Positions 1-64,000 of a DNA stretch of 64,000 nt are shown one piece after another. The notes beneath the pieces were generated by a model. It searched no databases. It had not been told where the DNA came from and worked only from the letters and a program-made list of their open reading frames with translations. This stretch comes from an uncultured Flavobacteriales bacterium (GTDB taxonomy: Bacteria; Bacteroidota; Bacteroidia; Flavobacteriales_D; JABDKJ01): positions 16,394 to 80,393 of the forward strand of contig CAZSQZ010000009.1 in NCBI GenBank assembly GCA_964609215.1, written 5' to 3'. Each line of letters opens with the position of its first letter. The first letter of the stretch is position 1. The position numbers and the translations under genes were made by a program.

Positions 1-359
1 AATGGGTTAGTATCGGAGAGATTGATGGAGCTGGAACTTCAAACCAAAACGACTACCAATTTCAAGCGGGCCCTATATCCGGCTTGAATAGATTTAGGGT
101 TATTCAGAAGAACTTTGAGGGAAAGGTTAGAAAAAGCCCAGAGGTGAGTTTCACTTCTGATTTAAAGCCTGTTACTTTTAAATACAACAGAAAATCGCAA
201 ACCATTGAATTCTCAAATAAAACCAGTTTTGAAGTATTCAATGAACAGGGTCAGATTGTTAAGAGAGGTTATGATTCAACAATAGATGTTTCTGGTTTAA
301 GAAAGAATCTATATTATTTGGCTTACGATAATTTGGATGATAAATTCCAAAAGAAGTAG
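1..359 (+). CDS. 3' end of a gene continuing from upstream of the window; hypothetical protein C-terminus
   Basis: The frame of the 84..359 ORF stays open back to position 3 with no stop (WVSIGEIDGAGTSNQNDYQFQAGPISGL...). The listed 'M' at 84 is a TTG codon. I recognise no domain. Confidence 0.4.
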   Translation, partial: WVSIGEIDGAGTSNQNDYQFQAGPISGLNRFRVIQKNFEGKVRKSPEVSFTSDLKPVTFKYNRKSQTIEFSNKTSFEVFNEQGQIVKRGYDSTIDVSGLRKNLYYLAYDNLDDKFQKK

Positions 360-368
360 CCAGTAGAT

Positions 369-1010
369 TTGAATAAATTCGAAATTGAAATACCAGTAAC
401 TATTAGGTATTTCACCCACGGAAAACTCAGCTCCAGCACAAAATTCATTTGGATAGCTTGTCACGGCTATGGTCAACTGGCTCAATATTTTATTAAAAAA
501 TTCGAAGTTTTAGATGAGCATGAGCACTTTGTAATTGCACCAGAAGGAATGAATCGTTTCTATCTTAATGGTTTTTCAGGAAGGGTTGGAGCTACATGGA
601 TGACTAAAGAGGATAGAGAAACTGATATTGCTAATTATTGCAGGCAACTAAACGCAATTCTTCATTCCATACCTAAAGAGCAAAGGGAACATATAAGGTT
701 AAATTTATTTGGCTTTTCTCAAGGCACAGCTACCATTTCCAGATGGATGGAAAAAGAGAATATCAAATGTGAGAATCTGATTTTATGGGCTGGGAAACTA
801 GCACATGAAGTAGAACTTAAAAAATTTAGATCCCAATTCAATAAAGGATATTTTTTATTGGGCTCTGAAGATGAATTTTCTTCCGAAGAAGATATCCGTA
901 AATATTTGAGCTCAATTTCAGAATTCGGTGTGAATTTGTCATTTATACCTTACAAGGGTAATCATGCAGTTGATTCTGAGTTATTAAGGGAAATTTCATC
1001 TAACTTCTGA
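369..1010 (+). CDS. alpha/beta-hydrolase fold esterase (phospholipase/carboxylesterase-like)
   Basis: GFSQG nucleophile-elbow motif (GxSxG) about 120 aa in. Length and layout (HGYGQ ... GFSQGT ... late conserved H) fit a small serine hydrolase. The listed start is a TTG. Confidence 0.55.
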   Translation: MNKFEIEIPVTIRYFTHGKLSSSTKFIWIACHGYGQLAQYFIKKFEVLDEHEHFVIAPEGMNRFYLNGFSGRVGATWMTKEDRETDIANYCRQLNAILHSIPKEQREHIRLNLFGFSQGTATISRWMEKENIKCENLILWAGKLAHEVELKKFRSQFNKGYFLLGSEDEFSSEEDIRKYLSSISEFGVNLSFIPYKGNHAVDSELLREISSNF

Positions 1011-1075
1011 TTTGGAATTCCATTATTACACAGTTATAATCTCTAATTCTTGAATTCTAATTTGAACAAATTAGT

Positions 1076-2890
1076 GTGTTTATAGGTATATTTATCACCT
1101 TATATCAGAAAATTATGAAATCAATCTTTAGCGTTCTTTTTTCAATTCTCGCATGCAGTTCAATGATTCATGCGCAATCTATAACACCTCCCAATTTTTC
1201 AACACCCGAGGAATTGAGTCAGGAAGTGATTCCAGTAGATGGAATACTTGACGGGATAACTGATCCTCCAGACTTCGATGTTAGACCAATGGCAGAGTGG
1301 GAAGAAATCCAAAGTTTAATCATTACTTGGGCTGGATTCAATAGTATCAATAAGAACATTGCAAGATATGCTAAAGAAGAATGTGAGGTTATTATTTTAA
1401 CCGATAATCCTTCTTCAACTCAAAATTATTTAATGGGAAATTCTGGTGGTGGACCTTTGAACAATATGGACAATATTACCTTGATAGATTCCAATTATGA
1501 TTCTATTTGGGGAAGAGATTACGGTGGGAATACCTGTTATAAAAATGATGTTGAAGAACCAATTTTAGTAGATTGGATTTATAACCGTGTAAGACCTAAT
1601 GATGATGTGACGCCTGCGCTTATTGCTAATTATAAGGGTATCGATTTATATGAAACTACTGAACCACCTTATGATATGATGGCTACTGGTGGTAATTTTA
1701 TGTCAGATGGTGTACATACGGCTTTTTCTTCTGAACTTATCTTAGACGAGAATCAAGGAGGTTTTTTCAATGGCTTGAATCATCCTACGCATACTGAAGA
1801 GGAAATTGATGACATCGTAGAACAATTTATGGGGATAGAGAACTATATTAAAATGGATAATCTCCCTTATGACCTTATTCATCATATAGACATGCACATG
1901 AAGATTCTGAATGAAGAAACTATTGTTGTAGGGCAGTATCCAACTGGTGTTTCGGATGGTCCGCAGATTGAAGCGAATATTGATTATGTGCTTTCTAATT
2001 TCACCACTTCTTTTGGTACTCCTTACAAGGTTGAACGAGTAATTCAACCACCTGAGAGTGGCGATTATCCGGGAGGACCTTTTGGAAACGGAGATTATAG
2101 AACCTATACGAATTTGGTTTTTGTAAACAAGACGGTTATTGTTCCTGTTTATGAAGCGCAATTTGATAATCAAGCCTTAGAAACCTTAACGGAATTACTT
2201 CCCGGTTACAATATTGAAACGATTAATTGTAATAATATAATTCCTTTAAGTGGAGCTATTCATTGCATTACAAAAGCAGTAGGTGTAGACGATCCTCTTT
2301 GGATAGGGCATGATCCTGTTGATGATACTTTTGTTGAACTTGAAGATCAAACAATTCAGGCTATAGTAAAGCATAAAGATGGAATTGAGGCAGTGAAATT
2401 ATTTTACAAAACAGATTTGGCGGGTTCATATACGGAGATCCCGATGACTCTGGTAGATGCAGATGAATCAATTTACGAAGCAACAATACCAGGTCAATTA
2501 TTTGGTACACAAGTGTTTTATTATATTAATGGAGAAGCTACTACAGGAAAAACAATTAATCGTCCAATGCCCGCTCCTGAAGGATATTTTTCTTTTGAGT
2601 TCATTGGAACTGTTGGATTATCTGAATTAGATCAAGATGTGTTTGAATCTATTTATCCAAATCCTGCAAATGCCATAACTGTGGTTCCGTTAAATATTCC
2701 TAGTGCTTTGAGCGGAAGATTGTATGTTGTTAATTCTTTAGGTCAGCTTATTGAAGAATTGCACAATGGTAGCTTTAGTCCAGGATTGCAAAAGTATTTC
2801 CTGAATGCAGCAAATTATTCTACTGGTGTTTATAACGTAATTTTTGAGTCCGATGGTTACGTGTCAACTCAGAAATTGGTGGTAAGATAA
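1076..2890 (+). CDS. agmatine deiminase / Porphyromonas-type peptidyl-arginine deiminase family protein with T9SS C-terminal sorting domain
   Basis: IWGRDYGG motif and a C-proximal GAIHCITK motif, which matches the catalytic-Cys motif G-x-I-H-C-x-T of guanidino-modifying enzymes. The N-terminus has a signal peptide, and the likely true start is MKSIFSVLF near 1115. The last ~80 aa (IYPNPANAITVV...GVYNVIFESDGYVSTQKLVV) look like a Por_Secre_tail CTD. Confidence 0.6.
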   Translation: MFIGIFITLYQKIMKSIFSVLFSILACSSMIHAQSITPPNFSTPEELSQEVIPVDGILDGITDPPDFDVRPMAEWEEIQSLIITWAGFNSINKNIARYAKEECEVIILTDNPSSTQNYLMGNSGGGPLNNMDNITLIDSNYDSIWGRDYGGNTCYKNDVEEPILVDWIYNRVRPNDDVTPALIANYKGIDLYETTEPPYDMMATGGNFMSDGVHTAFSSELILDENQGGFFNGLNHPTHTEEEIDDIVEQFMGIENYIKMDNLPYDLIHHIDMHMKILNEETIVVGQYPTGVSDGPQIEANIDYVLSNFTTSFGTPYKVERVIQPPESGDYPGGPFGNGDYRTYTNLVFVNKTVIVPVYEAQFDNQALETLTELLPGYNIETINCNNIIPLSGAIHCITKAVGVDDPLWIGHDPVDDTFVELEDQTIQAIVKHKDGIEAVKLFYKTDLAGSYTEIPMTLVDADESIYEATIPGQLFGTQVFYYINGEATTGKTINRPMPAPEGYFSFEFIGTVGLSELDQDVFESIYPNPANAITVVPLNIPSALSGRLYVVNSLGQLIEELHNGSFSPGLQKYFLNAANYSTGVYNVIFESDGYVSTQKLVVR

Positions 2891-2905
2891 ATAGAAGAGA
2901 TTAAG

Positions 2906-2940
2906 TAAAAAAAGGAGAGCAATTTGCACTCCTTTTTTTG
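2906..2940. terminator. bidirectional rho-independent terminator between convergent genes
   Basis: The sequence is an A-run, then the hairpin AGGAGAGCAATTTGCACTCCT, then TTTTTTTG. It lies between the + gene ending at 2890 and the - gene ending at 2958. Confidence 0.55.
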
Positions 2941-2957
2941 TTTAAGGTGAACGGTAA

Positions 2958-5438
2958 TTATAATTTCATCAGCTTACGATGGGCTTTTTTGCCATCTTTT
3001 TCGAATACAAATAAATATACACCACTTGCCCATTTTGATATTTCAAAGGGGGTTACTTCAGTATTTAATTCTCTCTCTTCTATAAGCATTCCCTGCAAGT
3101 CAAAAACTTTAAGGTTGATATCGGTTAAATCTGATATTTCGATTATTACTTGATCAATTGCAGGGTTTGGAAAGAAATTAATTTTGTTTTCTATGTCTAT
3201 TCCTTCTATGCCAATAATTGGAACTGAATCTGCAGAAATACAGATTTCAAATTCCCCTGCCTCATTGCTTCCTCCATTCCAAAATTGAATGAGATAATCA
3301 GTGTTTTCATTTAAGTTAGTTAACTCAACTAGGGCTAAAGAATCAAGATCATTTTCACAGATCATTTCTAAACTGTCGCAAGTCTCATAAACAGCAAATG
3401 AGGCATTGCTTGCAGTGATAAGATTTATATCGACACTTACGCTAGTATTTGAGCCTGTATTAAAGGAGTACCAGACGTCTTGAATAATGCCAAATTGGTC
3501 GCAAACAGGATTGTTCAAATTTGTACTGGCGCATGCATTGGATCCTATAACGTATGAGCATGAATCTGATTGACTTAGTGCAATGATTTCAGCTGTGGAA
3601 CACGTTTGGTTATTTGGAATAGGTAAGCATGGCTCCATACAAGTTATTTCCATGTTGAATGTTCCAACACTAAATTCATTAAAGCCATGAACCAGTATGT
3701 AATAATCAATTCCACCGGTAGTATTCCATGTTGCGATCGAAGAGAATCCACTACAATCTAAACCGTCTGGACCAACTGCATCATCATTTGCAACAACGCA
3801 ACTAAGGTTTGAACAAGAGCCTTCATAGACTGAAATTTTTGTATCGTAATCTGCAATATTGCAGGTACTAGCGATGAACTGCCCACCAGTGCCTACAATA
3901 TGATACCATATACCAGGAGCAACTACAGTCACAGCGCCACAATCTGGAGCATCCGGACTATCCACGCTGGCAAAAGTTGTAATTCCACTTACAATAGTAT
4001 CGCATTCCAATTCTATTGCATCTGTGCATATGTCATTTATTGGAGGTGTATCTCCAGTTGTGAAATTCAATACTAACGAGGTGTCGCTAATACCATCAGT
4101 ACCACAATCTTGCAGTATATAGGCAGAATAGTTTGTTATTGGATCTAAACCTGAAATGGTATATGAAGGACCATCAGTACCTGTTATTCCGGTGATCATT
4201 GTACCATTGCCGGGAACAAAACCACCAAGACCATATTCTATAATGAAATTCGTTCCTGGTGTTGCAGGTGACCAATCTAAAATTGCTTCAGAATCACTAA
4301 CATCAGTTAAAACTAAAGAAGGCTCAGGACATGAAATACATGAGAGAGTTAAGTGAAATTCTCCTACACTACCTCCAAATCCATGCACGAGAATAAAATA
4401 TTCTTCTCCGAGATTTGATTGCCAAGAAAAAGTAGATGTATTCCCTTGGCAGGGAAAAGAATCATCAACTCCACCAACACAGTTCAATGAATCGCACGAG
4501 CCTGAGAATACGCTTATTTTAGTATCAAAATCTGCTGAATCACAAGTTGATGCTTCTAACAAGGATCCATCACCAACAACTGAATACCATATTCCGGGTG
4601 AGTCAATAGGCGTTCCACAGTTTTCACCATTTAAGGAAACATTGGCAAATTCCGTACTCCCGTTAACAGTAGCTCCACAGTTTAATGGAACCGAACCTGT
4701 GCATAGATCATTTGCAGGAGCTGGTAAAGAATCTGTACTGAAGTTTATTGGGCCAAGAAGATTGGATAAGGAAGAATCTGGACATGTCTCAAAAATATAT
4801 GCTTGATAGTCGGTGTCTATGTTAAGGCCGGTAATATTTACTGTAGCATTTGTACTACTCTGAAAAGTGCCTGTTCCTAAGGGAAAGCCAGCTAAGCCAT
4901 ATTCTATTGTTGCTTCATTCGTTGGCATGCTACTATTCCAAGATATTTGTGCTGCATCAACAGTAGTGAGATCAACTACTGGGTCTGTAATTCCAGGGCA
5001 AATATTAAATAGTAATCTCCAATTAAATGGATCTGATTCCCAATTATCGTCCCATTCTATATAATAGGTAATGCCGGGTTCTACGGCAAATTCTGCAATC
5101 GATGAAAAATTAGTGCCCACTCCACAACCATCATCACCTTGAGCAATTAAACTTAGATTATTACAATCTCCGCTATATGCCCAAAATCTGGTGTCAGGGC
5201 CGTTCTGATCTTCGCATGATGTAACGGTGGCAAATCCTATTTCAGGCACCGTAAAAGTATACCAATCTGCATTTACGGCATTAGAAGAACAATTAAAACA
5301 TCCCATTCCACTTGATGGTCCATCTGCACTAAATGAGTTATTTACGGTTGCTATTTCTGCAGTTGCACAGGTTTCTCCCTGCCCGAAAATTTGAATTGAA
5401 AAAATAAGAAAAGCTAAAATGGAGGAGCAATTTTTCAT
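2958..5438 (-). CDS. large secreted cell-surface protein, T9SS cargo, with a fibronectin-III-like domain and repeated Cys-containing beta-sandwich domains
   Basis: N-terminal signal peptide. The C-terminal ~75 aa (FFPNPAIDQVIIE...GVYLFVFEKDGKKAHRKLMKL) form a Por_Secre_tail. Internal repeats are of the type SC(D/S)xL(N/S)CV...YYILVHGF, and there is an FN3-like segment (ILDWSPATPGTNFIIEYG). Confidence 0.55.
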   Translation of the reverse strand: MKNCSSILAFLIFSIQIFGQGETCATAEIATVNNSFSADGPSSGMGCFNCSSNAVNADWYTFTVPEIGFATVTSCEDQNGPDTRFWAYSGDCNNLSLIAQGDDGCGVGTNFSSIAEFAVEPGITYYIEWDDNWESDPFNWRLLFNICPGITDPVVDLTTVDAAQISWNSSMPTNEATIEYGLAGFPLGTGTFQSSTNATVNITGLNIDTDYQAYIFETCPDSSLSNLLGPINFSTDSLPAPANDLCTGSVPLNCGATVNGSTEFANVSLNGENCGTPIDSPGIWYSVVGDGSLLEASTCDSADFDTKISVFSGSCDSLNCVGGVDDSFPCQGNTSTFSWQSNLGEEYFILVHGFGGSVGEFHLTLSCISCPEPSLVLTDVSDSEAILDWSPATPGTNFIIEYGLGGFVPGNGTMITGITGTDGPSYTISGLDPITNYSAYILQDCGTDGISDTSLVLNFTTGDTPPINDICTDAIELECDTIVSGITTFASVDSPDAPDCGAVTVVAPGIWYHIVGTGGQFIASTCNIADYDTKISVYEGSCSNLSCVVANDDAVGPDGLDCSGFSSIATWNTTGGIDYYILVHGFNEFSVGTFNMEITCMEPCLPIPNNQTCSTAEIIALSQSDSCSYVIGSNACASTNLNNPVCDQFGIIQDVWYSFNTGSNTSVSVDINLITASNASFAVYETCDSLEMICENDLDSLALVELTNLNENTDYLIQFWNGGSNEAGEFEICISADSVPIIGIEGIDIENKINFFPNPAIDQVIIEISDLTDINLKVFDLQGMLIEERELNTEVTPFEISKWASGVYLFVFEKDGKKAHRKLMKL

Positions 5439-5526
5439 AATAATACTTAATCATTGAAAATTACTTCAATTGTATTATTAGCGAGAAGAAGTAAAATTTA
5501 TGTGTCCACTTTATAAAGTGAATAAT

Positions 5527-6243
5527 CTATTTCTTGCTTTGGGGAAGGAAGTAGCGGAAATCAGCAGTTAGGTAACCACCATTCAATTCGGTGACATAAT
5601 CAAATATTTCCGATTGCTTTCTATAATTCAACTGAGTGAATGCAATATTTTCAAAAGGGTTATGAAAGGTAACACCTAAATAGAAGAAACCACTTTTTTC
5701 TGTTCTATATTCAAATCCGATATTTGCTTTTAAAGAAGGTTGAATCCATTTTCTATAAAGAGTTACTTGACTAAACTCCTCCCCAGTGCTAGCTACATCG
5801 CTTGCATACATATCTAATGAAATACCTAAAGAATTATTGAGATATAAATTCTCTCCCATTTGAACGTAAAAAAGAGCTGTAATTGGTATCTCATAGTTTA
5901 CCAAACCAACATCGGAACCGGTGGTAAAGGTTGAATCCAAATCGGTTAATTTAAAATCGAAATTTCTTCTAACATAGCTAATGCCAGTTTCAAAAGAGAA
6001 CTTTTTGGAAAGACTTTTTCTGACAACCGCTCCCCATGAATATCCGAACTTAGGATCAACATTTATTCTGGCAAAACCTTCCGTAAACTCAAAAGAACCA
6101 CTATTGGTTATATCCGTGGGAATTATAGGTTTAAATTGAACACCTATTGTCAGCCCATCTTGCGCATAAGTTGCAGAGCAAAACAAACTGATTAGAACTG
6201 CTATGAATAGGTATTTAATCTTCAAATAAAAATATTTATGCAA
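5527..6243 (-). CDS. outer-membrane beta-barrel protein (porin-like), signal peptide
   Basis: Signal peptide followed by alternating hydrophobic beta-strand patterning, and the protein ends in an aromatic residue pattern. The size is about 240 aa. Confidence 0.4.
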   Translation of the reverse strand: MHKYFYLKIKYLFIAVLISLFCSATYAQDGLTIGVQFKPIIPTDITNSGSFEFTEGFARINVDPKFGYSWGAVVRKSLSKKFSFETGISYVRRNFDFKLTDLDSTFTTGSDVGLVNYEIPITALFYVQMGENLYLNNSLGISLDMYASDVASTGEEFSQVTLYRKWIQPSLKANIGFEYRTEKSGFFYLGVTFHNPFENIAFTQLNYRKQSEIFDYVTELNGGYLTADFRYFLPQSKK

Positions 6244-6289
6244 ATATCCTTATAAATTACGATTCTTCCAGAGTCTTATTGTCTAAAAA

Positions 6290-7438
6290 TCAATCAAACT
6301 TTATCATTAAACGTTGTCCTTTTCTTAAATAAGCACGTCTATTTAAGCCATTATCCGCGCATAAATCCATGAGATCAATACCATATAATTGAGAAATATA
6401 GGATAGATTTTCTCCATTTTGCACAAAGTGGAGGCGAACTCCTTTGGGATATGCGGTATAACCCCATTTTGATTTTTTAAGAACTATTGTATCAGAATGC
6501 AATGTTTTATCCTTGAAAGAAATAATATGCGATGGATTTAAAGGAATACCTTTGAAACGCATTTCAAAATGTAGGTGACTTCCAGTAGATCTTCCGGAAC
6601 TTCCACCTAAACCGACTATATCTCCAGCTTCTACAATGTCCCCTGGTTTAACTTTGAAACGGTGCAGGTGTGCATAATAAGTCTCTAGTCCATTATAGTG
6701 CCTTACAACTACTAGTCTACCATAATTTCCATGATATTTGGCCAAACGCACAACACCCCCAAAACTTGCATGCACAGGATCCCAAACTTCTAGATCAATA
6801 TCATAACCATTGTGGTTTCTTCCATCCCTATATCCATATTTAGATGTAATTACTCCATCAAATGGCATGTGAAAATCACAGTTCATGTTTTCGTTTTTTA
6901 ACTGAAGCATCACTGTAGTGTCATGCTGTGTTAAATTATAACTGTAGGGATTTGCGCTTTGTGTATTCCAGGTTTTATAAAAGTAGTTTGCCGGATAAGG
7001 GGAGTTATCATACGGAATCATGAAATCAAAATCGATCTCGTCTGCTGAAAATTCGTAATGTGCTATTTGAAAATTTATTTCATTAATTAAAGCATAAGGT
7101 ATTTGATCTAAAGTAAATAGAGAGTCCAATATGCTTTGAAGTTCTCCAGGTTTTTTTCTGTTTAAGCTTTTACAAAGTTTGACCGTTTTTTGAAAATCAA
7201 CTGAAATACTATCATGTTCCAGTATTTCGTTTAGATATTGATCAAAATGACTTTGGTAGTTTTCCCAACCACTTCCTAGAATCATGTCATTACCATACAT
7301 AACGACAGCAGTGGCTGTATCTCTTGCGGTTTTCTTATCACCCTTTTTGATCTTATTCCCATCACCACTTGCAGAAAGCAGACAAAACGAAAAAAGAAAA
7401 ACAAAAAGGAAAAACCCCTTATGCTTTGAAAGTGTCAA
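6290..7438 (-). CDS. M23 family metallopeptidase with C-terminal LysM domain
   Basis: HNGYDIDLE...HLHFEMR motifs (the HxxxD and HxH of M23). C-terminal LysM-like segment (ENLSYISQLYGIDLMDLCADNGL). Signal peptide present. Confidence 0.7.
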   Translation of the reverse strand: MTLSKHKGFFLFVFLFSFCLLSASGDGNKIKKGDKKTARDTATAVVMYGNDMILGSGWENYQSHFDQYLNEILEHDSISVDFQKTVKLCKSLNRKKPGELQSILDSLFTLDQIPYALINEINFQIAHYEFSADEIDFDFMIPYDNSPYPANYFYKTWNTQSANPYSYNLTQHDTTVMLQLKNENMNCDFHMPFDGVITSKYGYRDGRNHNGYDIDLEVWDPVHASFGGVVRLAKYHGNYGRLVVVRHYNGLETYYAHLHRFKVKPGDIVEAGDIVGLGGSSGRSTGSHLHFEMRFKGIPLNPSHIISFKDKTLHSDTIVLKKSKWGYTAYPKGVRLHFVQNGENLSYISQLYGIDLMDLCADNGLNRRAYLRKGQRLMIKFD

Positions 7439-7594
7439 TTGTTAAGTTCTTGTATAAAGTCTTTAGGTTATACGCAAAAGAATAATTTTTAGATATAATA
7501 CAAAAACCTAAAACTTAACTATACAATTATACTTTTTAACAGGAATGTGTATAAGTTAAAAGTCTGGATTTATAAACAACTGAATATTAATTGC

Positions 7595-7957
7595 TTAGAC
7601 GGGATTTTTGAAATACCCATATATAGCTAAAGCAATAACGGAAATACTTAATAGTATTAAGAAATATCTAAAAACGGGGTCTCCTATGAATGGCCTTCTG
7701 AACTTTCCAATAGCTATATTATTTAGTTCTGTAGCTTTCTCCATGTCCTTTCTGTGGATGCCATAAAGCTCTCTTTTCACCAAATCTTCACTGCTGTGAT
7801 GTTCAAATTCTATGCTGTTATTCTTTAATAGTTCTTCGAAATACTTCGCCATTTTTATATCCGAATAGAAAAAGACCCAATAGGATTTGTTGGTTGGGTG
7901 GATATTGAAATTCCTAATTTTAAGTTTTGAGGAATCTGCCTGATCAAACTTGTTCAT
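7595..7957 (-). CDS. hypothetical protein with C-terminal transmembrane helix
   Basis: ORF of 120 aa overlapping the upstream nitroreductase gene by 4 nt, which implies an operon. C-terminal hydrophobic helix. No recognisable domain. Confidence 0.3.
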   Translation of the reverse strand: MNKFDQADSSKLKIRNFNIHPTNKSYWVFFYSDIKMAKYFEELLKNNSIEFEHHSSEDLVKRELYGIHRKDMEKATELNNIAIGKFRRPFIGDPVFRYFLILLSISVIALAIYGYFKNPV

Positions 7958-8541
7958 TCTTCAATCCATTCTGTAATATACTCAATAGGCTTTCTTTGCC
8001 CTTTTGGCCATTCTCCTTTAGGATATCCAAGGTAGACTATTCCTATCATGTTGTCAGCTTCTTTAAGGCCTAAACGCTCTTTAAAACCATCGGTATGAAT
8101 AAAACCAGGGGTACTCCAAAATGAACCCAAACCATGCGCGGTTGCATGTAAAAGGATATTTTGAACAGCTGCAGCACAGGCAAAAAGTTCATCTTTTTCG
8201 TGAATCCTCTCTTCCTTAGGCCTTTCCATCCAAACCAGAATTGCAGCACTTGCATTTGCAGGACTACTTTTCATTTTATCTTCCTTTGCTTTTTTTCTGT
8301 CTTCTTCTTTTACTGCAAGATGGTACTCACTAACAAGTAAATCAGCCAGTTTTGCTAATCCATCTTCCATGTAGACTTTAAACCTCCACGGTTGGTTCAT
8401 ACCATGTGTTGGGGCCCAAATGGCAGAATTTAGAAGCTCTTCAATGATCTCTTTATGAACCTTTCGCTCGGAAAATTGGATGGGATAAATTGTTCTTCGA
8501 TCCTTTATTAGATCTCTAATCTCACTAAGATTGTATTTCAT
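7954..8541 (-). CDS. nitroreductase family protein (NAD(P)H-dependent oxidoreductase)
   Basis: Nitroreductase fold signatures (AIWAPTHGMNQPWRFKV; C-terminal GLGSFW). Confidence 0.6.
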   Translation of the reverse strand: MKYNLSEIRDLIKDRRTIYPIQFSERKVHKEIIEELLNSAIWAPTHGMNQPWRFKVYMEDGLAKLADLLVSEYHLAVKEEDRKKAKEDKMKSSPANASAAILVWMERPKEERIHEKDELFACAAAVQNILLHATAHGLGSFWSTPGFIHTDGFKERLGLKEADNMIGIVYLGYPKGEWPKGQRKPIEYITEWIEE

Positions 8542-8547
8542 CCAAAT

Positions 8548-9102
8548 CTATTTCCATTTTATATTGCAACCCATGCTAGGCATTTGTCTTTCTGGTATGT
8601 CCTTACCATTCAATACGCTATCAAGAGCTTCACGCATGTCTTTACCAGTTACGGGAATATCTTTACCCGGACGTGAATCATCTAAACGACCTCTATAAAC
8701 GCAGTTGTCATTCGAATCAAAAAGATCAAAATCAGGGGTGCAAACTGCATCATAGGCTCTGGCAACATCTTGTGTTTCATCATATAGATAAGGAAATGGA
8801 AAATTGAGTTGCTCTCCAAGTAGCTTCATTTTGTCAGGAGCATCATCAGGATAGTTGACTGCATCATTTGACGAAATAGCTATAAATCCTATTCCCTTAT
8901 CTTTATAATCGTTAGCTAATCTTACTAATTCTTCTCTGATATGAATTACATAGGGACAATGATTGCAAATAAACATTACCAATGTTCCTTTCTCACCTTT
9001 TAAATCTTGAAAAGAATAGTTATTCCCACTAATGGTGTCCAGTAAATTAAACTCGGGAGCTTTAAATCCTAATGGAATATTTAATGTTGGAGTTAATGCC
9101 AT
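8548..9102 (-). CDS. thioredoxin-fold thiol-disulfide oxidoreductase
   Basis: CNHC (CxxC) active-site motif in a thioredoxin-like context (LVMFICNHCPYV). Confidence 0.55.
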   Translation of the reverse strand: MALTPTLNIPLGFKAPEFNLLDTISGNNYSFQDLKGEKGTLVMFICNHCPYVIHIREELVRLANDYKDKGIGFIAISSNDAVNYPDDAPDKMKLLGEQLNFPFPYLYDETQDVARAYDAVCTPDFDLFDSNDNCVYRGRLDDSRPGKDIPVTGKDMREALDSVLNGKDIPERQMPSMGCNIKWK

Positions 9103-9188
9103 ATTTCTATTTTAAGTACAAAGATAATTCTTCCGTTTTGTAAATCAGTATAAATGATGTTTCTTAGTTGAGAGACAAAGAATAGATA

Positions 9189-9950
9189 ATGCAAAAGACA
9201 TTTATAATTACAGGTGCCGGAACGGGAATAGGAAAAGCAACAGCTCATAAATTAGCCAACGAAGGACATCGTTTAGTTTTATGTGGAAGAAGAGGTCATT
9301 TATTGACGGAGCTTGAATCGGAACTGAAAGGGGATGAACACATTACTCTAAGCTTGGATGTTTCAGATAAAAAGGCAGTGAAAGAAGCATACGATTCTAT
9401 TGGATTAAGCGATTTAAATTTGGCTGGAATTTTTGCGAATGCTGGAATAGGAGGAGAGAATGAATATGGGGATGATGATAGATGGGAACAAATTTTAAAT
9501 ATTAATTTATCTGGAACATATTATTCCATTATGGAGGCTATCCCGGCAATGAAAAAGGCAGAAGAGAAATTCAAACATATTTTAATTACTTCAAGTTGTT
9601 TGGCTAGGTTTGGAGTTCCATACTACACGGCTTACTGCGCTTCTAAAACAGGGTTGTTAGGTCTAACAAAAGCTCTGGCTATTGAATTAGCACCTTTTAA
9701 TATATTGGTAAATTCTATAACTCCAGGTTGGGTAGAAACTGAGATGGCTAAAGCTGGAATTCAAAAATTAGCAGACCATTCTAGTAAATCCTATGAAGAT
9801 GCATTTAGAGAGCAAATGGGATATGTTCCTTTAGGCAGAATGTCTGATCCAAATGAAATAGCCAGCTATGTTTCTTTTTTATTCTCGAATAAACAAACCT
9901 CAATTACTGGACAAGCGCTTGATATTAACAACGGAGCATTTATGATATGA
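9189..9950 (+). CDS. SDR family oxidoreductase
   Basis: TGAGTGIG Rossmann motif at the N-terminus. YxxxK catalytic pair (YCASK). Length 253 aa. Confidence 0.7.
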   Translation: MQKTFIITGAGTGIGKATAHKLANEGHRLVLCGRRGHLLTELESELKGDEHITLSLDVSDKKAVKEAYDSIGLSDLNLAGIFANAGIGGENEYGDDDRWEQILNINLSGTYYSIMEAIPAMKKAEEKFKHILITSSCLARFGVPYYTAYCASKTGLLGLTKALAIELAPFNILVNSITPGWVETEMAKAGIQKLADHSSKSYEDAFREQMGYVPLGRMSDPNEIASYVSFLFSNKQTSITGQALDINNGAFMI

Positions 9951-11323
9951 AAAGGATTTTAGTTCTTCTGTTTTGCTTTCATTTTATCCATTCATTTTCG
10001 CAGGATGATAATGATTCTTTGGTTGTAAGGTCAATTTTTGATGAGGCTTTGGTGAATGGAGAAGCCTATGATAATTTGAGATTCCTGTGTAAGAATATTG
10101 GAGCGCGTTTAAGCGGTTCAGACGCTTCTTACAAAGCCATTTATTGGGGTGAGAATTTGATGAAATCTTATGGTTTTGATAATGTGCAATTGCAGAAAGT
10201 AATGGTTCCTGTATGGAGAAGAGGATTACGCAATAGTCTTACTATTGAAGGTTTGGGAGAAGTTAATGTATTGGCACTTGGAGGATCTATTGGAACGAAT
10301 GGTCAATTGCAGGGAGAAATAGTTGAAGTAAAGAAGTTTGATCAGGCTAAAGAAATGGACCCATCTCTTTTCAAGGATAAAATTATTTTTTTTAATGAAG
10401 CCATGGATCCACGTTTCATAAGCACTTTTAGAGCGTATGGTTCTTGCTCTAGTCAGAGATATGCGGGAGCAAATGTTGCAGGAGAATTGGGAGCTAAAGC
10501 GGCTATTGTTCGTTCTTTAGGACTTTCTAAGGACAATTATCCTCATACAGGAAGTATGGGGTATATGGAAGGTGTAACCAAGGTTCCGGGTGCAGCAATC
10601 GGAACGGAAGATGCATTTAAACTGAGTCAGTTATTAAAAGACAAAAAGGTGGAAGTGAGTCTTGAATTGAGCTGTGTGCAGAAACCAGATACTTTATCTT
10701 ATAATGTAATGTGTGAGATTAAAGGGACTGAATACCCTGAGAAAATCATCCTCATCGGAGGTCATTTAGATAGTTGGGATGTCGGTGAAGGTGCTCATGA
10801 TGATGGGGCAGGAGTTGTGCAATCATTGGAAGTTTTAAGATTATTTAAGGCACTTGGAATAAAACCAAAACACACGATTAGATGTGTTTGGTTTATGAAT
10901 GAGGAGAATGGCAATAGAGGCGGAAAAGAATATGCCAAAATTGCTAAAGAAAATGGGCTTGAACATGTCGCGGCATTGGAAACGGATAGGGGCGGTTTTT
11001 CACCAAGGGGTTTCGACTATGATGGTGATGATGAGTTGCAATTTGAGAAATTTCAAAGTTGGAAAACCATACTTGAGCCTTATGGATTGCATCAATTTAG
11101 AAAAGGTTATTCCGGAGTAGATATTAGACCATTAAAGGATGGTAAAATTGCGCTATTTGGTTTGTCTCCTGATTCTCAAAGATATTTTAAATACCATCAT
11201 ACAGATGCAGATGTTTTTGAGGCGGTAGATGAAAGAGAATTACAGCTAGGAGCAGCTTCTATGGCTTCTTTAATTTATCTCATAGATAAATATGGTTTTC
11301 CTACTCCTCTGAAATTGGATTAG
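9947..11323 (+). CDS. M28 family zinc peptidase (aminopeptidase), secreted
   Basis: Signal peptide. Zinc-binding block HLDSWDVGEGAHDDGAG and a later NEENG motif typical of M28. Confidence 0.6.
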   Translation: MKRILVLLFCFHFIHSFSQDDNDSLVVRSIFDEALVNGEAYDNLRFLCKNIGARLSGSDASYKAIYWGENLMKSYGFDNVQLQKVMVPVWRRGLRNSLTIEGLGEVNVLALGGSIGTNGQLQGEIVEVKKFDQAKEMDPSLFKDKIIFFNEAMDPRFISTFRAYGSCSSQRYAGANVAGELGAKAAIVRSLGLSKDNYPHTGSMGYMEGVTKVPGAAIGTEDAFKLSQLLKDKKVEVSLELSCVQKPDTLSYNVMCEIKGTEYPEKIILIGGHLDSWDVGEGAHDDGAGVVQSLEVLRLFKALGIKPKHTIRCVWFMNEENGNRGGKEYAKIAKENGLEHVAALETDRGGFSPRGFDYDGDDELQFEKFQSWKTILEPYGLHQFRKGYSGVDIRPLKDGKIALFGLSPDSQRYFKYHHTDADVFEAVDERELQLGAASMASLIYLIDKYGFPTPLKLD

Positions 11324-11676
11324 TCAATACCAGTAAAAATTTTCTGAAAGGTTTCCCCTAAAATGGGAAGCAATTTATTTTTTCGGTTCATGGCATGAAC
11401 AAAGCCGATTAAGAGCAAAATTATTACAGACAACCACAATAAAATATTCACCAGCCAACCTAAGACTGGAATCATTTGAATCATATTTCCAACGAAGTAC
11501 ACAATTAGCATCGTGACATGCATACCTAAAGCCTGTCTCAGATGAAAAGAACTGAGTTTTGTTTTATTGTTTCCGTGTAAAATTATGGAAGCTAATAAAC
11601 CAACTATAGGAATATATCCTATAGCGGCAGCTAGCCTCCCAGAACCATCTTTTGTTTCTGAAGTGTCTTGTTCCAT
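11320..11676 (-). CDS. small integral membrane protein (DUF4870-like)
   Basis: Three predicted transmembrane helices. The N-terminus reads AIGYIPIVGLLASIIL. Confidence 0.35.
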   Translation of the reverse strand: MEQDTSETKDGSGRLAAAIGYIPIVGLLASIILHGNNKTKLSSFHLRQALGMHVTMLIVYFVGNMIQMIPVLGWLVNILLWLSVIILLLIGFVHAMNRKNKLLPILGETFQKIFTGID

Positions 11677-11741
11677 TCACGCTAAAATAAAAAAAAGGGG
11701 AACATAACATGTTCCCCTTTTCAACTAGTGTTTATTAGTGC

Positions 11742-13343
11742 TTATTTAAAAGCAATTCTCTTCGTAATAATTGCATTATTATTGAACCTTAGTTCCGCAA
11801 CATACATTCCACTTGCTAAGGCATCTTTATCCATTTGGAAAACGTTATTTTCAATCTTAACGTGAGCTTTAACCAATCTTCCGTTCAGATCATATACATA
11901 AACATCTTGGATAGGATACTCGCTATTGGTCGTAAACGTGATTTGATCAACTCCAGGATTTGGACCTACTTGTAATCCAACAAGTGATTCTGCTAACTCC
12001 TCTACTCCAACTGTAATACCTGAACCTTGCAAATCGCATCCTAAATCCAGAGTAATACATGCTCTTGGTGCATAATATCCAATAATTGTATCAATAAAAG
12101 TTCTGGCTTTTTCAGGTGTCATATCTGGGTTAAGAAATATACCAGTGGCATGATTAACGTTAGTCGCTGGATCCCAAAAATCCCATGGAGATGAATCGAA
12201 TTCAGCACCAGCAGGACGTGTAATTGGCATTAAACCATTTACAGCCATACCTGGCAATTGTGCAGAAGAAGCAGGTAGAGCACCTTCTAATTCATCCGCT
12301 CTTAGAGAAAATGGATCCACGAAATCATGTTCATACCATTCCGCATTATTCCCAAATGAATCCTGAATTCTTTGTACATCATAAGAACCTGAAACTTCTA
12401 CTACAGGTTCGTTTGTTGTAGGTACGATTAGTGTCGCAGTCTCGTAAGGAGCAAAAGGATCAGTAGGTGTTTGAATAGAGATAATAGGAGCATCTCCTGG
12501 ATCAAGCCAAGTTGAATCTCCCATAGCACCTCCTACATTTACACAAAGTTGAAAACTAGAATCGAAGCCAACATGGTTGGGATAACATAAAGTGTCTCCA
12601 GGCGGAAAAGCAGGAAAACCAGGTGGAACCACACCGAATGATGTGCCAAAAATATCTCCATTCACATCCTCAAGAACCATAGGAATAAATCCACCCATTC
12701 CATCTGGAATAAAGAATTTATTTAAAAGAACTTCTTCATATGCATGAAGTGAATTTGCGGCCAAGGAAATATATCCCCCTGTACCTTGCCCAAAAAGAAC
12801 AATTTTATTTGGATCTATTCCATGCGGATTTCCAAGTTCAGCAACCGTTCTTTTAAAATATCTGACTGCAGTTCTCGCATCTTGGACTCCTCTATAAGCA
12901 GCATTTATTAATGTTGCGGTTCGTCCAATTTGGGTTGTGTCTAGAGGGTTCCATCCTAATCTGTAGTCAATGCTTGCCACAACGTATCCCATTCTGGCAA
13001 GGCGGCTGCAAATTTCAACTGCCGTTGAATCAGTTCTTGTACCCGATACACTTCCGTTTTGTGGATGAGGAAGGAAATTTCCTGTGTGAGCGTAGATAAC
13101 CAAAGGTCTTTCAGTTTCTGTATCTCCTGCTGGCATATATAAATCAGCAACTAAAGGTTCCGGAATTGCCTCACCAACAACCCCCAATAATAAAACGGTA
13201 GCATTTACTCCATAAATCTCTGTTGTAACAGGTTCAATATCAGTGAAAATTTCATCGATATATCTTTCCGTTTGAGCATTGAGATTCATTGAGAATGCAA
13301 AACATGCTAATAAGCATAGTGTAAAAATTCTTCTCATAATCAT
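11742..13343 (-). CDS. secreted alpha/beta-hydrolase (esterase/lipase) with T9SS C-terminal sorting domain
   Basis: Signal peptide. GQGTGG serine-hydrolase-like elbow. C-terminal Por_Secre_tail (VGPNPGVDQITF...GMYVAELRFNNNAIITKRIAFK). Confidence 0.5.
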   Translation of the reverse strand: MIMRRIFTLCLLACFAFSMNLNAQTERYIDEIFTDIEPVTTEIYGVNATVLLLGVVGEAIPEPLVADLYMPAGDTETERPLVIYAHTGNFLPHPQNGSVSGTRTDSTAVEICSRLARMGYVVASIDYRLGWNPLDTTQIGRTATLINAAYRGVQDARTAVRYFKRTVAELGNPHGIDPNKIVLFGQGTGGYISLAANSLHAYEEVLLNKFFIPDGMGGFIPMVLEDVNGDIFGTSFGVVPPGFPAFPPGDTLCYPNHVGFDSSFQLCVNVGGAMGDSTWLDPGDAPIISIQTPTDPFAPYETATLIVPTTNEPVVEVSGSYDVQRIQDSFGNNAEWYEHDFVDPFSLRADELEGALPASSAQLPGMAVNGLMPITRPAGAEFDSSPWDFWDPATNVNHATGIFLNPDMTPEKARTFIDTIIGYYAPRACITLDLGCDLQGSGITVGVEELAESLVGLQVGPNPGVDQITFTTNSEYPIQDVYVYDLNGRLVKAHVKIENNVFQMDKDALASGMYVAELRFNNNAIITKRIAFK

Positions 13344-13375
13344 AGCTAATAAAAATTAATAAGTCCTAAATCTAG

Positions 13376-16201
13376 TTATTTTTTTCGGAGCTCATAAGAA
13401 ATAGAAAAATAGGCCAATCTGCCTATTCTTGGACCCCCATAAGTCTGAAATTGTCTATTGTTTAAAATATTTGTAGCACCTAATTTAAATGTGCTTTTCA
13501 ATTTTTTTGCTTTATAATTGACTTGTGCGTCCACCAAATCATAGGTTGGAATGAATCCTGTGAATTGTGGAGAGCCTTCAAAAAGAAAGCCTTCTATCCA
13601 TTTATAGTTTACATTGAAGCCAAAACTTTTTATTTCTTTATTGCCTATTTTCAGAGGGATATCTCTTCCACTAACTCCAATATTGTACTTGTGCTCTGGA
13701 GTATTAAAAGCTGGAATAATGGGATCATCATCAAAGGATTTGTTTAGCTTGTTCCAGGAATAATTACCATTGATACTATAATACTTTCTGAAATAGTAAT
13801 TCCAACCTATGGAAAATCCTTGGGTCGTAACTTGGTTTTCAGAATTGGCAGAGTACCGGAATACTTGAAGCTCATCAATTAAGGAAGTAACAGGATCTAG
13901 TTCTAAATCTATACCAATGTTAAAGCCCAGAAAGTCATCGTAGATACTGTAATAATAACCTGCGTCTAGATAAAGATTGTTATTAATAGTTGTTCGATAA
14001 CCCAACTCAAAAGTCTTAACTCTTTCCGGTTGAATAGGATCGATGCTAAAATATTCGAGATCATCTGAAAGCTGACTTCCCCTGAAGGCCTGAAAGGAAT
14101 CAAGTGTTACCAAACTATCCACACCATTTAGATTTCCAGATAAAATAGCTGGCCCAACATTTAGAAATTGGAATTGATCCGTTAAAGTAGGGTTCCTAAG
14201 TGCAGATGAGAAAGAGAAACGTATAAAGTTATTCGCTCTCGGCTTCCAGACAAAGGAAACTGCGGGAGTGAAAATTGCGTTAAAGTTCTCATTCTTATCC
14301 ATCCGTATTGTGGCATTCATAGTAACTCTATCATCAGCCAGCTTTTTCTCAATTCCTGAGTAAATTCCAAATTCTGAATTAGTAATTCGAATTCCTGCAG
14401 TATCAGAAAAGATGGTCCCATCTGATAATGGTCGATATATTCTTCCATTTGCTCCAACTGTCAATTCTTCTGTCCATTCTGGATTGAAAGTGTATTCCCC
14501 TTGAATATGAAATAGTTTAGATTTATCATAAAACATGGTTCCTCCTTCACGCTCATTATTCCTTAAGGAACGAATTCGATTAAACTCGGCCTGAAACTCT
14601 GGTGAACTTGGATCGAGAAGCACACTGTTTCCTGATCCAAAACCTGAGTTTACAGTGTCTGCTGTGATTGCATGAAATTGACTAAGAATATCTTGATTGT
14701 CAATTAACCATTGATTTGCAGCTGCAATTGAGTCAGGGTCAAAGAAAGAGATAAAATCAGGTGGAGGACCAATAATGAAATCGTCACTAAGATCAACATA
14801 GCCAGCATCCAACATCTGTGCGAAGATGTTATTCTTCCAGAAATTTGTGTAAGCACCTATCCAAGAACTCAATTCACCAGTTTGTTCTTGAAGCCTGAGT
14901 GCAGTTGCAAAGGGGTCATAGGATGAACCGGCATCTTCAGCCGTTATATAAGCCCGAACAAAATACTTATCCGTTTTCCGCAATTCTATTTTGTTCTGAA
15001 AAAATAAAATATCCTCCAATCTAAATCTGTTATCACCTTGATAAATGGTTGTTCCAGTTCCCACATTTCCTCCAACAATTAATTCCGGAGATTGCAATTC
15101 CATATCTGGCTTTAGTCTAAAATGGAATGCCAAGTTGGCTTTTAGATTTTCGGTGTCATAGTCAACAAGATCTATTTCTCTATACCCTGTTCGGTAAAAT
15201 CGACCTAAGCCAGCTTCATTCAAAACTGGAGATTCAGCAAAATTCGCAAAGGTTTCATCTCCATATATATTAACCGCATCAAAACCACCCGGATTTGATG
15301 CAGTAACTGGAGAGCCATCAACAGGATCGAAGTTTTCCGCTTCCCAATCATCGGCTGTTAAGTAGGAAATATTAAACTTATATGCCATAAACGGAAGCTC
15401 TTCATTATTATTAAAAACATCCGCCCAACGAACAGAAACTTCCGTTAAAGCTCTTTCACCTACTTTCAAACTTGCAGATAATCCTTCATGAAGAAATGGA
15501 CTTTTATTATCGATATTAATAACTCCGTTAAACGCATTTGGACCATAAAACGCAGAGCTTGCTCCAGAAATAATTTCTACTTTTTGTACATCTAGCTCGG
15601 GTGAACCTAGAAAATTTCCTAAAGAAAAATTTAATCCCGGAGCTTGATTATCCACTCCGTCAATAAGCTGCAGAGATCGAACAGGACTAGTGCTATTGAA
15701 GCCTCTGGTATTAATTACTTTAAATCCTAGACTAGCGGCAGTTAAGTCCACTCCTTTTAAATTTCCAAGTCCATCATAAAAATTATCTGCTGGTGTTTCC
15801 TTTATCGCAATCAAATCCATTGCTTCAACGGTTAATGGTCTAGATTTTTGTTTTTCTGAAATTCTTTGACCTACTATTTCAACTGATCCAATATCAATGG
15901 CTTCTGAATCTAGAAATATTTCAATCTTTTGATTTTCGCTAGTTACTTCAACCTCTTTGGTTAAATAACCTATAAACTGAACAACCAGAGTTAAAGGTAA
16001 ATCACCTTTAGTTTTAAATTGAAATGCACCATCAATATCTGTTACAGCGCCATTGGTAGTTCCTTTTTCTACAACTGTTGCTCCAATTAGTGATTCATCT
16101 AATGATTTATCTTTTACAACACCTTTAACAGTAGTTTGACCCAAAAGATTGGTACTGAGAAAAATAATAAAAGAACAAATAACACACACTTTTCCGTTCA
16201 T
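13376..16201 (-). CDS. TonB-dependent outer-membrane receptor with N-terminal carboxypeptidase-regulatory-like domain
   Basis: Signal peptide, then a CarbopepD_reg-like segment (VKGVVKD...DGAFQF), a plug, and a long beta-barrel ending in an aromatic-rich terminus (YFSISYELRKK). Confidence 0.7.
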   Translation of the reverse strand: MNGKVCVICSFIIFLSTNLLGQTTVKGVVKDKSLDESLIGATVVEKGTTNGAVTDIDGAFQFKTKGDLPLTLVVQFIGYLTKEVEVTSENQKIEIFLDSEAIDIGSVEIVGQRISEKQKSRPLTVEAMDLIAIKETPADNFYDGLGNLKGVDLTAASLGFKVINTRGFNSTSPVRSLQLIDGVDNQAPGLNFSLGNFLGSPELDVQKVEIISGASSAFYGPNAFNGVINIDNKSPFLHEGLSASLKVGERALTEVSVRWADVFNNNEELPFMAYKFNISYLTADDWEAENFDPVDGSPVTASNPGGFDAVNIYGDETFANFAESPVLNEAGLGRFYRTGYREIDLVDYDTENLKANLAFHFRLKPDMELQSPELIVGGNVGTGTTIYQGDNRFRLEDILFFQNKIELRKTDKYFVRAYITAEDAGSSYDPFATALRLQEQTGELSSWIGAYTNFWKNNIFAQMLDAGYVDLSDDFIIGPPPDFISFFDPDSIAAANQWLIDNQDILSQFHAITADTVNSGFGSGNSVLLDPSSPEFQAEFNRIRSLRNNEREGGTMFYDKSKLFHIQGEYTFNPEWTEELTVGANGRIYRPLSDGTIFSDTAGIRITNSEFGIYSGIEKKLADDRVTMNATIRMDKNENFNAIFTPAVSFVWKPRANNFIRFSFSSALRNPTLTDQFQFLNVGPAILSGNLNGVDSLVTLDSFQAFRGSQLSDDLEYFSIDPIQPERVKTFELGYRTTINNNLYLDAGYYYSIYDDFLGFNIGIDLELDPVTSLIDELQVFRYSANSENQVTTQGFSIGWNYYFRKYYSINGNYSWNKLNKSFDDDPIIPAFNTPEHKYNIGVSGRDIPLKIGNKEIKSFGFNVNYKWIEGFLFEGSPQFTGFIPTYDLVDAQVNYKAKKLKSTFKLGATNILNNRQFQTYGGPRIGRLAYFSISYELRKK

Positions 16202-16242
16202 ACAATAGATTATTAAGTTGTAGAATAGTCTTCTGTTTGAAT

Positions 16243-16725
16243 TTACCGAATTCTATCCAATGATTTTATCAGATTTTCATCTTTTTTGATAGAACGACTT
16301 GCCAAAATCAAAAATGGCAATGCTGCCACAGCTAGATAAAGTCCAATTTTATAGGTGGTTTGTGCGTTAGATCCTAAGTTTTCATTAAATGAATCTGCGG
16401 AGTAAAACAAGTAGACTATCAACCCAAGACTAAGGAGGGTATTCAAATAATTTAGTTTGATCTGAACTCCTCTTTTCTTGAAGAATAGAATGGCTATGAT
16501 AATACAAGCAACTGTTATTGTAAGCCATAAATATACAGGAAAGATAGGTTGATATCCACTCATTTCGTTCATCGAACTGGAATTAGTAGAACTATAAACA
16601 AACCCATTTTCGTTAAATTCGTACACTATAGCATCTCTACTGATTTCAGCAATGGGAAAGAAAAAAATCAACCCTAGTAAAATTGCTGCTAGCAATAGAT
16701 AAACAGTTTGAATCCTTTGAATCAT
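16243..16725 (-). CDS. DUF4293 family membrane protein
   Basis: MIQRIQTVYLLLAA N-terminus and four transmembrane helices. It sits immediately upstream of rho, as is typical in Bacteroidota. Confidence 0.5.
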   Translation of the reverse strand: MIQRIQTVYLLLAAILLGLIFFFPIAEISRDAIVYEFNENGFVYSSTNSSSMNEMSGYQPIFPVYLWLTITVACIIIAILFFKKRGVQIKLNYLNTLLSLGLIVYLFYSADSFNENLGSNAQTTYKIGLYLAVAALPFLILASRSIKKDENLIKSLDRIR

Positions 16726-16903
16726 AAAATCTCGAAAATTATTTTCAAGACGAAATTAATGGAATTTCGAAAATAATGGCAGAATTATAATACTGAATAA
16801 ATAATTCGTATAATTGCATCGGAAACGCAATCGCGATTTCATTTTTTCCTTATTACGTATTCATTCTGAATCAATCAATAACAAATTATCAAATTAAATT
16901 TTC

Positions 16904-18481
16904 ATGTACGACATTATTGAATTAAACTCTAAAAAGGTTGCTGAGCTTAGAGAAGTTGCAAAGGAGTTAAATATCAAAAAAGCAGAATCGCTTAAAAAAC
17001 AAGACCTTATTTATAAAATACTAGATGAACAAGCTGTAAACCCTTCTGCGATTGCTGTAAAGGAAGCAGCTGAGCCGAAGTCTGAAGCAAAAAAGACTGA
17101 GAAAAAAGAAAGAAAACCTAGAGCTGAGAAAAAGCCAAGAGAAAAAAAGGAAGATCAAGTAAAGGCAGATTTTAAAGAAGAACCAAAGGATGGTGATGCT
17201 CAAGTTAGTTCGGATAATGATTCAAATACTGAATCTAAATCTGAAGTAAAAACCGATCGAAGAAATGGCGATAGGAGAAATGGCGATAGAAGAGGAGACA
17301 GAAATGGCGACTCAAGAAGAAGAGAACATTCGAATAGAGGAAAAGCTGATGAACACGGTTATAATTTTGATGGAATAATTAATCAGGAAGGTGTTTTGGA
17401 AATTATGCCTGATGGTTATGGATTCTTAAGATCTTCCGACTACAATTATTTAAATTCTCCAGATGATGTTTACGTATCTCAATCGCAAATTAAATTGTTT
17501 GGACTGAAGACTGGGGATACTGTTGTTGGAGCTATCAGACCACCAAAAGAAGGTGAAAAGTATTTTCCATTAATTAAAGTAGATAGTATTAATGGTAGAG
17601 ATCCTTCTTTCGTAAGAGATAGAGTGCCGTTCAAATATTTGACTCCCTTATTTCCCGATCAGAAATTAAATCTTGCTGGAAATAATAAGAATATATCTAC
17701 CCGAATTATGGATTTGTTCTCTCCAATAGGAAAAGGGCAAAGGGGAATGATTGTGGCGCAACCGAAAACTGGTAAAACTGTATTGTTAAAAGATGTTGCC
17801 AATGCAATTGCAGAAAATCATCCAGAGGTTTACTTAATCATTCTTTTGATTGATGAAAGACCAGAAGAGGTAACAGATATGGCAAGAAGCGTAAAAGCGG
17901 AGGTCGTGGCATCCACTTTTGATGAGCCAGCCGACAGACATGTTAAGATCGCAAACATCGTTCTTGAAAAAGCAAAAAGAATGGTTGAGTGCGGACATGA
18001 TGTGTGTATTCTTTTAGATTCTATTACCCGTCTGGCAAGAGCATACAATACCGTTTCTCCGGCTTCTGGAAAAGTATTAACCGGTGGTGTGGATGCAAAC
18101 GCTCTTCAAAGACCTAAGTCTTTCTTTGGTGCAGCGAGAAAAATTGAAAACGGTGGTTCATTAACCATTCTTGCTACTGCACTCACAGAAACAGGTTCTA
18201 AAATGGATGAGGTGATTTTCGAGGAATTCAAAGGAACGGGTAATATGGAATTACAATTGGATAGAAAGCTCGCGAATAGAAGAGTTTTCCCATCAATTGA
18301 TATTCCTGCATCTGGAACAAGGCGAGAAGATCTATTAATGGATAAGGATTCGTTACAACGTGTTTGGATTTTAAGAAAACACCTAGGAGATATGAATTCC
18401 GTTGAAGCAATGGAGTTTATCAAACAAAGAATTATGGGGACCCAAAACAATGAGGAGTTCTTAATTTCGATGAACGGATAA
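16904..18481 (+). CDS. rho: transcription termination factor Rho with extended N-terminal insertion domain
   Basis: C-terminal RecA-like ATPase with Walker A (PKTGKT) and Rho Q/R loops. N-terminal SAF/OB region. A ~100 aa low-complexity K/E-rich and RNGDRR-repeat insertion precedes the core. Confidence 0.9.
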
Positions 18482-18502
18482 TTCCAAAATAAAATTTAAT
18501 CA

Positions 18503-18540
18503 AGCCTGATTCCTTTTGGTCTCAGGCTTTTTTTATTTTC
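18503..18540 (+). terminator. rho-independent terminator downstream of rho
   Basis: AGCCTGA ... TCAGGCT stem followed by TTTTTTTATTTT. Confidence 0.6.
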
Positions 18541-19085
18541 GAACCATGGAGCGAAAAAACTTTCCATTGCTGTTAGCTTTGGTTTGGCTTTTGATTAAGT
18601 CGGGAATCAAGTTTACAGATTTCTATGATCAATCCATTATTATTGGAATAGGTTTAAATCTATTGATTTTACCTTTTATAGTTCTATTTGCTATAAAACC
18701 ATATTTTAATGAGAAAGGACATAGCGGAATTTTTATAGCTAAAGAAGGGATGAAATCTGGAGCGATTTATGCAATTTGTGTAACCTTCGGAATTTTTATT
18801 TACTACAGTTTTTTAGATCCCACATTTGCAGAAAATATTGAGGAACAAAGAATAGAAGCAATAACATCGGAAATTGAAAATGCTGGTGGAATAGAAGCTT
18901 TTAGAGAACTTTATCCTGCTGTTGGAGATAAAACAGCAGAAGAGCTGATAGAGGAGGAGAAGGCGGTTTACGAGAATTTAACAGCATTCAAGTTAACTAC
19001 ATTCTCACTTCTTTGTTTAATGATTCTAGCTATCTTTTATTCCTTTTTAATGGCCATACTTTTTAAAGTACTAAACCGGTCTTAG
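18516..19085 (+). CDS. hypothetical membrane protein
   Basis: Several transmembrane helices. Likely start at MERKNFPLLL (~18546). No recognisable domain. Confidence 0.3.
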   Translation: MVSGFFYFRTMERKNFPLLLALVWLLIKSGIKFTDFYDQSIIIGIGLNLLILPFIVLFAIKPYFNEKGHSGIFIAKEGMKSGAIYAICVTFGIFIYYSFLDPTFAENIEEQRIEAITSEIENAGGIEAFRELYPAVGDKTAEELIEEEKAVYENLTAFKLTTFSLLCLMILAIFYSFLMAILFKVLNRS

Positions 19086-20442
19086 CTGCCAATTCCTTTG
19101 AATATTCATCAATATTAATTCCTCCATAGTTTCCGCTGCTCATCAAAAGCAAATTTGTATTCCTCAACTCCGTATTCTCTAATATCTCCCTAACCTGCTC
19201 GGTACAAATTACTACTTCCAAATTTTCTTTTTTAAACGCTTCTTTTATTTGCTCTATGCTTATATCATCTAGTTTTTTATGCTTAACAACATCTGGATTA
19301 AAATAGACAATTGCTCTGTCAGCAGCGTCCATTGAAGAATTATATTCCTTCAGAAAATCAGCATTTAAACTGCTGAATGTATGCAGCTCCATGCAGGCAA
19401 CCAATGTTCTGTTTGGCCATTGTTTTTTCACAGCGTTGGTTGTTGCTTTCAGTTTAGAAGGAGAGTGTGCAAAGTCCTTGAAAATTCTGAAATCCGGGCC
19501 TTCAGCCATGGTTTCCAATCTTCTAGCTGCGCCTTTAAATGTTTGAATAGCTTCATAAAACATCTTAGAGCTGATTCCAATTTTTTCACAGACCAGTCTT
19601 GCACCATTTAAATTTTGCAAATTATGATCTCCAAAAATGAGAATAGGATAAAAGCTCTCGTCATTTTCAAGAATACTTAATCCATTTTCGATATAGTGTG
19701 GATGAACAGTATAAGGCAGAATTTCAATGTTTTGGGCGTTGAGAGCGATCTCATGGAGATTTTTATCTTCTCGATAGTAAATGAGCGCGCCATTTTCTTC
19801 TATGCTATCAGCGAAAATTGAAAACTGCTCAACATAATTTTTAAATTTGGGAAAGACGTTTATATGATCCCATGCTATTCCGCTTACCAATGCAACATGC
19901 GGCTTGTACCAATGGAACTTTGGTCTTCGGTCAATAGGTGAACTCAAGTACTCATCTCCTTCCAGAATTATGATTGGAGCATCCGATAGTTTTACCATGC
20001 AGTCAAAACCCTCTAATTGTGCACCTACCATATAATCATTTTCGATGCCATGAAAATTCAAAATGTGCAGAATCATTGAAGTAATAGAGGTTTTACCATG
20101 ACTACCTCCAATAACAACCCTTGTTTTATTCTTGCTTTGCTCGAAAATATATTCAGGGTAAGAGTAGATTTTTAAACCTAGTTCTTGCGCTTTAATTAAT
20201 TCCGGATTATCAATCCGCGCATGCATCCCCAAAATAATGACATCAATTTCGTCATTTATATTTTCAGGATGCCAACCCATTTTATTGGGTAAAAGACCGT
20301 GTTTTTCTAGTCGGGATTTTGAAGGATCAAAAATTTGATCATCAGAACCGGTAACCTTATAACCTTTAAGATGTAATGCAATAGCCATGTTATGCATTGC
20401 AGCTCCTCCTATAGCAATTAGATGGATTCTCATAGTTCTCAA
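19063..20442 (-). CDS. mpl: UDP-N-acetylmuramate:L-alanyl-gamma-D-glutamyl-meso-diaminopimelate ligase (Mur ligase family)
   Basis: N-terminal IHLIAIGGAAMHNMA Mur-ligase Rossmann motif, central GSHGKTS P-loop, and a length of about 455 aa. The likely start is the internal MRIHL. Confidence 0.7.
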   Translation of the reverse strand: MRTMRIHLIAIGGAAMHNMAIALHLKGYKVTGSDDQIFDPSKSRLEKHGLLPNKMGWHPENINDEIDVIILGMHARIDNPELIKAQELGLKIYSYPEYIFEQSKNKTRVVIGGSHGKTSITSMILHILNFHGIENDYMVGAQLEGFDCMVKLSDAPIIILEGDEYLSSPIDRRPKFHWYKPHVALVSGIAWDHINVFPKFKNYVEQFSIFADSIEENGALIYYREDKNLHEIALNAQNIEILPYTVHPHYIENGLSILENDESFYPILIFGDHNLQNLNGARLVCEKIGISSKMFYEAIQTFKGAARRLETMAEGPDFRIFKDFAHSPSKLKATTNAVKKQWPNRTLVACMELHTFSSLNADFLKEYNSSMDAADRAIVYFNPDVVKHKKLDDISIEQIKEAFKKENLEVVICTEQVREILENTELRNTNLLLMSSGNYGGINIDEYSKELAAKTGLVL

Positions 20443-20501
20443 TAATACTTAAATTCAAAAGTGCATATTTGCAGAACGCGTAGAATTATTAACTGAGAAC
20501 A

Positions 20502-21350
20502 ATGAAACTTTATTCTATAAATACAGGCTTCTTCAAGTTAGACGGAGGGGCTATGTTTGGAGTAGTCCCAAAATCAATATGGTCAAGAACAAATCCTGCA
20601 GACTCAAATAACATGTGCGATTGGGCAATGCGTTGTTTGTTATTAGAGGATGGAGAAAGATTAATGCTTTTTGATTGTGGAATTGGAGATAAGCAAAGCG
20701 AAAAGTTCTTTAGTTACTATTATTTATTTGGAGAAGATACGCTAGACTCCAACCTTGCAAAACACGGATTTTCAAGAAATGATATTACGGATGTTTTCTT
20801 TACGCATTTGCATTTTGACCATTGTGGTGGAGCAATTAAAAGAGATGGAGATTTACTGAAACCTTCATTTCCAAATGCACACTTTTGGAGTACCAAAAAC
20901 CATTGGGATGCAGCTCTGGAACCAAATGCGCGAGAAAAAGCCTCTTTTTTAAAAGAAAACATACTTCCAATTCAAGAGAGTGGGCAATTGAAATTCATTA
21001 ATAGAAAAGATGACTTCACGGAAAATGCATTTGATAATATTGATGTTCTTTTCGCAGATGGCCATACTGAAAGTCAAATGATTCCACACATAAAGTATAA
21101 GGATAAGACCATTGTATATATGGCAGATCTTTTGCCTTCTGTTGGGCATATTCCGCAGGCCTATGTTATGGGTTATGATACACGTCCTTTGATTACCTTA
21201 AAAGAGAAAAAGCGATTTCTGGAAAGAGCGGTAAAGGAGAATTTTATACTTTTTCTAGAACACGATCCAGAAAATGAATGTTGCACGGTTAAAATGACTG
21301 AAAAAGGTGTACGACTAGATCAAAAATTCAGTTTGTCATCTATTCTTTGA
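20502..21350 (+). CDS. MBL-fold metallo-hydrolase
   Basis: HxHxDH motif (THLHFDHCGG). Confidence 0.6.
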   Translation: MKLYSINTGFFKLDGGAMFGVVPKSIWSRTNPADSNNMCDWAMRCLLLEDGERLMLFDCGIGDKQSEKFFSYYYLFGEDTLDSNLAKHGFSRNDITDVFFTHLHFDHCGGAIKRDGDLLKPSFPNAHFWSTKNHWDAALEPNAREKASFLKENILPIQESGQLKFINRKDDFTENAFDNIDVLFADGHTESQMIPHIKYKDKTIVYMADLLPSVGHIPQAYVMGYDTRPLITLKEKKRFLERAVKENFILFLEHDPENECCTVKMTEKGVRLDQKFSLSSIL

Positions 21351-21880
21351 ATGTGATAAATGAGGTGAAGAAAATGTTAGCACTAAGAATCGCCACAAAA
21401 AAAGATGCATCGGAAATTGCTCAGTTGGGTGCAGTCGCATTTAAACATTATTTTGAAAATGATAATAACAGAGAAGAGCTTCTTCCTTATCTTAAGAAAG
21501 CTTTTTCCGAAGAAGCAATATTGAAAGAATTTGAGGCAGATAAAAACCACTTTTTACTTGCGGTTGAGGAAGACAAAGTATTGGGCTTTGCAAGGTTATG
21601 GGAGGATTTGGATGAAAATGCCCCTGATAACTCCTTGAAGATGGAACGTTTGTATTTATGGCCGAAAGAGGTAGGGAAGGGTGTGGGAGCCTTTTTAATG
21701 AGGCAATCCATAGAGCTTGCAAAATCGGAGGGATATAAAACACTTTGGTTGCAAGTGCTAAGACCGAACAAGTTGGCGCATGGCTTTTACCTAAAATGGA
21801 ATTTCGAAGAATTTCATCAATCACCCGGAAAATTTAAAGGTGATAATGAAATTGATTTATGGATGAAAAGAAAGATTTAA
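21347..21880 (+). CDS. GNAT family N-acetyltransferase
   Basis: Acetyl-CoA binding motif region (VGKGVGAFLM). 177 aa. Start overlaps the previous gene by 4 nt. Confidence 0.55.
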   Translation: MNVINEVKKMLALRIATKKDASEIAQLGAVAFKHYFENDNNREELLPYLKKAFSEEAILKEFEADKNHFLLAVEEDKVLGFARLWEDLDENAPDNSLKMERLYLWPKEVGKGVGAFLMRQSIELAKSEGYKTLWLQVLRPNKLAHGFYLKWNFEEFHQSPGKFKGDNEIDLWMKRKI

Positions 21881-22386
21881 GGTTTTTCTTTGGCTCTTGG
21901 ACCAAGTTCGATTACTTCTAAATCCCTGAGATTTCCGGCATCAATTTTAAACCGAAGTAAAGTTCTCATTTTGTGAAACCCGTGTCTTCCAGCAGCACCT
22001 GGATTCATGTATAACATTCTCAATCTCTTGTCCATTTGCACCTTGCAGATATGAGAATGACCACAAACAAAAATATCAGGCGGACTTGCTTTTAATGCTT
22101 CTCTAATTCTGTAATCATAAGCATAGACTGGACCACCAATATGGGTAATCCAAACTTTCATGCCCTCACAAATGAAACGATTGTGCAAGGGAAATTCGGA
22201 ACGTATTTTTGCATTGTCAATATTGCCATAAACCCCCTTTACAATTGCCAATTCTGCCAATTGATCCATTACTTCGATCTTGCCAATATCACCAGCATGC
22301 CAAATTTCATCTACCCCTTTGAAATGATGAAGTATTCTGTCATCCATATATGAATGCGTATCTGATATTAGTCCTATTTTTTTCAT
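21877..22386 (-). CDS. metallophosphoesterase (YfcE-like phosphodiesterase)
   Basis: MKKIGLISDTH...GDIG...GHSH motifs of the calcineurin-like phosphoesterase fold. Confidence 0.65.
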   Translation of the reverse strand: MKKIGLISDTHSYMDDRILHHFKGVDEIWHAGDIGKIEVMDQLAELAIVKGVYGNIDNAKIRSEFPLHNRFICEGMKVWITHIGGPVYAYDYRIREALKASPPDIFVCGHSHICKVQMDKRLRMLYMNPGAAGRHGFHKMRTLLRFKIDAGNLRDLEVIELGPRAKEKP

Positions 22387-22531
22387 TTAGTTAAAGAACC
22401 TACTTGCTTATTAGAAATCCTATTGCTAGAGAGGTACCATAGCCTTTGAAGACAAAAATCAATTTCGTCAAAAATAGAAGCAAAATGAAAATATTGAGAA
22501 TATCCCACGGAAAAAATCGCACTTTTGCGAA

Positions 22532-23281
22532 GTGGCAAGGTATTTCTTGAAAATAGCGTATGATGGCAGCCAATATCACGGATGGCAAGTCCAGGAAAAT
22601 GCACATTCCATTCAAGCTGAAATAAATGGAGCATTACAAAAGCTATTAAGCGATAAGGAAATTTATGTTGTGGGTTGCGGAAGAACTGATGCGGGCGTGC
22701 ATGCGAGTGAATTTTTTCTGCATTTTGATACGGAAAAGGATTGTAGTAACAGAGAAAATTTGATCTATCGTTTGAATCAAATTTTACCTAAGGATATTGT
22801 GGTATTCGATTGGATTAATGTTGCAAATGAAGCACACAGTAGATTTGATGCTTTATCAAGGACCTATCAATATCATATCATTCAATTTAAAAACCCTTTT
22901 AACCAAGACTATGCAGCTTTTTTTCCGAAAGGATTGAATTTGGATAAAATGAATGAAGCCGCTGGTATTCTTGAGTGTTATAAGGATTTTACTTCATTTA
23001 GTAAGTTGCACACAGATACACATACCAATGATTGTGAGGTGCATTATGCTAAATGGTTCGTTCAGGAAGATGAGCTTATATTTGAAATAAAAGCAAATCG
23101 CTTTTTACGAAATATGGTGCGCGCTTTGGTAGGAACATGTATTGAAGTGGGTAAGGGAAAAATGGAAATAGATTCCTTTAAGAAAGTTATAGAAGCAAAA
23201 GATAGAAGCCAAGCAGGTAGTTCTGTCCCAGCGAAAGGATTGTTTCTGACCAAGGTTGAATATGATTATGTTGGTTCCTAG
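22532..23281 (+). CDS. truA: tRNA pseudouridine(38-40) synthase
   Basis: YDGSQYHGWQVQ N-terminal motif and catalytic GCGRTDAGVHA block. Confidence 0.8.
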   Translation: MARYFLKIAYDGSQYHGWQVQENAHSIQAEINGALQKLLSDKEIYVVGCGRTDAGVHASEFFLHFDTEKDCSNRENLIYRLNQILPKDIVVFDWINVANEAHSRFDALSRTYQYHIIQFKNPFNQDYAAFFPKGLNLDKMNEAAGILECYKDFTSFSKLHTDTHTNDCEVHYAKWFVQEDELIFEIKANRFLRNMVRALVGTCIEVGKGKMEIDSFKKVIEAKDRSQAGSSVPAKGLFLTKVEYDYVGS

Positions 23282-23429
23282 TTCCTAGTTTGGGATTACT
23301 AATTCCTAATAATTAACCACTAACTATCCATTCAGCTATTAATCATTAACCATTAATTCTCAATTATTACCATAAGTCTTAACAGACTACTCCAAAAAAA
23401 TCCAATAAAGCAATTATCTTCGTGCTCTG

Positions 23430-25190
23430 ATGGCGGCAGTAAGCGGAAAGGCATTTGATTCACAGATTTTTTGGCGGTTAATGAGCTATGCAAGACCTTA
23501 TCGCATAAGGTTTTGGCTGACCCTTGGTTTAACCCTTTTTTTAGCGACTATTGGTCCTTTAAAGCCTTATCTTATCATCCTTATTGTCAACGATTATATC
23601 GCAACAAAGGATATCGCAGGGCTGACGAACTGGTCCTTAATATATGTTGGAATCATTATTATTGAATCTCTGGTTACTTTCTTTCAGACCTATTCCGCAA
23701 ATTGGATAGGACAAAATATTATTCGTGATCTTCGAGTGAGTTTATATAATCATGTAGTTAATTTTAAACTCAAGTACTTTGACAATACGCCCATAGGAAG
23801 ATTGGTCACTAGGTGTGTTTCTGACATAGAAACTATTGCAGAAGTTTTCTCTTCTGGCATTTTGGTAATCATTGGAGATATTTTGAAATTGATCGTGATT
23901 GTTCTGATCATGTTTTTGGTGAATTGGAAGTTTGCGTTGGTAGTATTAATTCCTGTACCCGTTCTTATTGTTGCCACCCGTATTTTTAAGAATGCTATTA
24001 AATCAGCTTTTCAGTCTGTTCGAACTGAAGTTTCTCGTTTGAATACTTTCGTTCAAGAACATATTACTGGAATGAGCGTTATTCAGATTTTCAATAGAGA
24101 AAAAGAAGAACAAAAGAAATTTAGAGATATAAACAAAAGACATAGAGACGCCCACATAAAATCTGTTTGGGCTTATTCTATCTTCTTTCCTGTTGTTGAA
24201 ATTTTGAGTGCGATGTCAGTGGCCTTGCTGATATTTTGGGGGATAAAAGCAATAGATGATCCTATTGTATTAAAGCAAGACATATTTGGGCAAATTGTAG
24301 GCTTTGTAATGTTCATTTTTATGATGTACCGGCCCATTCGACAATTAGCAGATCGTTTCAACGTTTTGCAGATGGGAATGGTTGGAAGCGAACGTGTTTT
24401 TGAAGTTCTGGATACGGAATCTTCAATTGCCGAAGATGCTGAATTAAATGACTTAAAGATTCAAGGCAACATTTCATTTAAAGATGTTTGGTTTGCATAT
24501 GTTGAAGAGAATTATGTGCTTAAGAATATTTCTTTCGATCTAAAGGCTGGAGAGACCATAGCCTTTGTTGGGGCAACTGGTGCAGGAAAATCATCTGTGA
24601 TCAATTTGTTGAGTCGTTTTTATGAATTTCAAAAAGGGGAGATATTGGTAGAAGGGAGAGACTTAAGAAGTTTAGATAAGAACTTCCTTAGAAAGAATAT
24701 TGCTGTGGTGCTGCAAGATGTATTCCTCTTCTCGGATTCTATCTTGAATAATATTACCCTTAATGATCCCAGTATTGACTTTGAACAAGTTGTAGCTGCT
24801 GCAAAAGCAGTTGGAGCCCATGATTTTATTATGAAATGCCCAGGTGGATACGACTATGATGTGAAGGAAAGAGGAGCAATGCTTTCAGTAGGACAGCGTC
24901 AACTTATTTCGTTTATCAGAGCCTATGTGCATGACCCCAAGATTTTGGTTTTAGATGAAGCAACAAGTTCAGTGGATACAGAGAGCGAGATATTGATTCA
25001 AAATGCAATTGAAAAACTGACAGAAAACAGAACATCCATAGTTATTGCTCACCGACTTTCAACCATCAAAAGAGCAAATAAGATTATAGTCTTAGAACAA
25101 GGAGAAATTATCGAGCAAGGAACCCATTCAGAGTTAATTAATGCTAATGGCCACTACAAAAAACTGTATGATCTGCAGTTTAAACATTGA
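23430..25190 (+). CDS. ABC transporter, fused permease/ATP-binding exporter (MsbA-like)
   Basis: Six-TM N-terminal domain. C-terminal NBD with Walker A (GATGAGKSS), signature (LSVGQRQL), Walker B (LVLDEATS) and H-loop. Confidence 0.75.
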   Translation: MAAVSGKAFDSQIFWRLMSYARPYRIRFWLTLGLTLFLATIGPLKPYLIILIVNDYIATKDIAGLTNWSLIYVGIIIIESLVTFFQTYSANWIGQNIIRDLRVSLYNHVVNFKLKYFDNTPIGRLVTRCVSDIETIAEVFSSGILVIIGDILKLIVIVLIMFLVNWKFALVVLIPVPVLIVATRIFKNAIKSAFQSVRTEVSRLNTFVQEHITGMSVIQIFNREKEEQKKFRDINKRHRDAHIKSVWAYSIFFPVVEILSAMSVALLIFWGIKAIDDPIVLKQDIFGQIVGFVMFIFMMYRPIRQLADRFNVLQMGMVGSERVFEVLDTESSIAEDAELNDLKIQGNISFKDVWFAYVEENYVLKNISFDLKAGETIAFVGATGAGKSSVINLLSRFYEFQKGEILVEGRDLRSLDKNFLRKNIAVVLQDVFLFSDSILNNITLNDPSIDFEQVVAAAKAVGAHDFIMKCPGGYDYDVKERGAMLSVGQRQLISFIRAYVHDPKILVLDEATSSVDTESEILIQNAIEKLTENRTSIVIAHRLSTIKRANKIIVLEQGEIIEQGTHSELINANGHYKKLYDLQFKH

Positions 25191-25384
25191 ATATATCCAA
25201 GTACCCTTCGAGAACCTCAAGGTACTAGGTAGGACTCTCAAGATTGCACCCTGAAGTTCTCGAAGGGTGCTCACTAAGACTCTTCGAGGGGGTGTTCACA
25301 AAGTTCTCTAAATAGCTCACTGAATAATTGAAGTTTCTCACTGCGACTCTCAAAGAATACACCCTGAGGTTCCCGAAGGGTGCT
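25191..25384. repeat. intergenic cluster of imperfect direct/inverted repeats (CACCCTGAxGTTCxCGAAGGGTGCTCACT family)
   Basis: Two ~45-nt imperfect direct copies at ~25248-25293 and ~25357-25402. An inverted partial copy (GTACCCTTCGAG) is at ~25200. The pieces recur as CTCGAAGGGTG with its complement CACCC(T)TCGAG. Confidence 0.55.
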
Positions 25385-26166
25385 CACTGAGGCTCTCGAA
25401 GTGAGATTTCACTTAGATTCTCAAAATCATAAAGTTTAGCATCCATTAAGTGAGAAGGTGAAACATTTTTAATTGCGTTGAAAATCACCTCTTTTCTTCC
25501 GGGTTGCATTTCTTCCCATTCTGCTAGCATTTTCTTCACTCTTTGTCTTTGCATGCCATCTTGAGAACCACAAAGTGTACAAGGAATAATTGGAAATTCC
25601 ATATGCTCTGCATATTCCGCAATCATTGCTTCTTTACAATATGCCAAGGGACGCAGAACAATATGTTTGCCATCATCGGTTCTGTACTTTGCGGGCATAG
25701 CCTCCAACTTTCCGCTGAACATCAAGTTAAGAAATAGTGTTTCAATAATATCTTCCCTATGATGACCAAGAGCCAATTTATTACAACCCAACTCCTCTGC
25801 TGCTGAGTAAAGCGTTCCTCTTCTCAATCGTGAGCAAAGGCTACACATCGTTTTTCCTTCAGGTGTTTTGTCAACCACAATAGAATACGTGTCTTTTTCT
25901 ACAATCTTATAGTTGACTCCAATTTTTTCAAAATAATTGGGTAAGATTTCTTCAGGAAACCCGGGTTGTTTTTGGTCCATGTTTACCGCAATAATTTCAA
26001 AATCATAGATTTCTGTAGCTTGCACATGCATGAGCATATCCAGCATAGTATAGCTGTCTTTTCCACCCGAAATGCACACCATTATGCGGTCACCTTTCTC
26101 AATCATGTTGAAGTCCTTAATAGCACTCCAAACTTTTTTCCTTAATTTCTTTTGAACCTGTTCCAA
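25384..26166 (-). CDS. ttcA: tRNA 2-thiocytidine(32) synthetase
   Basis: PP-loop SGGKDS motif. CxxC pairs (CSLC, CTLC). Confidence 0.7.
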
Positions 26167-26218
26167 TGTGATGTAAAGGTAGTTTTTTAAATATCAAATT
26201 GATTAAAGAAGAAGGCTC

Positions 26219-29023
26219 TTAATCTTTGAATTTCCCTTTTAAATACCTTCCGGTAACCGATTTCTTTTCCTTCATCGCATCCTCAGGTAAACCCTCAAAA
26301 ACAATATGTCCTCCTTCTTCACCACCCACAGGCCCTAGGTCAATCATCCAGTCCGCACATTTGATAACATCTATATTGTGCTCAATAACAATAACCGAAT
26401 GGCCTTGGTCAATCAATGCGAAAAGGGAGATCAATAATTTTCGGACATCATGAAAGTGCAAACCTGTTGTGGGTTCGTCAAAGATAAATAGGGTCTTTTC
26501 GGCTTTTTCCTTTTTGGATAAGAAGGATGCCAGTTTAATTCTTTGTGCTTCACCTCCTGATAATGTACTTGATGCCTGACCTAATTGCACATATCCCAAA
26601 CCAACATCTTGTAGTGGTTTTAATTTATTCAAGATTTTTTTGGAATAACTATTCTCTTCTATTTTGAAAAACACGATGGCTTCATCAACCGTCATTCTTA
26701 AAATTTGAGAGATGTTTTTATCGTGATATTCAACTTCTAAAACTTCTTCTGAAAAACGTTTGCCTCTGCATGTCTCGCATTCCAGAGTAATGTCTGCCAT
26801 GAATTGCATTTCAATCTTTACACTTCCCTCACCTTCGCAAGTTTCGCACCTTCCTCCGGAAACGTTAAATGAAAAATGGCTGGCTTTATAGCCCCTTATT
26901 TGCGCCAGTTGTTGTTTGGAAAACAAAGTTCTTATTTCGTCAAAAGCTTTGACATAGGTTACCGGATTGGAACGCGATGATTTCCCAATTGGATTTTGAT
27001 CAACAAATTCAACAGCGCCAATTCTGGAAAAATTTCCATTCATTTCGGAATACTCGCCAACTGCATCTGCATAGTTTCCTAATTTTCTTTGCACAGCAGG
27101 GTAGAGGATGTCTTTTATCAAAGATGTTTTCCCTGAACCACTTACTCCAGTTACCACAGTAAGATTACCCAAAGGGATTTTTACATCTACATTTTTTAGA
27201 TTGTTCTCTCGCGCACCTTTTATTTCAATGCATTCCTTCCAAGTTCTTTTCTTTTTAGGAACGGGAATAATTTCTCTACCCGTTAAATACTTTGCTGTTA
27301 AACTTTCTTTTTGATCAATCAACTCAGCATGAACTCCTTCAAAAACAACTTCACCACCATGATGGCCAGCTCCTGGCCCCATGTCGATAATGCGATCTGC
27401 AGCTTTCATCATTTCTTCATCATGTTCAACTACTATCACAGTATTTCCTAAATCTCTCAGGGACTTAATCACGGATATCAAACGCTCGGTATCATGTGAA
27501 TGAAGACCTATACTCGGTTCATCAAGAATGTACATTGAACCGACTAAATTACTACCTAGAGAAGTTGCCAAATTGATGCGTTGAGACTCTCCACCAGAGA
27601 GCGTATTCGATCTCCTGTTTAAGGTTAAATAACCTAGTCCAACATCGCATAGGTACTCAAGCCTGTTTTTTACCTCTATTAATATTCTTGAAGCAATTGC
27701 TTCATCATGTTTGCTGAGTTGGATGTCCTGAAAAAATTGAGAACATTTGGCGACAGCAATTTCCGTAAGTTCGTTTATGGATTTACCATCCACTTTGACA
27801 TTATTGGTATCTGCTCTCAGCCGACTTCCTTTGCATTCGGGGCAGGTAGTTTTACCTCTGTAGCGTGAAAGCATTACTCGATATTGAATTTTGTAAGACT
27901 TGGATTCTACATATTCGAAGAAAGCATTTAAGCCATCAAAATGCTCATTACCCGACCATAGTAGTGCTATTTCCTCTTCACTAAGTTCATGAATGGGGCG
28001 GTGAATGGGAAAGTTAAATTTATCAGCTGCCATCATCAACTGATCCTTCCATAAACCCATTTTCTCTCCTTTCCAACAAACAATAGCTCCATCAAAAACC
28101 GAAAGTGTTTTGTTGGGAATTACCAAATCAGGATCAATACCTATTACCGATCCAAAACCTTCACAAGTTTGACATGCACCTAGAGGATTGTTAAAAGAGA
28201 AAAAATGCACACTGGGTTCAGTAAAAGTTATTCCATCAAGCTCAAATTTGTTGCTATAGTTTTTTTCGATATGCTTTTCTTCAAGGTCATATAAAAGAGA
28301 GATTTCACCCCTTCCTTCAAAGAAAGCTGTTTCCAAAGAGTCCCCAATACGACTCAAATTTTCTTCACTTCGTTCAGCAGTAAATCGATCAATAACCAAT
28401 TGAACATCTCCTTTAGGAATTCTTTCGATATGCTGTATCTTTTCAATTTTACCATTGACTATTAATCTCACATAACCTTGCAACTCAAGAACTTTAATCT
28501 GTTCTTTTAAGCTTCTGTCGCCTGTATATATCGGTGCGATTAATACTATGCGAGTAGCTTCGGGTAATTTTATGATATCCTCCACGACATCTTCAACACG
28601 ATCTCTTTTTACTTCTTTTCCCGAAACAGGAGAAATGGTTTTGCCTATTCTGGCAAATAACAATTTGAGATAATCGTAAATTTCTGTTGCTGTTCCCACT
28701 GTTGAGCGAGAATTTCTCGAAACTACTTTTTGCTCAATAGCTATGGCAGGAGAAATGTTTTCTATTTGATCTACATCTGGCTTATCAAGCCTGCCAAGGA
28801 ATTGTCTTGCATAGGAAGAAAGGCTTTCAACATACCTTCTTTGCCCCTCTGCATATAACGTGTCAAAAGCCAAAGAAGATTTCCCTGATCCTGATAGTCC
28901 AGTTACCACAACCAATTTGTTTCTGGGGATACCAACTGTAACATTCTTAAGATTATGCACTCGCGCGCCTTTAATCTTTATTTCAGCAATCTCTTTTTTC
29001 TCCTGTATGGCTGCTTTCGGCAT
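26219..29023 (-). CDS. uvrA: excinuclease ABC subunit A
   Basis: 934 aa. Two ABC ATPase modules (GLSGSGKSS and GVSGSGKTS Walker A). Zinc-finger CxxC pairs. Signature LSGGE motifs. Confidence 0.9.
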
Positions 29024-29282
29024 AGTATTTGTTGCTATCTTAACAGAAATTAACGCACGAAATTAGACCTTTATATTGACATTTAGGGTAAAAGAGTCTA
29101 AGTTTGTATAGTAATTGCATCGGAGGCAAAAAAAAATTGCTAAACATGTAATAAAATTTAAAATTTTGCGTTTAAATAAAAAGCGCAAGCTTATTGTCTA
29201 ATTAAAACAGAAAGAATTATTGCATAAAACTCTACTTTAAAAAGAAAGTTTTTTTACGAATTAATTAAAGAGAGGAATTATT

Positions 29283-29870
29283 ATGCAAAGTTCTGGATTA
29301 GCCGATCAGGTTCTGATCAAAAAGTACATCAACGGTAACGAAAAAGCATTTGAGGTGTTATTAAATCGCCACAGAAATAAGGTGTATACACACGTTTATT
29401 TAATGGTGAGAGATAATGACCTTGCAGATGATATTTTTCAAGACGCATTTATTAAGGTTATAAATACCTTAAAGTCAGGTAAATATAACGAAGAAGGAAA
29501 GTTTCTTCCCTGGGTAATTCGAATTGCGCATAATCTGGTTATTGATCATTTTAGAAAATCTAAGAAAATGCCAAAAGTGCGTGAAGATGAGGAATATAGC
29601 CCCTTTGCCACCATTGAAAATGAGGACATGAATGTTCAGGATGAAATGATTACTGATCAAATTCATTCAGATTTGAAACATTTGGTCGAATTATTACCAG
29701 ATGAACAGAAGGAGATTATACTTCTAAGACATTATATGGGTATGAGTTTTAAGGATATTGCGGATAGAACTAACGTGAGTATTAATACTGCTCTTGGTCG
29801 CATGCGTTATGCTTTAATTAACCTTCGAAAGATGGTTGAAGAAAAAGAAATCATTCTTACCCAATCATAA
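29283..29870 (+). CDS. RNA polymerase ECF-type sigma-70 factor
   Basis: Region 2 (FQDAFIKV...WVIRIAHNLVIDHFR) and region 4 HTH (SFKDIADRTNVSINTALGRMRYAL). Confidence 0.75.
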   Translation: MQSSGLADQVLIKKYINGNEKAFEVLLNRHRNKVYTHVYLMVRDNDLADDIFQDAFIKVINTLKSGKYNEEGKFLPWVIRIAHNLVIDHFRKSKKMPKVREDEEYSPFATIENEDMNVQDEMITDQIHSDLKHLVELLPDEQKEIILLRHYMGMSFKDIADRTNVSINTALGRMRYALINLRKMVEEKEIILTQS

Positions 29871-29933
29871 TTTGATTTCATTTTATAGAGATCGAATTAT
29901 GCAATAATTTGGTTAGTTTTGGTTAGTTCGGAA

Positions 29934-29970
29934 GGCCCCATGGAGAATATCTGTGGGGCTTTTGTTTTGT
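29934..29970 (+). terminator. rho-independent terminator downstream of the sigma factor gene
   Basis: GGCCCCA...TGGGGC hairpin followed by TTTTGTTTTG. Confidence 0.6.
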
Positions 29971-30077
29971 CTTGGTACTTATTGTTCTTGAAAAAATATT
30001 TTCGTTTCGAACCTCGAGCGAAGCTGAGAGGTACGAAATGATAGAATTTAACTACGATTTTTTAGTTCCAATTTGAC

Positions 30078-31088
30078 TCAAATAGAAATGCTTGCAAGAG
30101 AAATATTCCTCGGCTGATAATTCTTTGCAGTTTCTGCCATAGCTCGAATATGATCTGGAGTTGTTCCGCAGCATCCACCTAAAATATTTACTAAGCCATC
30201 CTTTAAATATTCTTCAACTTGATTTTTCATTTGCTCAGGGCTCTCATCGTATTCCCCCATTTCATTAGGTAAACCAGCATTTGGATAAGCAGAAACAAAT
30301 ACATTAGACTTTCTTGCAAGTACTTTTACATAAGGAGTCAATTGATCAGCACCTAAAGCGCAATTGAAACCGATAGAGAGTAGATTGATGTGTGACAATG
30401 AAATAAGAAAGGCCTCTGCAGTTTGCCCAGAAAGTGTTCTTCCGCTTGCATCTGTGATTGTTCCTGACGCCATTAAGGGAAGTTCAACATTCTTTTCTCT
30501 AAAGACTTGTTTGATGGCAAAAAAAGCTGCTTTGGCATTTAAAGTGTCAAAAATGGTTTCAACCAGCAACAAATCGGCTCCACCATCAATTAATCCTCGG
30601 GCTTGTTCAGAATATGCATCAACCAATTCGTTAAATGTAATCGCTCGATACCCAGGGTCATTTACATCAGGTGATAATGATGCTGTTTTATTGGTAGGTC
30701 CTAGTGCTCCTGCAACCCATCTAGGCTTTTCTGGATTTTCTTCCGTCTTCTTTTTAGTTGCTCTTTTTGCTATTTCTGCAGCAGCTTTATTTAATTCATA
30801 AACAACAGATTCCAATCCGTAATCTGCTTGTGCGATACTGGTTCCACTAAAGGTGTTGGTTTCAATAATGTCTGCTCCTGAATCTAAAAATTCTTTATGA
30901 ATTCCTTCAATGATCTCAGGCTTTGTTAAACAAAGAATATCATTGTTCCCTTTTAAAGGATGCGTGTGATTCTTGAAAATGTCACCGCGAAAACCTTCTT
31001 CACTCAAAGGGTGTTTTTGAATCATAGTTCCCATGGCACCATCCAAGATGAGAATGCGATCTTCTAAAACTTTGCGTATATCAACCAT
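30078..31088 (-). CDS. homocysteine S-methyltransferase family protein (MetH N-terminal-like / MmuM-like, Zn-dependent)
   Basis: ILDGAMGT N-terminal motif. C-terminal GGCCGTTPDHI zinc-ligand block of Pfam S-methyl_trans-type enzymes. 336 aa, stand-alone. Confidence 0.65.
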   Translation of the reverse strand: MVDIRKVLEDRILILDGAMGTMIQKHPLSEEGFRGDIFKNHTHPLKGNNDILCLTKPEIIEGIHKEFLDSGADIIETNTFSGTSIAQADYGLESVVYELNKAAAEIAKRATKKKTEENPEKPRWVAGALGPTNKTASLSPDVNDPGYRAITFNELVDAYSEQARGLIDGGADLLLVETIFDTLNAKAAFFAIKQVFREKNVELPLMASGTITDASGRTLSGQTAEAFLISLSHINLLSIGFNCALGADQLTPYVKVLARKSNVFVSAYPNAGLPNEMGEYDESPEQMKNQVEEYLKDGLVNILGGCCGTTPDHIRAMAETAKNYQPRNISLASISI

Positions 31089-31323
31089 TTTGTTTTTCAG
31101 CTTGACGCACTTTATACATATTGAAAAAAAGAATGCCTAAAAGTATATAAGGAATAACCATTAAAATGTAAATCCCCTTGTTTATTCCGTTTCCCATTTC
31201 AACTTTATTGACAGGCGTCATTCCACTTTCAACAACAGCCTTGCACATGGAACATTGGGCGTCTATATCTATGCTCAAGAAAAAAGAGAAAACAAATAAT
31301 ATGATGATGATTTTACCTTTCAT
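31081..31323 (-). CDS. small predicted secreted/membrane protein
   Basis: 80 aa. Signal peptide, a CxxC pair (CSMC) and a C-terminal transmembrane helix. Overlaps the downstream gene start by 8 nt. Confidence 0.3.
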   Translation of the reverse strand: MKGKIIIILFVFSFFLSIDIDAQCSMCKAVVESGMTPVNKVEMGNGINKGIYILMVIPYILLGILFFNMYKVRQAEKQNG

Positions 31324-31399
31324 ATTTAATAAACAAAGGTAGGGAATTAAGGTTTTGATTTATTAAATAGTGCTGACAGTTTTGTTCGCTTTTATGAGT

Positions 31400-31433
31400 A
31401 CAAAAAAAGCGAGATTGCCTTGGCAATCTCGCT
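31400..31433 (-). terminator. rho-independent terminator for the SPFH gene
   Basis: GCGAGATTGCC..GGCAATCTCGC hairpin. On the minus strand it is followed by TTTTTTT. Confidence 0.6.
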
Positions 31434-31450
31434 TGTGGAACAAATTATAA

Positions 31451-32551
31451 CTACGGAGGTGAACCAAGAATGTCTTTAAGTTGGCCAATCATACTGCCTT
31501 TGCCATCAACAGTAATTTCACCGATCTTGTCAGCCACTTTTTCCACGAACTCCATTTCCTTCAATTTATAGAGCATTTGGTTGTTCTCCATTAATTTTGC
31601 TGTGTTCAACATACTTCTAGTAGAAGCTGTTTCTTCTCTTCTCATGATCATGCTGGCAGCGGCTTTTTTCTCTGCTACTAAAACTTGATTCATGATTTCT
31701 TTAATGTCGCCCGGAAGAATGATATCTTTAATACCGCAAGAAATCAATTCTACTCCAAGTGCTTTGCATTCTTTATGACTTCCGCTTTTTACAAATGAGC
31801 CTGCTTGGGTTTTTAGCTCTAAGAGTTCATCAAAGCTCAAACCACCTACATAAGCTCTTAAAGACATTTGCAAAATGGTATAGAGCTGCTTTCTGAAGTC
31901 TATGTTTTTAAGCAAAGCAAGAACTGGGTCAACGACTTTAAACGCAAATTCGAAGTTGATTCTTAAGTTGGCTTTATCTTTAGTCAAGATTTCTTGGCCG
32001 CTTAACTCCATTGATTGTTGTCTCAAATCAATAATATCAACTTGAACATTAGACAATTGCTTGTAAAAGTGATAAACACCTGGAGTCAGGGCTTCAAATA
32101 ATTTACCATCCTCTTGAACTAAACCCATTTCGAAATTTCTGATTTCAATCTTTTTCAAAATGTTGTTGTTCACCAGAGCATCTAATACTTTTTTAGAAAG
32201 GTTATCCTGAACTCTTACCTCTTTCATATTTAGTGTCTGAAATGTATAAAGAGAGTTTTCTTTCCAGTAAGCATAGATACCTTCGGTAAGAATTGATTGA
32301 AGAATGTTATTTCTATAAACCAATATAACTTGTTCGTCTGTGATTTCAAGTACGTCTAGTTGCTTGTATAGTTCTTCATTTTTCAATAACAAAGCCAGAT
32401 CAATTGGTGCATCAAAGCGCATCAAGGTATTGTAAATCTTTATTGTCTTATTGCTAAAGTTCCAGTGCTTACCGCTACTTAATACTTTGATCAAATCTTG
32501 ACCTTCAAATACGAGGCCTTTTTCGTACGTTTTAATTTTTACTCTAAACAT
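31451..32551 (-). CDS. SPFH/band-7 (slipin-like) domain protein
   Basis: SPFH core (ILTKDKANLRINFEFAFKVVDP...), followed by a coiled-coil-like AEKKAAASMIMRREETAS region typical of HflK/C-stomatin relatives. Confidence 0.6.
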   Translation of the reverse strand: MFRVKIKTYEKGLVFEGQDLIKVLSSGKHWNFSNKTIKIYNTLMRFDAPIDLALLLKNEELYKQLDVLEITDEQVILVYRNNILQSILTEGIYAYWKENSLYTFQTLNMKEVRVQDNLSKKVLDALVNNNILKKIEIRNFEMGLVQEDGKLFEALTPGVYHFYKQLSNVQVDIIDLRQQSMELSGQEILTKDKANLRINFEFAFKVVDPVLALLKNIDFRKQLYTILQMSLRAYVGGLSFDELLELKTQAGSFVKSGSHKECKALGVELISCGIKDIILPGDIKEIMNQVLVAEKKAAASMIMRREETASTRSMLNTAKLMENNQMLYKLKEMEFVEKVADKIGEITVDGKGSMIGQLKDILGSPP

Positions 32552-32858
32552 GACATATCTATTTTAATTATTCATTCAATTTTTATAAAAAAAACCAACC
32601 TTTCAGATCCATCTGAATTTAGCGGAGCAAACTCAAGCATGGTATAGTTTTATGATTTACATAATATGAGTTTTAGGCTGAGAAAAGAGTGTGAATTTTA
32701 CTGGCAGCGAAATCGCGTTGAGTAAAATTCTAGTTCAATTCTGTACCTAATGCCCAGGCTTTATTCAGATTTTTCATTCCATTGTCAAGGACAATTGATG
32801 AAAAGGACCTGAAGGTTGATTTTTTGAAAATGGGAGGTATTAACTGAGCTACCTAACC

Positions 32859-32935
32859 TCAATAGGGGTGGAATCGAACCACCGACCTTCTCGTTTATGC
32901 GAGATGCTCTAACCACTTGTGTTACTATATAAAAG
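32859..32935 (-). pseudogene. tRNA-like element (5'-disrupted), with a 6-nt anticodon-like loop
   Basis: Minus-strand reading gives a canonical D-loop/3' D-stem (AGTGGTTAGAGCA), variable AGGTC and T-arm GGTGG-TTCGATT-CCACC. The 5' D-stem and acceptor partner are absent. The anticodon-position hairpin TCTCG/CATAAA/CGAGA has a 6-nt loop. Confidence 0.4.
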
Positions 32936-32959
32936 TATAGCGCGTTTTCCAATTACGCC

Positions 32960-33050
32960 ACTGTGCCACAAGCACAGACAGGACTCGAACCTGTATAACA
33001 TGGGATTTATTTTCAGCAAATCCAAGTACTGAATTCATCATCAATATAAT
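32960..33050 (-). pseudogene. tRNA-like fragment (T-arm plus extended hairpins)
   Basis: Minus-strand ACAGG-TTCGAGT-CCTGT T-arm followed by a CTGTGC/GCACAG hairpin. An upstream GGATTT...AAATCC stem has a 9-nt loop. No acceptor pairing. Confidence 0.3.
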
Positions 33051-33194
33051 TAGGAGATACTTCTCAGCATCCAATTACAACATAGTGCATTTCACACACC
33101 AAAAAGATGAACCAGTCTTTTTAATTTTTTAAAGAACGTTTCTAAAAAGTCTTAATATATCCCCGAGACAAAATTGTCTCGAGGAATTTCTTGT

Positions 33195-33270
33195 GTCTCT
33201 TGTCGGATTCGAACCGACACTCTCATAATTAAACGAGCAGATTGGCTCTAAATTCGCTTCCCTACTTTAT
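33195..33270 (-). pseudogene. tRNA-like fragment (T-arm GTCGG-TTCGAAT-CCGAC), followed by a hairpin
   Basis: Canonical T-arm on the minus strand, with no matching acceptor stem. Immediately downstream (minus sense) is a CGAGACA/TGTCTCG hairpin at 33160-33183. Confidence 0.3.
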
Positions 33271-33427
33271 TAAATATATTTCGGTGCTTCTGCAAACTCT
33301 ATCCTTCCGCAGGCGAACTACGACCGGCATCATCCAATCACTACATGGTCTGAATCAACTTTTACCATAGCACTTCCTTTTATGCTAAAGAGACAATATT
33401 TAAAGAACTTCTATTAGCTTTTGCTAA

Positions 33428-33452
33428 AGCTCCTTGCCGTATTGCAAGGAGC
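33428..33452. other. strong 10-bp hairpin (AGCTCCTTGC / GCAAGGAGCT)
   Basis: Perfect inverted repeat with a 5-6 nt loop, followed on the + strand by a T-rich stretch. Confidence 0.4.
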
Positions 33453-33577
33453 TGTTTCATTTATGGTACAAATATTTCAACAGTAATACGCAATATATTT
33501 GCGTAATTAATATTGATTTTTGAATCTTAATTTAGAAAGTCTGTAATGAGACTTCTTAGCGGAAATACAATGAAAAG

Positions 33578-34270
33578 TTAACGGGCAAAATCCGTATACT
33601 TTATTTTGGTTATTACCCTTTCCCCTTTTCTATTGAATAATTCCGTTGTAGGCCTCATAATTAAGCCTTCAGCTATATAATCCGTATTCTCTGCAATGGT
33701 GGATTTGAAACCTTCTTTGACGAAAGCAATAGCTTCTTCAAGTTTCCAAATTCCCATGATGGGTACAATCCCAATATTTAATTTATTGGCGATGTCTTCA
33801 TTGGCTTCTCTATTCAACCAGAAATCTCCAATTTTTACATCGAACAAAATGAAGTCGGTCCGATCAGGAAGATAGTTTCCACCTCTTTGAATTTTTTTGC
33901 CATAACCTTCTCCATATAAGCAAACATTTGTTGCATCTGGAAAATGTTTTTGCATTTTTTCATTAGTGAATGTATCCTGAAGAACGGAAACTAAATGCGC
34001 AGGAATTTGTGCATTATCCGTTTTTCCTCCGAAACGAACTTTTATTCCATCCCACATGATTCTGATATTTGTTCCGTCAATTTTTTCGGTACAAATCCAG
34101 TTGATGTTCTTCAATAATTCGAATTCCGGTTTTGCCCAAGTTCCTTCTAGTAAGGTCTTGTGTTTATTTTTAGGATCTCTAAAAAACACCGTTTGAATTT
34201 TTTGGTATTGTTTCATTTCACTCATATTTAAATTATCCATTCGTAGGAATAGAAAGATTCGAACTCTCAT
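33578..34270 (-). CDS. minimal ATP-dependent RNA/DNA ligase-like nucleotidyltransferase (KxDG adenylyltransferase domain only)
   Basis: Motif I TEKIDGTN (KxDG), motif III-like FILFDV, motif IV AEGLIMRP (EGhhhK/R) and motif V ITKIKYTDF. The first ~15 codons of the listed ORF overlap the tRNA-Arg gene, so the true start is probably an internal Met (MSEMKQ/MKQYQ near 34216-34225). The mature protein is about 215 aa, with no OB domain. Confidence 0.55.
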   Translation of the reverse strand: MRVRIFLFLRMDNLNMSEMKQYQKIQTVFFRDPKNKHKTLLEGTWAKPEFELLKNINWICTEKIDGTNIRIMWDGIKVRFGGKTDNAQIPAHLVSVLQDTFTNEKMQKHFPDATNVCLYGEGYGKKIQRGGNYLPDRTDFILFDVKIGDFWLNREANEDIANKLNIGIVPIMGIWKLEEAIAFVKEGFKSTIAENTDYIAEGLIMRPTTELFNRKGERVITKIKYTDFAR

Positions 34271-34315
34271 CCTCTGGTTCGTAGCCAGATATTTTCTCCC
34301 TTAAACTATATTCCT
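34244..34315 (-). tRNA. tRNA-Arg (anticodon ACG)
   Basis: Folded by eye. Perfect 7-bp acceptor AGGAATA/TATTCCT. Anticodon stem TCTGG/CCAGA with loop CTACGAA. T-arm GAGAG-TTCGAAT-CTTTC with one G-U. D-loop contains GG. Discriminator A. No encoded CCA. Confidence 0.6.
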
Positions 34316-34320
34316 ATTTG

Positions 34321-34393
34321 TGGAACAGAAAGGACTCGAACCTTTATCTTCCCGTCTTCAGCGGGTCGCATTGACCATCTTTGCTACTATTCC
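34321..34393 (-). tRNA. tRNA-Phe (anticodon GAA)
   Basis: 7-bp acceptor GGAATAG/CTGTTCC with one G-U. 3-bp D stem with a GG loop. Anticodon loop CTGAAGA. Variable AGATA. T-arm AAAGG-TTCGAGT-CCTTT. Confidence 0.6.
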
Positions 34394-34395
34394 AT

Positions 34396-34468
34396 TGGGT
34401 GTCTTCGAGGCTCGAACTCTGTTCTCTTCAGTCACAATGAAGTGTTTTACCGCATAAACTAAAGACAC
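34396..34468 (-). tRNA. tRNA-His (anticodon GTG)
   Basis: Anticodon stem CTTCA/TGAAG with loop TTGTGAC. The acceptor can be drawn with G-1 and C73 followed by CCA. D stem GTTT/AAAC with a GG loop. The T-stem is weak (about 3 bp around TTCGAGC). It is separated from the Phe gene by 2 nt. Confidence 0.5.
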
Positions 34469-34474
34469 CATAAG

Positions 34475-34548
34475 TACCCCTCCTAGGATTCGAACCTAGA
34501 CTGTAAGGATTTTAAGTCCTATGCCTCTGCCAATTGGGCCAGAGGGGC
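34475..34548 (-). tRNA. atypical tRNA with Leu anticodon TAA (type-I architecture, short variable loop)
   Basis: Acceptor GCCCCTC/GAGGGGT (G1-U72). Perfect T-arm CTAGG-TTCGAAT-CCTAG. Anticodon loop CTTAAAA on a 4-bp stem. 5-nt variable loop ACAGT. 3-bp D stem with D-loop AATTGGCA. Discriminator A. Confidence 0.5.
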
Positions 34549-34686
34549 AATTAAACTTGTGCTCTGTAGGGGAGAACCCCTATTTTCTGATAGAACTTAG
34601 CGAAGCGATCTCAACGAATCCATTGGAGATCATTCCCCTTGAGTCAAAGTCAGATGTACCAGCGGTTCTACTAGCAGAGCATTAGT
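34549..34686 (-). ncRNA. unassigned structured element between tRNA genes
   Basis: The minus-strand transcript would have a 7-bp terminal helix (TGCTCTG ... CAGAGCA) and internal hairpins GATCTC[13 nt]GAGATC and TAGGGG-TTCT-CCCCTA. It does not fold as a canonical tRNA by eye. Confidence 0.25.
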
Positions 34687-34759
34687 GCGGAGAGAGAGAC
34701 TCGAACTCTCAAATACCTGATTCTAAGTCAGGCGCCTTTGCCAATTTGGCCATCTCCGC
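34686..34759 (-). tRNA. atypical tRNA with Leu anticodon TAG (type-I architecture), paralog of the TAA gene
   Basis: Perfect 7-bp acceptor GCGGAGA/TCTCCGC. Anticodon stem CCTGA/TCAGG with loop CTTAGAA. Variable TATTT. T-arm GAGAG-TTCGAGT-CTCTC. 3-bp D stem with D-loop AAATTGGCAAA. Discriminator A. Confidence 0.55.
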
Positions 34760-34765
34760 ATTTGT

Positions 34766-34834
34766 TGCTCTATCAGGGTTCGAACCTGAAATCCAAGAAT
34801 CAAAATCTTGTGTGTTGCCATTACACTATAGAGC
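34766..34834 (-). tRNA. tRNA-Gln (anticodon TTG)
   Basis: Perfect acceptor GCTCTAT/ATAGAGC. D stem GTGT/ACAC with loop AATGGCA. Anticodon stem CAAGA/TCTTG with loop TTTTGAT. T-arm CAGG-TTCGAAC-CCTG. Discriminator A. Confidence 0.6.
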
Positions 34835-34879
34835 TATTTTGTTTGGGAAGTAGGATTATCTCACGTTTGAATTAATCCT

Positions 34880-34960
34880 AAATGATGTTCGTGAATGCAA
34901 AGCATTTCGAACCTACGACCTCCCGCGTCCAAGGCAGGTAAACAACCACCGTTATCTTCC
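34880..34960 (-). pseudogene. tRNA-like remnant carrying a T-loop motif (GGTTCGAAA), unresolved fold
   Basis: TTCGAA T-loop-like motif without a complementary T-stem. A possible acceptor-like pairing exists, GGGAGGT with ACTTCCC about 100 nt apart. The region also contains the hairpin ATCTTCCAAGAT followed by TTTTTTT. Confidence 0.25.
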
Positions 34961-35028
34961 AAGATTTTTTTGCTTAACATTCTCATGACTTCAGGAGACA
35001 GCTGAATTCAGTTGAACATTAAGCAAAG

Positions 35029-35111
35029 TGAAAGCGGCAGGACTCGAACCTGCATGCTCAGAAGAGACCTGATTTACAGTCAGGCGAGCCAACCAATTGC
35101 TCAACACTTCC
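35029..35111 (-). tRNA. tRNA-Tyr (anticodon GTA), type II
   Basis: Acceptor GGAAGTG/CGCTTTC with two G-U pairs. Canonical D-arm GAGC-AATTGGTTG-GCTC. Anticodon stem CCTGA/TCAGG with loop CTGTAAA. 13-14 nt variable arm with internal stem. T-arm GCAGG-TTCGAGT-CCTGC. Discriminator A. Confidence 0.65.
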
Positions 35112-35120
35112 ATATTTTAG

Positions 35121-35192
35121 AGACAAGGATGAGAGTCGAACTCATAAAAACAGTTTTGCAGACTGCTGCCTTAGCCATTCGGCCACCTTGTC
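35121..35192 (-). tRNA. tRNA-Cys (anticodon GCA)
   Basis: Perfect acceptor GACAAGG/CCTTGTC. D-arm GCC-GAATGGCTAA-GGC. Anticodon stem GCAGT/ACTGT (one G-U) with loop CTGCAAA. 4-nt variable. T-arm ATGAG-TTCGACT-CTCAT. Discriminator U, which is the Cys identity base. Confidence 0.65.
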
Positions 35193-35199
35193 AATTCGC

Positions 35200-35300
35200 G
35201 GAGAACAAAGGAATTGCTGCGCAGATCGCTGCGCTCAGAGTTCGAACCTTCACCGCGGATATGCGGCCTCACTTAGCAGTGAGTCTAACGAACCAGTATT
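35200..35300 (-). pseudogene. degenerate type-II tRNA-like element with Ser-type anticodon GCT in a 6-nt loop
   Basis: Minus-strand hairpin CTCAC/TGCTAA/GTGAG, which has only a 6-nt loop. Variable-arm-like stem CCGC/GCGG. A TTCGAAC T-loop motif lacks a proper T-stem. No acceptor pairing was found. Confidence 0.25.
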
Positions 35301-35309
35301 TACCTATTC

Positions 35310-35360
35310 TCCATTTGCGGAAAGAGTGGGAGTCGAACCCACACGAGTCGTTATCTCCGA
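35310..35360 (-). pseudogene. tRNA-like fragment (T-arm GTGGG-TTCGACT-CCCAC)
   Basis: Canonical T-arm on the minus strand followed by TCTTTCC. Only a minihelix-scale pairing partner (GGAGATA) lies upstream. Confidence 0.25.
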
Positions 35361-35375
35361 ACGGTTTTAACTCCA

Positions 35376-35408
35376 TATAGCGAACTCAATTGGTGTCGTT
35401 GAGTTCGC
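35376..35408. other. perfect 11-bp inverted repeat (AGCGAACTCAA ... TTGAGTTCGCT)
   Basis: Seen directly: AGCGAACTCAATTGGTGTCGTTGAGTTCGCT. It lies between the tRNA-like remnants and the terminator hairpin at 35470. Confidence 0.5.
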
Positions 35409-35467
35409 TTTGCTCAGTTCAAGGTCGTGACCACCACCAATTGGCTTGTCTTTCCAAAATCTTTTTC

Positions 35468-35500
35468 AAAAAAAAAGCACCTCACGAGGAGGTGCTTTTT
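35468..35500. terminator. bidirectional rho-independent terminator hairpin
   Basis: AAAAAAAAGCACCTC-ACGAG-GAGGTGCTTTTT. Perfect 7-bp GC-rich stem flanked by an A-run and a T-run. Confidence 0.6.
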
Positions 35501-35924
35501 AAATGTCTTGATCTATTTATTTCAATCTATTTTAAATGCTTCTCCCTATAGAATTTTTTGAATTCCGGATAGAATAATCGCAGCGAACTACATCCTTGTT
35601 CTTGGACTAAGTGGGCTTGGATTATATGTTCTAATGCAATTTTCATTGTGCTTTGTTTTGTGCGCTGCAAATATTTAAACTCTTTTTCAATTATACAAGA
35701 AAAAATTAATTTAAGTTACTGATAATCAAATGTTTACGATAAATTTTTGGACATAGAAATCCCGACTCGTATTTCTCGAATTTTCTTTTTTTTCGCAATT
35801 GCCTGTCTCTCAATTGATTCATTTTTTCTATTCTATTTCAACCTTATTTTAATTTATTCATTAATTATTTTTTTCAGTGTTTTTCAATTTCATTTATTCA
35901 AGCTCTTGTTATAGAGTTTGGGAC

Positions 35925-35960
35925 ATAAAAAAAGCCCGAACATTTTTAGGTTTCGGGCTT
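35925..35960 (-). terminator. rho-independent terminator of the minus-strand nucleotidyltransferase/RtcB operon
   Basis: GCCCGAA...TTCGGGC hairpin. On the minus strand it is followed by TTTTTTTATGTCCC. Confidence 0.55.
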
Positions 35961-36136
35961 TAACAATTCAAAATATTTTATTTCTAATGCATAAAAAGCC
36001 AAAACCGATTAAGACTGAAACGCGGTTCAGATATAGATGATATTAATATATATTGTTGCTTATGCATTTGTATTCTTTCTTTGCGTCTCAAAAATATTCG
36101 TGTTTTTTTGAAACGTGCCCTATAGACGTTAGAAAT

Positions 36137-37207
36137 TTATTTTGGTTGTCTAACCCGAGCATAAAATTCAGTTCTTAAGTTTCTGAGAAGCAAGTCTATT
36201 TGGTTTTTATCAGGTGAATCTTTTAAATTGGAGAACTTAAATAATAAATCAAGTTCCTGCCTTAATTTTTCTGCTTCTTTTAGAAGATATTCATACTCGA
36301 ATTCCCCATTTTTAATTGAAAGTAAAAAATCTCGATCTTTTCTTTTTACATTAATTCTTCCTTCTAGTGCTATTTCTTTGGCCATCTTGAGAAGCCTGAA
36401 TGTATGCATAATGTTTTTCGAGTCATAGTTTTTTCCATGTTTCACAGTTGTATTGTATCTCTCTTCATTTCTATTTTCCACCCAAGCCCAATATTCTTTA
36501 TGTCTCTTACAATAGGTGGAATAGCCATCTAGATTGAAAAAGAGCATGGTAAGGGCCTTTTCTCCTTTGGGTATTGAACTTAATGCAATTTCATTGGCAT
36601 TAGAGCTATTTATAATTCCTTTGTGTTGAATTGATTTGCTGTGAAAAAGACTATAACAGTCTTTCATGTTGGCTAATTTAACAAGACCACAATCTTCTTG
36701 TCGAATATTATTGTCTTTTAAGTATCGGCTAAGAGGAACTGATTTATTATGATCTAAAACAAAGCAAAAATCAAGAACTCCTTTTTTGACTTTTGACATT
36801 GGATTAACAATTTTCTTCTCAAGTCCTCTAGCTTTTTTAATCTGAGTAAATACATAGTTAGAAAATGTTTCCTTGCAACGCTTGCTCAAGAATAGATCTG
36901 TTTTCACCTTACCAAAAATGGGGTCTTTGTGCAATATGCAACCCTCCGGAACAGACAGGAGCTCAATTATATTGGGGTTATTATTAAGGCATAATTTCAG
37001 GAACTTTCTGATTTCATAATAAACAATGTCATTGCTTGGATTATTAATTTGTTCTGTATAATCGAAAGAATACAATTGCTTTTCTGGAAGAATATATACC
37101 CCTCTAATATCCGTGTCCGAATTTGGAGTAGCTAAACCATAAGCTCTACTTCCACTGATGCACTCAAAAATGATGTGACCTGATTCTTTTAATTCCTCAA
37201 GAGTCAT
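36137..37207 (-). CDS. Pol-beta superfamily nucleotidyltransferase (predicted RNA/nucleotide-modifying NTase)
   Basis: N-terminal hG[GS]x9-13Dh[DE] motif ISGSRAYGLATPNSDTDIRGV. 356 aa. Stop overlaps the start of the upstream paralog, so the two are operonic. Confidence 0.55.
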   Translation of the reverse strand: MTLEELKESGHIIFECISGSRAYGLATPNSDTDIRGVYILPEKQLYSFDYTEQINNPSNDIVYYEIRKFLKLCLNNNPNIIELLSVPEGCILHKDPIFGKVKTDLFLSKRCKETFSNYVFTQIKKARGLEKKIVNPMSKVKKGVLDFCFVLDHNKSVPLSRYLKDNNIRQEDCGLVKLANMKDCYSLFHSKSIQHKGIINSSNANEIALSSIPKGEKALTMLFFNLDGYSTYCKRHKEYWAWVENRNEERYNTTVKHGKNYDSKNIMHTFRLLKMAKEIALEGRINVKRKDRDFLLSIKNGEFEYEYLLKEAEKLRQELDLLFKFSNLKDSPDKNQIDLLLRNLRTEFYARVRQPK

Positions 37208-37950
37208 GTCAGTTCATTTATAAAAAACTCATTGAATGCAGTTGGATTCAATCTTACTTTTTTCAATGAATCCTTTTTCGATTCGTTTTCAAGTACAATT
37301 GTTTTAGCCATATTTAGCAAGTCTGTATTTATAGCAACAATTCCAGCTTCAGCAGTCGAAGCCTTTAACTGAACTAAATCGAGTAAAAGTCTTGATTCAT
37401 GATCTGAAATCAATTCAAAAAGCTCGGTAAATGAAACTGGAGGGATGGTCTTATTTTTTAAAATCCAATTGGCACATAATGCAGTTCTTATGGCGTAGAA
37501 GAATTCTTTAATAGTAAATTTTCCTTCTTTCAATTTCTCATGAAATCCTTTGTTCATACTGTGAAAATGATAGAATCCAGAAACAGGATTGAAATTTTCT
37601 TTTGCAAGAGTTCGCATATTTTCGAGTGTTTCCCTGTGAGAAAAATAGACGATTGGAGAAAATAGCCAACCTAGAAACGAAGCATTGGACTTGGCCAAAA
37701 GTTTGGAGGCTTTTTGCAAATCCCATCCAACTCCATCCAAGTCTTCTTCCGTCATAAATTGAATTGTATCATCTTCTTCCCATAGACTTAAGTATTTACG
37801 AAAGTCCTTTTTGTAAACGAAACGAACGTCATAATCTGAATCGGGAGACTCAAAACCCCAGGCCCTACTTCCAGATTCAACAGCAAAAAGAATATCTACT
37901 TCCTTCGTTTTTTCTATTTCTTTGAGTTTATTTATTATTAAGTCTTTCAT
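37204..37950 (-). CDS. Pol-beta superfamily nucleotidyltransferase, paralog of the downstream gene
   Basis: ESGSRAWGFESPDSDYDVRFVY motif (GS...DxD). 248 aa. 4-nt overlap with the next gene. Confidence 0.55.
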   Translation of the reverse strand: MKDLIINKLKEIEKTKEVDILFAVESGSRAWGFESPDSDYDVRFVYKKDFRKYLSLWEEDDTIQFMTEEDLDGVGWDLQKASKLLAKSNASFLGWLFSPIVYFSHRETLENMRTLAKENFNPVSGFYHFHSMNKGFHEKLKEGKFTIKEFFYAIRTALCANWILKNKTIPPVSFTELFELISDHESRLLLDLVQLKASTAEAGIVAINTDLLNMAKTIVLENESKKDSLKKVRLNPTAFNEFFINELT

Positions 37951-37961
37951 TTTTTTTCAAT

Positions 37962-40047
<2,086 letters not shown>

Positions 40048-40090
40048 TCAAAGGTGTAATCTATGTGCGCAATAATTTTGCGTAGATAAT

Positions 40091-41140
40091 TTGAAAGCTT
40101 TAATTTTGTATATGGCTCAAAATAAAAACGCTCTGATAAGATATAAAACCATTGATAAATGTCTTCAAAATCAATATAGAAAATGGACTTTGGAGGATTT
40201 AATTGATGCTTGTTCAGATGCATTGAACGAATATGAAGGACGAGATATAAATGTAAGCAAACGAACTGTTCAGCTTGATATTCAGTTAATGAGGAGTGAT
40301 AAACTTGGATATAATGCACCCATTATTGCTTATGAACGCAAATATTATCGTTATGAAGATGAGAATTATTCAATCACGAATATTCCTCTTACAGAAAATG
40401 ATATGAGTGTATTGACAGAGACGGTTGAAATGTTGAAACAGTTCAAAGATTTTTCATTGTTTTCTGAGTTGGGTGGTATTATTCATCGTCTAGAGGACAA
40501 AATTCACACGGAGAAAACTCAAAACTCTTCAGTCATTCATTTAGAAAAGAATGAGAATCTAAAAGGCTTGGAGCATTTAGATTTGCTTTATCAAGCGATT
40601 CTAAAAAAGATTTGTTTGACATTGGATTATCAATCCTTCAAGGCTAAGTCATCGAGTAGAATCGTTTTTCATCCATTTATTTTGAAAGAGTTTAACAATC
40701 GCTGGTTCGTGGTTGGAAGAAAAGGGAAGAGTAGTCCCATCATTACTTTTGCCTTAGATAGAATAATAGCTATTGACTATAATTTAGACATTCCATATTT
40801 AAACGAAGACTTTGATAGAGATGAGTATTACAAAAACACAATTGGTGTAACCGTACTTAACGAAACGCAGCTGAGAGAAGTTGATTTGAAAATTGACAAA
40901 TACAATGCACCTTATGTTTTGACCAAGCCCTTTCACCAATCGCAAGAGGTAATAGAAACAGATAGATATGGAAACGTAACGGTCAGAATCAAAGTTCATT
41001 TGAATTTCGAATTGGAACGTCTCATACTAGGTTTTGGAGATTCAATTCAAGTTCTTAAACCTAGACAATTGAAGAATAGAATAAGAAGGAAATTAAAAAA
41101 TGCGATTGAGAATTATGAGAAGGCTAAGGAACCTCATTAA
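40091..41140 (+). CDS. HTH plus WYL-domain transcriptional regulator, divergent from rtcB
   Basis: N-terminal winged-HTH-like segment (NALIRYKTIDKCL) and central WYL-like segment (NRWFVVGRKGKSSPIITFALDRI). 349 aa. The likely start is MAQNKN near 40112. Confidence 0.55.
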   Translation: MKALILYMAQNKNALIRYKTIDKCLQNQYRKWTLEDLIDACSDALNEYEGRDINVSKRTVQLDIQLMRSDKLGYNAPIIAYERKYYRYEDENYSITNIPLTENDMSVLTETVEMLKQFKDFSLFSELGGIIHRLEDKIHTEKTQNSSVIHLEKNENLKGLEHLDLLYQAILKKICLTLDYQSFKAKSSSRIVFHPFILKEFNNRWFVVGRKGKSSPIITFALDRIIAIDYNLDIPYLNEDFDRDEYYKNTIGVTVLNETQLREVDLKIDKYNAPYVLTKPFHQSQEVIETDRYGNVTVRIKVHLNFELERLILGFGDSIQVLKPRQLKNRIRRKLKNAIENYEKAKEPH

Positions 41141-41648
41141 AAAACTCGAGTTGCTTATTCAAATTCTCTGGATTTCTAACAGGGTTGTATAGGAACGGAT
41201 TCTTCATCATTATCGCGAAAGTTTGTAGTTCTTCATCATTCAATTCATTTAGTTCTTTGTCAAAATAAAATTCTGCAGCTCTTTTAAGAGAAATGTTTTG
41301 GTATAAAAAATCATATTGATGAGCTATGAAATTTAAACATTGTCTATTGTTGACTTTTTTAAGTACATGCGAAGCATATACATATTTATTGCTCAAAATA
41401 CCTCTGTTAGATGCTAAATGAAACATGGAGATCGCCCAAACGCATGGACATTCAGATTTATCCGAGTTGAATAAAGAGTATAAATGAGGGATTAATTTTT
41501 TGCTGTTGTGGTACTGATTGAAAAACTCTGCAAATCGTTCAGGAACTTCGGGAGAATTCTCTACTTCAAGGATAATTTCTTGCACTATTTTTCTATCAAT
41601 TTTTGGATTAAGATTGCTTCTTAAGAACAAAAGAAATAAAGTTAGCAT
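41124..41648 (-). CDS. hypothetical membrane-anchored protein with weak resemblance to the C-terminal half of a GT51 peptidoglycan glycosyltransferase domain
   Basis: N-terminal TM helix. SLKRAAEFYFDK and AIMMKNPFLYNPVRNPE resemble GT51 late motifs (AAxxYFGK; LAALLPNPxxY). The early catalytic motifs are not evident. Confidence 0.25.
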   Translation of the reverse strand: MLTLFLLFLRSNLNPKIDRKIVQEIILEVENSPEVPERFAEFFNQYHNSKKLIPHLYSLFNSDKSECPCVWAISMFHLASNRGILSNKYVYASHVLKKVNNRQCLNFIAHQYDFLYQNISLKRAAEFYFDKELNELNDEELQTFAIMMKNPFLYNPVRNPENLNKQLEFFNEVP

Positions 41649-41791
41649 GAGCAGTACTCCCCCAATTAAACGAATTGTGGTTCTCAGCGTTTTTTTTTAG
41701 CAGGGTGTTCATTTTATTAATAGAATTAATGTACGCAGGTGTGATTGGATAAAAGATGTTTTCTTAAACGGGTAGTTTTTCGATATTGAAT

Positions 41792-42160
41792 TCAGTACAG
41801 GTGACATCCAAACAAAACCAAACCAACAATACTTACTCCAATAGCAGTAATTAGGACAGAAGCTGAAGCAATATCTTTTATTTTTCCAGCCTTTTCATGG
41901 TAATCCGGGGAAATAAAGTCAACTAAATATTCGATGGCTGTATTTATTCCCTCCATTGCAAAAATGAAAAAGATGCATAGTATAAGTATCATAAACTCCA
42001 TGAGAGAAAACTTAAGAAAGAATGCAGCGCAAATAGTCAGTAGCGCAATTATAAGGTGAATTTTGAAATTACTTTCTCTGAAAATATATGGAATACCTTT
42101 AAATGCATCTGAAAAACTCTGTTTTCTTCCTTTCAAGTACGAATCATTTGTCCTTTTCAT
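41792..42160 (-). CDS. dgkA: diacylglycerol kinase family protein
   Basis: 122 aa with three TM helices and the EGINTAIEYLVD...ASASVL motif region of DgkA/UDP kinase. Confidence 0.6.
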   Translation of the reverse strand: MKRTNDSYLKGRKQSFSDAFKGIPYIFRESNFKIHLIIALLTICAAFFLKFSLMEFMILILCIFFIFAMEGINTAIEYLVDFISPDYHEKAGKIKDIASASVLITAIGVSIVGLVLFGCHLY

Positions 42161-42827
42161 TCATCCAACTTTTGTAATGTAAATATCCAAAATGTCTGAT
42201 GGTGAAATAAGCAATTATCAAAAAACTTGATAAGACAATAGTCATTCCCCAAGTTGCAGAGTGTTGGATAGGGTGACTGATTCTTTGAACAATGTCCAAT
42301 GCCAGTCCTTGGGGATTAGTTAGAATATCCCAGGAATTCCATCTTAAGTAGCGACCTATATAAACACCAAATCCTGCCATGAAAAGAGAAACAAGAGAAA
42401 AGCACCAGGCAATTCCCTTATTCCATCTTTTCTTAACTACTTCTTGCATATGCCACAGACTATAAAAACCTAGAATAAGTCCGTTCCAAGCGTATGAGAA
42501 TATGAGCATTAAATCGTACCAAAGTGGAATATCCTGTTTAGGTTTAAGATGAAAAATATCCGTTACTATATATGGTGCATTTGGAAAGAAGAGTAACCAG
42601 AGTGCAATTAGAGATAAAAGCATCCAGGTTTTGAATTTTTGAAACTTGTGATTTGCAATTACGGCTATAACCAAGGGGATTCCTGCCAAAATTAAATTCC
42701 ATATTAGGAATGCATAAGTAATGCTACCCGACATTTTCATTCGTGCGTAGCTGAGCACTAAACTTAATGAAATGGAGATGGATATAATGGCAATAAGCCG
42801 AGCTTCCTTTCGTATGATATCTACCAT
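42144..42827 (-). CDS. DUF1361 family integral membrane protein
   Basis: Multi-TM protein with a PNAPYIVTD motif. Confidence 0.45.
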   Translation of the reverse strand: MVDIIRKEARLIAIISISISLSLVLSYARMKMSGSITYAFLIWNLILAGIPLVIAVIANHKFQKFKTWMLLSLIALWLLFFPNAPYIVTDIFHLKPKQDIPLWYDLMLIFSYAWNGLILGFYSLWHMQEVVKKRWNKGIAWCFSLVSLFMAGFGVYIGRYLRWNSWDILTNPQGLALDIVQRISHPIQHSATWGMTIVLSSFLIIAYFTIRHFGYLHYKSWMNEKDK

Positions 42828-42944
42828 GTTGCTTTAATTGGTATTTGTTCAAACGGATAAGAATGGAATTTGTGATTTGGACTTTCTTAAGGAATGTTAA
42901 AGGAACCTTTCGGAGAATTATCGTTTCAGGTATTTAAGGCCAAA

Positions 42945-43973
42945 TCAATCTTTTCTTGATTGAATGTAATTTTCCCAGCGTTCCAAGACTTTCTGCATAT
43001 CGTCTGGAATTTCTTTTTCAAACTTCATTCGTTCTCCGCTGCTTGGGTGATCAAATTCCAGGGATTTTGCATGTAAGGCCTGACGGGAAAGAATATCGAA
43101 GCAATTTTCTACAAAGCGTTTATATTTTGTGAAGATGGTTCCCTTTAAAATCTTGTCACCACCATACTCATCATCACCAAAAAGAGAATGGTTTATGTGT
43201 TTCATATGAACGCGAATCTGATGTGTTCGGCCTGTTTCTAATTTGCATTCAATGAGTGTTACATAACCTAACCTCTTGAGAACCTTATAATGGGTGACTG
43301 CATGTTTTCCATATTCCGCATCTTCAAATACAGTCATCATTTTCCTGTTTTTCAGAGAACGACCAATGTGTCCTTCAACGGTTCCATCTTCTTGAATATC
43401 ACCCCAAGCTATTGCTGCATATCTTCGATCTATAGTGCGATCAAAAAATTGTTTGGCTAAATGAGTTAAAGCATGTTCGGTTTTTGCAACTACCATTACA
43501 CCGGTAGTCTTTTTATCCAATCTATGAACTAAGCCAGGCCTTGGGCTATCAAAATCTCCTTTGTCTGGTAATTGTCCAAAATGATAAACCAAAGCATTGA
43601 CTAAAGTTCCAGTATAATTCCCATAACCAGGGTGCACTACAATACCTGCTTGCTTATTGAGAACGATTAGATCATTATCCTCATAGAGTATTTCTATAGG
43701 TATATCTTCTGGAATCAACTCAATTTCACGAACAGGATAGGGGAGTACTATGGAAATATCGTCACCTGGTTTTATTTTAAAATTGGGTTTAACTGCTTTA
43801 TTATTGACTTTAATCCCTCCATTGTAAGCAACCGCTTGCAATTTTGTTCTGGAAGTATTTGGAATACGATCCATTAAAAATTTGTCAATACGCAGCGGTT
43901 CCTGTCCAGGATCTGCTTTTAATTTGTAATGTTCAAAGAGTTCTTCTTCGTTATGCTCTTGCTTATCTGACAA
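42945..43973 (-). CDS. RluA-family (RluD-like) 23S rRNA pseudouridine synthase with S4 domain
   Basis: S4-like N-terminus (RIDKFLMDRIPNTSRTKLQ) and catalytic HRLDKKTTGVMVVAKT motif. Confidence 0.75.
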   Translation of the reverse strand: MSDKQEHNEEELFEHYKLKADPGQEPLRIDKFLMDRIPNTSRTKLQAVAYNGGIKVNNKAVKPNFKIKPGDDISIVLPYPVREIELIPEDIPIEILYEDNDLIVLNKQAGIVVHPGYGNYTGTLVNALVYHFGQLPDKGDFDSPRPGLVHRLDKKTTGVMVVAKTEHALTHLAKQFFDRTIDRRYAAIAWGDIQEDGTVEGHIGRSLKNRKMMTVFEDAEYGKHAVTHYKVLKRLGYVTLIECKLETGRTHQIRVHMKHINHSLFGDDEYGGDKILKGTIFTKYKRFVENCFDILSRQALHAKSLEFDHPSSGERMKFEKEIPDDMQKVLERWENYIQSRKD

Positions 43974-45822
43974 GTACTATTTTCTTTGTAATAGGGGGCG
44001 AAAGATAAGGATTGGAAAGTCTTATCCAATACAATCCATTATTACTTTGAGATAAATCAATAGAATTTGTTTGTAAGAAATCCTGAGCTATTATTTGCCC
44101 GGAAATATTAAATACCTCATATCTCCATTTATTTGCAATTTGAGGTAATTCCAAATACACAACTCCATTACTTGGATTAGGATAAAGATTAATATCCTTA
44201 TCAGAAATTTCATTGACACTAACAATAGGAATATCTCCAACAGCTGGTCGCATCATTAAAGTTCCAGTTATCGCAGAAGGATTCCAGGTTCCGTTTACAT
44301 TAAATTTTAAACGATTCGCATTGTTGTTAGTATTCTTGTCGTTTCCAATATTTAAAGATAAATCTCCGGATTGTTGCCAGCCTATCCATATCGGTTGTGA
44401 AGCGTCAACAAAAACTTTTTCTTGAAGTGGGTACACCAAAAAATAATCAGGAGCAACTTGATAATCTACAAAAGAAGGAGCTGCTATTGTTGACTGTTGA
44501 ATTATAGTGTCTGGACAATTAAGATCTGCATCATGGCTCCAAATAGTCAAGAAAAATTGCTCATCACTTGGATCTTGAGCAACGGGTAAGAAATACATAT
44601 ACAGAGCTGATATACTGTCTGGTTGCAGAAAATCAAATTTATAGGCAACCTGACCTCCTGCAATATCGACTCCATAGCCTCGTTCGGCAGAGCCGTCATC
44701 ATAGGCATAAAAGTCATCAAAGCTCTGGGTAAATTTCAAGCGGTTATTATCCAGTATGAAATCTGGGCTAACATTATAGGAAAATTCAACATCAAAATTT
44801 ACTGGACCTGGTAAGGAACTATCATATTCTATATTCCCTCCGTTTAGATCATAGTTATATCCTTGTGTGCTTCCAGCAGAAACAGATGGATCAAAAATAT
44901 TTTGATAGGACGTTTGTAAAACTCCCGATTCAAAAATTTCAAGAAAATTGTTATCTTGGAAAGATCCATTATTTCCATTGTTCTTAATTTGCAAAAGAAT
45001 ATTTTCCCTAATCAAAGAGTTGTCGAAATGATCCCAAGGAACAGAGGAATATTCTTCGGTCAAACTAAATTGAGGCTCAAAAAACGCCAGATCTTGGTTA
45101 ATGGTATCTGTTAAACTCCTGTTATCATCTATTTCGATGTAATCAATATTCCAATGATCTAATGCTCCAGAAAGTGTTGCATAATTCTTGAATCTAATTC
45201 TGAAATCCGGTTCAAGGAAAATTGTACTGTCTATAGGTATTAGAACCTGTTCAAATTCTGAAAGTGCTCTGCCCGGAGATGACCAGGCCCAATGCCATTT
45301 ATTGGAATCTGGCTCGAAAAACTCCAAAACTAAAGAATCACTTGCTTCAGGACGGTTACCCAATCCTTCAGCTTGAAAGAAAAAACTCATTACCACTAGA
45401 CCAGATGTCGAGCTAAGATCTATGTCAACAGATTCTAAAGTGTCTGCTACACCAAAGTCATTGGCATTTTCAAAATTATAGGGAAAACCGGTGCAATCTA
45501 AACCGTCAAAAGTCATTACTCCAATGCTAGGAGCATTTACTGCAAAAGTTTCATTTCTTCTTGCACAACTTTCCTCCCAAAGTACCTGGTTCCCATCGGG
45601 GTTATTAAATGTCTTGTCTATGGAGAAGTCATCAATAAAGGGAAGAGAGATCATACTCTTTTCCGCATTGCTGGACTTTTTTTGTTTAGTACTTTCTTTA
45701 AGTAATTGGATATCGTAGGTCAACGGAACTTCTACTTCTTGTGCTCCCAAACTAAAGGTGAGTAGAAGAGAAAAAATCCAAATAATTCTGTTTCGTTTCA
45801 TATATACATTTAATACATGCAA
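43963..45822 (-). CDS. secreted hypothetical protein, T9SS cargo
   Basis: Signal peptide and a C-terminal Por_Secre_tail (LYPNPSNGVVYLEL...GLYWIRLSNP...KKIVLVR). Confidence 0.5.
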   Translation of the reverse strand: MHVLNVYMKRNRIIWIFSLLLTFSLGAQEVEVPLTYDIQLLKESTKQKKSSNAEKSMISLPFIDDFSIDKTFNNPDGNQVLWEESCARRNETFAVNAPSIGVMTFDGLDCTGFPYNFENANDFGVADTLESVDIDLSSTSGLVVMSFFFQAEGLGNRPEASDSLVLEFFEPDSNKWHWAWSSPGRALSEFEQVLIPIDSTIFLEPDFRIRFKNYATLSGALDHWNIDYIEIDDNRSLTDTINQDLAFFEPQFSLTEEYSSVPWDHFDNSLIRENILLQIKNNGNNGSFQDNNFLEIFESGVLQTSYQNIFDPSVSAGSTQGYNYDLNGGNIEYDSSLPGPVNFDVEFSYNVSPDFILDNNRLKFTQSFDDFYAYDDGSAERGYGVDIAGGQVAYKFDFLQPDSISALYMYFLPVAQDPSDEQFFLTIWSHDADLNCPDTIIQQSTIAAPSFVDYQVAPDYFLVYPLQEKVFVDASQPIWIGWQQSGDLSLNIGNDKNTNNNANRLKFNVNGTWNPSAITGTLMMRPAVGDIPIVSVNEISDKDINLYPNPSNGVVYLELPQIANKWRYEVFNISGQIIAQDFLQTNSIDLSQSNNGLYWIRLSNPYLSPPITKKIVLVR

Positions 45823-45839
45823 ATGCTGGAGTTCCCTAT

Positions 45840-46688
45840 TTATTGAAACCCCACAGTATCTGTGGTTAAGTAAATATCTACACTGGCGCCAATACCGAGT
45901 TCACCATCACCAAAACGAGGTTTTTGATCATATATTCTCGCAAGAGATGAATCAATTTTGTCTTTGCAATCCATACATTTTAATACAATTCCCAAATTCA
46001 GAGAATTTTCACTTAAATATCTTCGTGCGTCCGACATTGTAAGTCCATATAAGTCTGGCGCGGAAGTAGATTCATATGTTTTTTTGCTAACTACTAAATC
46101 TATCTTTTCTCCCATTTTAATTGGGGCTCCTGCTTTTATTGCTTTGCCCTTATACAATTGCTTTAAAATAAGGTTGTCACCTAAACTATTGGCTTCGTAA
46201 GTAATGTTTCCTACACCAAGCCCTGCAGTTTCAAGCTTTATAAGCGCTACTCTTTCAGATATATCCACAAGTTCTGGCATTCTTTTAGTAGGTGGAGTCA
46301 CTCTGGAAATTGTAACATATACTTTTCGGTTTTCTTTTACCTGCCTTCGAATAGAATCCCCATTACTAAGAACAGCATAGGCAGCAGGATTTTGAGAAAT
46401 AACCCTACCCGGCATATGGTTTTTCAGATAAACAGAATCCTGAATGACCAGCCTTAGATTGCTTTTCTCGATTAAACTTTTCGCCTCATATTTAGAATAA
46501 TCCATTAAATCTGGAACATCAATAGTGTCTCCATGATTTGTATAAAAGCGTAGACCAAAAAATACTGCAAAAATCAATAAGCTGATTATCAGAACATAAA
46601 GACCCAAATTCTTAATGAAGGACTTACTAAAAACAAATGCGATTAAATCTTTTAGCATAAAGTGTTCAAATATAACACTACAACTCAT
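45840..46688 (-). CDS. PASTA domain-containing membrane protein
   Basis: N-terminal TM helix followed by repeated PASTA-like modules. The likely start is MLKDLIAF. Confidence 0.5.
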   Translation of the reverse strand: MSCSVIFEHFMLKDLIAFVFSKSFIKNLGLYVLIISLLIFAVFFGLRFYTNHGDTIDVPDLMDYSKYEAKSLIEKSNLRLVIQDSVYLKNHMPGRVISQNPAAYAVLSNGDSIRRQVKENRKVYVTISRVTPPTKRMPELVDISERVALIKLETAGLGVGNITYEANSLGDNLILKQLYKGKAIKAGAPIKMGEKIDLVVSKKTYESTSAPDLYGLTMSDARRYLSENSLNLGIVLKCMDCKDKIDSSLARIYDQKPRFGDGELGIGASVDIYLTTDTVGFQ

Positions 46689-46792
46689 TTATAGGCAATG
46701 TATTTTATTCCTAAATCGTTCAATTAGATGTGTTTAAAAATAATTAACAGATAAAATTATTGGAAACAAAAATTTCGAAATTTCAAAATTGA

Positions 46793-47794
46793 ATGAATAA
46801 AAGAAAAAGAATAGCAATAGTTGCAGGAGGTTTTTCGGGTGAATCGATTGTTTCTTTAAAGAGTGCCGAAACCATTTTGAAGCATATTGATAAAGAGATA
46901 TTCGAACCATTTCTAGTAAAGGTTTTGGAAAGCGGATGGACCGTTGAGTGGAAAGCACAAGAATTACCAGTTAATAAAGAAGATTTTTCATTTAATTATG
47001 AGAATGATAAGGTTCAATTTGACTTTGCTTTCATTATTATACACGGAACACCTGGGGAAGATGGTATACTACAAGCCTATTTTGATTTGATTGAGATGCC
47101 TTATAGCACAGGAGATTCTACTCTTATGGGGCTCACTTTTGATAAGGCATACACGCAAAACGTTTTGAAAGGACTTGGTTTTAATGTGGCTAGAAATAGT
47201 GTTGTACAGAAGGGGATGGAAATACAAGCAAAGGAAATATGTTCGGATTTAGGTTTACCTTGCTTTGTTAAACCTTCTCGGGCAGGAAGTAGTTTGGGAG
47301 TTTCTAAGGTTAAATCATGGGAAGAGTTGGATTCGGCTTTGAATAAAGCCTTTTCTGAACATCCGACTGCTTTAATTGAAGAGTTTTTAGATGGTATTGA
47401 AATAACCTGCGGAGCCTATTTGAAAAATGGAGAAATTATTGCTTTGCCTGTAACCGAAATAGTAAGTCAAAATGAGTTTTTTGACTTTGAGGCAAAGTAT
47501 AATGATGAAAGTACAGAGGAAATAACACCAGCGAGAATTTCAGCAGATGATTTTCTTAATTGCCAAGCGGTTACCAAAAAAGTATATCAGCAGTTGTCTT
47601 GTAAAGGAATTGTAAGGGTAGATTATATGTTGGTTGGACGTGAGTTGTATATTATCGAGCTAAATACTGTGCCTGGTATGAGTGCTGAGAGTATAGTTCC
47701 TAAACAACTTGCCGCAGCGGAAATAGACATTAAGTTATTTATTAGCGATTTAATTTTAGGAAAAATTAAAAATCAAGAACCGGCTCATTCCTGA
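46793..47794 (+). CDS. ddl: D-alanine--D-alanine ligase
   Basis: IAIVAGGFSGESIVSLKSA N-terminal motif and ATP-grasp fold. Confidence 0.85.
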   Translation: MNKRKRIAIVAGGFSGESIVSLKSAETILKHIDKEIFEPFLVKVLESGWTVEWKAQELPVNKEDFSFNYENDKVQFDFAFIIIHGTPGEDGILQAYFDLIEMPYSTGDSTLMGLTFDKAYTQNVLKGLGFNVARNSVVQKGMEIQAKEICSDLGLPCFVKPSRAGSSLGVSKVKSWEELDSALNKAFSEHPTALIEEFLDGIEITCGAYLKNGEIIALPVTEIVSQNEFFDFEAKYNDESTEEITPARISADDFLNCQAVTKKVYQQLSCKGIVRVDYMLVGRELYIIELNTVPGMSAESIVPKQLAAAEIDIKLFISDLILGKIKNQEPAHS

Positions 47795-48372
47795 GTATAA
47801 TTGGCTTCGAGATATTTCATGAAATTTCCAAATGCTCTGGCTCTATGACTGAATTTATTTTTCTCACTTAATTCCATTTCACCAAAGGTTTTATGTGATC
47901 CATCGGGTTTGAAAATAGGATCATAGCCAAAACCATTTGTGCCCTTTTGTTCTTTTATAATACTACCTTCAACAATTCCTTCAAAATTTTTTTCTTCTCC
48001 GTTAATGATGGAACATACAACCGTTCTGAACTGAGCCTTTCTATTTGCTTTTTGAGTCAATAGAATCAAGACCTTTTGCATGTTTTTTAGGGCGTCTTTA
48101 TTTGGTCCTGCATACCTAGCTGAATAAACTCCAGGTTCAAAATTCAATGAGGGAATTTCTAATCCTGTATCATCGGCAAAGCAGGGAATACCAAATTTCT
48201 TGTAAACCTGTCTGGCTTTTTGTATTGCATTGCCCTGCAAAGTTTCACTGGTCTCCAATAATTCATCCATTTGTTCAACATCATTAAGGCCAATTATTTC
48301 TACTCCCTTTGGAGCAATGGATTTAATCTCTTTTACCTTATTCGGATTTTGTGATGCAAAAATGAGTTTCAT
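47785..48372 (-). CDS. rdgB: non-canonical purine NTP pyrophosphatase (Ham1/RdgB family)
   Basis: MKLIFASQNPNKVKEI start, FGYDPIF motif, 195 aa. Confidence 0.8.
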   Translation of the reverse strand: MKLIFASQNPNKVKEIKSIAPKGVEIIGLNDVEQMDELLETSETLQGNAIQKARQVYKKFGIPCFADDTGLEIPSLNFEPGVYSARYAGPNKDALKNMQKVLILLTQKANRKAQFRTVVCSIINGEEKNFEGIVEGSIIKEQKGTNGFGYDPIFKPDGSHKTFGEMELSEKNKFSHRARAFGNFMKYLEANYTQE

Positions 48373-48376
48373 AATT

Positions 48377-51300
48377 CTATTCTACAAAAAACCATTGTAT
48401 TTGCGAATTTGAACCTACACTTAGCCTTAAGAGGTAACTTCCAACTTCCAGAGTTGGAACATGTATGAGGTGATTATTATGCCCATTAGTACCATCAATT
48501 TCTCTGTACTTAATGGTTCTGCCTTGAGCATCTATAATTTCCAAAATTACCAAATTGTCTATGGGAAGAAGGAAATCAAAATTCAAGGCACCCTTATTAG
48601 GATTTGGATAAGGTGGAAATAGTATAAACTCATCTTCAATAAGAGCTTTACAACGTGTGTTATTTTCTAACGTCAACTCTCTATTGTTTCCATTTGGCAT
48701 AGAAACAGTAGAACAGAGAAATTCGTGGTGCAGAGCAGGACTATACTCAGGAGCAGCAACAAAATCGTAAATTAAGGTTTCACCTGGTCTCAACAAGCCA
48801 TTCCAGGTTTCAGTAATTCTCGGACCGTTACCAACGTTCAAGTTAATTTCGAAGGTATTGATGTCATGGTTCCCAAAGTTTGAAACGATTGCAGAAGCAA
48901 AGATTTGTCCATTATCAATTACACATGAAATATCAGCTAAGTCCAATTCAAAAATAGGCTCAATGACTAGAATGGTTTTGTTAATCGTATCACTACAGTT
49001 ATCATTATTTATTGCCAATAACTGAATGGTAAAGATTCCAGTATCCAAATAAGTGTATTGAGGAGAGAAATCAAGGGATGAATCGCCATTTCCAAAGTTC
49101 CATACAAAATCATTTGCATCTGTTGTGAGATTGTTAAAAGTAACATCCAATGGAGGGAGGCCAATTGTTGGGTCAAATTCAAAGTTTGGATCGGGGTCTT
49201 CAAACACAGTAATAATTTCTTGTGCGGAAGCTTCGCAGCCGGCTTGAGATGTAACTTCTAGTGAGACATTGAAGTTGCCTGTGCTGTTAAATGTAAAAGA
49301 AGGATTAGCAAGATCAGATGCTCCTTGATTAGAAAAATTCCAATTCCATTCTGCGATTGAATCTGTTAGAAATATGTTTGTGGTATCCATAAAAAGAGTG
49401 GATTCGCCAATACATGCATTCAAATTTGAGAAACCAGCATTGGGTAAATCGTTGATGTTTACTATTTGAACAGTATCGTCTACGCATCCCAATATGGAAG
49501 TAACACTCAGGCTGACATTAAAACTTCCCGGAACAAAATAGGTTTGGGAAGTTGTTGGAAAATTACTTGTAAACCCATTGTCAAAATCCCATGCATAAAT
49601 TTGAATGGGACCTGCAATTGTGGTATCAATATTTTGACTAAACACAGTAGCCTGTCCTAAACAAGTTGAACTTGCAGTAAAATTGGAAACGGGAGAAGGG
49701 TTTATGGTAATGGTTATACTTTGTTCATTTGAGCAATTTACATCTGAGGTTGCTGTTAGAGTGACATTATAAGAGCCAGGTTCAGCATAAGTGTGCCCGA
49801 CATTTTGACCATTGGCGGAACTACTATCTCCAAAATCCCAAGACCAGTTATTAATGTTACCGTTGCTGATAGTAGAATTATCGTCAAAAAATGCATCTTG
49901 GTCCGAACATAAATTACTTACCAGAAAATCCACTTCAGGAAGTGGGTTTATCTGTATTTCGGTTTCAAAGATATCGGCACATCCTGCGGGTGTTTCAACA
50001 ACTAAGGACACTGTATAAGAACCCAGATCATCAAAAAGATGGCCAGGGTTTGGATCATTGGAACCATTTCCATCACCAAAATCCCAAGTCCAGGAAGAAA
50101 TAGTTTCTCCACCAGGTGGAAAGGATAAATCGGAAAAATCTACTTGCTCTCCCAAGCAAAAATTATTAGCAATAAAACTGGCTGTTGGAGCCTGTCCAAT
50201 AATAGTGACATCTATAGTGTCCTGAGCAATACATCCATTTTCATTCTCGGCTTCAACCCAATATGTTCCTGATACATTTACCACCAATTCGGGATCACTG
50301 GAAAGATCATTCCATTCGTAGGAAACTGCTTCATCCTGACCTGAAATAAGTTGTAAAGTGTTCCCAGAACATAAACTTAAATCTGGACCCAAAGATGCAG
50401 TATTTGGAAAATTATCTATGTCAACCATAACAGTATCACTTTGAAAAACACAGTTATTTTGATCTGTGACTTGAACATAATATTCACCCTCTTCTTCGAT
50501 AAGAAAATTAGAATTGACTGACATATCATTCCATTGATAAGTGAAATTGCTATTTCCCAATCCAATTTCCCAAGTAGAATCATTTCCAATACATAAACTG
50601 AAATCTTGTATGAAATTTCCAGGAAAGGAAACTTCGATAGTGTCAGAAGATTCTATTCCAAAATCTGAAATAGTATTAAGTATGTAAGTTCCACTCTCAG
50701 ACACTTCTATTTTAGGAGTGGTTTCACCTGTACTCCATAAATAAGACCGAAAAGAATCGTCTATACCTATAGAATCTGGACAAAAACCATCAAATGTGAT
50801 ATCGGCCCCCAAATCCAAAACAGGAGTATATTTTTCAATAAGATAATCATAGACTGTTTCTTTTTCGCTTTCGGAAAGCTCCTGATTAAAAGCTAGAATC
50901 TCTGCAATATTTCCATGCCAATTCCTAAATAATTGATCACGATCATTACCAATGATTAAGCTAGAAAAACTGCCTTGTGATGCAGATGTTCCCAGTGCAT
51001 ATTTATATTCCGTGGGATTTGAGTATGCACTTCCAGGAACTGCATTGACTTCAAAATTGGATTGAAAAAAGCCATTAGTAAAAAAAGCAGGTACACCACT
51101 ACTATTAATTATCAAAATACTCCCTGGACCACCAGATTGTTCGGTTATCAGTCCAGAGAAAGGAGTAATTGTATTTGTTTCAGAGTTAAAAACTATAACA
51201 CAGGATGCAATTTCAATACTATTGTTAATCAAGAAAACATCATCAGAGCCATCAAAGAAAAATGCACTTTGATTATTAAGGAACGGAATGTTTTCCCTTA

Positions 51301-51514
51301 ACTCAGGCTGAAAATCTGGATTAATTTGGCTTGCATTATTTCCATTTCCACTTATATCCTCCCAATGTAAAACTCCATCCATATCTACAGAAACTCCAGA
51401 GTCTGCCTGTAATCTTAAAATAAGACTTTGAATGTCCTCTATTTCTTGTCCAAATGAGCACAATGGAAGGCTTACAACTAAATAAATTACAACTAATTTG
51501 GTAAGTAGTTTCAC
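48377..51514 (-). CDS. large secreted protein with LamG-like domain and multiple PKD repeats, T9SS cargo
   Basis: Signal peptide. At least five PKD-like repeats (WxWDFGDG...). C-terminal Por_Secre_tail (LILFPPYPNPNKGALNF...GSYLLRLSVGSNSQIQWFFVE). Confidence 0.6.
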   Translation of the reverse strand: MKLLTKLVVIYLVVSLPLCSFGQEIEDIQSLILRLQADSGVSVDMDGVLHWEDISGNGNNASQINPDFQPELRENIPFLNNQSAFFFDGSDDVFLINNSIEIASCVIVFNSETNTITPFSGLITEQSGGPGSILIINSSGVPAFFTNGFFQSNFEVNAVPGSAYSNPTEYKYALGTSASQGSFSSLIIGNDRDQLFRNWHGNIAEILAFNQELSESEKETVYDYLIEKYTPVLDLGADITFDGFCPDSIGIDDSFRSYLWSTGETTPKIEVSESGTYILNTISDFGIESSDTIEVSFPGNFIQDFSLCIGNDSTWEIGLGNSNFTYQWNDMSVNSNFLIEEEGEYYVQVTDQNNCVFQSDTVMVDIDNFPNTASLGPDLSLCSGNTLQLISGQDEAVSYEWNDLSSDPELVVNVSGTYWVEAENENGCIAQDTIDVTIIGQAPTASFIANNFCLGEQVDFSDLSFPPGGETISSWTWDFGDGNGSNDPNPGHLFDDLGSYTVSLVVETPAGCADIFETEIQINPLPEVDFLVSNLCSDQDAFFDDNSTISNGNINNWSWDFGDSSSANGQNVGHTYAEPGSYNVTLTATSDVNCSNEQSITITINPSPVSNFTASSTCLGQATVFSQNIDTTIAGPIQIYAWDFDNGFTSNFPTTSQTYFVPGSFNVSLSVTSILGCVDDTVQIVNINDLPNAGFSNLNACIGESTLFMDTTNIFLTDSIAEWNWNFSNQGASDLANPSFTFNSTGNFNVSLEVTSQAGCEASAQEIITVFEDPDPNFEFDPTIGLPPLDVTFNNLTTDANDFVWNFGNGDSSLDFSPQYTYLDTGIFTIQLLAINNDNCSDTINKTILVIEPIFELDLADISCVIDNGQIFASAIVSNFGNHDINTFEINLNVGNGPRITETWNGLLRPGETLIYDFVAAPEYSPALHHEFLCSTVSMPNGNNRELTLENNTRCKALIEDEFILFPPYPNPNKGALNFDFLLPIDNLVILEIIDAQGRTIKYREIDGTNGHNNHLIHVPTLEVGSYLLRLSVGSNSQIQWFFVE

Positions 51515-51606
51515 TTCTAGAAAAATATAGATTTTTTATCTAATCTGTATACCTAATTTAAAAAGATAAAAACAGAAAAGTTGAAAAATGAATGCCTTGA
51601 TAATCA

Positions 51607-52545
51607 ATGAGGATTAGATTAGTTTTGCGTATGTCAGAAAAAATAACTCACCCAATAAATGAAAACTGGAAATTTGAAATTCAAGACAGAATTTCAACAG
51701 ATAAGATAATAGAAGGGTATAAAAGAGTTTATGATTTCGATTGCAGTTATTTGTTTGCGGATATTCAAGAAGTCAATTTATGCAGGTGCGAAGAGACGGG
51801 CTTTAGATTTTATTCTCCTAGATCTATTAGTGGCGATTCCAAATTCTACGAGTATTTTGAAAATTTCGAATGGTATTATCTGAAATGGAAATGGGAACAT
51901 GATGAGTCTTTAGAATATATCAAAAGTGATTCCAAGGTTCTTGAAGTTGGCTGTGGCAGAGGAGATTTTATTTCAAAAGTACACCAGGATATTGGAGCTG
52001 AAACGGTTGGTTTGGAGTTGAATAAGAATTCTGCTTTGTCAAATCCAGAATTAATAGTGGAGGAAAGCGTACAGGAACATGCAGAGAAAAAACCAAATTT
52101 TTATGATGTTGTTTGTTCCTTTCAGGTTCTAGAGCACATAAGTGATGTCGGGTCTTTTTTGATGGCTAAAACAAAATGCTTGAAGCCAGGGGGAATAATG
52201 ATTATATGCGTTCCAAATAATGACAGCTTCATTAAATTGGATCATTTTAATTTGTTGAATATGCCTCCACATCATATGGGCTTATGGAACGAAGAGTCAT
52301 TGCGTTCTTTATCAAATGAACTTGGATTAGAGCATGTTAAGACTTCTTTTGAACCCCTTCAGGAATATCATTTAGATTATTACTATCGACTCAAGTGTAT
52401 TTCAATTCTCGGTGAGAGATTGGGTAGTTATTTCACTGCTATTATTAATAAGTTTGGATTAAAAGCTTTTGTGCATGGTTTAATTCGAAAGAGATCAAAG
52501 AGAATTAAAGGACATTCCATTTTTATTGCATTTAGAAAACTCTAG
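51607..52545 (+). CDS. class I SAM-dependent methyltransferase
   Basis: Motif I VLEVGCGRGDF. The likely start is MSEKITHP (~51637). Confidence 0.6.
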   Translation: MRIRLVLRMSEKITHPINENWKFEIQDRISTDKIIEGYKRVYDFDCSYLFADIQEVNLCRCEETGFRFYSPRSISGDSKFYEYFENFEWYYLKWKWEHDESLEYIKSDSKVLEVGCGRGDFISKVHQDIGAETVGLELNKNSALSNPELIVEESVQEHAEKKPNFYDVVCSFQVLEHISDVGSFLMAKTKCLKPGGIMIICVPNNDSFIKLDHFNLLNMPPHHMGLWNEESLRSLSNELGLEHVKTSFEPLQEYHLDYYYRLKCISILGERLGSYFTAIINKFGLKAFVHGLIRKRSKRIKGHSIFIAFRKL

Positions 52546-53715
52546 TTAGTGATTTAGTATCTCAGAAAAAAGATTTGAATAACTCTTTTCCTGTTCTTTC
52601 AGTGCAAATTTTTGCCTTGCTTCCTGTGAAATTAGACTCTTGTTAAAGTTTAATTTTAAAGCTTCTTCAATTGTTTTTTCAAGGTTGCTGGAATTTAATT
52701 CTTTTGCGAGTAAACCATTCTGACCTTCCTTTATTAATTCAGGAATTCCTCCAACCGCAAAGCCGATCACAGGTGTTCCGCAACACAATGACTCTAGAAT
52801 AGTGTTTGGTGAATTGTCTATCAATGATGGAATAACAAATAAATCTGCACTACAATATTTTTTTGCCATCTCACTTTCATCATGAATGGTTCCGGTAAAT
52901 TCAACAGAATCATTTGACAATCCTTTATTATCTCCTACCGCAATCCAATTATATTTAGATGAGTTTTTTAAGATTAACTCCTTCAATATTGAAAAGCCCT
53001 TTCGTTTATTTTTAATGCTTTCAGCTACAAATAGAATAGTTGGCTTTCGGTTTTGATCTGTATTAATAGATCTATATTTATCACTAAAGATGTTGGTATC
53101 AACAGCGTTTGGAATATGATAAAATTTAGAAGATTTAAATACTGCACTTTTTTTAGCTTTTTCCAATAACCATTTTGATGGGCTTACAACATGGATTTTT
53201 TTATTGGAACAAGCTGTGATCTTTACATTTAAATTCTCTTGAATTATATCTTGATGGCTCTTGAAATTGTCAATTTCATAATGGTATCCGCCTGTGAAAG
53301 CCTCCATATCGTGTAAGGTCCAAACCAAAGGCTTTTTGTTTTTCTTAAAAAATGAAGAGTAGTCTAGTAAATTAGATACCCAATGTAAATTTATCAGGTC
53401 TGCCTTTTTGTATAGTGGGTGTTCTAGGATATCTTCTGGATGAATAGGAAAATTAAATATTTCAGTTTTATGAAGAAGCTCTAGATTCTCTTTACGCAAT
53501 TTTACAAGTTTTCTATGTCTGATTAAATGAGAAGGCCGCAATAGATTTTGAATTTTCCTTGGTTCAAATATCAGCTGAGGAAATTTTTTGTTTTCGGAAA
53601 TTTTGAAAAGAACATTAACGCTGAACACCGTGTTTTTATCAAATGCTTTGCATAGCCTTATGCATGCTTTTCCTGCTCCACCAGTTGAATATGAATTGAT
53701 TAACAATATATTCAT
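52546..53715 (-). CDS. glycosyltransferase family 4 (GT-B, RfaG-like)
   Basis: C-terminal E..L..GTPVIGFAVGGIPELI (EX7E region). 389 aa. Confidence 0.65.
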   Translation of the reverse strand: MNILLINSYSTGGAGKACIRLCKAFDKNTVFSVNVLFKISENKKFPQLIFEPRKIQNLLRPSHLIRHRKLVKLRKENLELLHKTEIFNFPIHPEDILEHPLYKKADLINLHWVSNLLDYSSFFKKNKKPLVWTLHDMEAFTGGYHYEIDNFKSHQDIIQENLNVKITACSNKKIHVVSPSKWLLEKAKKSAVFKSSKFYHIPNAVDTNIFSDKYRSINTDQNRKPTILFVAESIKNKRKGFSILKELILKNSSKYNWIAVGDNKGLSNDSVEFTGTIHDESEMAKKYCSADLFVIPSLIDNSPNTILESLCCGTPVIGFAVGGIPELIKEGQNGLLAKELNSSNLEKTIEEALKLNFNKSLISQEARQKFALKEQEKSYSNLFSEILNH

Positions 53716-53814
53716 CGGTCAAAAATATTAATAAATAGATTGTAGATTAATTATTTGAATTAATGAGGCTAAAAAATGATATTCCTTTAATTTGCAATCT
53801 AGAGAATTTAAGCA

Positions 53815-54591
53815 ATGACCAATAAAAGAAAACTAGTTATAATTCTAGGGTATCCAAAAAGTGGAACAACTTGGTTAACTAGACTTACAGCAGATTTGTT
53901 GAATTCCCCAATAAAAGGTTTTTTATACTCAGATCATTCCGACTTAATTATTGATGGTAAAGACAGAGAAGGCGAATACGAAATTTTCAAAGGACATCAG
54001 CAATTATCGGAAATACGTTCCGAAGAATTAAATTCTGCAAAGATTATCTACATCTATCGCGATCCACGGGATGTTGCAATTAGCGCTAGTCATTATTTCT
54101 ACAATAGAGAATTATGGGAGCCTTTTAATAAAATTGCACTGAGAAGAAAGCCAAAGTATATTCTTAAGATGATAATTGGTGGCAAATTAGGCCCCTATTT
54201 AATTAGAAATAGAGTGATTAACGCAATTCTAAATGGTGACAAGAATTTAGATTTTTGGTGCAGAATTTCATGGATTGAACATGTTCAGCCCTTCATAGAA
54301 AACAGGAACATTTTAAGTCTTAGATATGAGGACTTGTTAAATGATACACATTTGAAGGCAACTGAAATTGCTAATTTCATAGATGAAGAAATTCAGAATG
54401 ATCAAATAATTAAATCAATAGAGAATCAATCTTTTTCACATTTAAAGAAAAAGTTCAAAGACCATAAGGTTCAGAAGAAATTTCTTAGATCTGGAAATAA
54501 GGAACAATGGAAAAAGGTATTGACTGAAAGGCAAAAGCAAAAGTTTGATAGTCGCTTATCTACGCATTTGAAAAAGATGAAATTTAATTAA
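53815..54591 (+). CDS. sulfotransferase domain protein
   Basis: 5'-PSB motif PKSGTTW and 3'-PB motif RDPRDVAIS, both PAPS-binding. Confidence 0.65.
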   Translation: MTNKRKLVIILGYPKSGTTWLTRLTADLLNSPIKGFLYSDHSDLIIDGKDREGEYEIFKGHQQLSEIRSEELNSAKIIYIYRDPRDVAISASHYFYNRELWEPFNKIALRRKPKYILKMIIGGKLGPYLIRNRVINAILNGDKNLDFWCRISWIEHVQPFIENRNILSLRYEDLLNDTHLKATEIANFIDEEIQNDQIIKSIENQSFSHLKKKFKDHKVQKKFLRSGNKEQWKKVLTERQKQKFDSRLSTHLKKMKFN

Positions 54592-54637
54592 TGGTAACTA
54601 ACTTTAATTTTGTTGTATAGCTGCCTAAGTATATAGA

Positions 54638-56371
54638 ATGAAGCAAAACATAATTATTAAATCTACACTTAAGACCTTGAGGATTTTGCCAAGGCGTCAT
54701 AAGAAGATTAGTATTGGCGTTTTGTTTTCTATGATTTTTTCGTCTCTATTGGATCTTTTTGGGATAGCTAGCATTTTTCCATTGTTGTTGCTATTGGTTA
54801 AACCGGGGGTGATTTTCGAAAATCCTTATTTGTATGCCATATATCAGTTTTTGGGATTGGAAAGTGAAAAGGAATTCATTATTGCTATGGCCATAATCTC
54901 ATTCTCTCTTCTCTTTTTAAAGAATGTGATTTATTTCATCAATCTTAGATTTCAGGCTAGATTCGCAATGGGAGTCCTAAGACATCTTACATCTCGTCTA
55001 ATGGACATTTATTTTGCAAAAGGCTACTTCTTTTTGACAGAGAATAATACCAATCATTTAGCAAAGAAAATTGCAATGTATCCTAGGGTCTTTAGTCTTG
55101 GGTTAGTGTTGCCTTTGCTAAAGATTATGAGTGAGTTTTTAATTTTATTAGTGATAATAACATTACTGGTAATTTTTTATTCAAAACTTATTTTTGGATT
55201 CCTTCTCTTTGTTATTCCTCTATTTTATGTATTCTATCGACTTACCAGAAAAAAGTTATCTGTTATTGACAAAGAAACGGCAGACTATACCTATAGAAGC
55301 CAACACTCATTGTTTGATGTGCTAAATGCAGATTTGGATATTAGAATAAGTGGTAACTATTCCTTCTTTAAGAAGAGATTTACGAATAATATTTCCCAAG
55401 AATCGAATTTAAGAATCTGGTCTATTCTTTTTTCAGAGGCACCAGTTAAGATCATAGAATTGGGAATAATGACTGCTATTATTACTTTGTTTCTTGTCAT
55501 TTCATTTTCTAATTATCCCGTAGAGCAGATAGTGGAAACTCTCGGAGTTTTTGGTTTAGCTGCTTTCAGATGTGTGCCCTCAATGAACAGAATAGCAACC
55601 GGTGTTATTAAGCTAAAATCAAATGAGTTTACTTTTGATTCATTGGATGAGATCGAACTTAGTAATAAGGAAGCAAAGATAGCTCAAAGTGAAGATTTGG
55701 TGTTTAATAAAAACATCAAGTTTGATAATATTTCTTTTACTTATCCAGGCACGCAGAACTTAATTCTCGATAGATTTTCCTTTACAATAAATAAGGGACA
55801 ATCAGTTGGTATTATTGGACAATCTGGTTCAGGCAAGACCACTTTGATGAATATTTTTCTTGGCTTCCTTACACAGTCTGAGGGTGATTTATTACTAGAT
55901 GGAATTGTATTAGACGAAAGAAATAAAAAGGCTTGGCACAAGAAAGTTGGATATGTGAAGCAAGAAGTATTTCTTCTTGACGATACTTTACTGAATAATA
56001 TTGCTTTTGGAGATACTTCTCCTGATATTAATTTAGTGAATGATCTGGTTGAAAAAGTACAATTGAAATCATTTGTAGATTCTTCAGAAAAAGGAATACA
56101 CATAAATGTAGGAGAGAAAGGTGCAAAAATTTCTGGTGGGCAAAGACAGAGAATTGGTATTGCAAGAGCTCTTTACAAAAATCCAGAAATTTTGGTTTTT
56201 GATGAAGCAACTTCCGCTTTAGATGAAAATACAGAAGATGAAATTTTAGATCTTATTAAAAGTTTATCTGTCTCAAATCTTACTACACTTATAATCTCGC
56301 ACAGGAAACGAACTTTTAAGTACACTGATGAAATAATTGATTTTGACAAAATCAATAAACAGAAAACTTAA
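54638..56371 (+). CDS. ABC transporter, fused permease/ATP-binding exporter (polysaccharide/lipid export type)
   Basis: N-terminal 6-TM domain. C-terminal NBD with Walker A GQSGSGKTT, signature ISGGQRQR and Walker B LVFDEATS. Confidence 0.7.
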   Translation: MKQNIIIKSTLKTLRILPRRHKKISIGVLFSMIFSSLLDLFGIASIFPLLLLLVKPGVIFENPYLYAIYQFLGLESEKEFIIAMAIISFSLLFLKNVIYFINLRFQARFAMGVLRHLTSRLMDIYFAKGYFFLTENNTNHLAKKIAMYPRVFSLGLVLPLLKIMSEFLILLVIITLLVIFYSKLIFGFLLFVIPLFYVFYRLTRKKLSVIDKETADYTYRSQHSLFDVLNADLDIRISGNYSFFKKRFTNNISQESNLRIWSILFSEAPVKIIELGIMTAIITLFLVISFSNYPVEQIVETLGVFGLAAFRCVPSMNRIATGVIKLKSNEFTFDSLDEIELSNKEAKIAQSEDLVFNKNIKFDNISFTYPGTQNLILDRFSFTINKGQSVGIIGQSGSGKTTLMNIFLGFLTQSEGDLLLDGIVLDERNKKAWHKKVGYVKQEVFLLDDTLLNNIAFGDTSPDINLVNDLVEKVQLKSFVDSSEKGIHINVGEKGAKISGGQRQRIGIARALYKNPEILVFDEATSALDENTEDEILDLIKSLSVSNLTTLIISHRKRTFKYTDEIIDFDKINKQKT

Positions 56372-56392
56372 GCAAAACCCATTTTTGAAGTT

Positions 56393-57352
56393 ATGCAAGA
56401 CGAAAACTACTTCTTTCATGTTGGACTTCCCAAGACTGCAAGCACCTTTTTGCAGAAGGAAGTTTTTCCAAAGCTTGAAGAAGTTTTTTATTTAGGACGC
56501 CCTTATACTCAGGAGAACAAGGCTTTTAATCACTTGCAGTACGCAGATGGTCCAAATTATTCTTCTCAATTGATGCTTTCTGAATTTGAAAAGATTGAAA
56601 AGAGCAGGAAGGGTCGAAGTGTGTTAATATCCGATGAACTTTTATCTGGCCTTCCAACAAGTAATTTTATGAATAGGGGGACTATTGCTGAAAGAATCAA
56701 TACCATACTGCCTAATAGTCAGATAATTATTTTTTTAAGATCTCAAAGGACATTGATTGAATCACTGTATAATCAATATGTGAAGGTTGGATGGTTTTCC
56801 GAAGAATTGGATCCTGATATGTTGCATTCGCCTGGAAAGGGATTTGAACTGGAAAAATGGCTCGATGGGCAAAGGTCTTGGAATATTAGCAATAGACATT
56901 TTAATCACCGTTCTTATTTTTCAATTGATCATTTTAGGTATAGTACATTATTGGATTTTTATAATCAACTGTTCAATAAGGTTCATATTTTTTTATTCGA
57001 AGATTTAGAATCGGATTTTGAAAGTTTGCTGATAAGACTCTGCAAAGTCCTTAATTCAAAGAATCCAACCGAGATACAATTTGAAAGAAAAGTTAATGCT
57101 GGCATGGGCAGTAAGGACTTAGCTCATAAAATTGTTTCCAATAAATTAAAAGGCCTTGAAAGTTATTTTGGCAAAATAGAACAATTTTTAGTTAGGAAGT
57201 ATGTCAACTTAAAAAAAGGAAAAGAAGCTACTGATTTTTCAGTTATAGATAATAAGCTGCTACAGGCAGGATTATATGAAGACAATAAATTGATAAACTC
57301 GAAATTTAAATTGGGAATGGAAAAATATCCAGCAGCATTTTTTAAGGAGTAA
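56393..57352 (+). CDS. sulfotransferase family protein (Sulfotransfer_3-like)
   Basis: N-terminal HVGLPKTASTFLQ P-loop-like PAPS-binding motif typical of this family. Confidence 0.45.
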   Translation: MQDENYFFHVGLPKTASTFLQKEVFPKLEEVFYLGRPYTQENKAFNHLQYADGPNYSSQLMLSEFEKIEKSRKGRSVLISDELLSGLPTSNFMNRGTIAERINTILPNSQIIIFLRSQRTLIESLYNQYVKVGWFSEELDPDMLHSPGKGFELEKWLDGQRSWNISNRHFNHRSYFSIDHFRYSTLLDFYNQLFNKVHIFLFEDLESDFESLLIRLCKVLNSKNPTEIQFERKVNAGMGSKDLAHKIVSNKLKGLESYFGKIEQFLVRKYVNLKKGKEATDFSVIDNKLLQAGLYEDNKLINSKFKLGMEKYPAAFFKE

Positions 57353-57384
57353 ATTTAAACTCATTACACGTAAGCATCGCTTAA

Positions 57385-58278
57385 ATGAACTACACCATCC
57401 AAGAAATAGACATACACAATAATCGGATTAGGGAGCAAATAATAGTTCTAGTAGATCGCGTTTTTAATTTGAAAATAGACCATCAAAAATTAGTGAAAAA
57501 CACGGAAACCAGAAATGGCAAGACCTTATATCTTGGTGCCTTTTACGGTGATGAATTAGCAGCTATAAACTTTTTTATTGGTCATGAATTACAAATAGAA
57601 GCTGATAATATAATTGCACATCAAAGTTGTTGGTCAGCGGTATCTCCAGACCATAGAAGAAAAGGCTTGTTTTCCAAATTAATAGAAGAAGCAAAAATCA
57701 TCTTGAAGAATAAAAATAGTGCATTTATTTTTGGCTTCCCGAATCAGAATTCAGAGGGTATTTTTATAAATAAATTAGGTTTCAAATCCTACCCAATGTC
57801 AAAATTAAATATCCCTGCAAATCGACTTTTAGGGTTTACATTGAACCGGGATCTAAAGAAAATTGATAGTGATTTTTATCTTAAGACAGAAAAATGTGTT
57901 CTTCCTTTAGAAGGTGAGATTTATGAATGGAAAAGAGAAGAATTTGGAAATGATGTTTACTTGTTTTCAAGCTATAATAATCTGGTCTGGGGCAAAAGAA
58001 GGAGAATTCAAAAATTTGGAAAGAATCTTACATATTTAGACGTAGGAGGAATTCAAGTTAATAAACCTAACTTGATACATGATTTGTTTGCAGAAATAAG
58101 AAGAGCAAAGAAATTTGATTTTTTTCAAATCGTTGCGAGTTCTAATGCTGTGTTTTGGGAAATGTTTAAAGGAGTTCAATTTGCTCCAAAGATTGAACCT
58201 TTAATAATTTATGATTTGAATTTATCTACATCAGCATTACAATTTCAATTTTTTAAAGGAATAAAAGATGTATTCTAA
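57385..58278 (+). CDS. GNAT-like acyltransferase
   Basis: RRKGLFSKLIEEA region resembling GNAT motif A. Confidence 0.4.
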   Translation: MNYTIQEIDIHNNRIREQIIVLVDRVFNLKIDHQKLVKNTETRNGKTLYLGAFYGDELAAINFFIGHELQIEADNIIAHQSCWSAVSPDHRRKGLFSKLIEEAKIILKNKNSAFIFGFPNQNSEGIFINKLGFKSYPMSKLNIPANRLLGFTLNRDLKKIDSDFYLKTEKCVLPLEGEIYEWKREEFGNDVYLFSSYNNLVWGKRRRIQKFGKNLTYLDVGGIQVNKPNLIHDLFAEIRRAKKFDFFQIVASSNAVFWEMFKGVQFAPKIEPLIIYDLNLSTSALQFQFFKGIKDVF

Positions 58279-58281
58279 AGA

Positions 58282-59145
58282 ATGAAGGCTCTAGTTAAAA
58301 AAGCATATAACATAGTTGCCTCAAAATCTTCATTGAGAAAGTATAAATTACAATTGCTGTTTGTATTTCATACAGAGAAAATATACAATGATGAAATTTA
58401 CAATAACCTAAAAGAATTTTGTTTCGAATATTATTCTTTGACCGGTGCCAAAGCTATTTGTACTATTATTCCACCAACCAACTTGAAGCTTCAAAAAGAA
58501 ATGAAAGAAGCATCTTTTGACAATGGCGAATTTGTGGAAAGATTACGTGAATTAGAAAAAATATCTACTCTAGGATATCATGGACATTTCTTTCAGAACA
58601 ATACTCCTGAATATTGGAACGCGATTCATTGCAATAGCTTTCAATCCACAGCGATGATTGATCAGTTCAATAAAGATTTGGAATGGTTTAAGAAGAATGA
58701 TATAAATCATAATGGAATTTATGCAGCTGGTTGGTGGTTTATGAATAGTAGTTTGATGGATATGTTATTGGCGAATGGGTTTAGATGCGATTTTTCATTT
58801 TCTTTACTGCCTTATTTCTATAATTCCTATTTCGCAAAATTAAGGCAAAGTGATGAGGTGAAATTGGGTGAAATTTTAAAATTAAGAAGTCCCAGTAAAT
58901 CCAATGAAATTATTGGTGTTCAGAATTTTATTGGAATTCAAAAGAGTTCAGACTTACTAGAATTCGATAGAAATTTGTTAAAGCTTATTAAAAGATATAA
59001 AATGCCGGATCAAATGATAGGAAGCGTTAATTCCCATGATTATGATCTTAATATTAAAAATGCTTTAACTGGAATTAAGCATTTATTGGAAGACTCAAAA
59101 GCTACTTTCCTGTCATTTAAAGATATACAAAAGCTGCACTCATGA
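58282..59145 (+). CDS. hypothetical protein in polysaccharide locus
   Basis: 287-aa ORF with tight spacing in the operon. No domain recognised. Confidence 0.3.
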   Translation: MKALVKKAYNIVASKSSLRKYKLQLLFVFHTEKIYNDEIYNNLKEFCFEYYSLTGAKAICTIIPPTNLKLQKEMKEASFDNGEFVERLRELEKISTLGYHGHFFQNNTPEYWNAIHCNSFQSTAMIDQFNKDLEWFKKNDINHNGIYAAGWWFMNSSLMDMLLANGFRCDFSFSLLPYFYNSYFAKLRQSDEVKLGEILKLRSPSKSNEIIGVQNFIGIQKSSDLLEFDRNLLKLIKRYKMPDQMIGSVNSHDYDLNIKNALTGIKHLLEDSKATFLSFKDIQKLHS

Positions 59146-59173
59146 TCCTGCGAAATTATAAAACACTCGTTTT

Positions 59174-60052
59174 TTAGTCCAGATTTTCAAGGTCAAATTC
59201 CTTGGGTAAAAAGAGATAGTTATACCCTTCCTTTTTTGATAATGAAGAAGTATCCATTTGTAAGCCATTAGAGTTTATACAAAACGCTTGATATTCGTGC
59301 TTTTCTAGAAAGTTCATTAACCAATTCCTTTTGTCTTCATCGGGAAAAGTTTCAAGTAGAATTTTTGGTCTATTTTTTTTCATCTGCGTACTCGCCCCTT
59401 TTAAAACTTCAATCTCATAACCTTCAACATCCACTTTAATAAGATCTATTTTTTCTAAGTTATGAAGTGAACAAAATTCGTCTATTGAAACTTGTTTGAC
59501 ATCTATCTTTTTCCACTCTATTTTTCCTTGATAAGTAGATTTACTAAAATCTTCTAATACAGAGGTGGTGTCTGAAATGATATTGTTCTTTGGAACATTA
59601 AGTTCTATCTTTTGAGTATTAGCACCTATTGCATATCTGGAAACTTGAATATTGCTAAGTTCATTTAGCTTGATATTCTCCTCTAATCTTTTAAAATTAA
59701 CGGGGTTTGGTTCAATTGCAAAAATTTTGGAATTGGGTTCTGACTTGCCACTAAGGATGCTATAAATTCCAGTATTTGAGCCAATATCTAGAATTACAGA
59801 ATCAGGTTTTATTAAACGCAAAAACTGCTTCAAATCATTAACCTCTGAGTATTTGAGCTTAAAATAAAGCTGGTCGACAATTCCATCATCACAACAATTT
59901 CTCATTTTGAAACTAATGTTGTTGAAGTTTATTCGAACAATTCCAGAGGTACGCCACCGAAGCTTTAATTTGTCAAATTGCTGGGGTAAAACTTTCAATA
60001 TATTTCTACCCAACAAATTGACAAGAGAATATTTTCTTATATCTTTTTGCAC
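59174..60052 (-). CDS. FkbM family methyltransferase
   Basis: VILDIGSNTGIYS motif and overall FkbM-like layout. Confidence 0.6.
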   Translation of the reverse strand: MQKDIRKYSLVNLLGRNILKVLPQQFDKLKLRWRTSGIVRINFNNISFKMRNCCDDGIVDQLYFKLKYSEVNDLKQFLRLIKPDSVILDIGSNTGIYSILSGKSEPNSKIFAIEPNPVNFKRLEENIKLNELSNIQVSRYAIGANTQKIELNVPKNNIISDTTSVLEDFSKSTYQGKIEWKKIDVKQVSIDEFCSLHNLEKIDLIKVDVEGYEIEVLKGASTQMKKNRPKILLETFPDEDKRNWLMNFLEKHEYQAFCINSNGLQMDTSSLSKKEGYNYLFLPKEFDLENLD

Positions 60053-60086
60053 TTTTAGGACTAGGACTCAATACTAATTAAAATAT

Positions 60087-61100
60087 ATGATAAACTCAGA
60101 TCTTCCAAAAATCTCTATTGTAACGCCCTCTTTTAATCAGGGTGCTTTTTTGGAAGAGACCATTGATTCTGTTTTGAGTCAGAATTATCCTAATCTCGAG
60201 TATATAATTATTGATGGAGGAAGTAGTGATAATTCTATTGAGATTATAAAAAGATACGAGAGGCATCTTACTTATTGGATTTCAGAAAAGGATAGAGGAC
60301 AAAGTCATGCAATAAATAAGGGTTTGAAAAAAGTTACTGGTGATATATTTAACTGGCTGAATTCAGATGATTTTTATGAACCAAAAGCACTATTTAAAGT
60401 AGGTGAGGTTTTTAAAGACAAAAGGGTGAAAATGGCTGCTTTTAGAAGTAATATTTTTGGTAAGGAAAGCAGGGTTTCAAAGGGCACAGATATATTCGAA
60501 AACTTAGAAAAAACGATTGCCTATTCTAGAATAGATCAGCCAGAAACATTTTTTAGTTTCGATGCGATAAAAGAAATCGGAGGTGTAAAAGAGAATATGC
60601 ATTATTGTATGGATCAAGACTTATACCTTAGATTCCTTTTCAAATATGGACTTGAGCCCATTGTTAAGAGGGAGGAGGTCATCGTTAACTTTAGAATTCA
60701 TGAAGATTCTAAAACAAACAATCATAGACAGAAATTCACTAATGAAAAAGACAATATGTTTTTGGCGCTGTCAAAAAAAAGCGATGAAAAGAAAATTGAG
60801 AAATTTATAGAAGGATTTATTGGTCAGGAAAACAATTTAGGTTTTACCTATGATGATCTTGTCATGAACAAATCTCATTTAAATGGAGCTATACATTATT
60901 TTTTATTTTTTAAGGGCATGTCTCTCTATGGTCAGTCCAGGTATAAGGATGCCCAAAAGTATTTTGAGCTTATAAATACAAAATTCCTATTAAAGGAAGA
61001 CCAAGATAGCTTGCGCAAGGTTATTTGGAGAAATAAAAATATTCCCAAACCTATTTTGGAGGTATTGAGAAATTTGAAATCAAAGACTTCAAATGCATAA
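60087..61100 (+). CDS. glycosyltransferase family 2
   Basis: ISIVTPSFNQ...YIIIDGGSSD (DxD region) N-terminal GT-A signature. Confidence 0.7.
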   Translation: MINSDLPKISIVTPSFNQGAFLEETIDSVLSQNYPNLEYIIIDGGSSDNSIEIIKRYERHLTYWISEKDRGQSHAINKGLKKVTGDIFNWLNSDDFYEPKALFKVGEVFKDKRVKMAAFRSNIFGKESRVSKGTDIFENLEKTIAYSRIDQPETFFSFDAIKEIGGVKENMHYCMDQDLYLRFLFKYGLEPIVKREEVIVNFRIHEDSKTNNHRQKFTNEKDNMFLALSKKSDEKKIEKFIEGFIGQENNLGFTYDDLVMNKSHLNGAIHYFLFFKGMSLYGQSRYKDAQKYFELINTKFLLKEDQDSLRKVIWRNKNIPKPILEVLRNLKSKTSNA

Positions 61101-61111
61101 TAAGAGAATTC

Positions 61112-62047
61112 TTGGAATATAACTTAAGTGTCATAATACCAACTTATAATGGAAGGCATCGTATTTCAAAAATATTAGGAGCCTTAGAAAATCAAACACA
61201 GCCTGATTTCGAGACTTTGGTTATGGTAGATGGATCGAGTGATGGAACGCTTGAATATTTAAGCAAAGAAAAATTCAAATTGAAAAACTTAAATGTTCAC
61301 TTTACTGAGAATATTGGAAGAGCTGCAATTAGAAATTTGGGTGCAGAAAAGGCAAGCGGTAACCTGCTAGTTTTTTATGATGATGATATGCTTCCTGAAT
61401 GCAACACAATTGAACTTCATTTAGCACACCATAAGGAATACTTAAATTCCATTTTAGCAGGTGCTCAGATAGATAAATACGAGAGGGATGAAAGCACAGA
61501 TTTTCTCGACTATAAATCTTTGAGATCTGAATTTTGGATGAAAAAATACACTGGGAAATTAAAAATGGGAAGAGATAATCTATTTATTACCGGAGCTCAC
61601 TTTTCCATACCTAAAAATTTGTTTAATGAATTAGGAGGATTTGATAATAGGTTAACGGATGCGGAAGATTGGGATTTTGCGGTGAAGGCATTTCTTGGAA
61701 AAAGCGATATTTATTTAGATCCTGACAACATAGCTTATCATCAAGATTTTATCACTTGCGAAAATTATATCAGAAGAAGAAGAGAATATGTGGTGGCACA
61801 GAAAAGGCTTAATGAACTAAATAAATATGTTTTAGAAAATGGATTCAGTAGATTGCAAGAAGTGAGGGCACCTTTTTTGAAAAAAAGTATAATTTCTATG
61901 GTATCCAATATGACTATGGTTAAATTAATTGATAATGGTTTTTTTAAGACTGTTTTACCAAAAACTATCAGATATAGATTGTATGATCTTGTGATAGTTG
62001 GTCTGGTAAAGATTTTTCCTGACAGGAATATTAGTAAATCTAATTAG
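61112..62047 (+). CDS. glycosyltransferase family 2
   Basis: SVIIPTYNG...MVDGSSDGT...FYDDDM motifs. Confidence 0.7.
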   Translation: MEYNLSVIIPTYNGRHRISKILGALENQTQPDFETLVMVDGSSDGTLEYLSKEKFKLKNLNVHFTENIGRAAIRNLGAEKASGNLLVFYDDDMLPECNTIELHLAHHKEYLNSILAGAQIDKYERDESTDFLDYKSLRSEFWMKKYTGKLKMGRDNLFITGAHFSIPKNLFNELGGFDNRLTDAEDWDFAVKAFLGKSDIYLDPDNIAYHQDFITCENYIRRRREYVVAQKRLNELNKYVLENGFSRLQEVRAPFLKKSIISMVSNMTMVKLIDNGFFKTVLPKTIRYRLYDLVIVGLVKIFPDRNISKSN

Positions 62048-62055
62048 AATAGAAA

Positions 62056-62859
62056 ATGTTCTGTTACTTCGGTCATCCTAAATCCGCTTCTACCTATTTT
62101 GGTAAAATTATGCTTCGTTTTGGAGTAGAGCTAGGGTTTAAACATTTCTACAAACAAATCACTTTACCTGGTAGCCTTGAAAAAATAAACAGCAATTATT
62201 TCGATTTAGTAATTAGCCAAAACTCTAGTTATTCAAAAGTGAATAGCATCAAGCATGATTTCAAGGCATTTCATTTAATTCGAGATCCAAGAGATATATG
62301 TGTTTCTGCTTATTTTTCATATTTAAAAACACATGACATAGATAATTGGACTGAGTTAGCTGATTTACGAAAAACTCTTTCCAAAAAGTCTATAGATGAA
62401 GGATTGTATGATGTAATTGATTTTAATCATCAATTCTTTGAACATATGGGAACATGGGATTTTGGCGATGAAAGAATATTAGAACTTAGATTTGAAAATT
62501 ACATTCTTAATCCTTCAAAAACCATATTTAACATTATGATGTTTTTTGATTTGGTGAAAGAGAGGTCAACTTTGCTAGATGAAATAGTAATTTTCTATAA
62601 TAGATTAGTTTTTAAGTTATTCAGAAGTTCAACATTAGCAATAAGAATTAAAAAATTGTCTAAATCCAGAATTGAAAAAATAATAGAAGAACTCTCCTTT
62701 AAAAATATTACCAAGGACAGGGAAATAGGAGAGGAAAATGTTAATTCGCACTACAGAAAAGGAATTCAGGGAGATTGGAAAAAATTCCTTAAGGAAGAAC
62801 ACTTATCTTACTTTCGATCAAAACATCCAGATTTGCTGTCTAAATTGAACTATGAATAA
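62056..62859 (+). CDS. sulfotransferase domain protein
   Basis: GHPKSASTYF (5'-PSB-like) and IRDPRDICVSAYFS (3'-PB-like). Confidence 0.55.
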   Translation: MFCYFGHPKSASTYFGKIMLRFGVELGFKHFYKQITLPGSLEKINSNYFDLVISQNSSYSKVNSIKHDFKAFHLIRDPRDICVSAYFSYLKTHDIDNWTELADLRKTLSKKSIDEGLYDVIDFNHQFFEHMGTWDFGDERILELRFENYILNPSKTIFNIMMFFDLVKERSTLLDEIVIFYNRLVFKLFRSSTLAIRIKKLSKSRIEKIIEELSFKNITKDREIGEENVNSHYRKGIQGDWKKFLKEEHLSYFRSKHPDLLSKLNYE

Positions 62860-62868
62860 TACTGTTTT

Positions 62869-63987
62869 TTGAAAAGGATAAAACTGACTTATATCATTTC
62901 TAATATTCAAAAATCTCTTGCATTTGAATGGGTTGCAGAAAACTTAGATCACTCTAAATATGAGTTGTCATTTGTTTTCTTGAATTCTGAAAAGTATCCA
63001 ATTCAGGAATATATGGAACATAGGAACATTGAAACTCATTTGATTTTCAATAATGGTAAACGCAGTTACCCATTTATTTTTCTGAAGCTTTTTGCAAGAT
63101 TTCTTTTAAATAGACCAAGCATTGTTCATTGCCATATGTTTGATGCTACTTTGCTTGGTTTGCTGGTAAGCAAATTACTCCATATTAAAAAGCGAATTTA
63201 CACTCGTCACAATGCAACTTTCAATAGGGAGTACTTTCCGAAAATGGTAAAATGGGATAAATTCAATAACAGCTTGGCTACACATGTAGTAGCAATTTCC
63301 AGAAACGTAAAAGAAGTTCTTGAGACTTTGGAGAATGTTCCAAGCAATAAAATAGAACTTATTCCCCATGGTTTTGATTTGGAAAGGTTCAGGAATATTC
63401 CAAATAATGATAAGAATAGAATTTTCAAGAAGTATAATATAGAATCAAATCGGGATTATCCGGTTGTGGGCGTAATTTCTAGATTTTTGCATTTAAAGGG
63501 AATTCAGTATGTTATACCTGCATTCAGATTATTATTGGAAAAAAAACCAAATGCTGTGTTAATACTATGTAATGCAAATGGTCCTTATTCAAATGAAATT
63601 GAAAAACTCTTAAGCAGTTTGCCAGAGAGAAGTTATAGGAAAATCACTTTTGAAGAAGATATCTTTGCGCTCTATTCCATTTTTGATGTATTTCTACATG
63701 TTCCCATCAATGAAAAAATAGAAGCATTTGGACAGACATATGTGGAGGCATTGTCCGCAGGTGTTCCAAGTGTCTTTACCCTTTCTGGAATTGCAGTAGA
63801 GTTCATTGTTGATGAGCAGAATGCTCTGGTTGTCGATTTTAAAGATTCTGGTCAAATTTATTCAGCTATGATTAAGATATTGAATTCCGACAAACTAAGA
63901 GATAAGTTAATCATGGAGGGTTTCAAATCAATCAAACCATATAACTTAACTACTTTTGTTAATCGGCTGCACAAGCTTTATGAATGA
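62869..63987 (+). CDS. glycosyltransferase family 4
   Basis: C-terminal EAFGQTYVEALSAGVPSV (EX7E). Confidence 0.65.
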   Translation: MKRIKLTYIISNIQKSLAFEWVAENLDHSKYELSFVFLNSEKYPIQEYMEHRNIETHLIFNNGKRSYPFIFLKLFARFLLNRPSIVHCHMFDATLLGLLVSKLLHIKKRIYTRHNATFNREYFPKMVKWDKFNNSLATHVVAISRNVKEVLETLENVPSNKIELIPHGFDLERFRNIPNNDKNRIFKKYNIESNRDYPVVGVISRFLHLKGIQYVIPAFRLLLEKKPNAVLILCNANGPYSNEIEKLLSSLPERSYRKITFEEDIFALYSIFDVFLHVPINEKIEAFGQTYVEALSAGVPSVFTLSGIAVEFIVDEQNALVVDFKDSGQIYSAMIKILNSDKLRDKLIMEGFKSIKPYNLTTFVNRLHKLYE

Positions 63988-64000
63988 AGAAGTGAAATTT

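Follow-up and report, generated by a model that had tools for sequence, protein, structure and literature searches.

RNA repair counters tRNA-cutting toxins and phage-defence nucleases. The least understood enzyme of RNA repair is RlaP, whose family owes its name to its linkage with RNA ligases and whose first biochemistry, in a preprint of December 2025, concerned single canonical enzymes (PMC12776372). In Pseudomonas fluorescens and P. aeruginosa, the RlaP gene is flanked by rtcB and rtcA (Carruthers, Fatma & Huang, bioRxiv Dec 2025, PMC12776372). Two Pseudomonas RlaPs add one or two NMPs to the 3'-OH of RNA in an Mn2+-dependent reaction, with a preference, among the halves of a cleaved tRNA, for the 5' half over the acceptor-bearing 3' half; the characterized enzymes show little NTP specificity and stop after 1-2 nt (PMC12776372). 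The crystal structure of PfRlaP consists of an N-terminal nucleotidyltransferase (NTase) domain and a C-terminal helical domain. RlaP products end in a 3'-OH, whereas RtcB needs a 3'-phosphate or a 2',3'-cyclic phosphate, an incompatibility that the authors themselves raise (PMC12776372). Two further systems are close to the locus described here. RNA-repair systems composed of RtcB, Band-7 and b7a-tRNA were predicted by Burroughs & Aravind (NAR 44:8525, 2016), according to papers that cite them (bioRxiv 10.1101/312249, PMC7824862). In Anabaena, one repressor governs the joint response of a tRNA array, rtcB and a slipin/Band-7 gene to translational stress (PMC8421152, PMC10272220).

The window (the whole stretch of DNA that was analyzed, 64,000 nt) contains two adjacent RlaP-type genes, named rlaPS (short form) and rlaPL (long form) in this study. 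RtcB, the tRNA array, Band-7 and the RlaP pair constitute a conserved RNA-repair island of the Bacteroidota, and its features are listed in Table 1. We consider it likely that RlaPS and RlaPL are two different template-independent RNA nucleotidyltransferases of the RlaP family, encoded in one operon with rtcB within this RNA-repair island. A phage origin of the island was considered and rejected, as the flanks hold chromosomal housekeeping genes (a pseudouridine synthase-family gene and genes for diacylglycerol kinase, transglycosylase, UvrA and S-methyltransferase).

Table 1. Features of the RNA-repair island and its regulator, with positions in the window.
Feature	Position	Strand	Evidence or remark
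SPFH/Band-7 protein, 366 aa	31451..32551	-	PF01145, E 3e-21
tRNA-like non-coding elements upstream of Band-7	32859..33047	-	weak Rfam matches; ARAGORN at lowered thresholds only
Palindrome, second copy	33489..33503	.	upstream of the tRNA-like elements and Band-7
Minimal ATP-dependent RNA ligase (Rnl), 212 aa, Rnl2-like adenylyltransferase domain	33578..34216	-	PF09414, E 1.3e-17
tRNA array: Cys, Tyr, Gln, Leu(TAG), Leu(TAA), His, Phe, Arg	34243..35192	-	ARAGORN, Rfam
Intrinsic terminator closing the rtcB-RlaP operon	35925..35960	-	10-bp stem, 11-nt loop, then U7
RlaPL, long-form RlaP nucleotidyltransferase, 356 aa, T4 NrdC.11-like	36137..37207	-	PF10127, E 2.1e-25, residues 9-126 only
RlaPS, canonical-length RlaP nucleotidyltransferase, 248 aa	37204..37950	-	PF10127, E 6.1e-61, profile positions 1-247 of 249
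225-aa protein, variable gene between rtcB and rlaPS	37962..38639	-	
RtcB RNA ligase, 461 aa, leading the operon	38641..40026	-	PF01139, E 1.6e-35
Palindrome CGCAAT-AATTT-TGCG, candidate operator	40068..40082	.	within the 85 nt that separate rtcB from the divergent WYL gene
Divergent WYL-WCX transcription regulator	40112..41140	+	PF13280 and PF25583; start from JGI gene call

The genes are tightly packed on the minus strand in the order rtcB, 225-aa gene, rlaPS and rlaPL. The likeliest start of the 225-aa gene is the ATG at 38639, 1 base past the rtcB stop codon, and a gap of 11 nt separates its stop from rlaPS. Both RlaP reading frames were recovered with the lengths and positions given by the sequence-only reading, including their overlap of 4 nt (ATGA, positions 37204-37207). 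That reading had also placed them in one minus-strand unit with rtcB and a hypothetical gene, an arrangement that is confirmed; the unit ends at a hairpin and U7 tract downstream of rlaPL. The terminator has a folding energy of -13.3 kcal/mol (z = -3.7) and none of 200 shuffled sequences folded as well. A simple terminator scan misses it because the scan allows loops of up to 8 nt. From this operon, RlaPS and RlaPL would be produced by translational coupling.

Both proteins match the RlaP family profile PF10127 (Pfam gathering score 23 bits), which headed the list of families that the sequence-only reading wanted compared, RlaPS over its full length with 206.7 bits and RlaPL over its N-terminal 118 residues only with 90.3 bits, which bears out their earlier assignment to the Pol-beta superfamily. 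They match different PHROG families (phrog_14344 for RlaPS, phrog_388 for RlaPL). The motifs reported earlier are present as G27-S-R-A-W-G32 and D39-Y-D41 in RlaPS and as G19-S-R-A-Y-G24 and D31-T-D33 in RlaPL. Among 20 homologues of RlaPS, residues G27, S28, D39, D41 and D72 are invariant, and among 66 diverse homologues of RlaPL, residues G19, S20, D31, D33 and D60 are each conserved in at least 90%. The Pol-beta catalytic set (hG[GS], DxD and a third acidic residue) is thus complete in both proteins. The question had been raised whether one copy lacks the catalytic carboxylates; all of them are kept in both subfamilies, and therefore neither protein is a pseudo-enzyme. Judged by their sequences, RlaPS and RlaPL are intact members of an already named family and hence of a known kind.

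The description of the two genes as tandem paralogues holds in part. Alignment of the two family alignments with hhalign gave a probability of 96-97.7% and E-values of 2.7e-9 to 1.5e-12, with 31-32% identity across 79-83 columns, and only the NTase core aligns. Paralogy is thus upheld for this core, whereas a recent duplication is not, since the two proteins belong to different RlaP subfamilies; on these profile comparisons they are ancient paralogues from two anciently split subfamilies. The C-terminal halves differ, and RlaPL contains an additional insert rich in beta strands, at around residues 144-224. In the AF2 model (pLDDT 94.9), built on the 66-sequence alignment with more distant representatives, RlaPL consists of the NTase core, this insert and a helical bundle, and structure comparison matched the model to enzymes with an NTase and a helical domain. 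An earlier model built on 20 close homologues reached a pLDDT of 75, and Foldseek found nothing for it in the PDB. When the PDB was searched by sequence, with each of the two proteins alone and with the RlaPS profile, no relative turned up; marginal matches of RlaPL to gp120 (E about 1e-3), an unrelated viral glycoprotein, were treated as spurious.

Other families of the superfamily were weighed against these profiles. It is very unlikely that the pair represents defence or toxin NTases, whether of the MenT/AbiEii type, of the MNT-HEPN toxin-antitoxin type or as a signal synthase resembling HalB of Hailong. RlaPS has a weak match to MntA, at 26.3 bits against an NCBIfam cut-off of 60 bits and in RlaPS only. 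The relation to MenT/AbiEii toxins raised by the sequence-only reading found no backing, with no Pfam match to PF08843 at E <= 0.01 and no PADLOC match. No PADLOC model matches RlaPS or RlaPL, nor did the PADLOC defence models match any of seven island proteins, and there is therefore no recognizable Hailong partner among these. No Rx4-6H motif is kept throughout the family in the HEPN-like bundle, as T4 NrdC.11 lacks the Rx6H-like stretch of RlaPL, and the genomic context consists of RNA ligases, Pnkp and an exonuclease. That the two proteins modify antibiotics, as aminoglycoside or lincosamide nucleotidyltransferases do, is extremely unlikely: the matches to such enzymes, at 9-12% identity, reflect the shared Pol-beta fold, no resistance family of Pfam or NCBIfam matches, and the linkage to RNA ligases is conserved. 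Profile searches and context together led us to reject a defence-system NTase, a toxin-antitoxin pair, a CCA-adding enzyme and an antibiotic-resistance enzyme.

The pair was followed through 25 related species loci of the Bacteroidota. In 20 of them, rlaPS precedes rlaPL on the same strand; these 20 span Flavobacteriales, Chitinophagales, Sphingobacteriales, Saprospiraceae and Cytophagales. RlaPL occurs alone in four. The rlaPS stop and the rlaPL start overlap by 4-59 nt in 15 loci. A natural fusion joins RlaPS and RlaPL, in this order, in one protein of 619 aa; it was read on four contigs, and the three places shown for it come from different sequencing runs. The pair is also carried by a Hymenobacter plasmid. 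A large bacterial group thus keeps two different RlaPs together, sometimes as one fused protein. This raises the question of whether they form an obligate heteromeric enzyme with one catalytic subunit and another mainly devoted to tRNA recognition or regulation. The conserved translational coupling, the fusion and the dissimilar C-terminal halves, with only the N-terminal core in common, are consistent with such an enzyme, which we regard as possible but doubtful. Both proteins carry full and strongly conserved catalytic sets, and each subfamily is found alone in phages and other bacteria. Of the phage records, 302 hold the long form and 80 the short form, in different phage groups and in many cases with one subfamily alone, and the Pseudomonas and Enterococcus operons contain a single canonical RlaP; an obligate heteromer is therefore not required. 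The long form stands alone in phages PTm1 and KB57. In Tenacibaculum phage PTm1, we checked whether the gene preceding the long form could be an unrecognized short RlaP; it is not.

The eight tRNA genes of the array reported by the sequence-only reading were called by ARAGORN and Rfam alike, and degenerate tRNA remnants lie in the gaps of the array and extend to 35391. Arrays of 6-24 tRNA genes flank the pair in 14 of the 25 loci, and the tRNA genes of the window's array encode no CCA. Both observations would fit a role of the NTases in maturing or repairing array tRNAs at the 3' acceptor end, and not at anticodon-loop breaks, as would the gene for a CCA-adding enzyme located 3 kb from the long-form RlaP of Klebsiella phage KB57. 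We nevertheless judge this role clearly improbable. Neither protein matches the head domain of CCA-adding enzymes and poly(A) polymerases in Pfam or NCBIfam at E <= 0.01, contrary to a relation considered earlier, and the substrate preference, low NTP specificity and short additions of the characterized RlaPs (PMC12776372) point away from the acceptor end. Moreover, the pair is present without any tRNA array in four loci (L014, L019, L028 and L035).

Beyond the array, Band-7 is encoded immediately, or almost immediately, upstream of the RlaP pair in Chitinophagales and Sphingobacteriales (L009-L012 and L024). The elements preceding Band-7 in the window scored 28.6 bits for YrlA (gathering score 69) and 24.5 bits for tRNA (gathering score 29), both below the Rfam gathering threshold, and are probably of the 'b7a-tRNA' type. 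The array and the unit of Band-7 and tRNA-like elements would be parts of the same rescue island, and may provide replacement or decoy tRNAs and a scaffold.

The RtcB of the window contains the motifs GNHF, HHGSRG and HGAGR, which align to P. horikoshii RtcB. An RtcB gene is found within 10 kb in 12 of the 25 loci, in two positions and from two clades (71-78% and 27-31% identity). Kordia aestuariivivens (L018) has an annotated T4 Rnl1-type ligase where RtcB would stand, so that the pair stays and the ligase is displaced; this ligase adjoins a gene whose homologue in locus L004 is Pnkp. Kordia islands also encode Pnkp, an Rnl2-like ligase and an RNase T-like exonuclease. Loss of the rtcB linkage in other genomes would have spoken against the sequence-only reading, but linkage to rtcB or another RNA ligase is conserved across Bacteroidota, so that reading stands on this point. 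The ATP-dependent Rnl of the window begins 27 nt after the last tRNA of the array, matches phrog_548 and has a motif (EKIDGTN) that aligns to the KxDGxN motif of T4 Rnl2; no counterpart was found in the other 25 loci. It could use 3'-OH ends. No 5'-kinase was recognized among the genes scanned in the island of the window. The 225-aa protein has no Pfam, NCBIfam, PADLOC or PHROG match. Its 107 homologues come from Flavobacteriia, as far as they are named, and otherwise from unnamed metagenome sequences; its gene is present in only three of the 25 loci and is a variable accessory outside the conserved core.

Membership in PF10127, the biochemistry of the Pseudomonas enzymes and the conserved ligase linkage support, by analogy, the earlier proposal that the pair works on tRNA 3' ends together with RtcB. 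In the mechanism that we propose, a ribotoxin would cut the tRNA and trim at least one nucleotide off the 5' fragment, the RlaP enzymes would extend the 3'-OH end again by one or two nucleotides, and RtcB or the Rnl encoded after the tRNA array would reseal the tRNA. RlaPS and RlaPL would function as one unit in which their preferences for substrate or nucleotide are probably complementary. The sequences themselves show the family membership, the intact active sites, the operon structure, the conserved pairing and the natural fusion; addition of 1-2 nt to RNA is taken from the published work on the canonical type only. We infer that the long form is active, how the two enzymes share the work and in which order the steps take place.

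The palindrome listed in Table 1 occurs twice in the 64 kb, against 0.13 matches expected, and at 17 intergenic sites in ten related loci; it is common to the heads of island units. The RlaP pair thus shares a candidate operator with the RtcB and Band-7 units. The WYL gene adjoins the island in 12 of the 25 loci, with a fragment at the edge of L004, and the divergent WYL regulator probably controls the operon via this palindrome of 15-19 bp. In a further-reaching idea, which we consider rather unlikely, the short and the long RlaP would be a unit devoted to restoring nucleotides, either as two enzymes or as a heteromer, and this unit would be the constant core around which a 'tRNA rescue regulon' of the Bacteroidota is built under WYL control. 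If it were true, the enzymes could split the work by tRNA end or by nucleotide, or one of them could ready an end that RtcB can use; such a division of labour would address the incompatibility between the 3'-OH left by RlaP and the 3'-phosphate needed by RtcB, and the tRNAs of the co-regulated arrays would serve as replacements or decoys.

No new kind of system comes to light at this locus. It is a concrete system in which to address the role of the long form (T4 NrdC.11 type) and how RlaP products become RtcB substrates. Like the Pseudomonas RlaP, the pair belongs to PF10127, lies inside an rtcB operon and has an active site of three Asp residues (PMC12776372). RlaPS has the length class of the Pfam model, covers that model from end to end, and is likened to the Pseudomonas RlaP via the family profile. 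In contrast to Pseudomonas, there are two RlaPs of different subfamilies instead of one, rtcA is missing, the regulator is a WYL protein instead of the sigma-54 activator RtcR, and the island additionally contains the tRNA array, Band-7 and an ATP-dependent ligase. RlaPL is of the long form typified by T4 NrdC.11, which aligns over its full length to the RlaPL family profile, over 294 columns (probability 99.1%, E 8e-19, about 20% identity) and shares with it the NTase core and the C-terminal motif D-x-K-x3-H-x2-R. NrdC.11 stands alone in T4, which has no short RlaP beside it, and its sequence gave no alignment with the RlaPS profile. As described in the citing papers, the systems predicted by Burroughs & Aravind have in common with the island that RtcB, Band-7, adjacent non-coding elements (in the island, putative tRNA-like ones) and RlaP occur in one neighbourhood. 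A nucleotidyltransferase is mentioned in neither Anabaena paper; the Anabaena genes are dispersed and regulated by the RHH protein TrcR, whereas those described here are clustered in one island next to a WYL regulator (PMC8421152, PMC10272220).

The genes for the short and long RlaP nucleotidyltransferases, RlaPS and RlaPL, lie exactly where the sequence-only reading had placed them, on the same strand as rtcB and an unannotated gene, and their unit ends at the predicted hairpin, again in agreement with that reading. The most likely ATG of the unannotated gene (38639) is one base past the rtcB stop codon, its end lies 11 nt before RlaPS, and an ATGA is common to the RlaPS stop and the RlaPL start. 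Given this tight spacing on one strand and the downstream hairpin with its U-run, the four genes form one compact operon. The 225-aa product of the unannotated gene falls in a small, unannotated family of 107 homologues, those with names coming from Flavobacteriia. At other loci the slot between rtcB and RlaPS holds unrelated genes, encoding a DinB-like protein (locus L009), a 587-aa protein (L007) or a 193-aa protein (L022). Just before the tRNA array, a 39-codon ORF (MKIALEHIIQAHLVQEQGCSS...) is flanked by the operon terminator on one side and another strong hairpin on the other.

Features of the RNA-repair island in the window
Feature	Position	Strand	Remarks
tRNA-like elements	32859-33047, also ~33200-33290	- (32859-33047)	between Rnl gene and Band-7, upstream of Band-7
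Palindrome, copy 2	33489-33503		between Rnl gene and tRNA-like/Band-7 unit
Minimal Rnl2-like RNA ligase	33578-34216	-	212 aa, adenylyltransferase domain only, motif EKIDGTN
tRNA array	34243-35192	-	eight genes, same strand as rtcB operon
Pro(TGG) remnant	34891-34961		degenerate
Leu(GAG) remnant	35319-35391		degenerate
Second hairpin	35472-35500		perfect 12-bp stem plus T-run
39-codon ORF	35527-35646	-	
Terminator hairpin	35925-35960		10-bp stem then U7; -13.3 kcal/mol, z = -3.7
RlaPL	36137-37207	-	356 aa
RlaPS	37204-37950	-	248 aa
225-aa protein gene	37962-38639	-	between rtcB and RlaPS
rtcB	38641-40026	-	upstream of RlaPS/RlaPL, same strand
Palindrome, copy 1	40068-40082		85-nt gap between WYL gene and rtcB

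Both proteins match Pfam PF10127 ('RlaP, RNA repair pathway DNA polymerase beta family'), RlaPS over the entire 249-position model (E 6e-61) and RlaPL over its first ~120 residues only (E 2e-25). The earlier interpretation of tandem Pol-beta-superfamily enzymes in tRNA 3'-end repair or tailoring is essentially the published one. The motifs that it described are present (G27-S-R-A-W-G and D39-Y-D41 in RlaPS, G19-S-R-A-Y-G and D31-T-D33 in RlaPL). It had also been considered that one copy might lack the catalytic carboxylates, but neither does: the G-S, the DxD and a third Asp (RlaPS D72, RlaPL D60) are invariant or at least 90% conserved in the homologue alignments (for the long form, 66 sequences with identity down to 33%). 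With these Pol-beta catalytic residues conserved, a pseudo-enzyme was rejected for both copies. The AbiEii/MenT and CCA-adding families, which that reading had named for checking, gave no match in profile searches. Resistance nucleotidyltransferase families were likewise unmatched, and linkage to rtcB recurs in other genomes. A match to the MntA profile fell far under its cut-off, and no PADLOC defence model matched RlaPS or RlaPL.

The two forms are only distantly related, with profile-profile alignment restricted to the N-terminal core (79-83 columns, 31-32% identity, probability 96-97.7%) and different PHROG families (phrog_14344 for RlaPS, phrog_388 for RlaPL). The high-confidence AF2 model of RlaPL (pLDDT 94.9, pTM 0.83) consists of three parts: the nucleotidyltransferase core, a beta-rich insert (~residues 144-224) and a C-terminal helical bundle. 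By eye, a C-terminal K-x3-[H/Y]-x2-R motif looks common to both forms (RlaPL K264/H268/R271, RlaPS K148/Y152/R155). NrdC.11, the RlaP family member of phage T4, sides with the long form, aligning with its profile over 294 columns (probability 99.1%) and giving no alignment with the short-form profile. The long-form subfamily is populous (615 representatives at 50% clustering, matching at E <= 1e-30). Three long-form homologues of ~700 aa (P0386, P0436, P0439) match LAGLIDADG homing endonucleases, and one of the three weakly matches Hint as well; taken with two-stretch matches broken near query residue 263 in the long-form search, these features suggest inteins inside the enzyme.

Scanning one genome per species yielded 25 loci with a long-form relative. 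A short form lies upstream on the same strand in 20 of these loci, which belong to Flavobacteriales (Kordia, Flavobacterium, Fluviicola, Crocinitomicaceae), Chitinophagales, Sphingobacteriales, Saprospiraceae and Hymenobacteraceae; a Hymenobacter plasmid carries the pair as well. In 15 of the 20 paired loci the ORFs share 4-59 nt (the identical ATGA in nine), and four Kordia genomes have one gene inserted between them. The long form stands alone in four loci, and one further locus is ended by the contig edge. In the 619-aa protein P0353 a short form (39% identity to RlaPS) is fused to a long form (40% to RlaPL) in the order of the gene pair. Four contigs carry this fusion, with different sequencing runs behind the three places shown (loci L028-L030); its gene lies between PRiA4_ORF3 and YjbR genes with no ligase nearby. 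Conserved pairing and fusion are classic evidence of a functional, possibly physical, partnership. An obligate RlaPS-RlaPL complex would go further, but phages carry each subfamily without the other: 302 records have the long form (among them Lak megaphages, Tenacibaculum PTm1 and Klebsiella/Escherichia Vequintavirinae), and 80, mainly Pseudomonas jumbo phages, have the short form. Lone canonical RlaPs also serve Pseudomonas rtcB operons and an Enterococcus Hen1/Pnkp operon, which likewise speaks against an obligate complex. In a Saprospiraceae MAG (L014, 8131-10011), the short RlaP makes up the C-terminal part of a 626-aa ORF that has an Old-Yellow-Enzyme-type flavin oxidoreductase (PF00724) at its N-terminal end, either a true fusion or the result of a lost stop codon.

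Within an RNA-repair island that varies between loci, the pair is the most constant element. RtcB lies within 10 kb of it in 12 of the 25 loci, in two forms: one upstream, with 71-78% identity to the window RtcB, and one downstream in Chitinophagales and Sphingobacteriales, with 27-31%. In Kordia aestuariivivens, a T4 Rnl1-type ligase occupies the position that RtcB has elsewhere and adjoins a gene whose homologue in another Kordia island (L004) is Pnkp. Other Kordia islands also hold Pnkp, an Rnl2-like ligase, an RNase T-like exonuclease, DUF434/DUF5616 and an R2K ATP-grasp protein. The Kordia islands (L001-L004, L018) are much larger, with T4 Rnl1/Rnl2-type ligases and an LRR protein among their contents, and immediately 3' of RlaPL they encode a 455-aa protein that includes a short-chain-dehydrogenase domain. 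A WYL-WCX regulator diverges from the island in 12 of the 25 loci, and a thirteenth (L004) has a fragment of one at its edge. Arrays of 6-24 tRNA genes accompany 14 loci and Band-7 eight; in five of the eight, Band-7 lies upstream of the pair, either immediately or almost so. The window island has RtcB, the regulator, Band-7 and a tRNA array, and is chromosomal, as its flanks are housekeeping genes. A tblastn search for its minimal Rnl2-like ligase gave no match in the other 25 loci; T4 Rnl1- or Rnl2-type ligases are present there instead. The ligase gene begins 27 nt past tRNA-Arg, the last tRNA of the array, and is therefore probably co-transcribed with it.

That a tRNA array stands beside the operon was confirmed. 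Within runs its genes are 3-8 nt apart, and none encodes CCA; the two tRNA-Leu genes (TAG, TAA; 75 nt each) are missing the long variable arm that a bacterial tRNA-Leu should have. Degenerate tRNA remnants such as Pro(TGG) and Leu(GAG) occupy gaps and were detected with lowered ARAGORN thresholds only. Related loci have arrays of up to 24 tRNAs. The tRNA-like elements match Rfam weakly (YrlA, 28.6 bits with a gathering threshold of 69; tRNA, 24.5 bits with 29) and probably correspond to the 'band-7-associated tRNA' that Burroughs & Aravind predicted. In locus L008, an 87-nt 'tRNA-Lys' call lies just upstream of Band-7.

The 64-kb window holds exactly two copies of the palindrome CGCAA-N5-TTGCG (0.13 expected). 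With the consensus ctaCGCAAAATAATTGCGya, it recurs at 17 sites, all intergenic, across ten related loci (L001, L002, L003, L004, L006, L007, L008, L018, L020, L021), nine from Flavobacteriales and one from a MAG labelled Chitinophaga. Most sites head island transcription units, including upstream of rtcB; in L020 and L021 the palindrome lies 90-105 nt upstream of RlaPS. This recurrence suggests a single regulon under the WYL-WCX protein, with the palindrome as candidate operator. On an Enterococcus raffinosus megaplasmid (L036), a single short-form RlaP shares its operon with a Hen1-like methyltransferase and a Pnkp-like metallophosphoesterase, and two WYL-domain regulators diverge from that operon; WYL control of repair operons with an RlaP would therefore reach beyond Bacteroidota.

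In the accessible literature, which excludes the 2016 family-naming paper, we found no description of the conserved short-long pairing, the fusion protein, the ligase displacement around a constant pair or the shared palindrome; these features may be partly known already. The RlaP family, its ligase linkage and its predicted role are published, as is the activity of the canonical type. Two canonical Pseudomonas RlaPs add one or two NMPs to the 3'-OH of RNA, not to DNA or protein, prefer Mn2+, favour the 5' half of cleaved tRNA and can restore aminoacylation of a tRNA minus one anticodon-loop nucleotide (PMC12776372, a December 2025 preprint). Its authors raise a mismatch: RlaP leaves a 3'-OH, and RtcB requires a 3'-phosphate. 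The extra ATP-dependent ligase of the window could accept 3'-OH ends; no 5'-kinase was recognised among the window genes scanned. By analogy with the canonical Pseudomonas enzymes, the pair would most likely restore nucleotides that 'trimming' ribotoxins remove from tRNAs, ahead of ligation.
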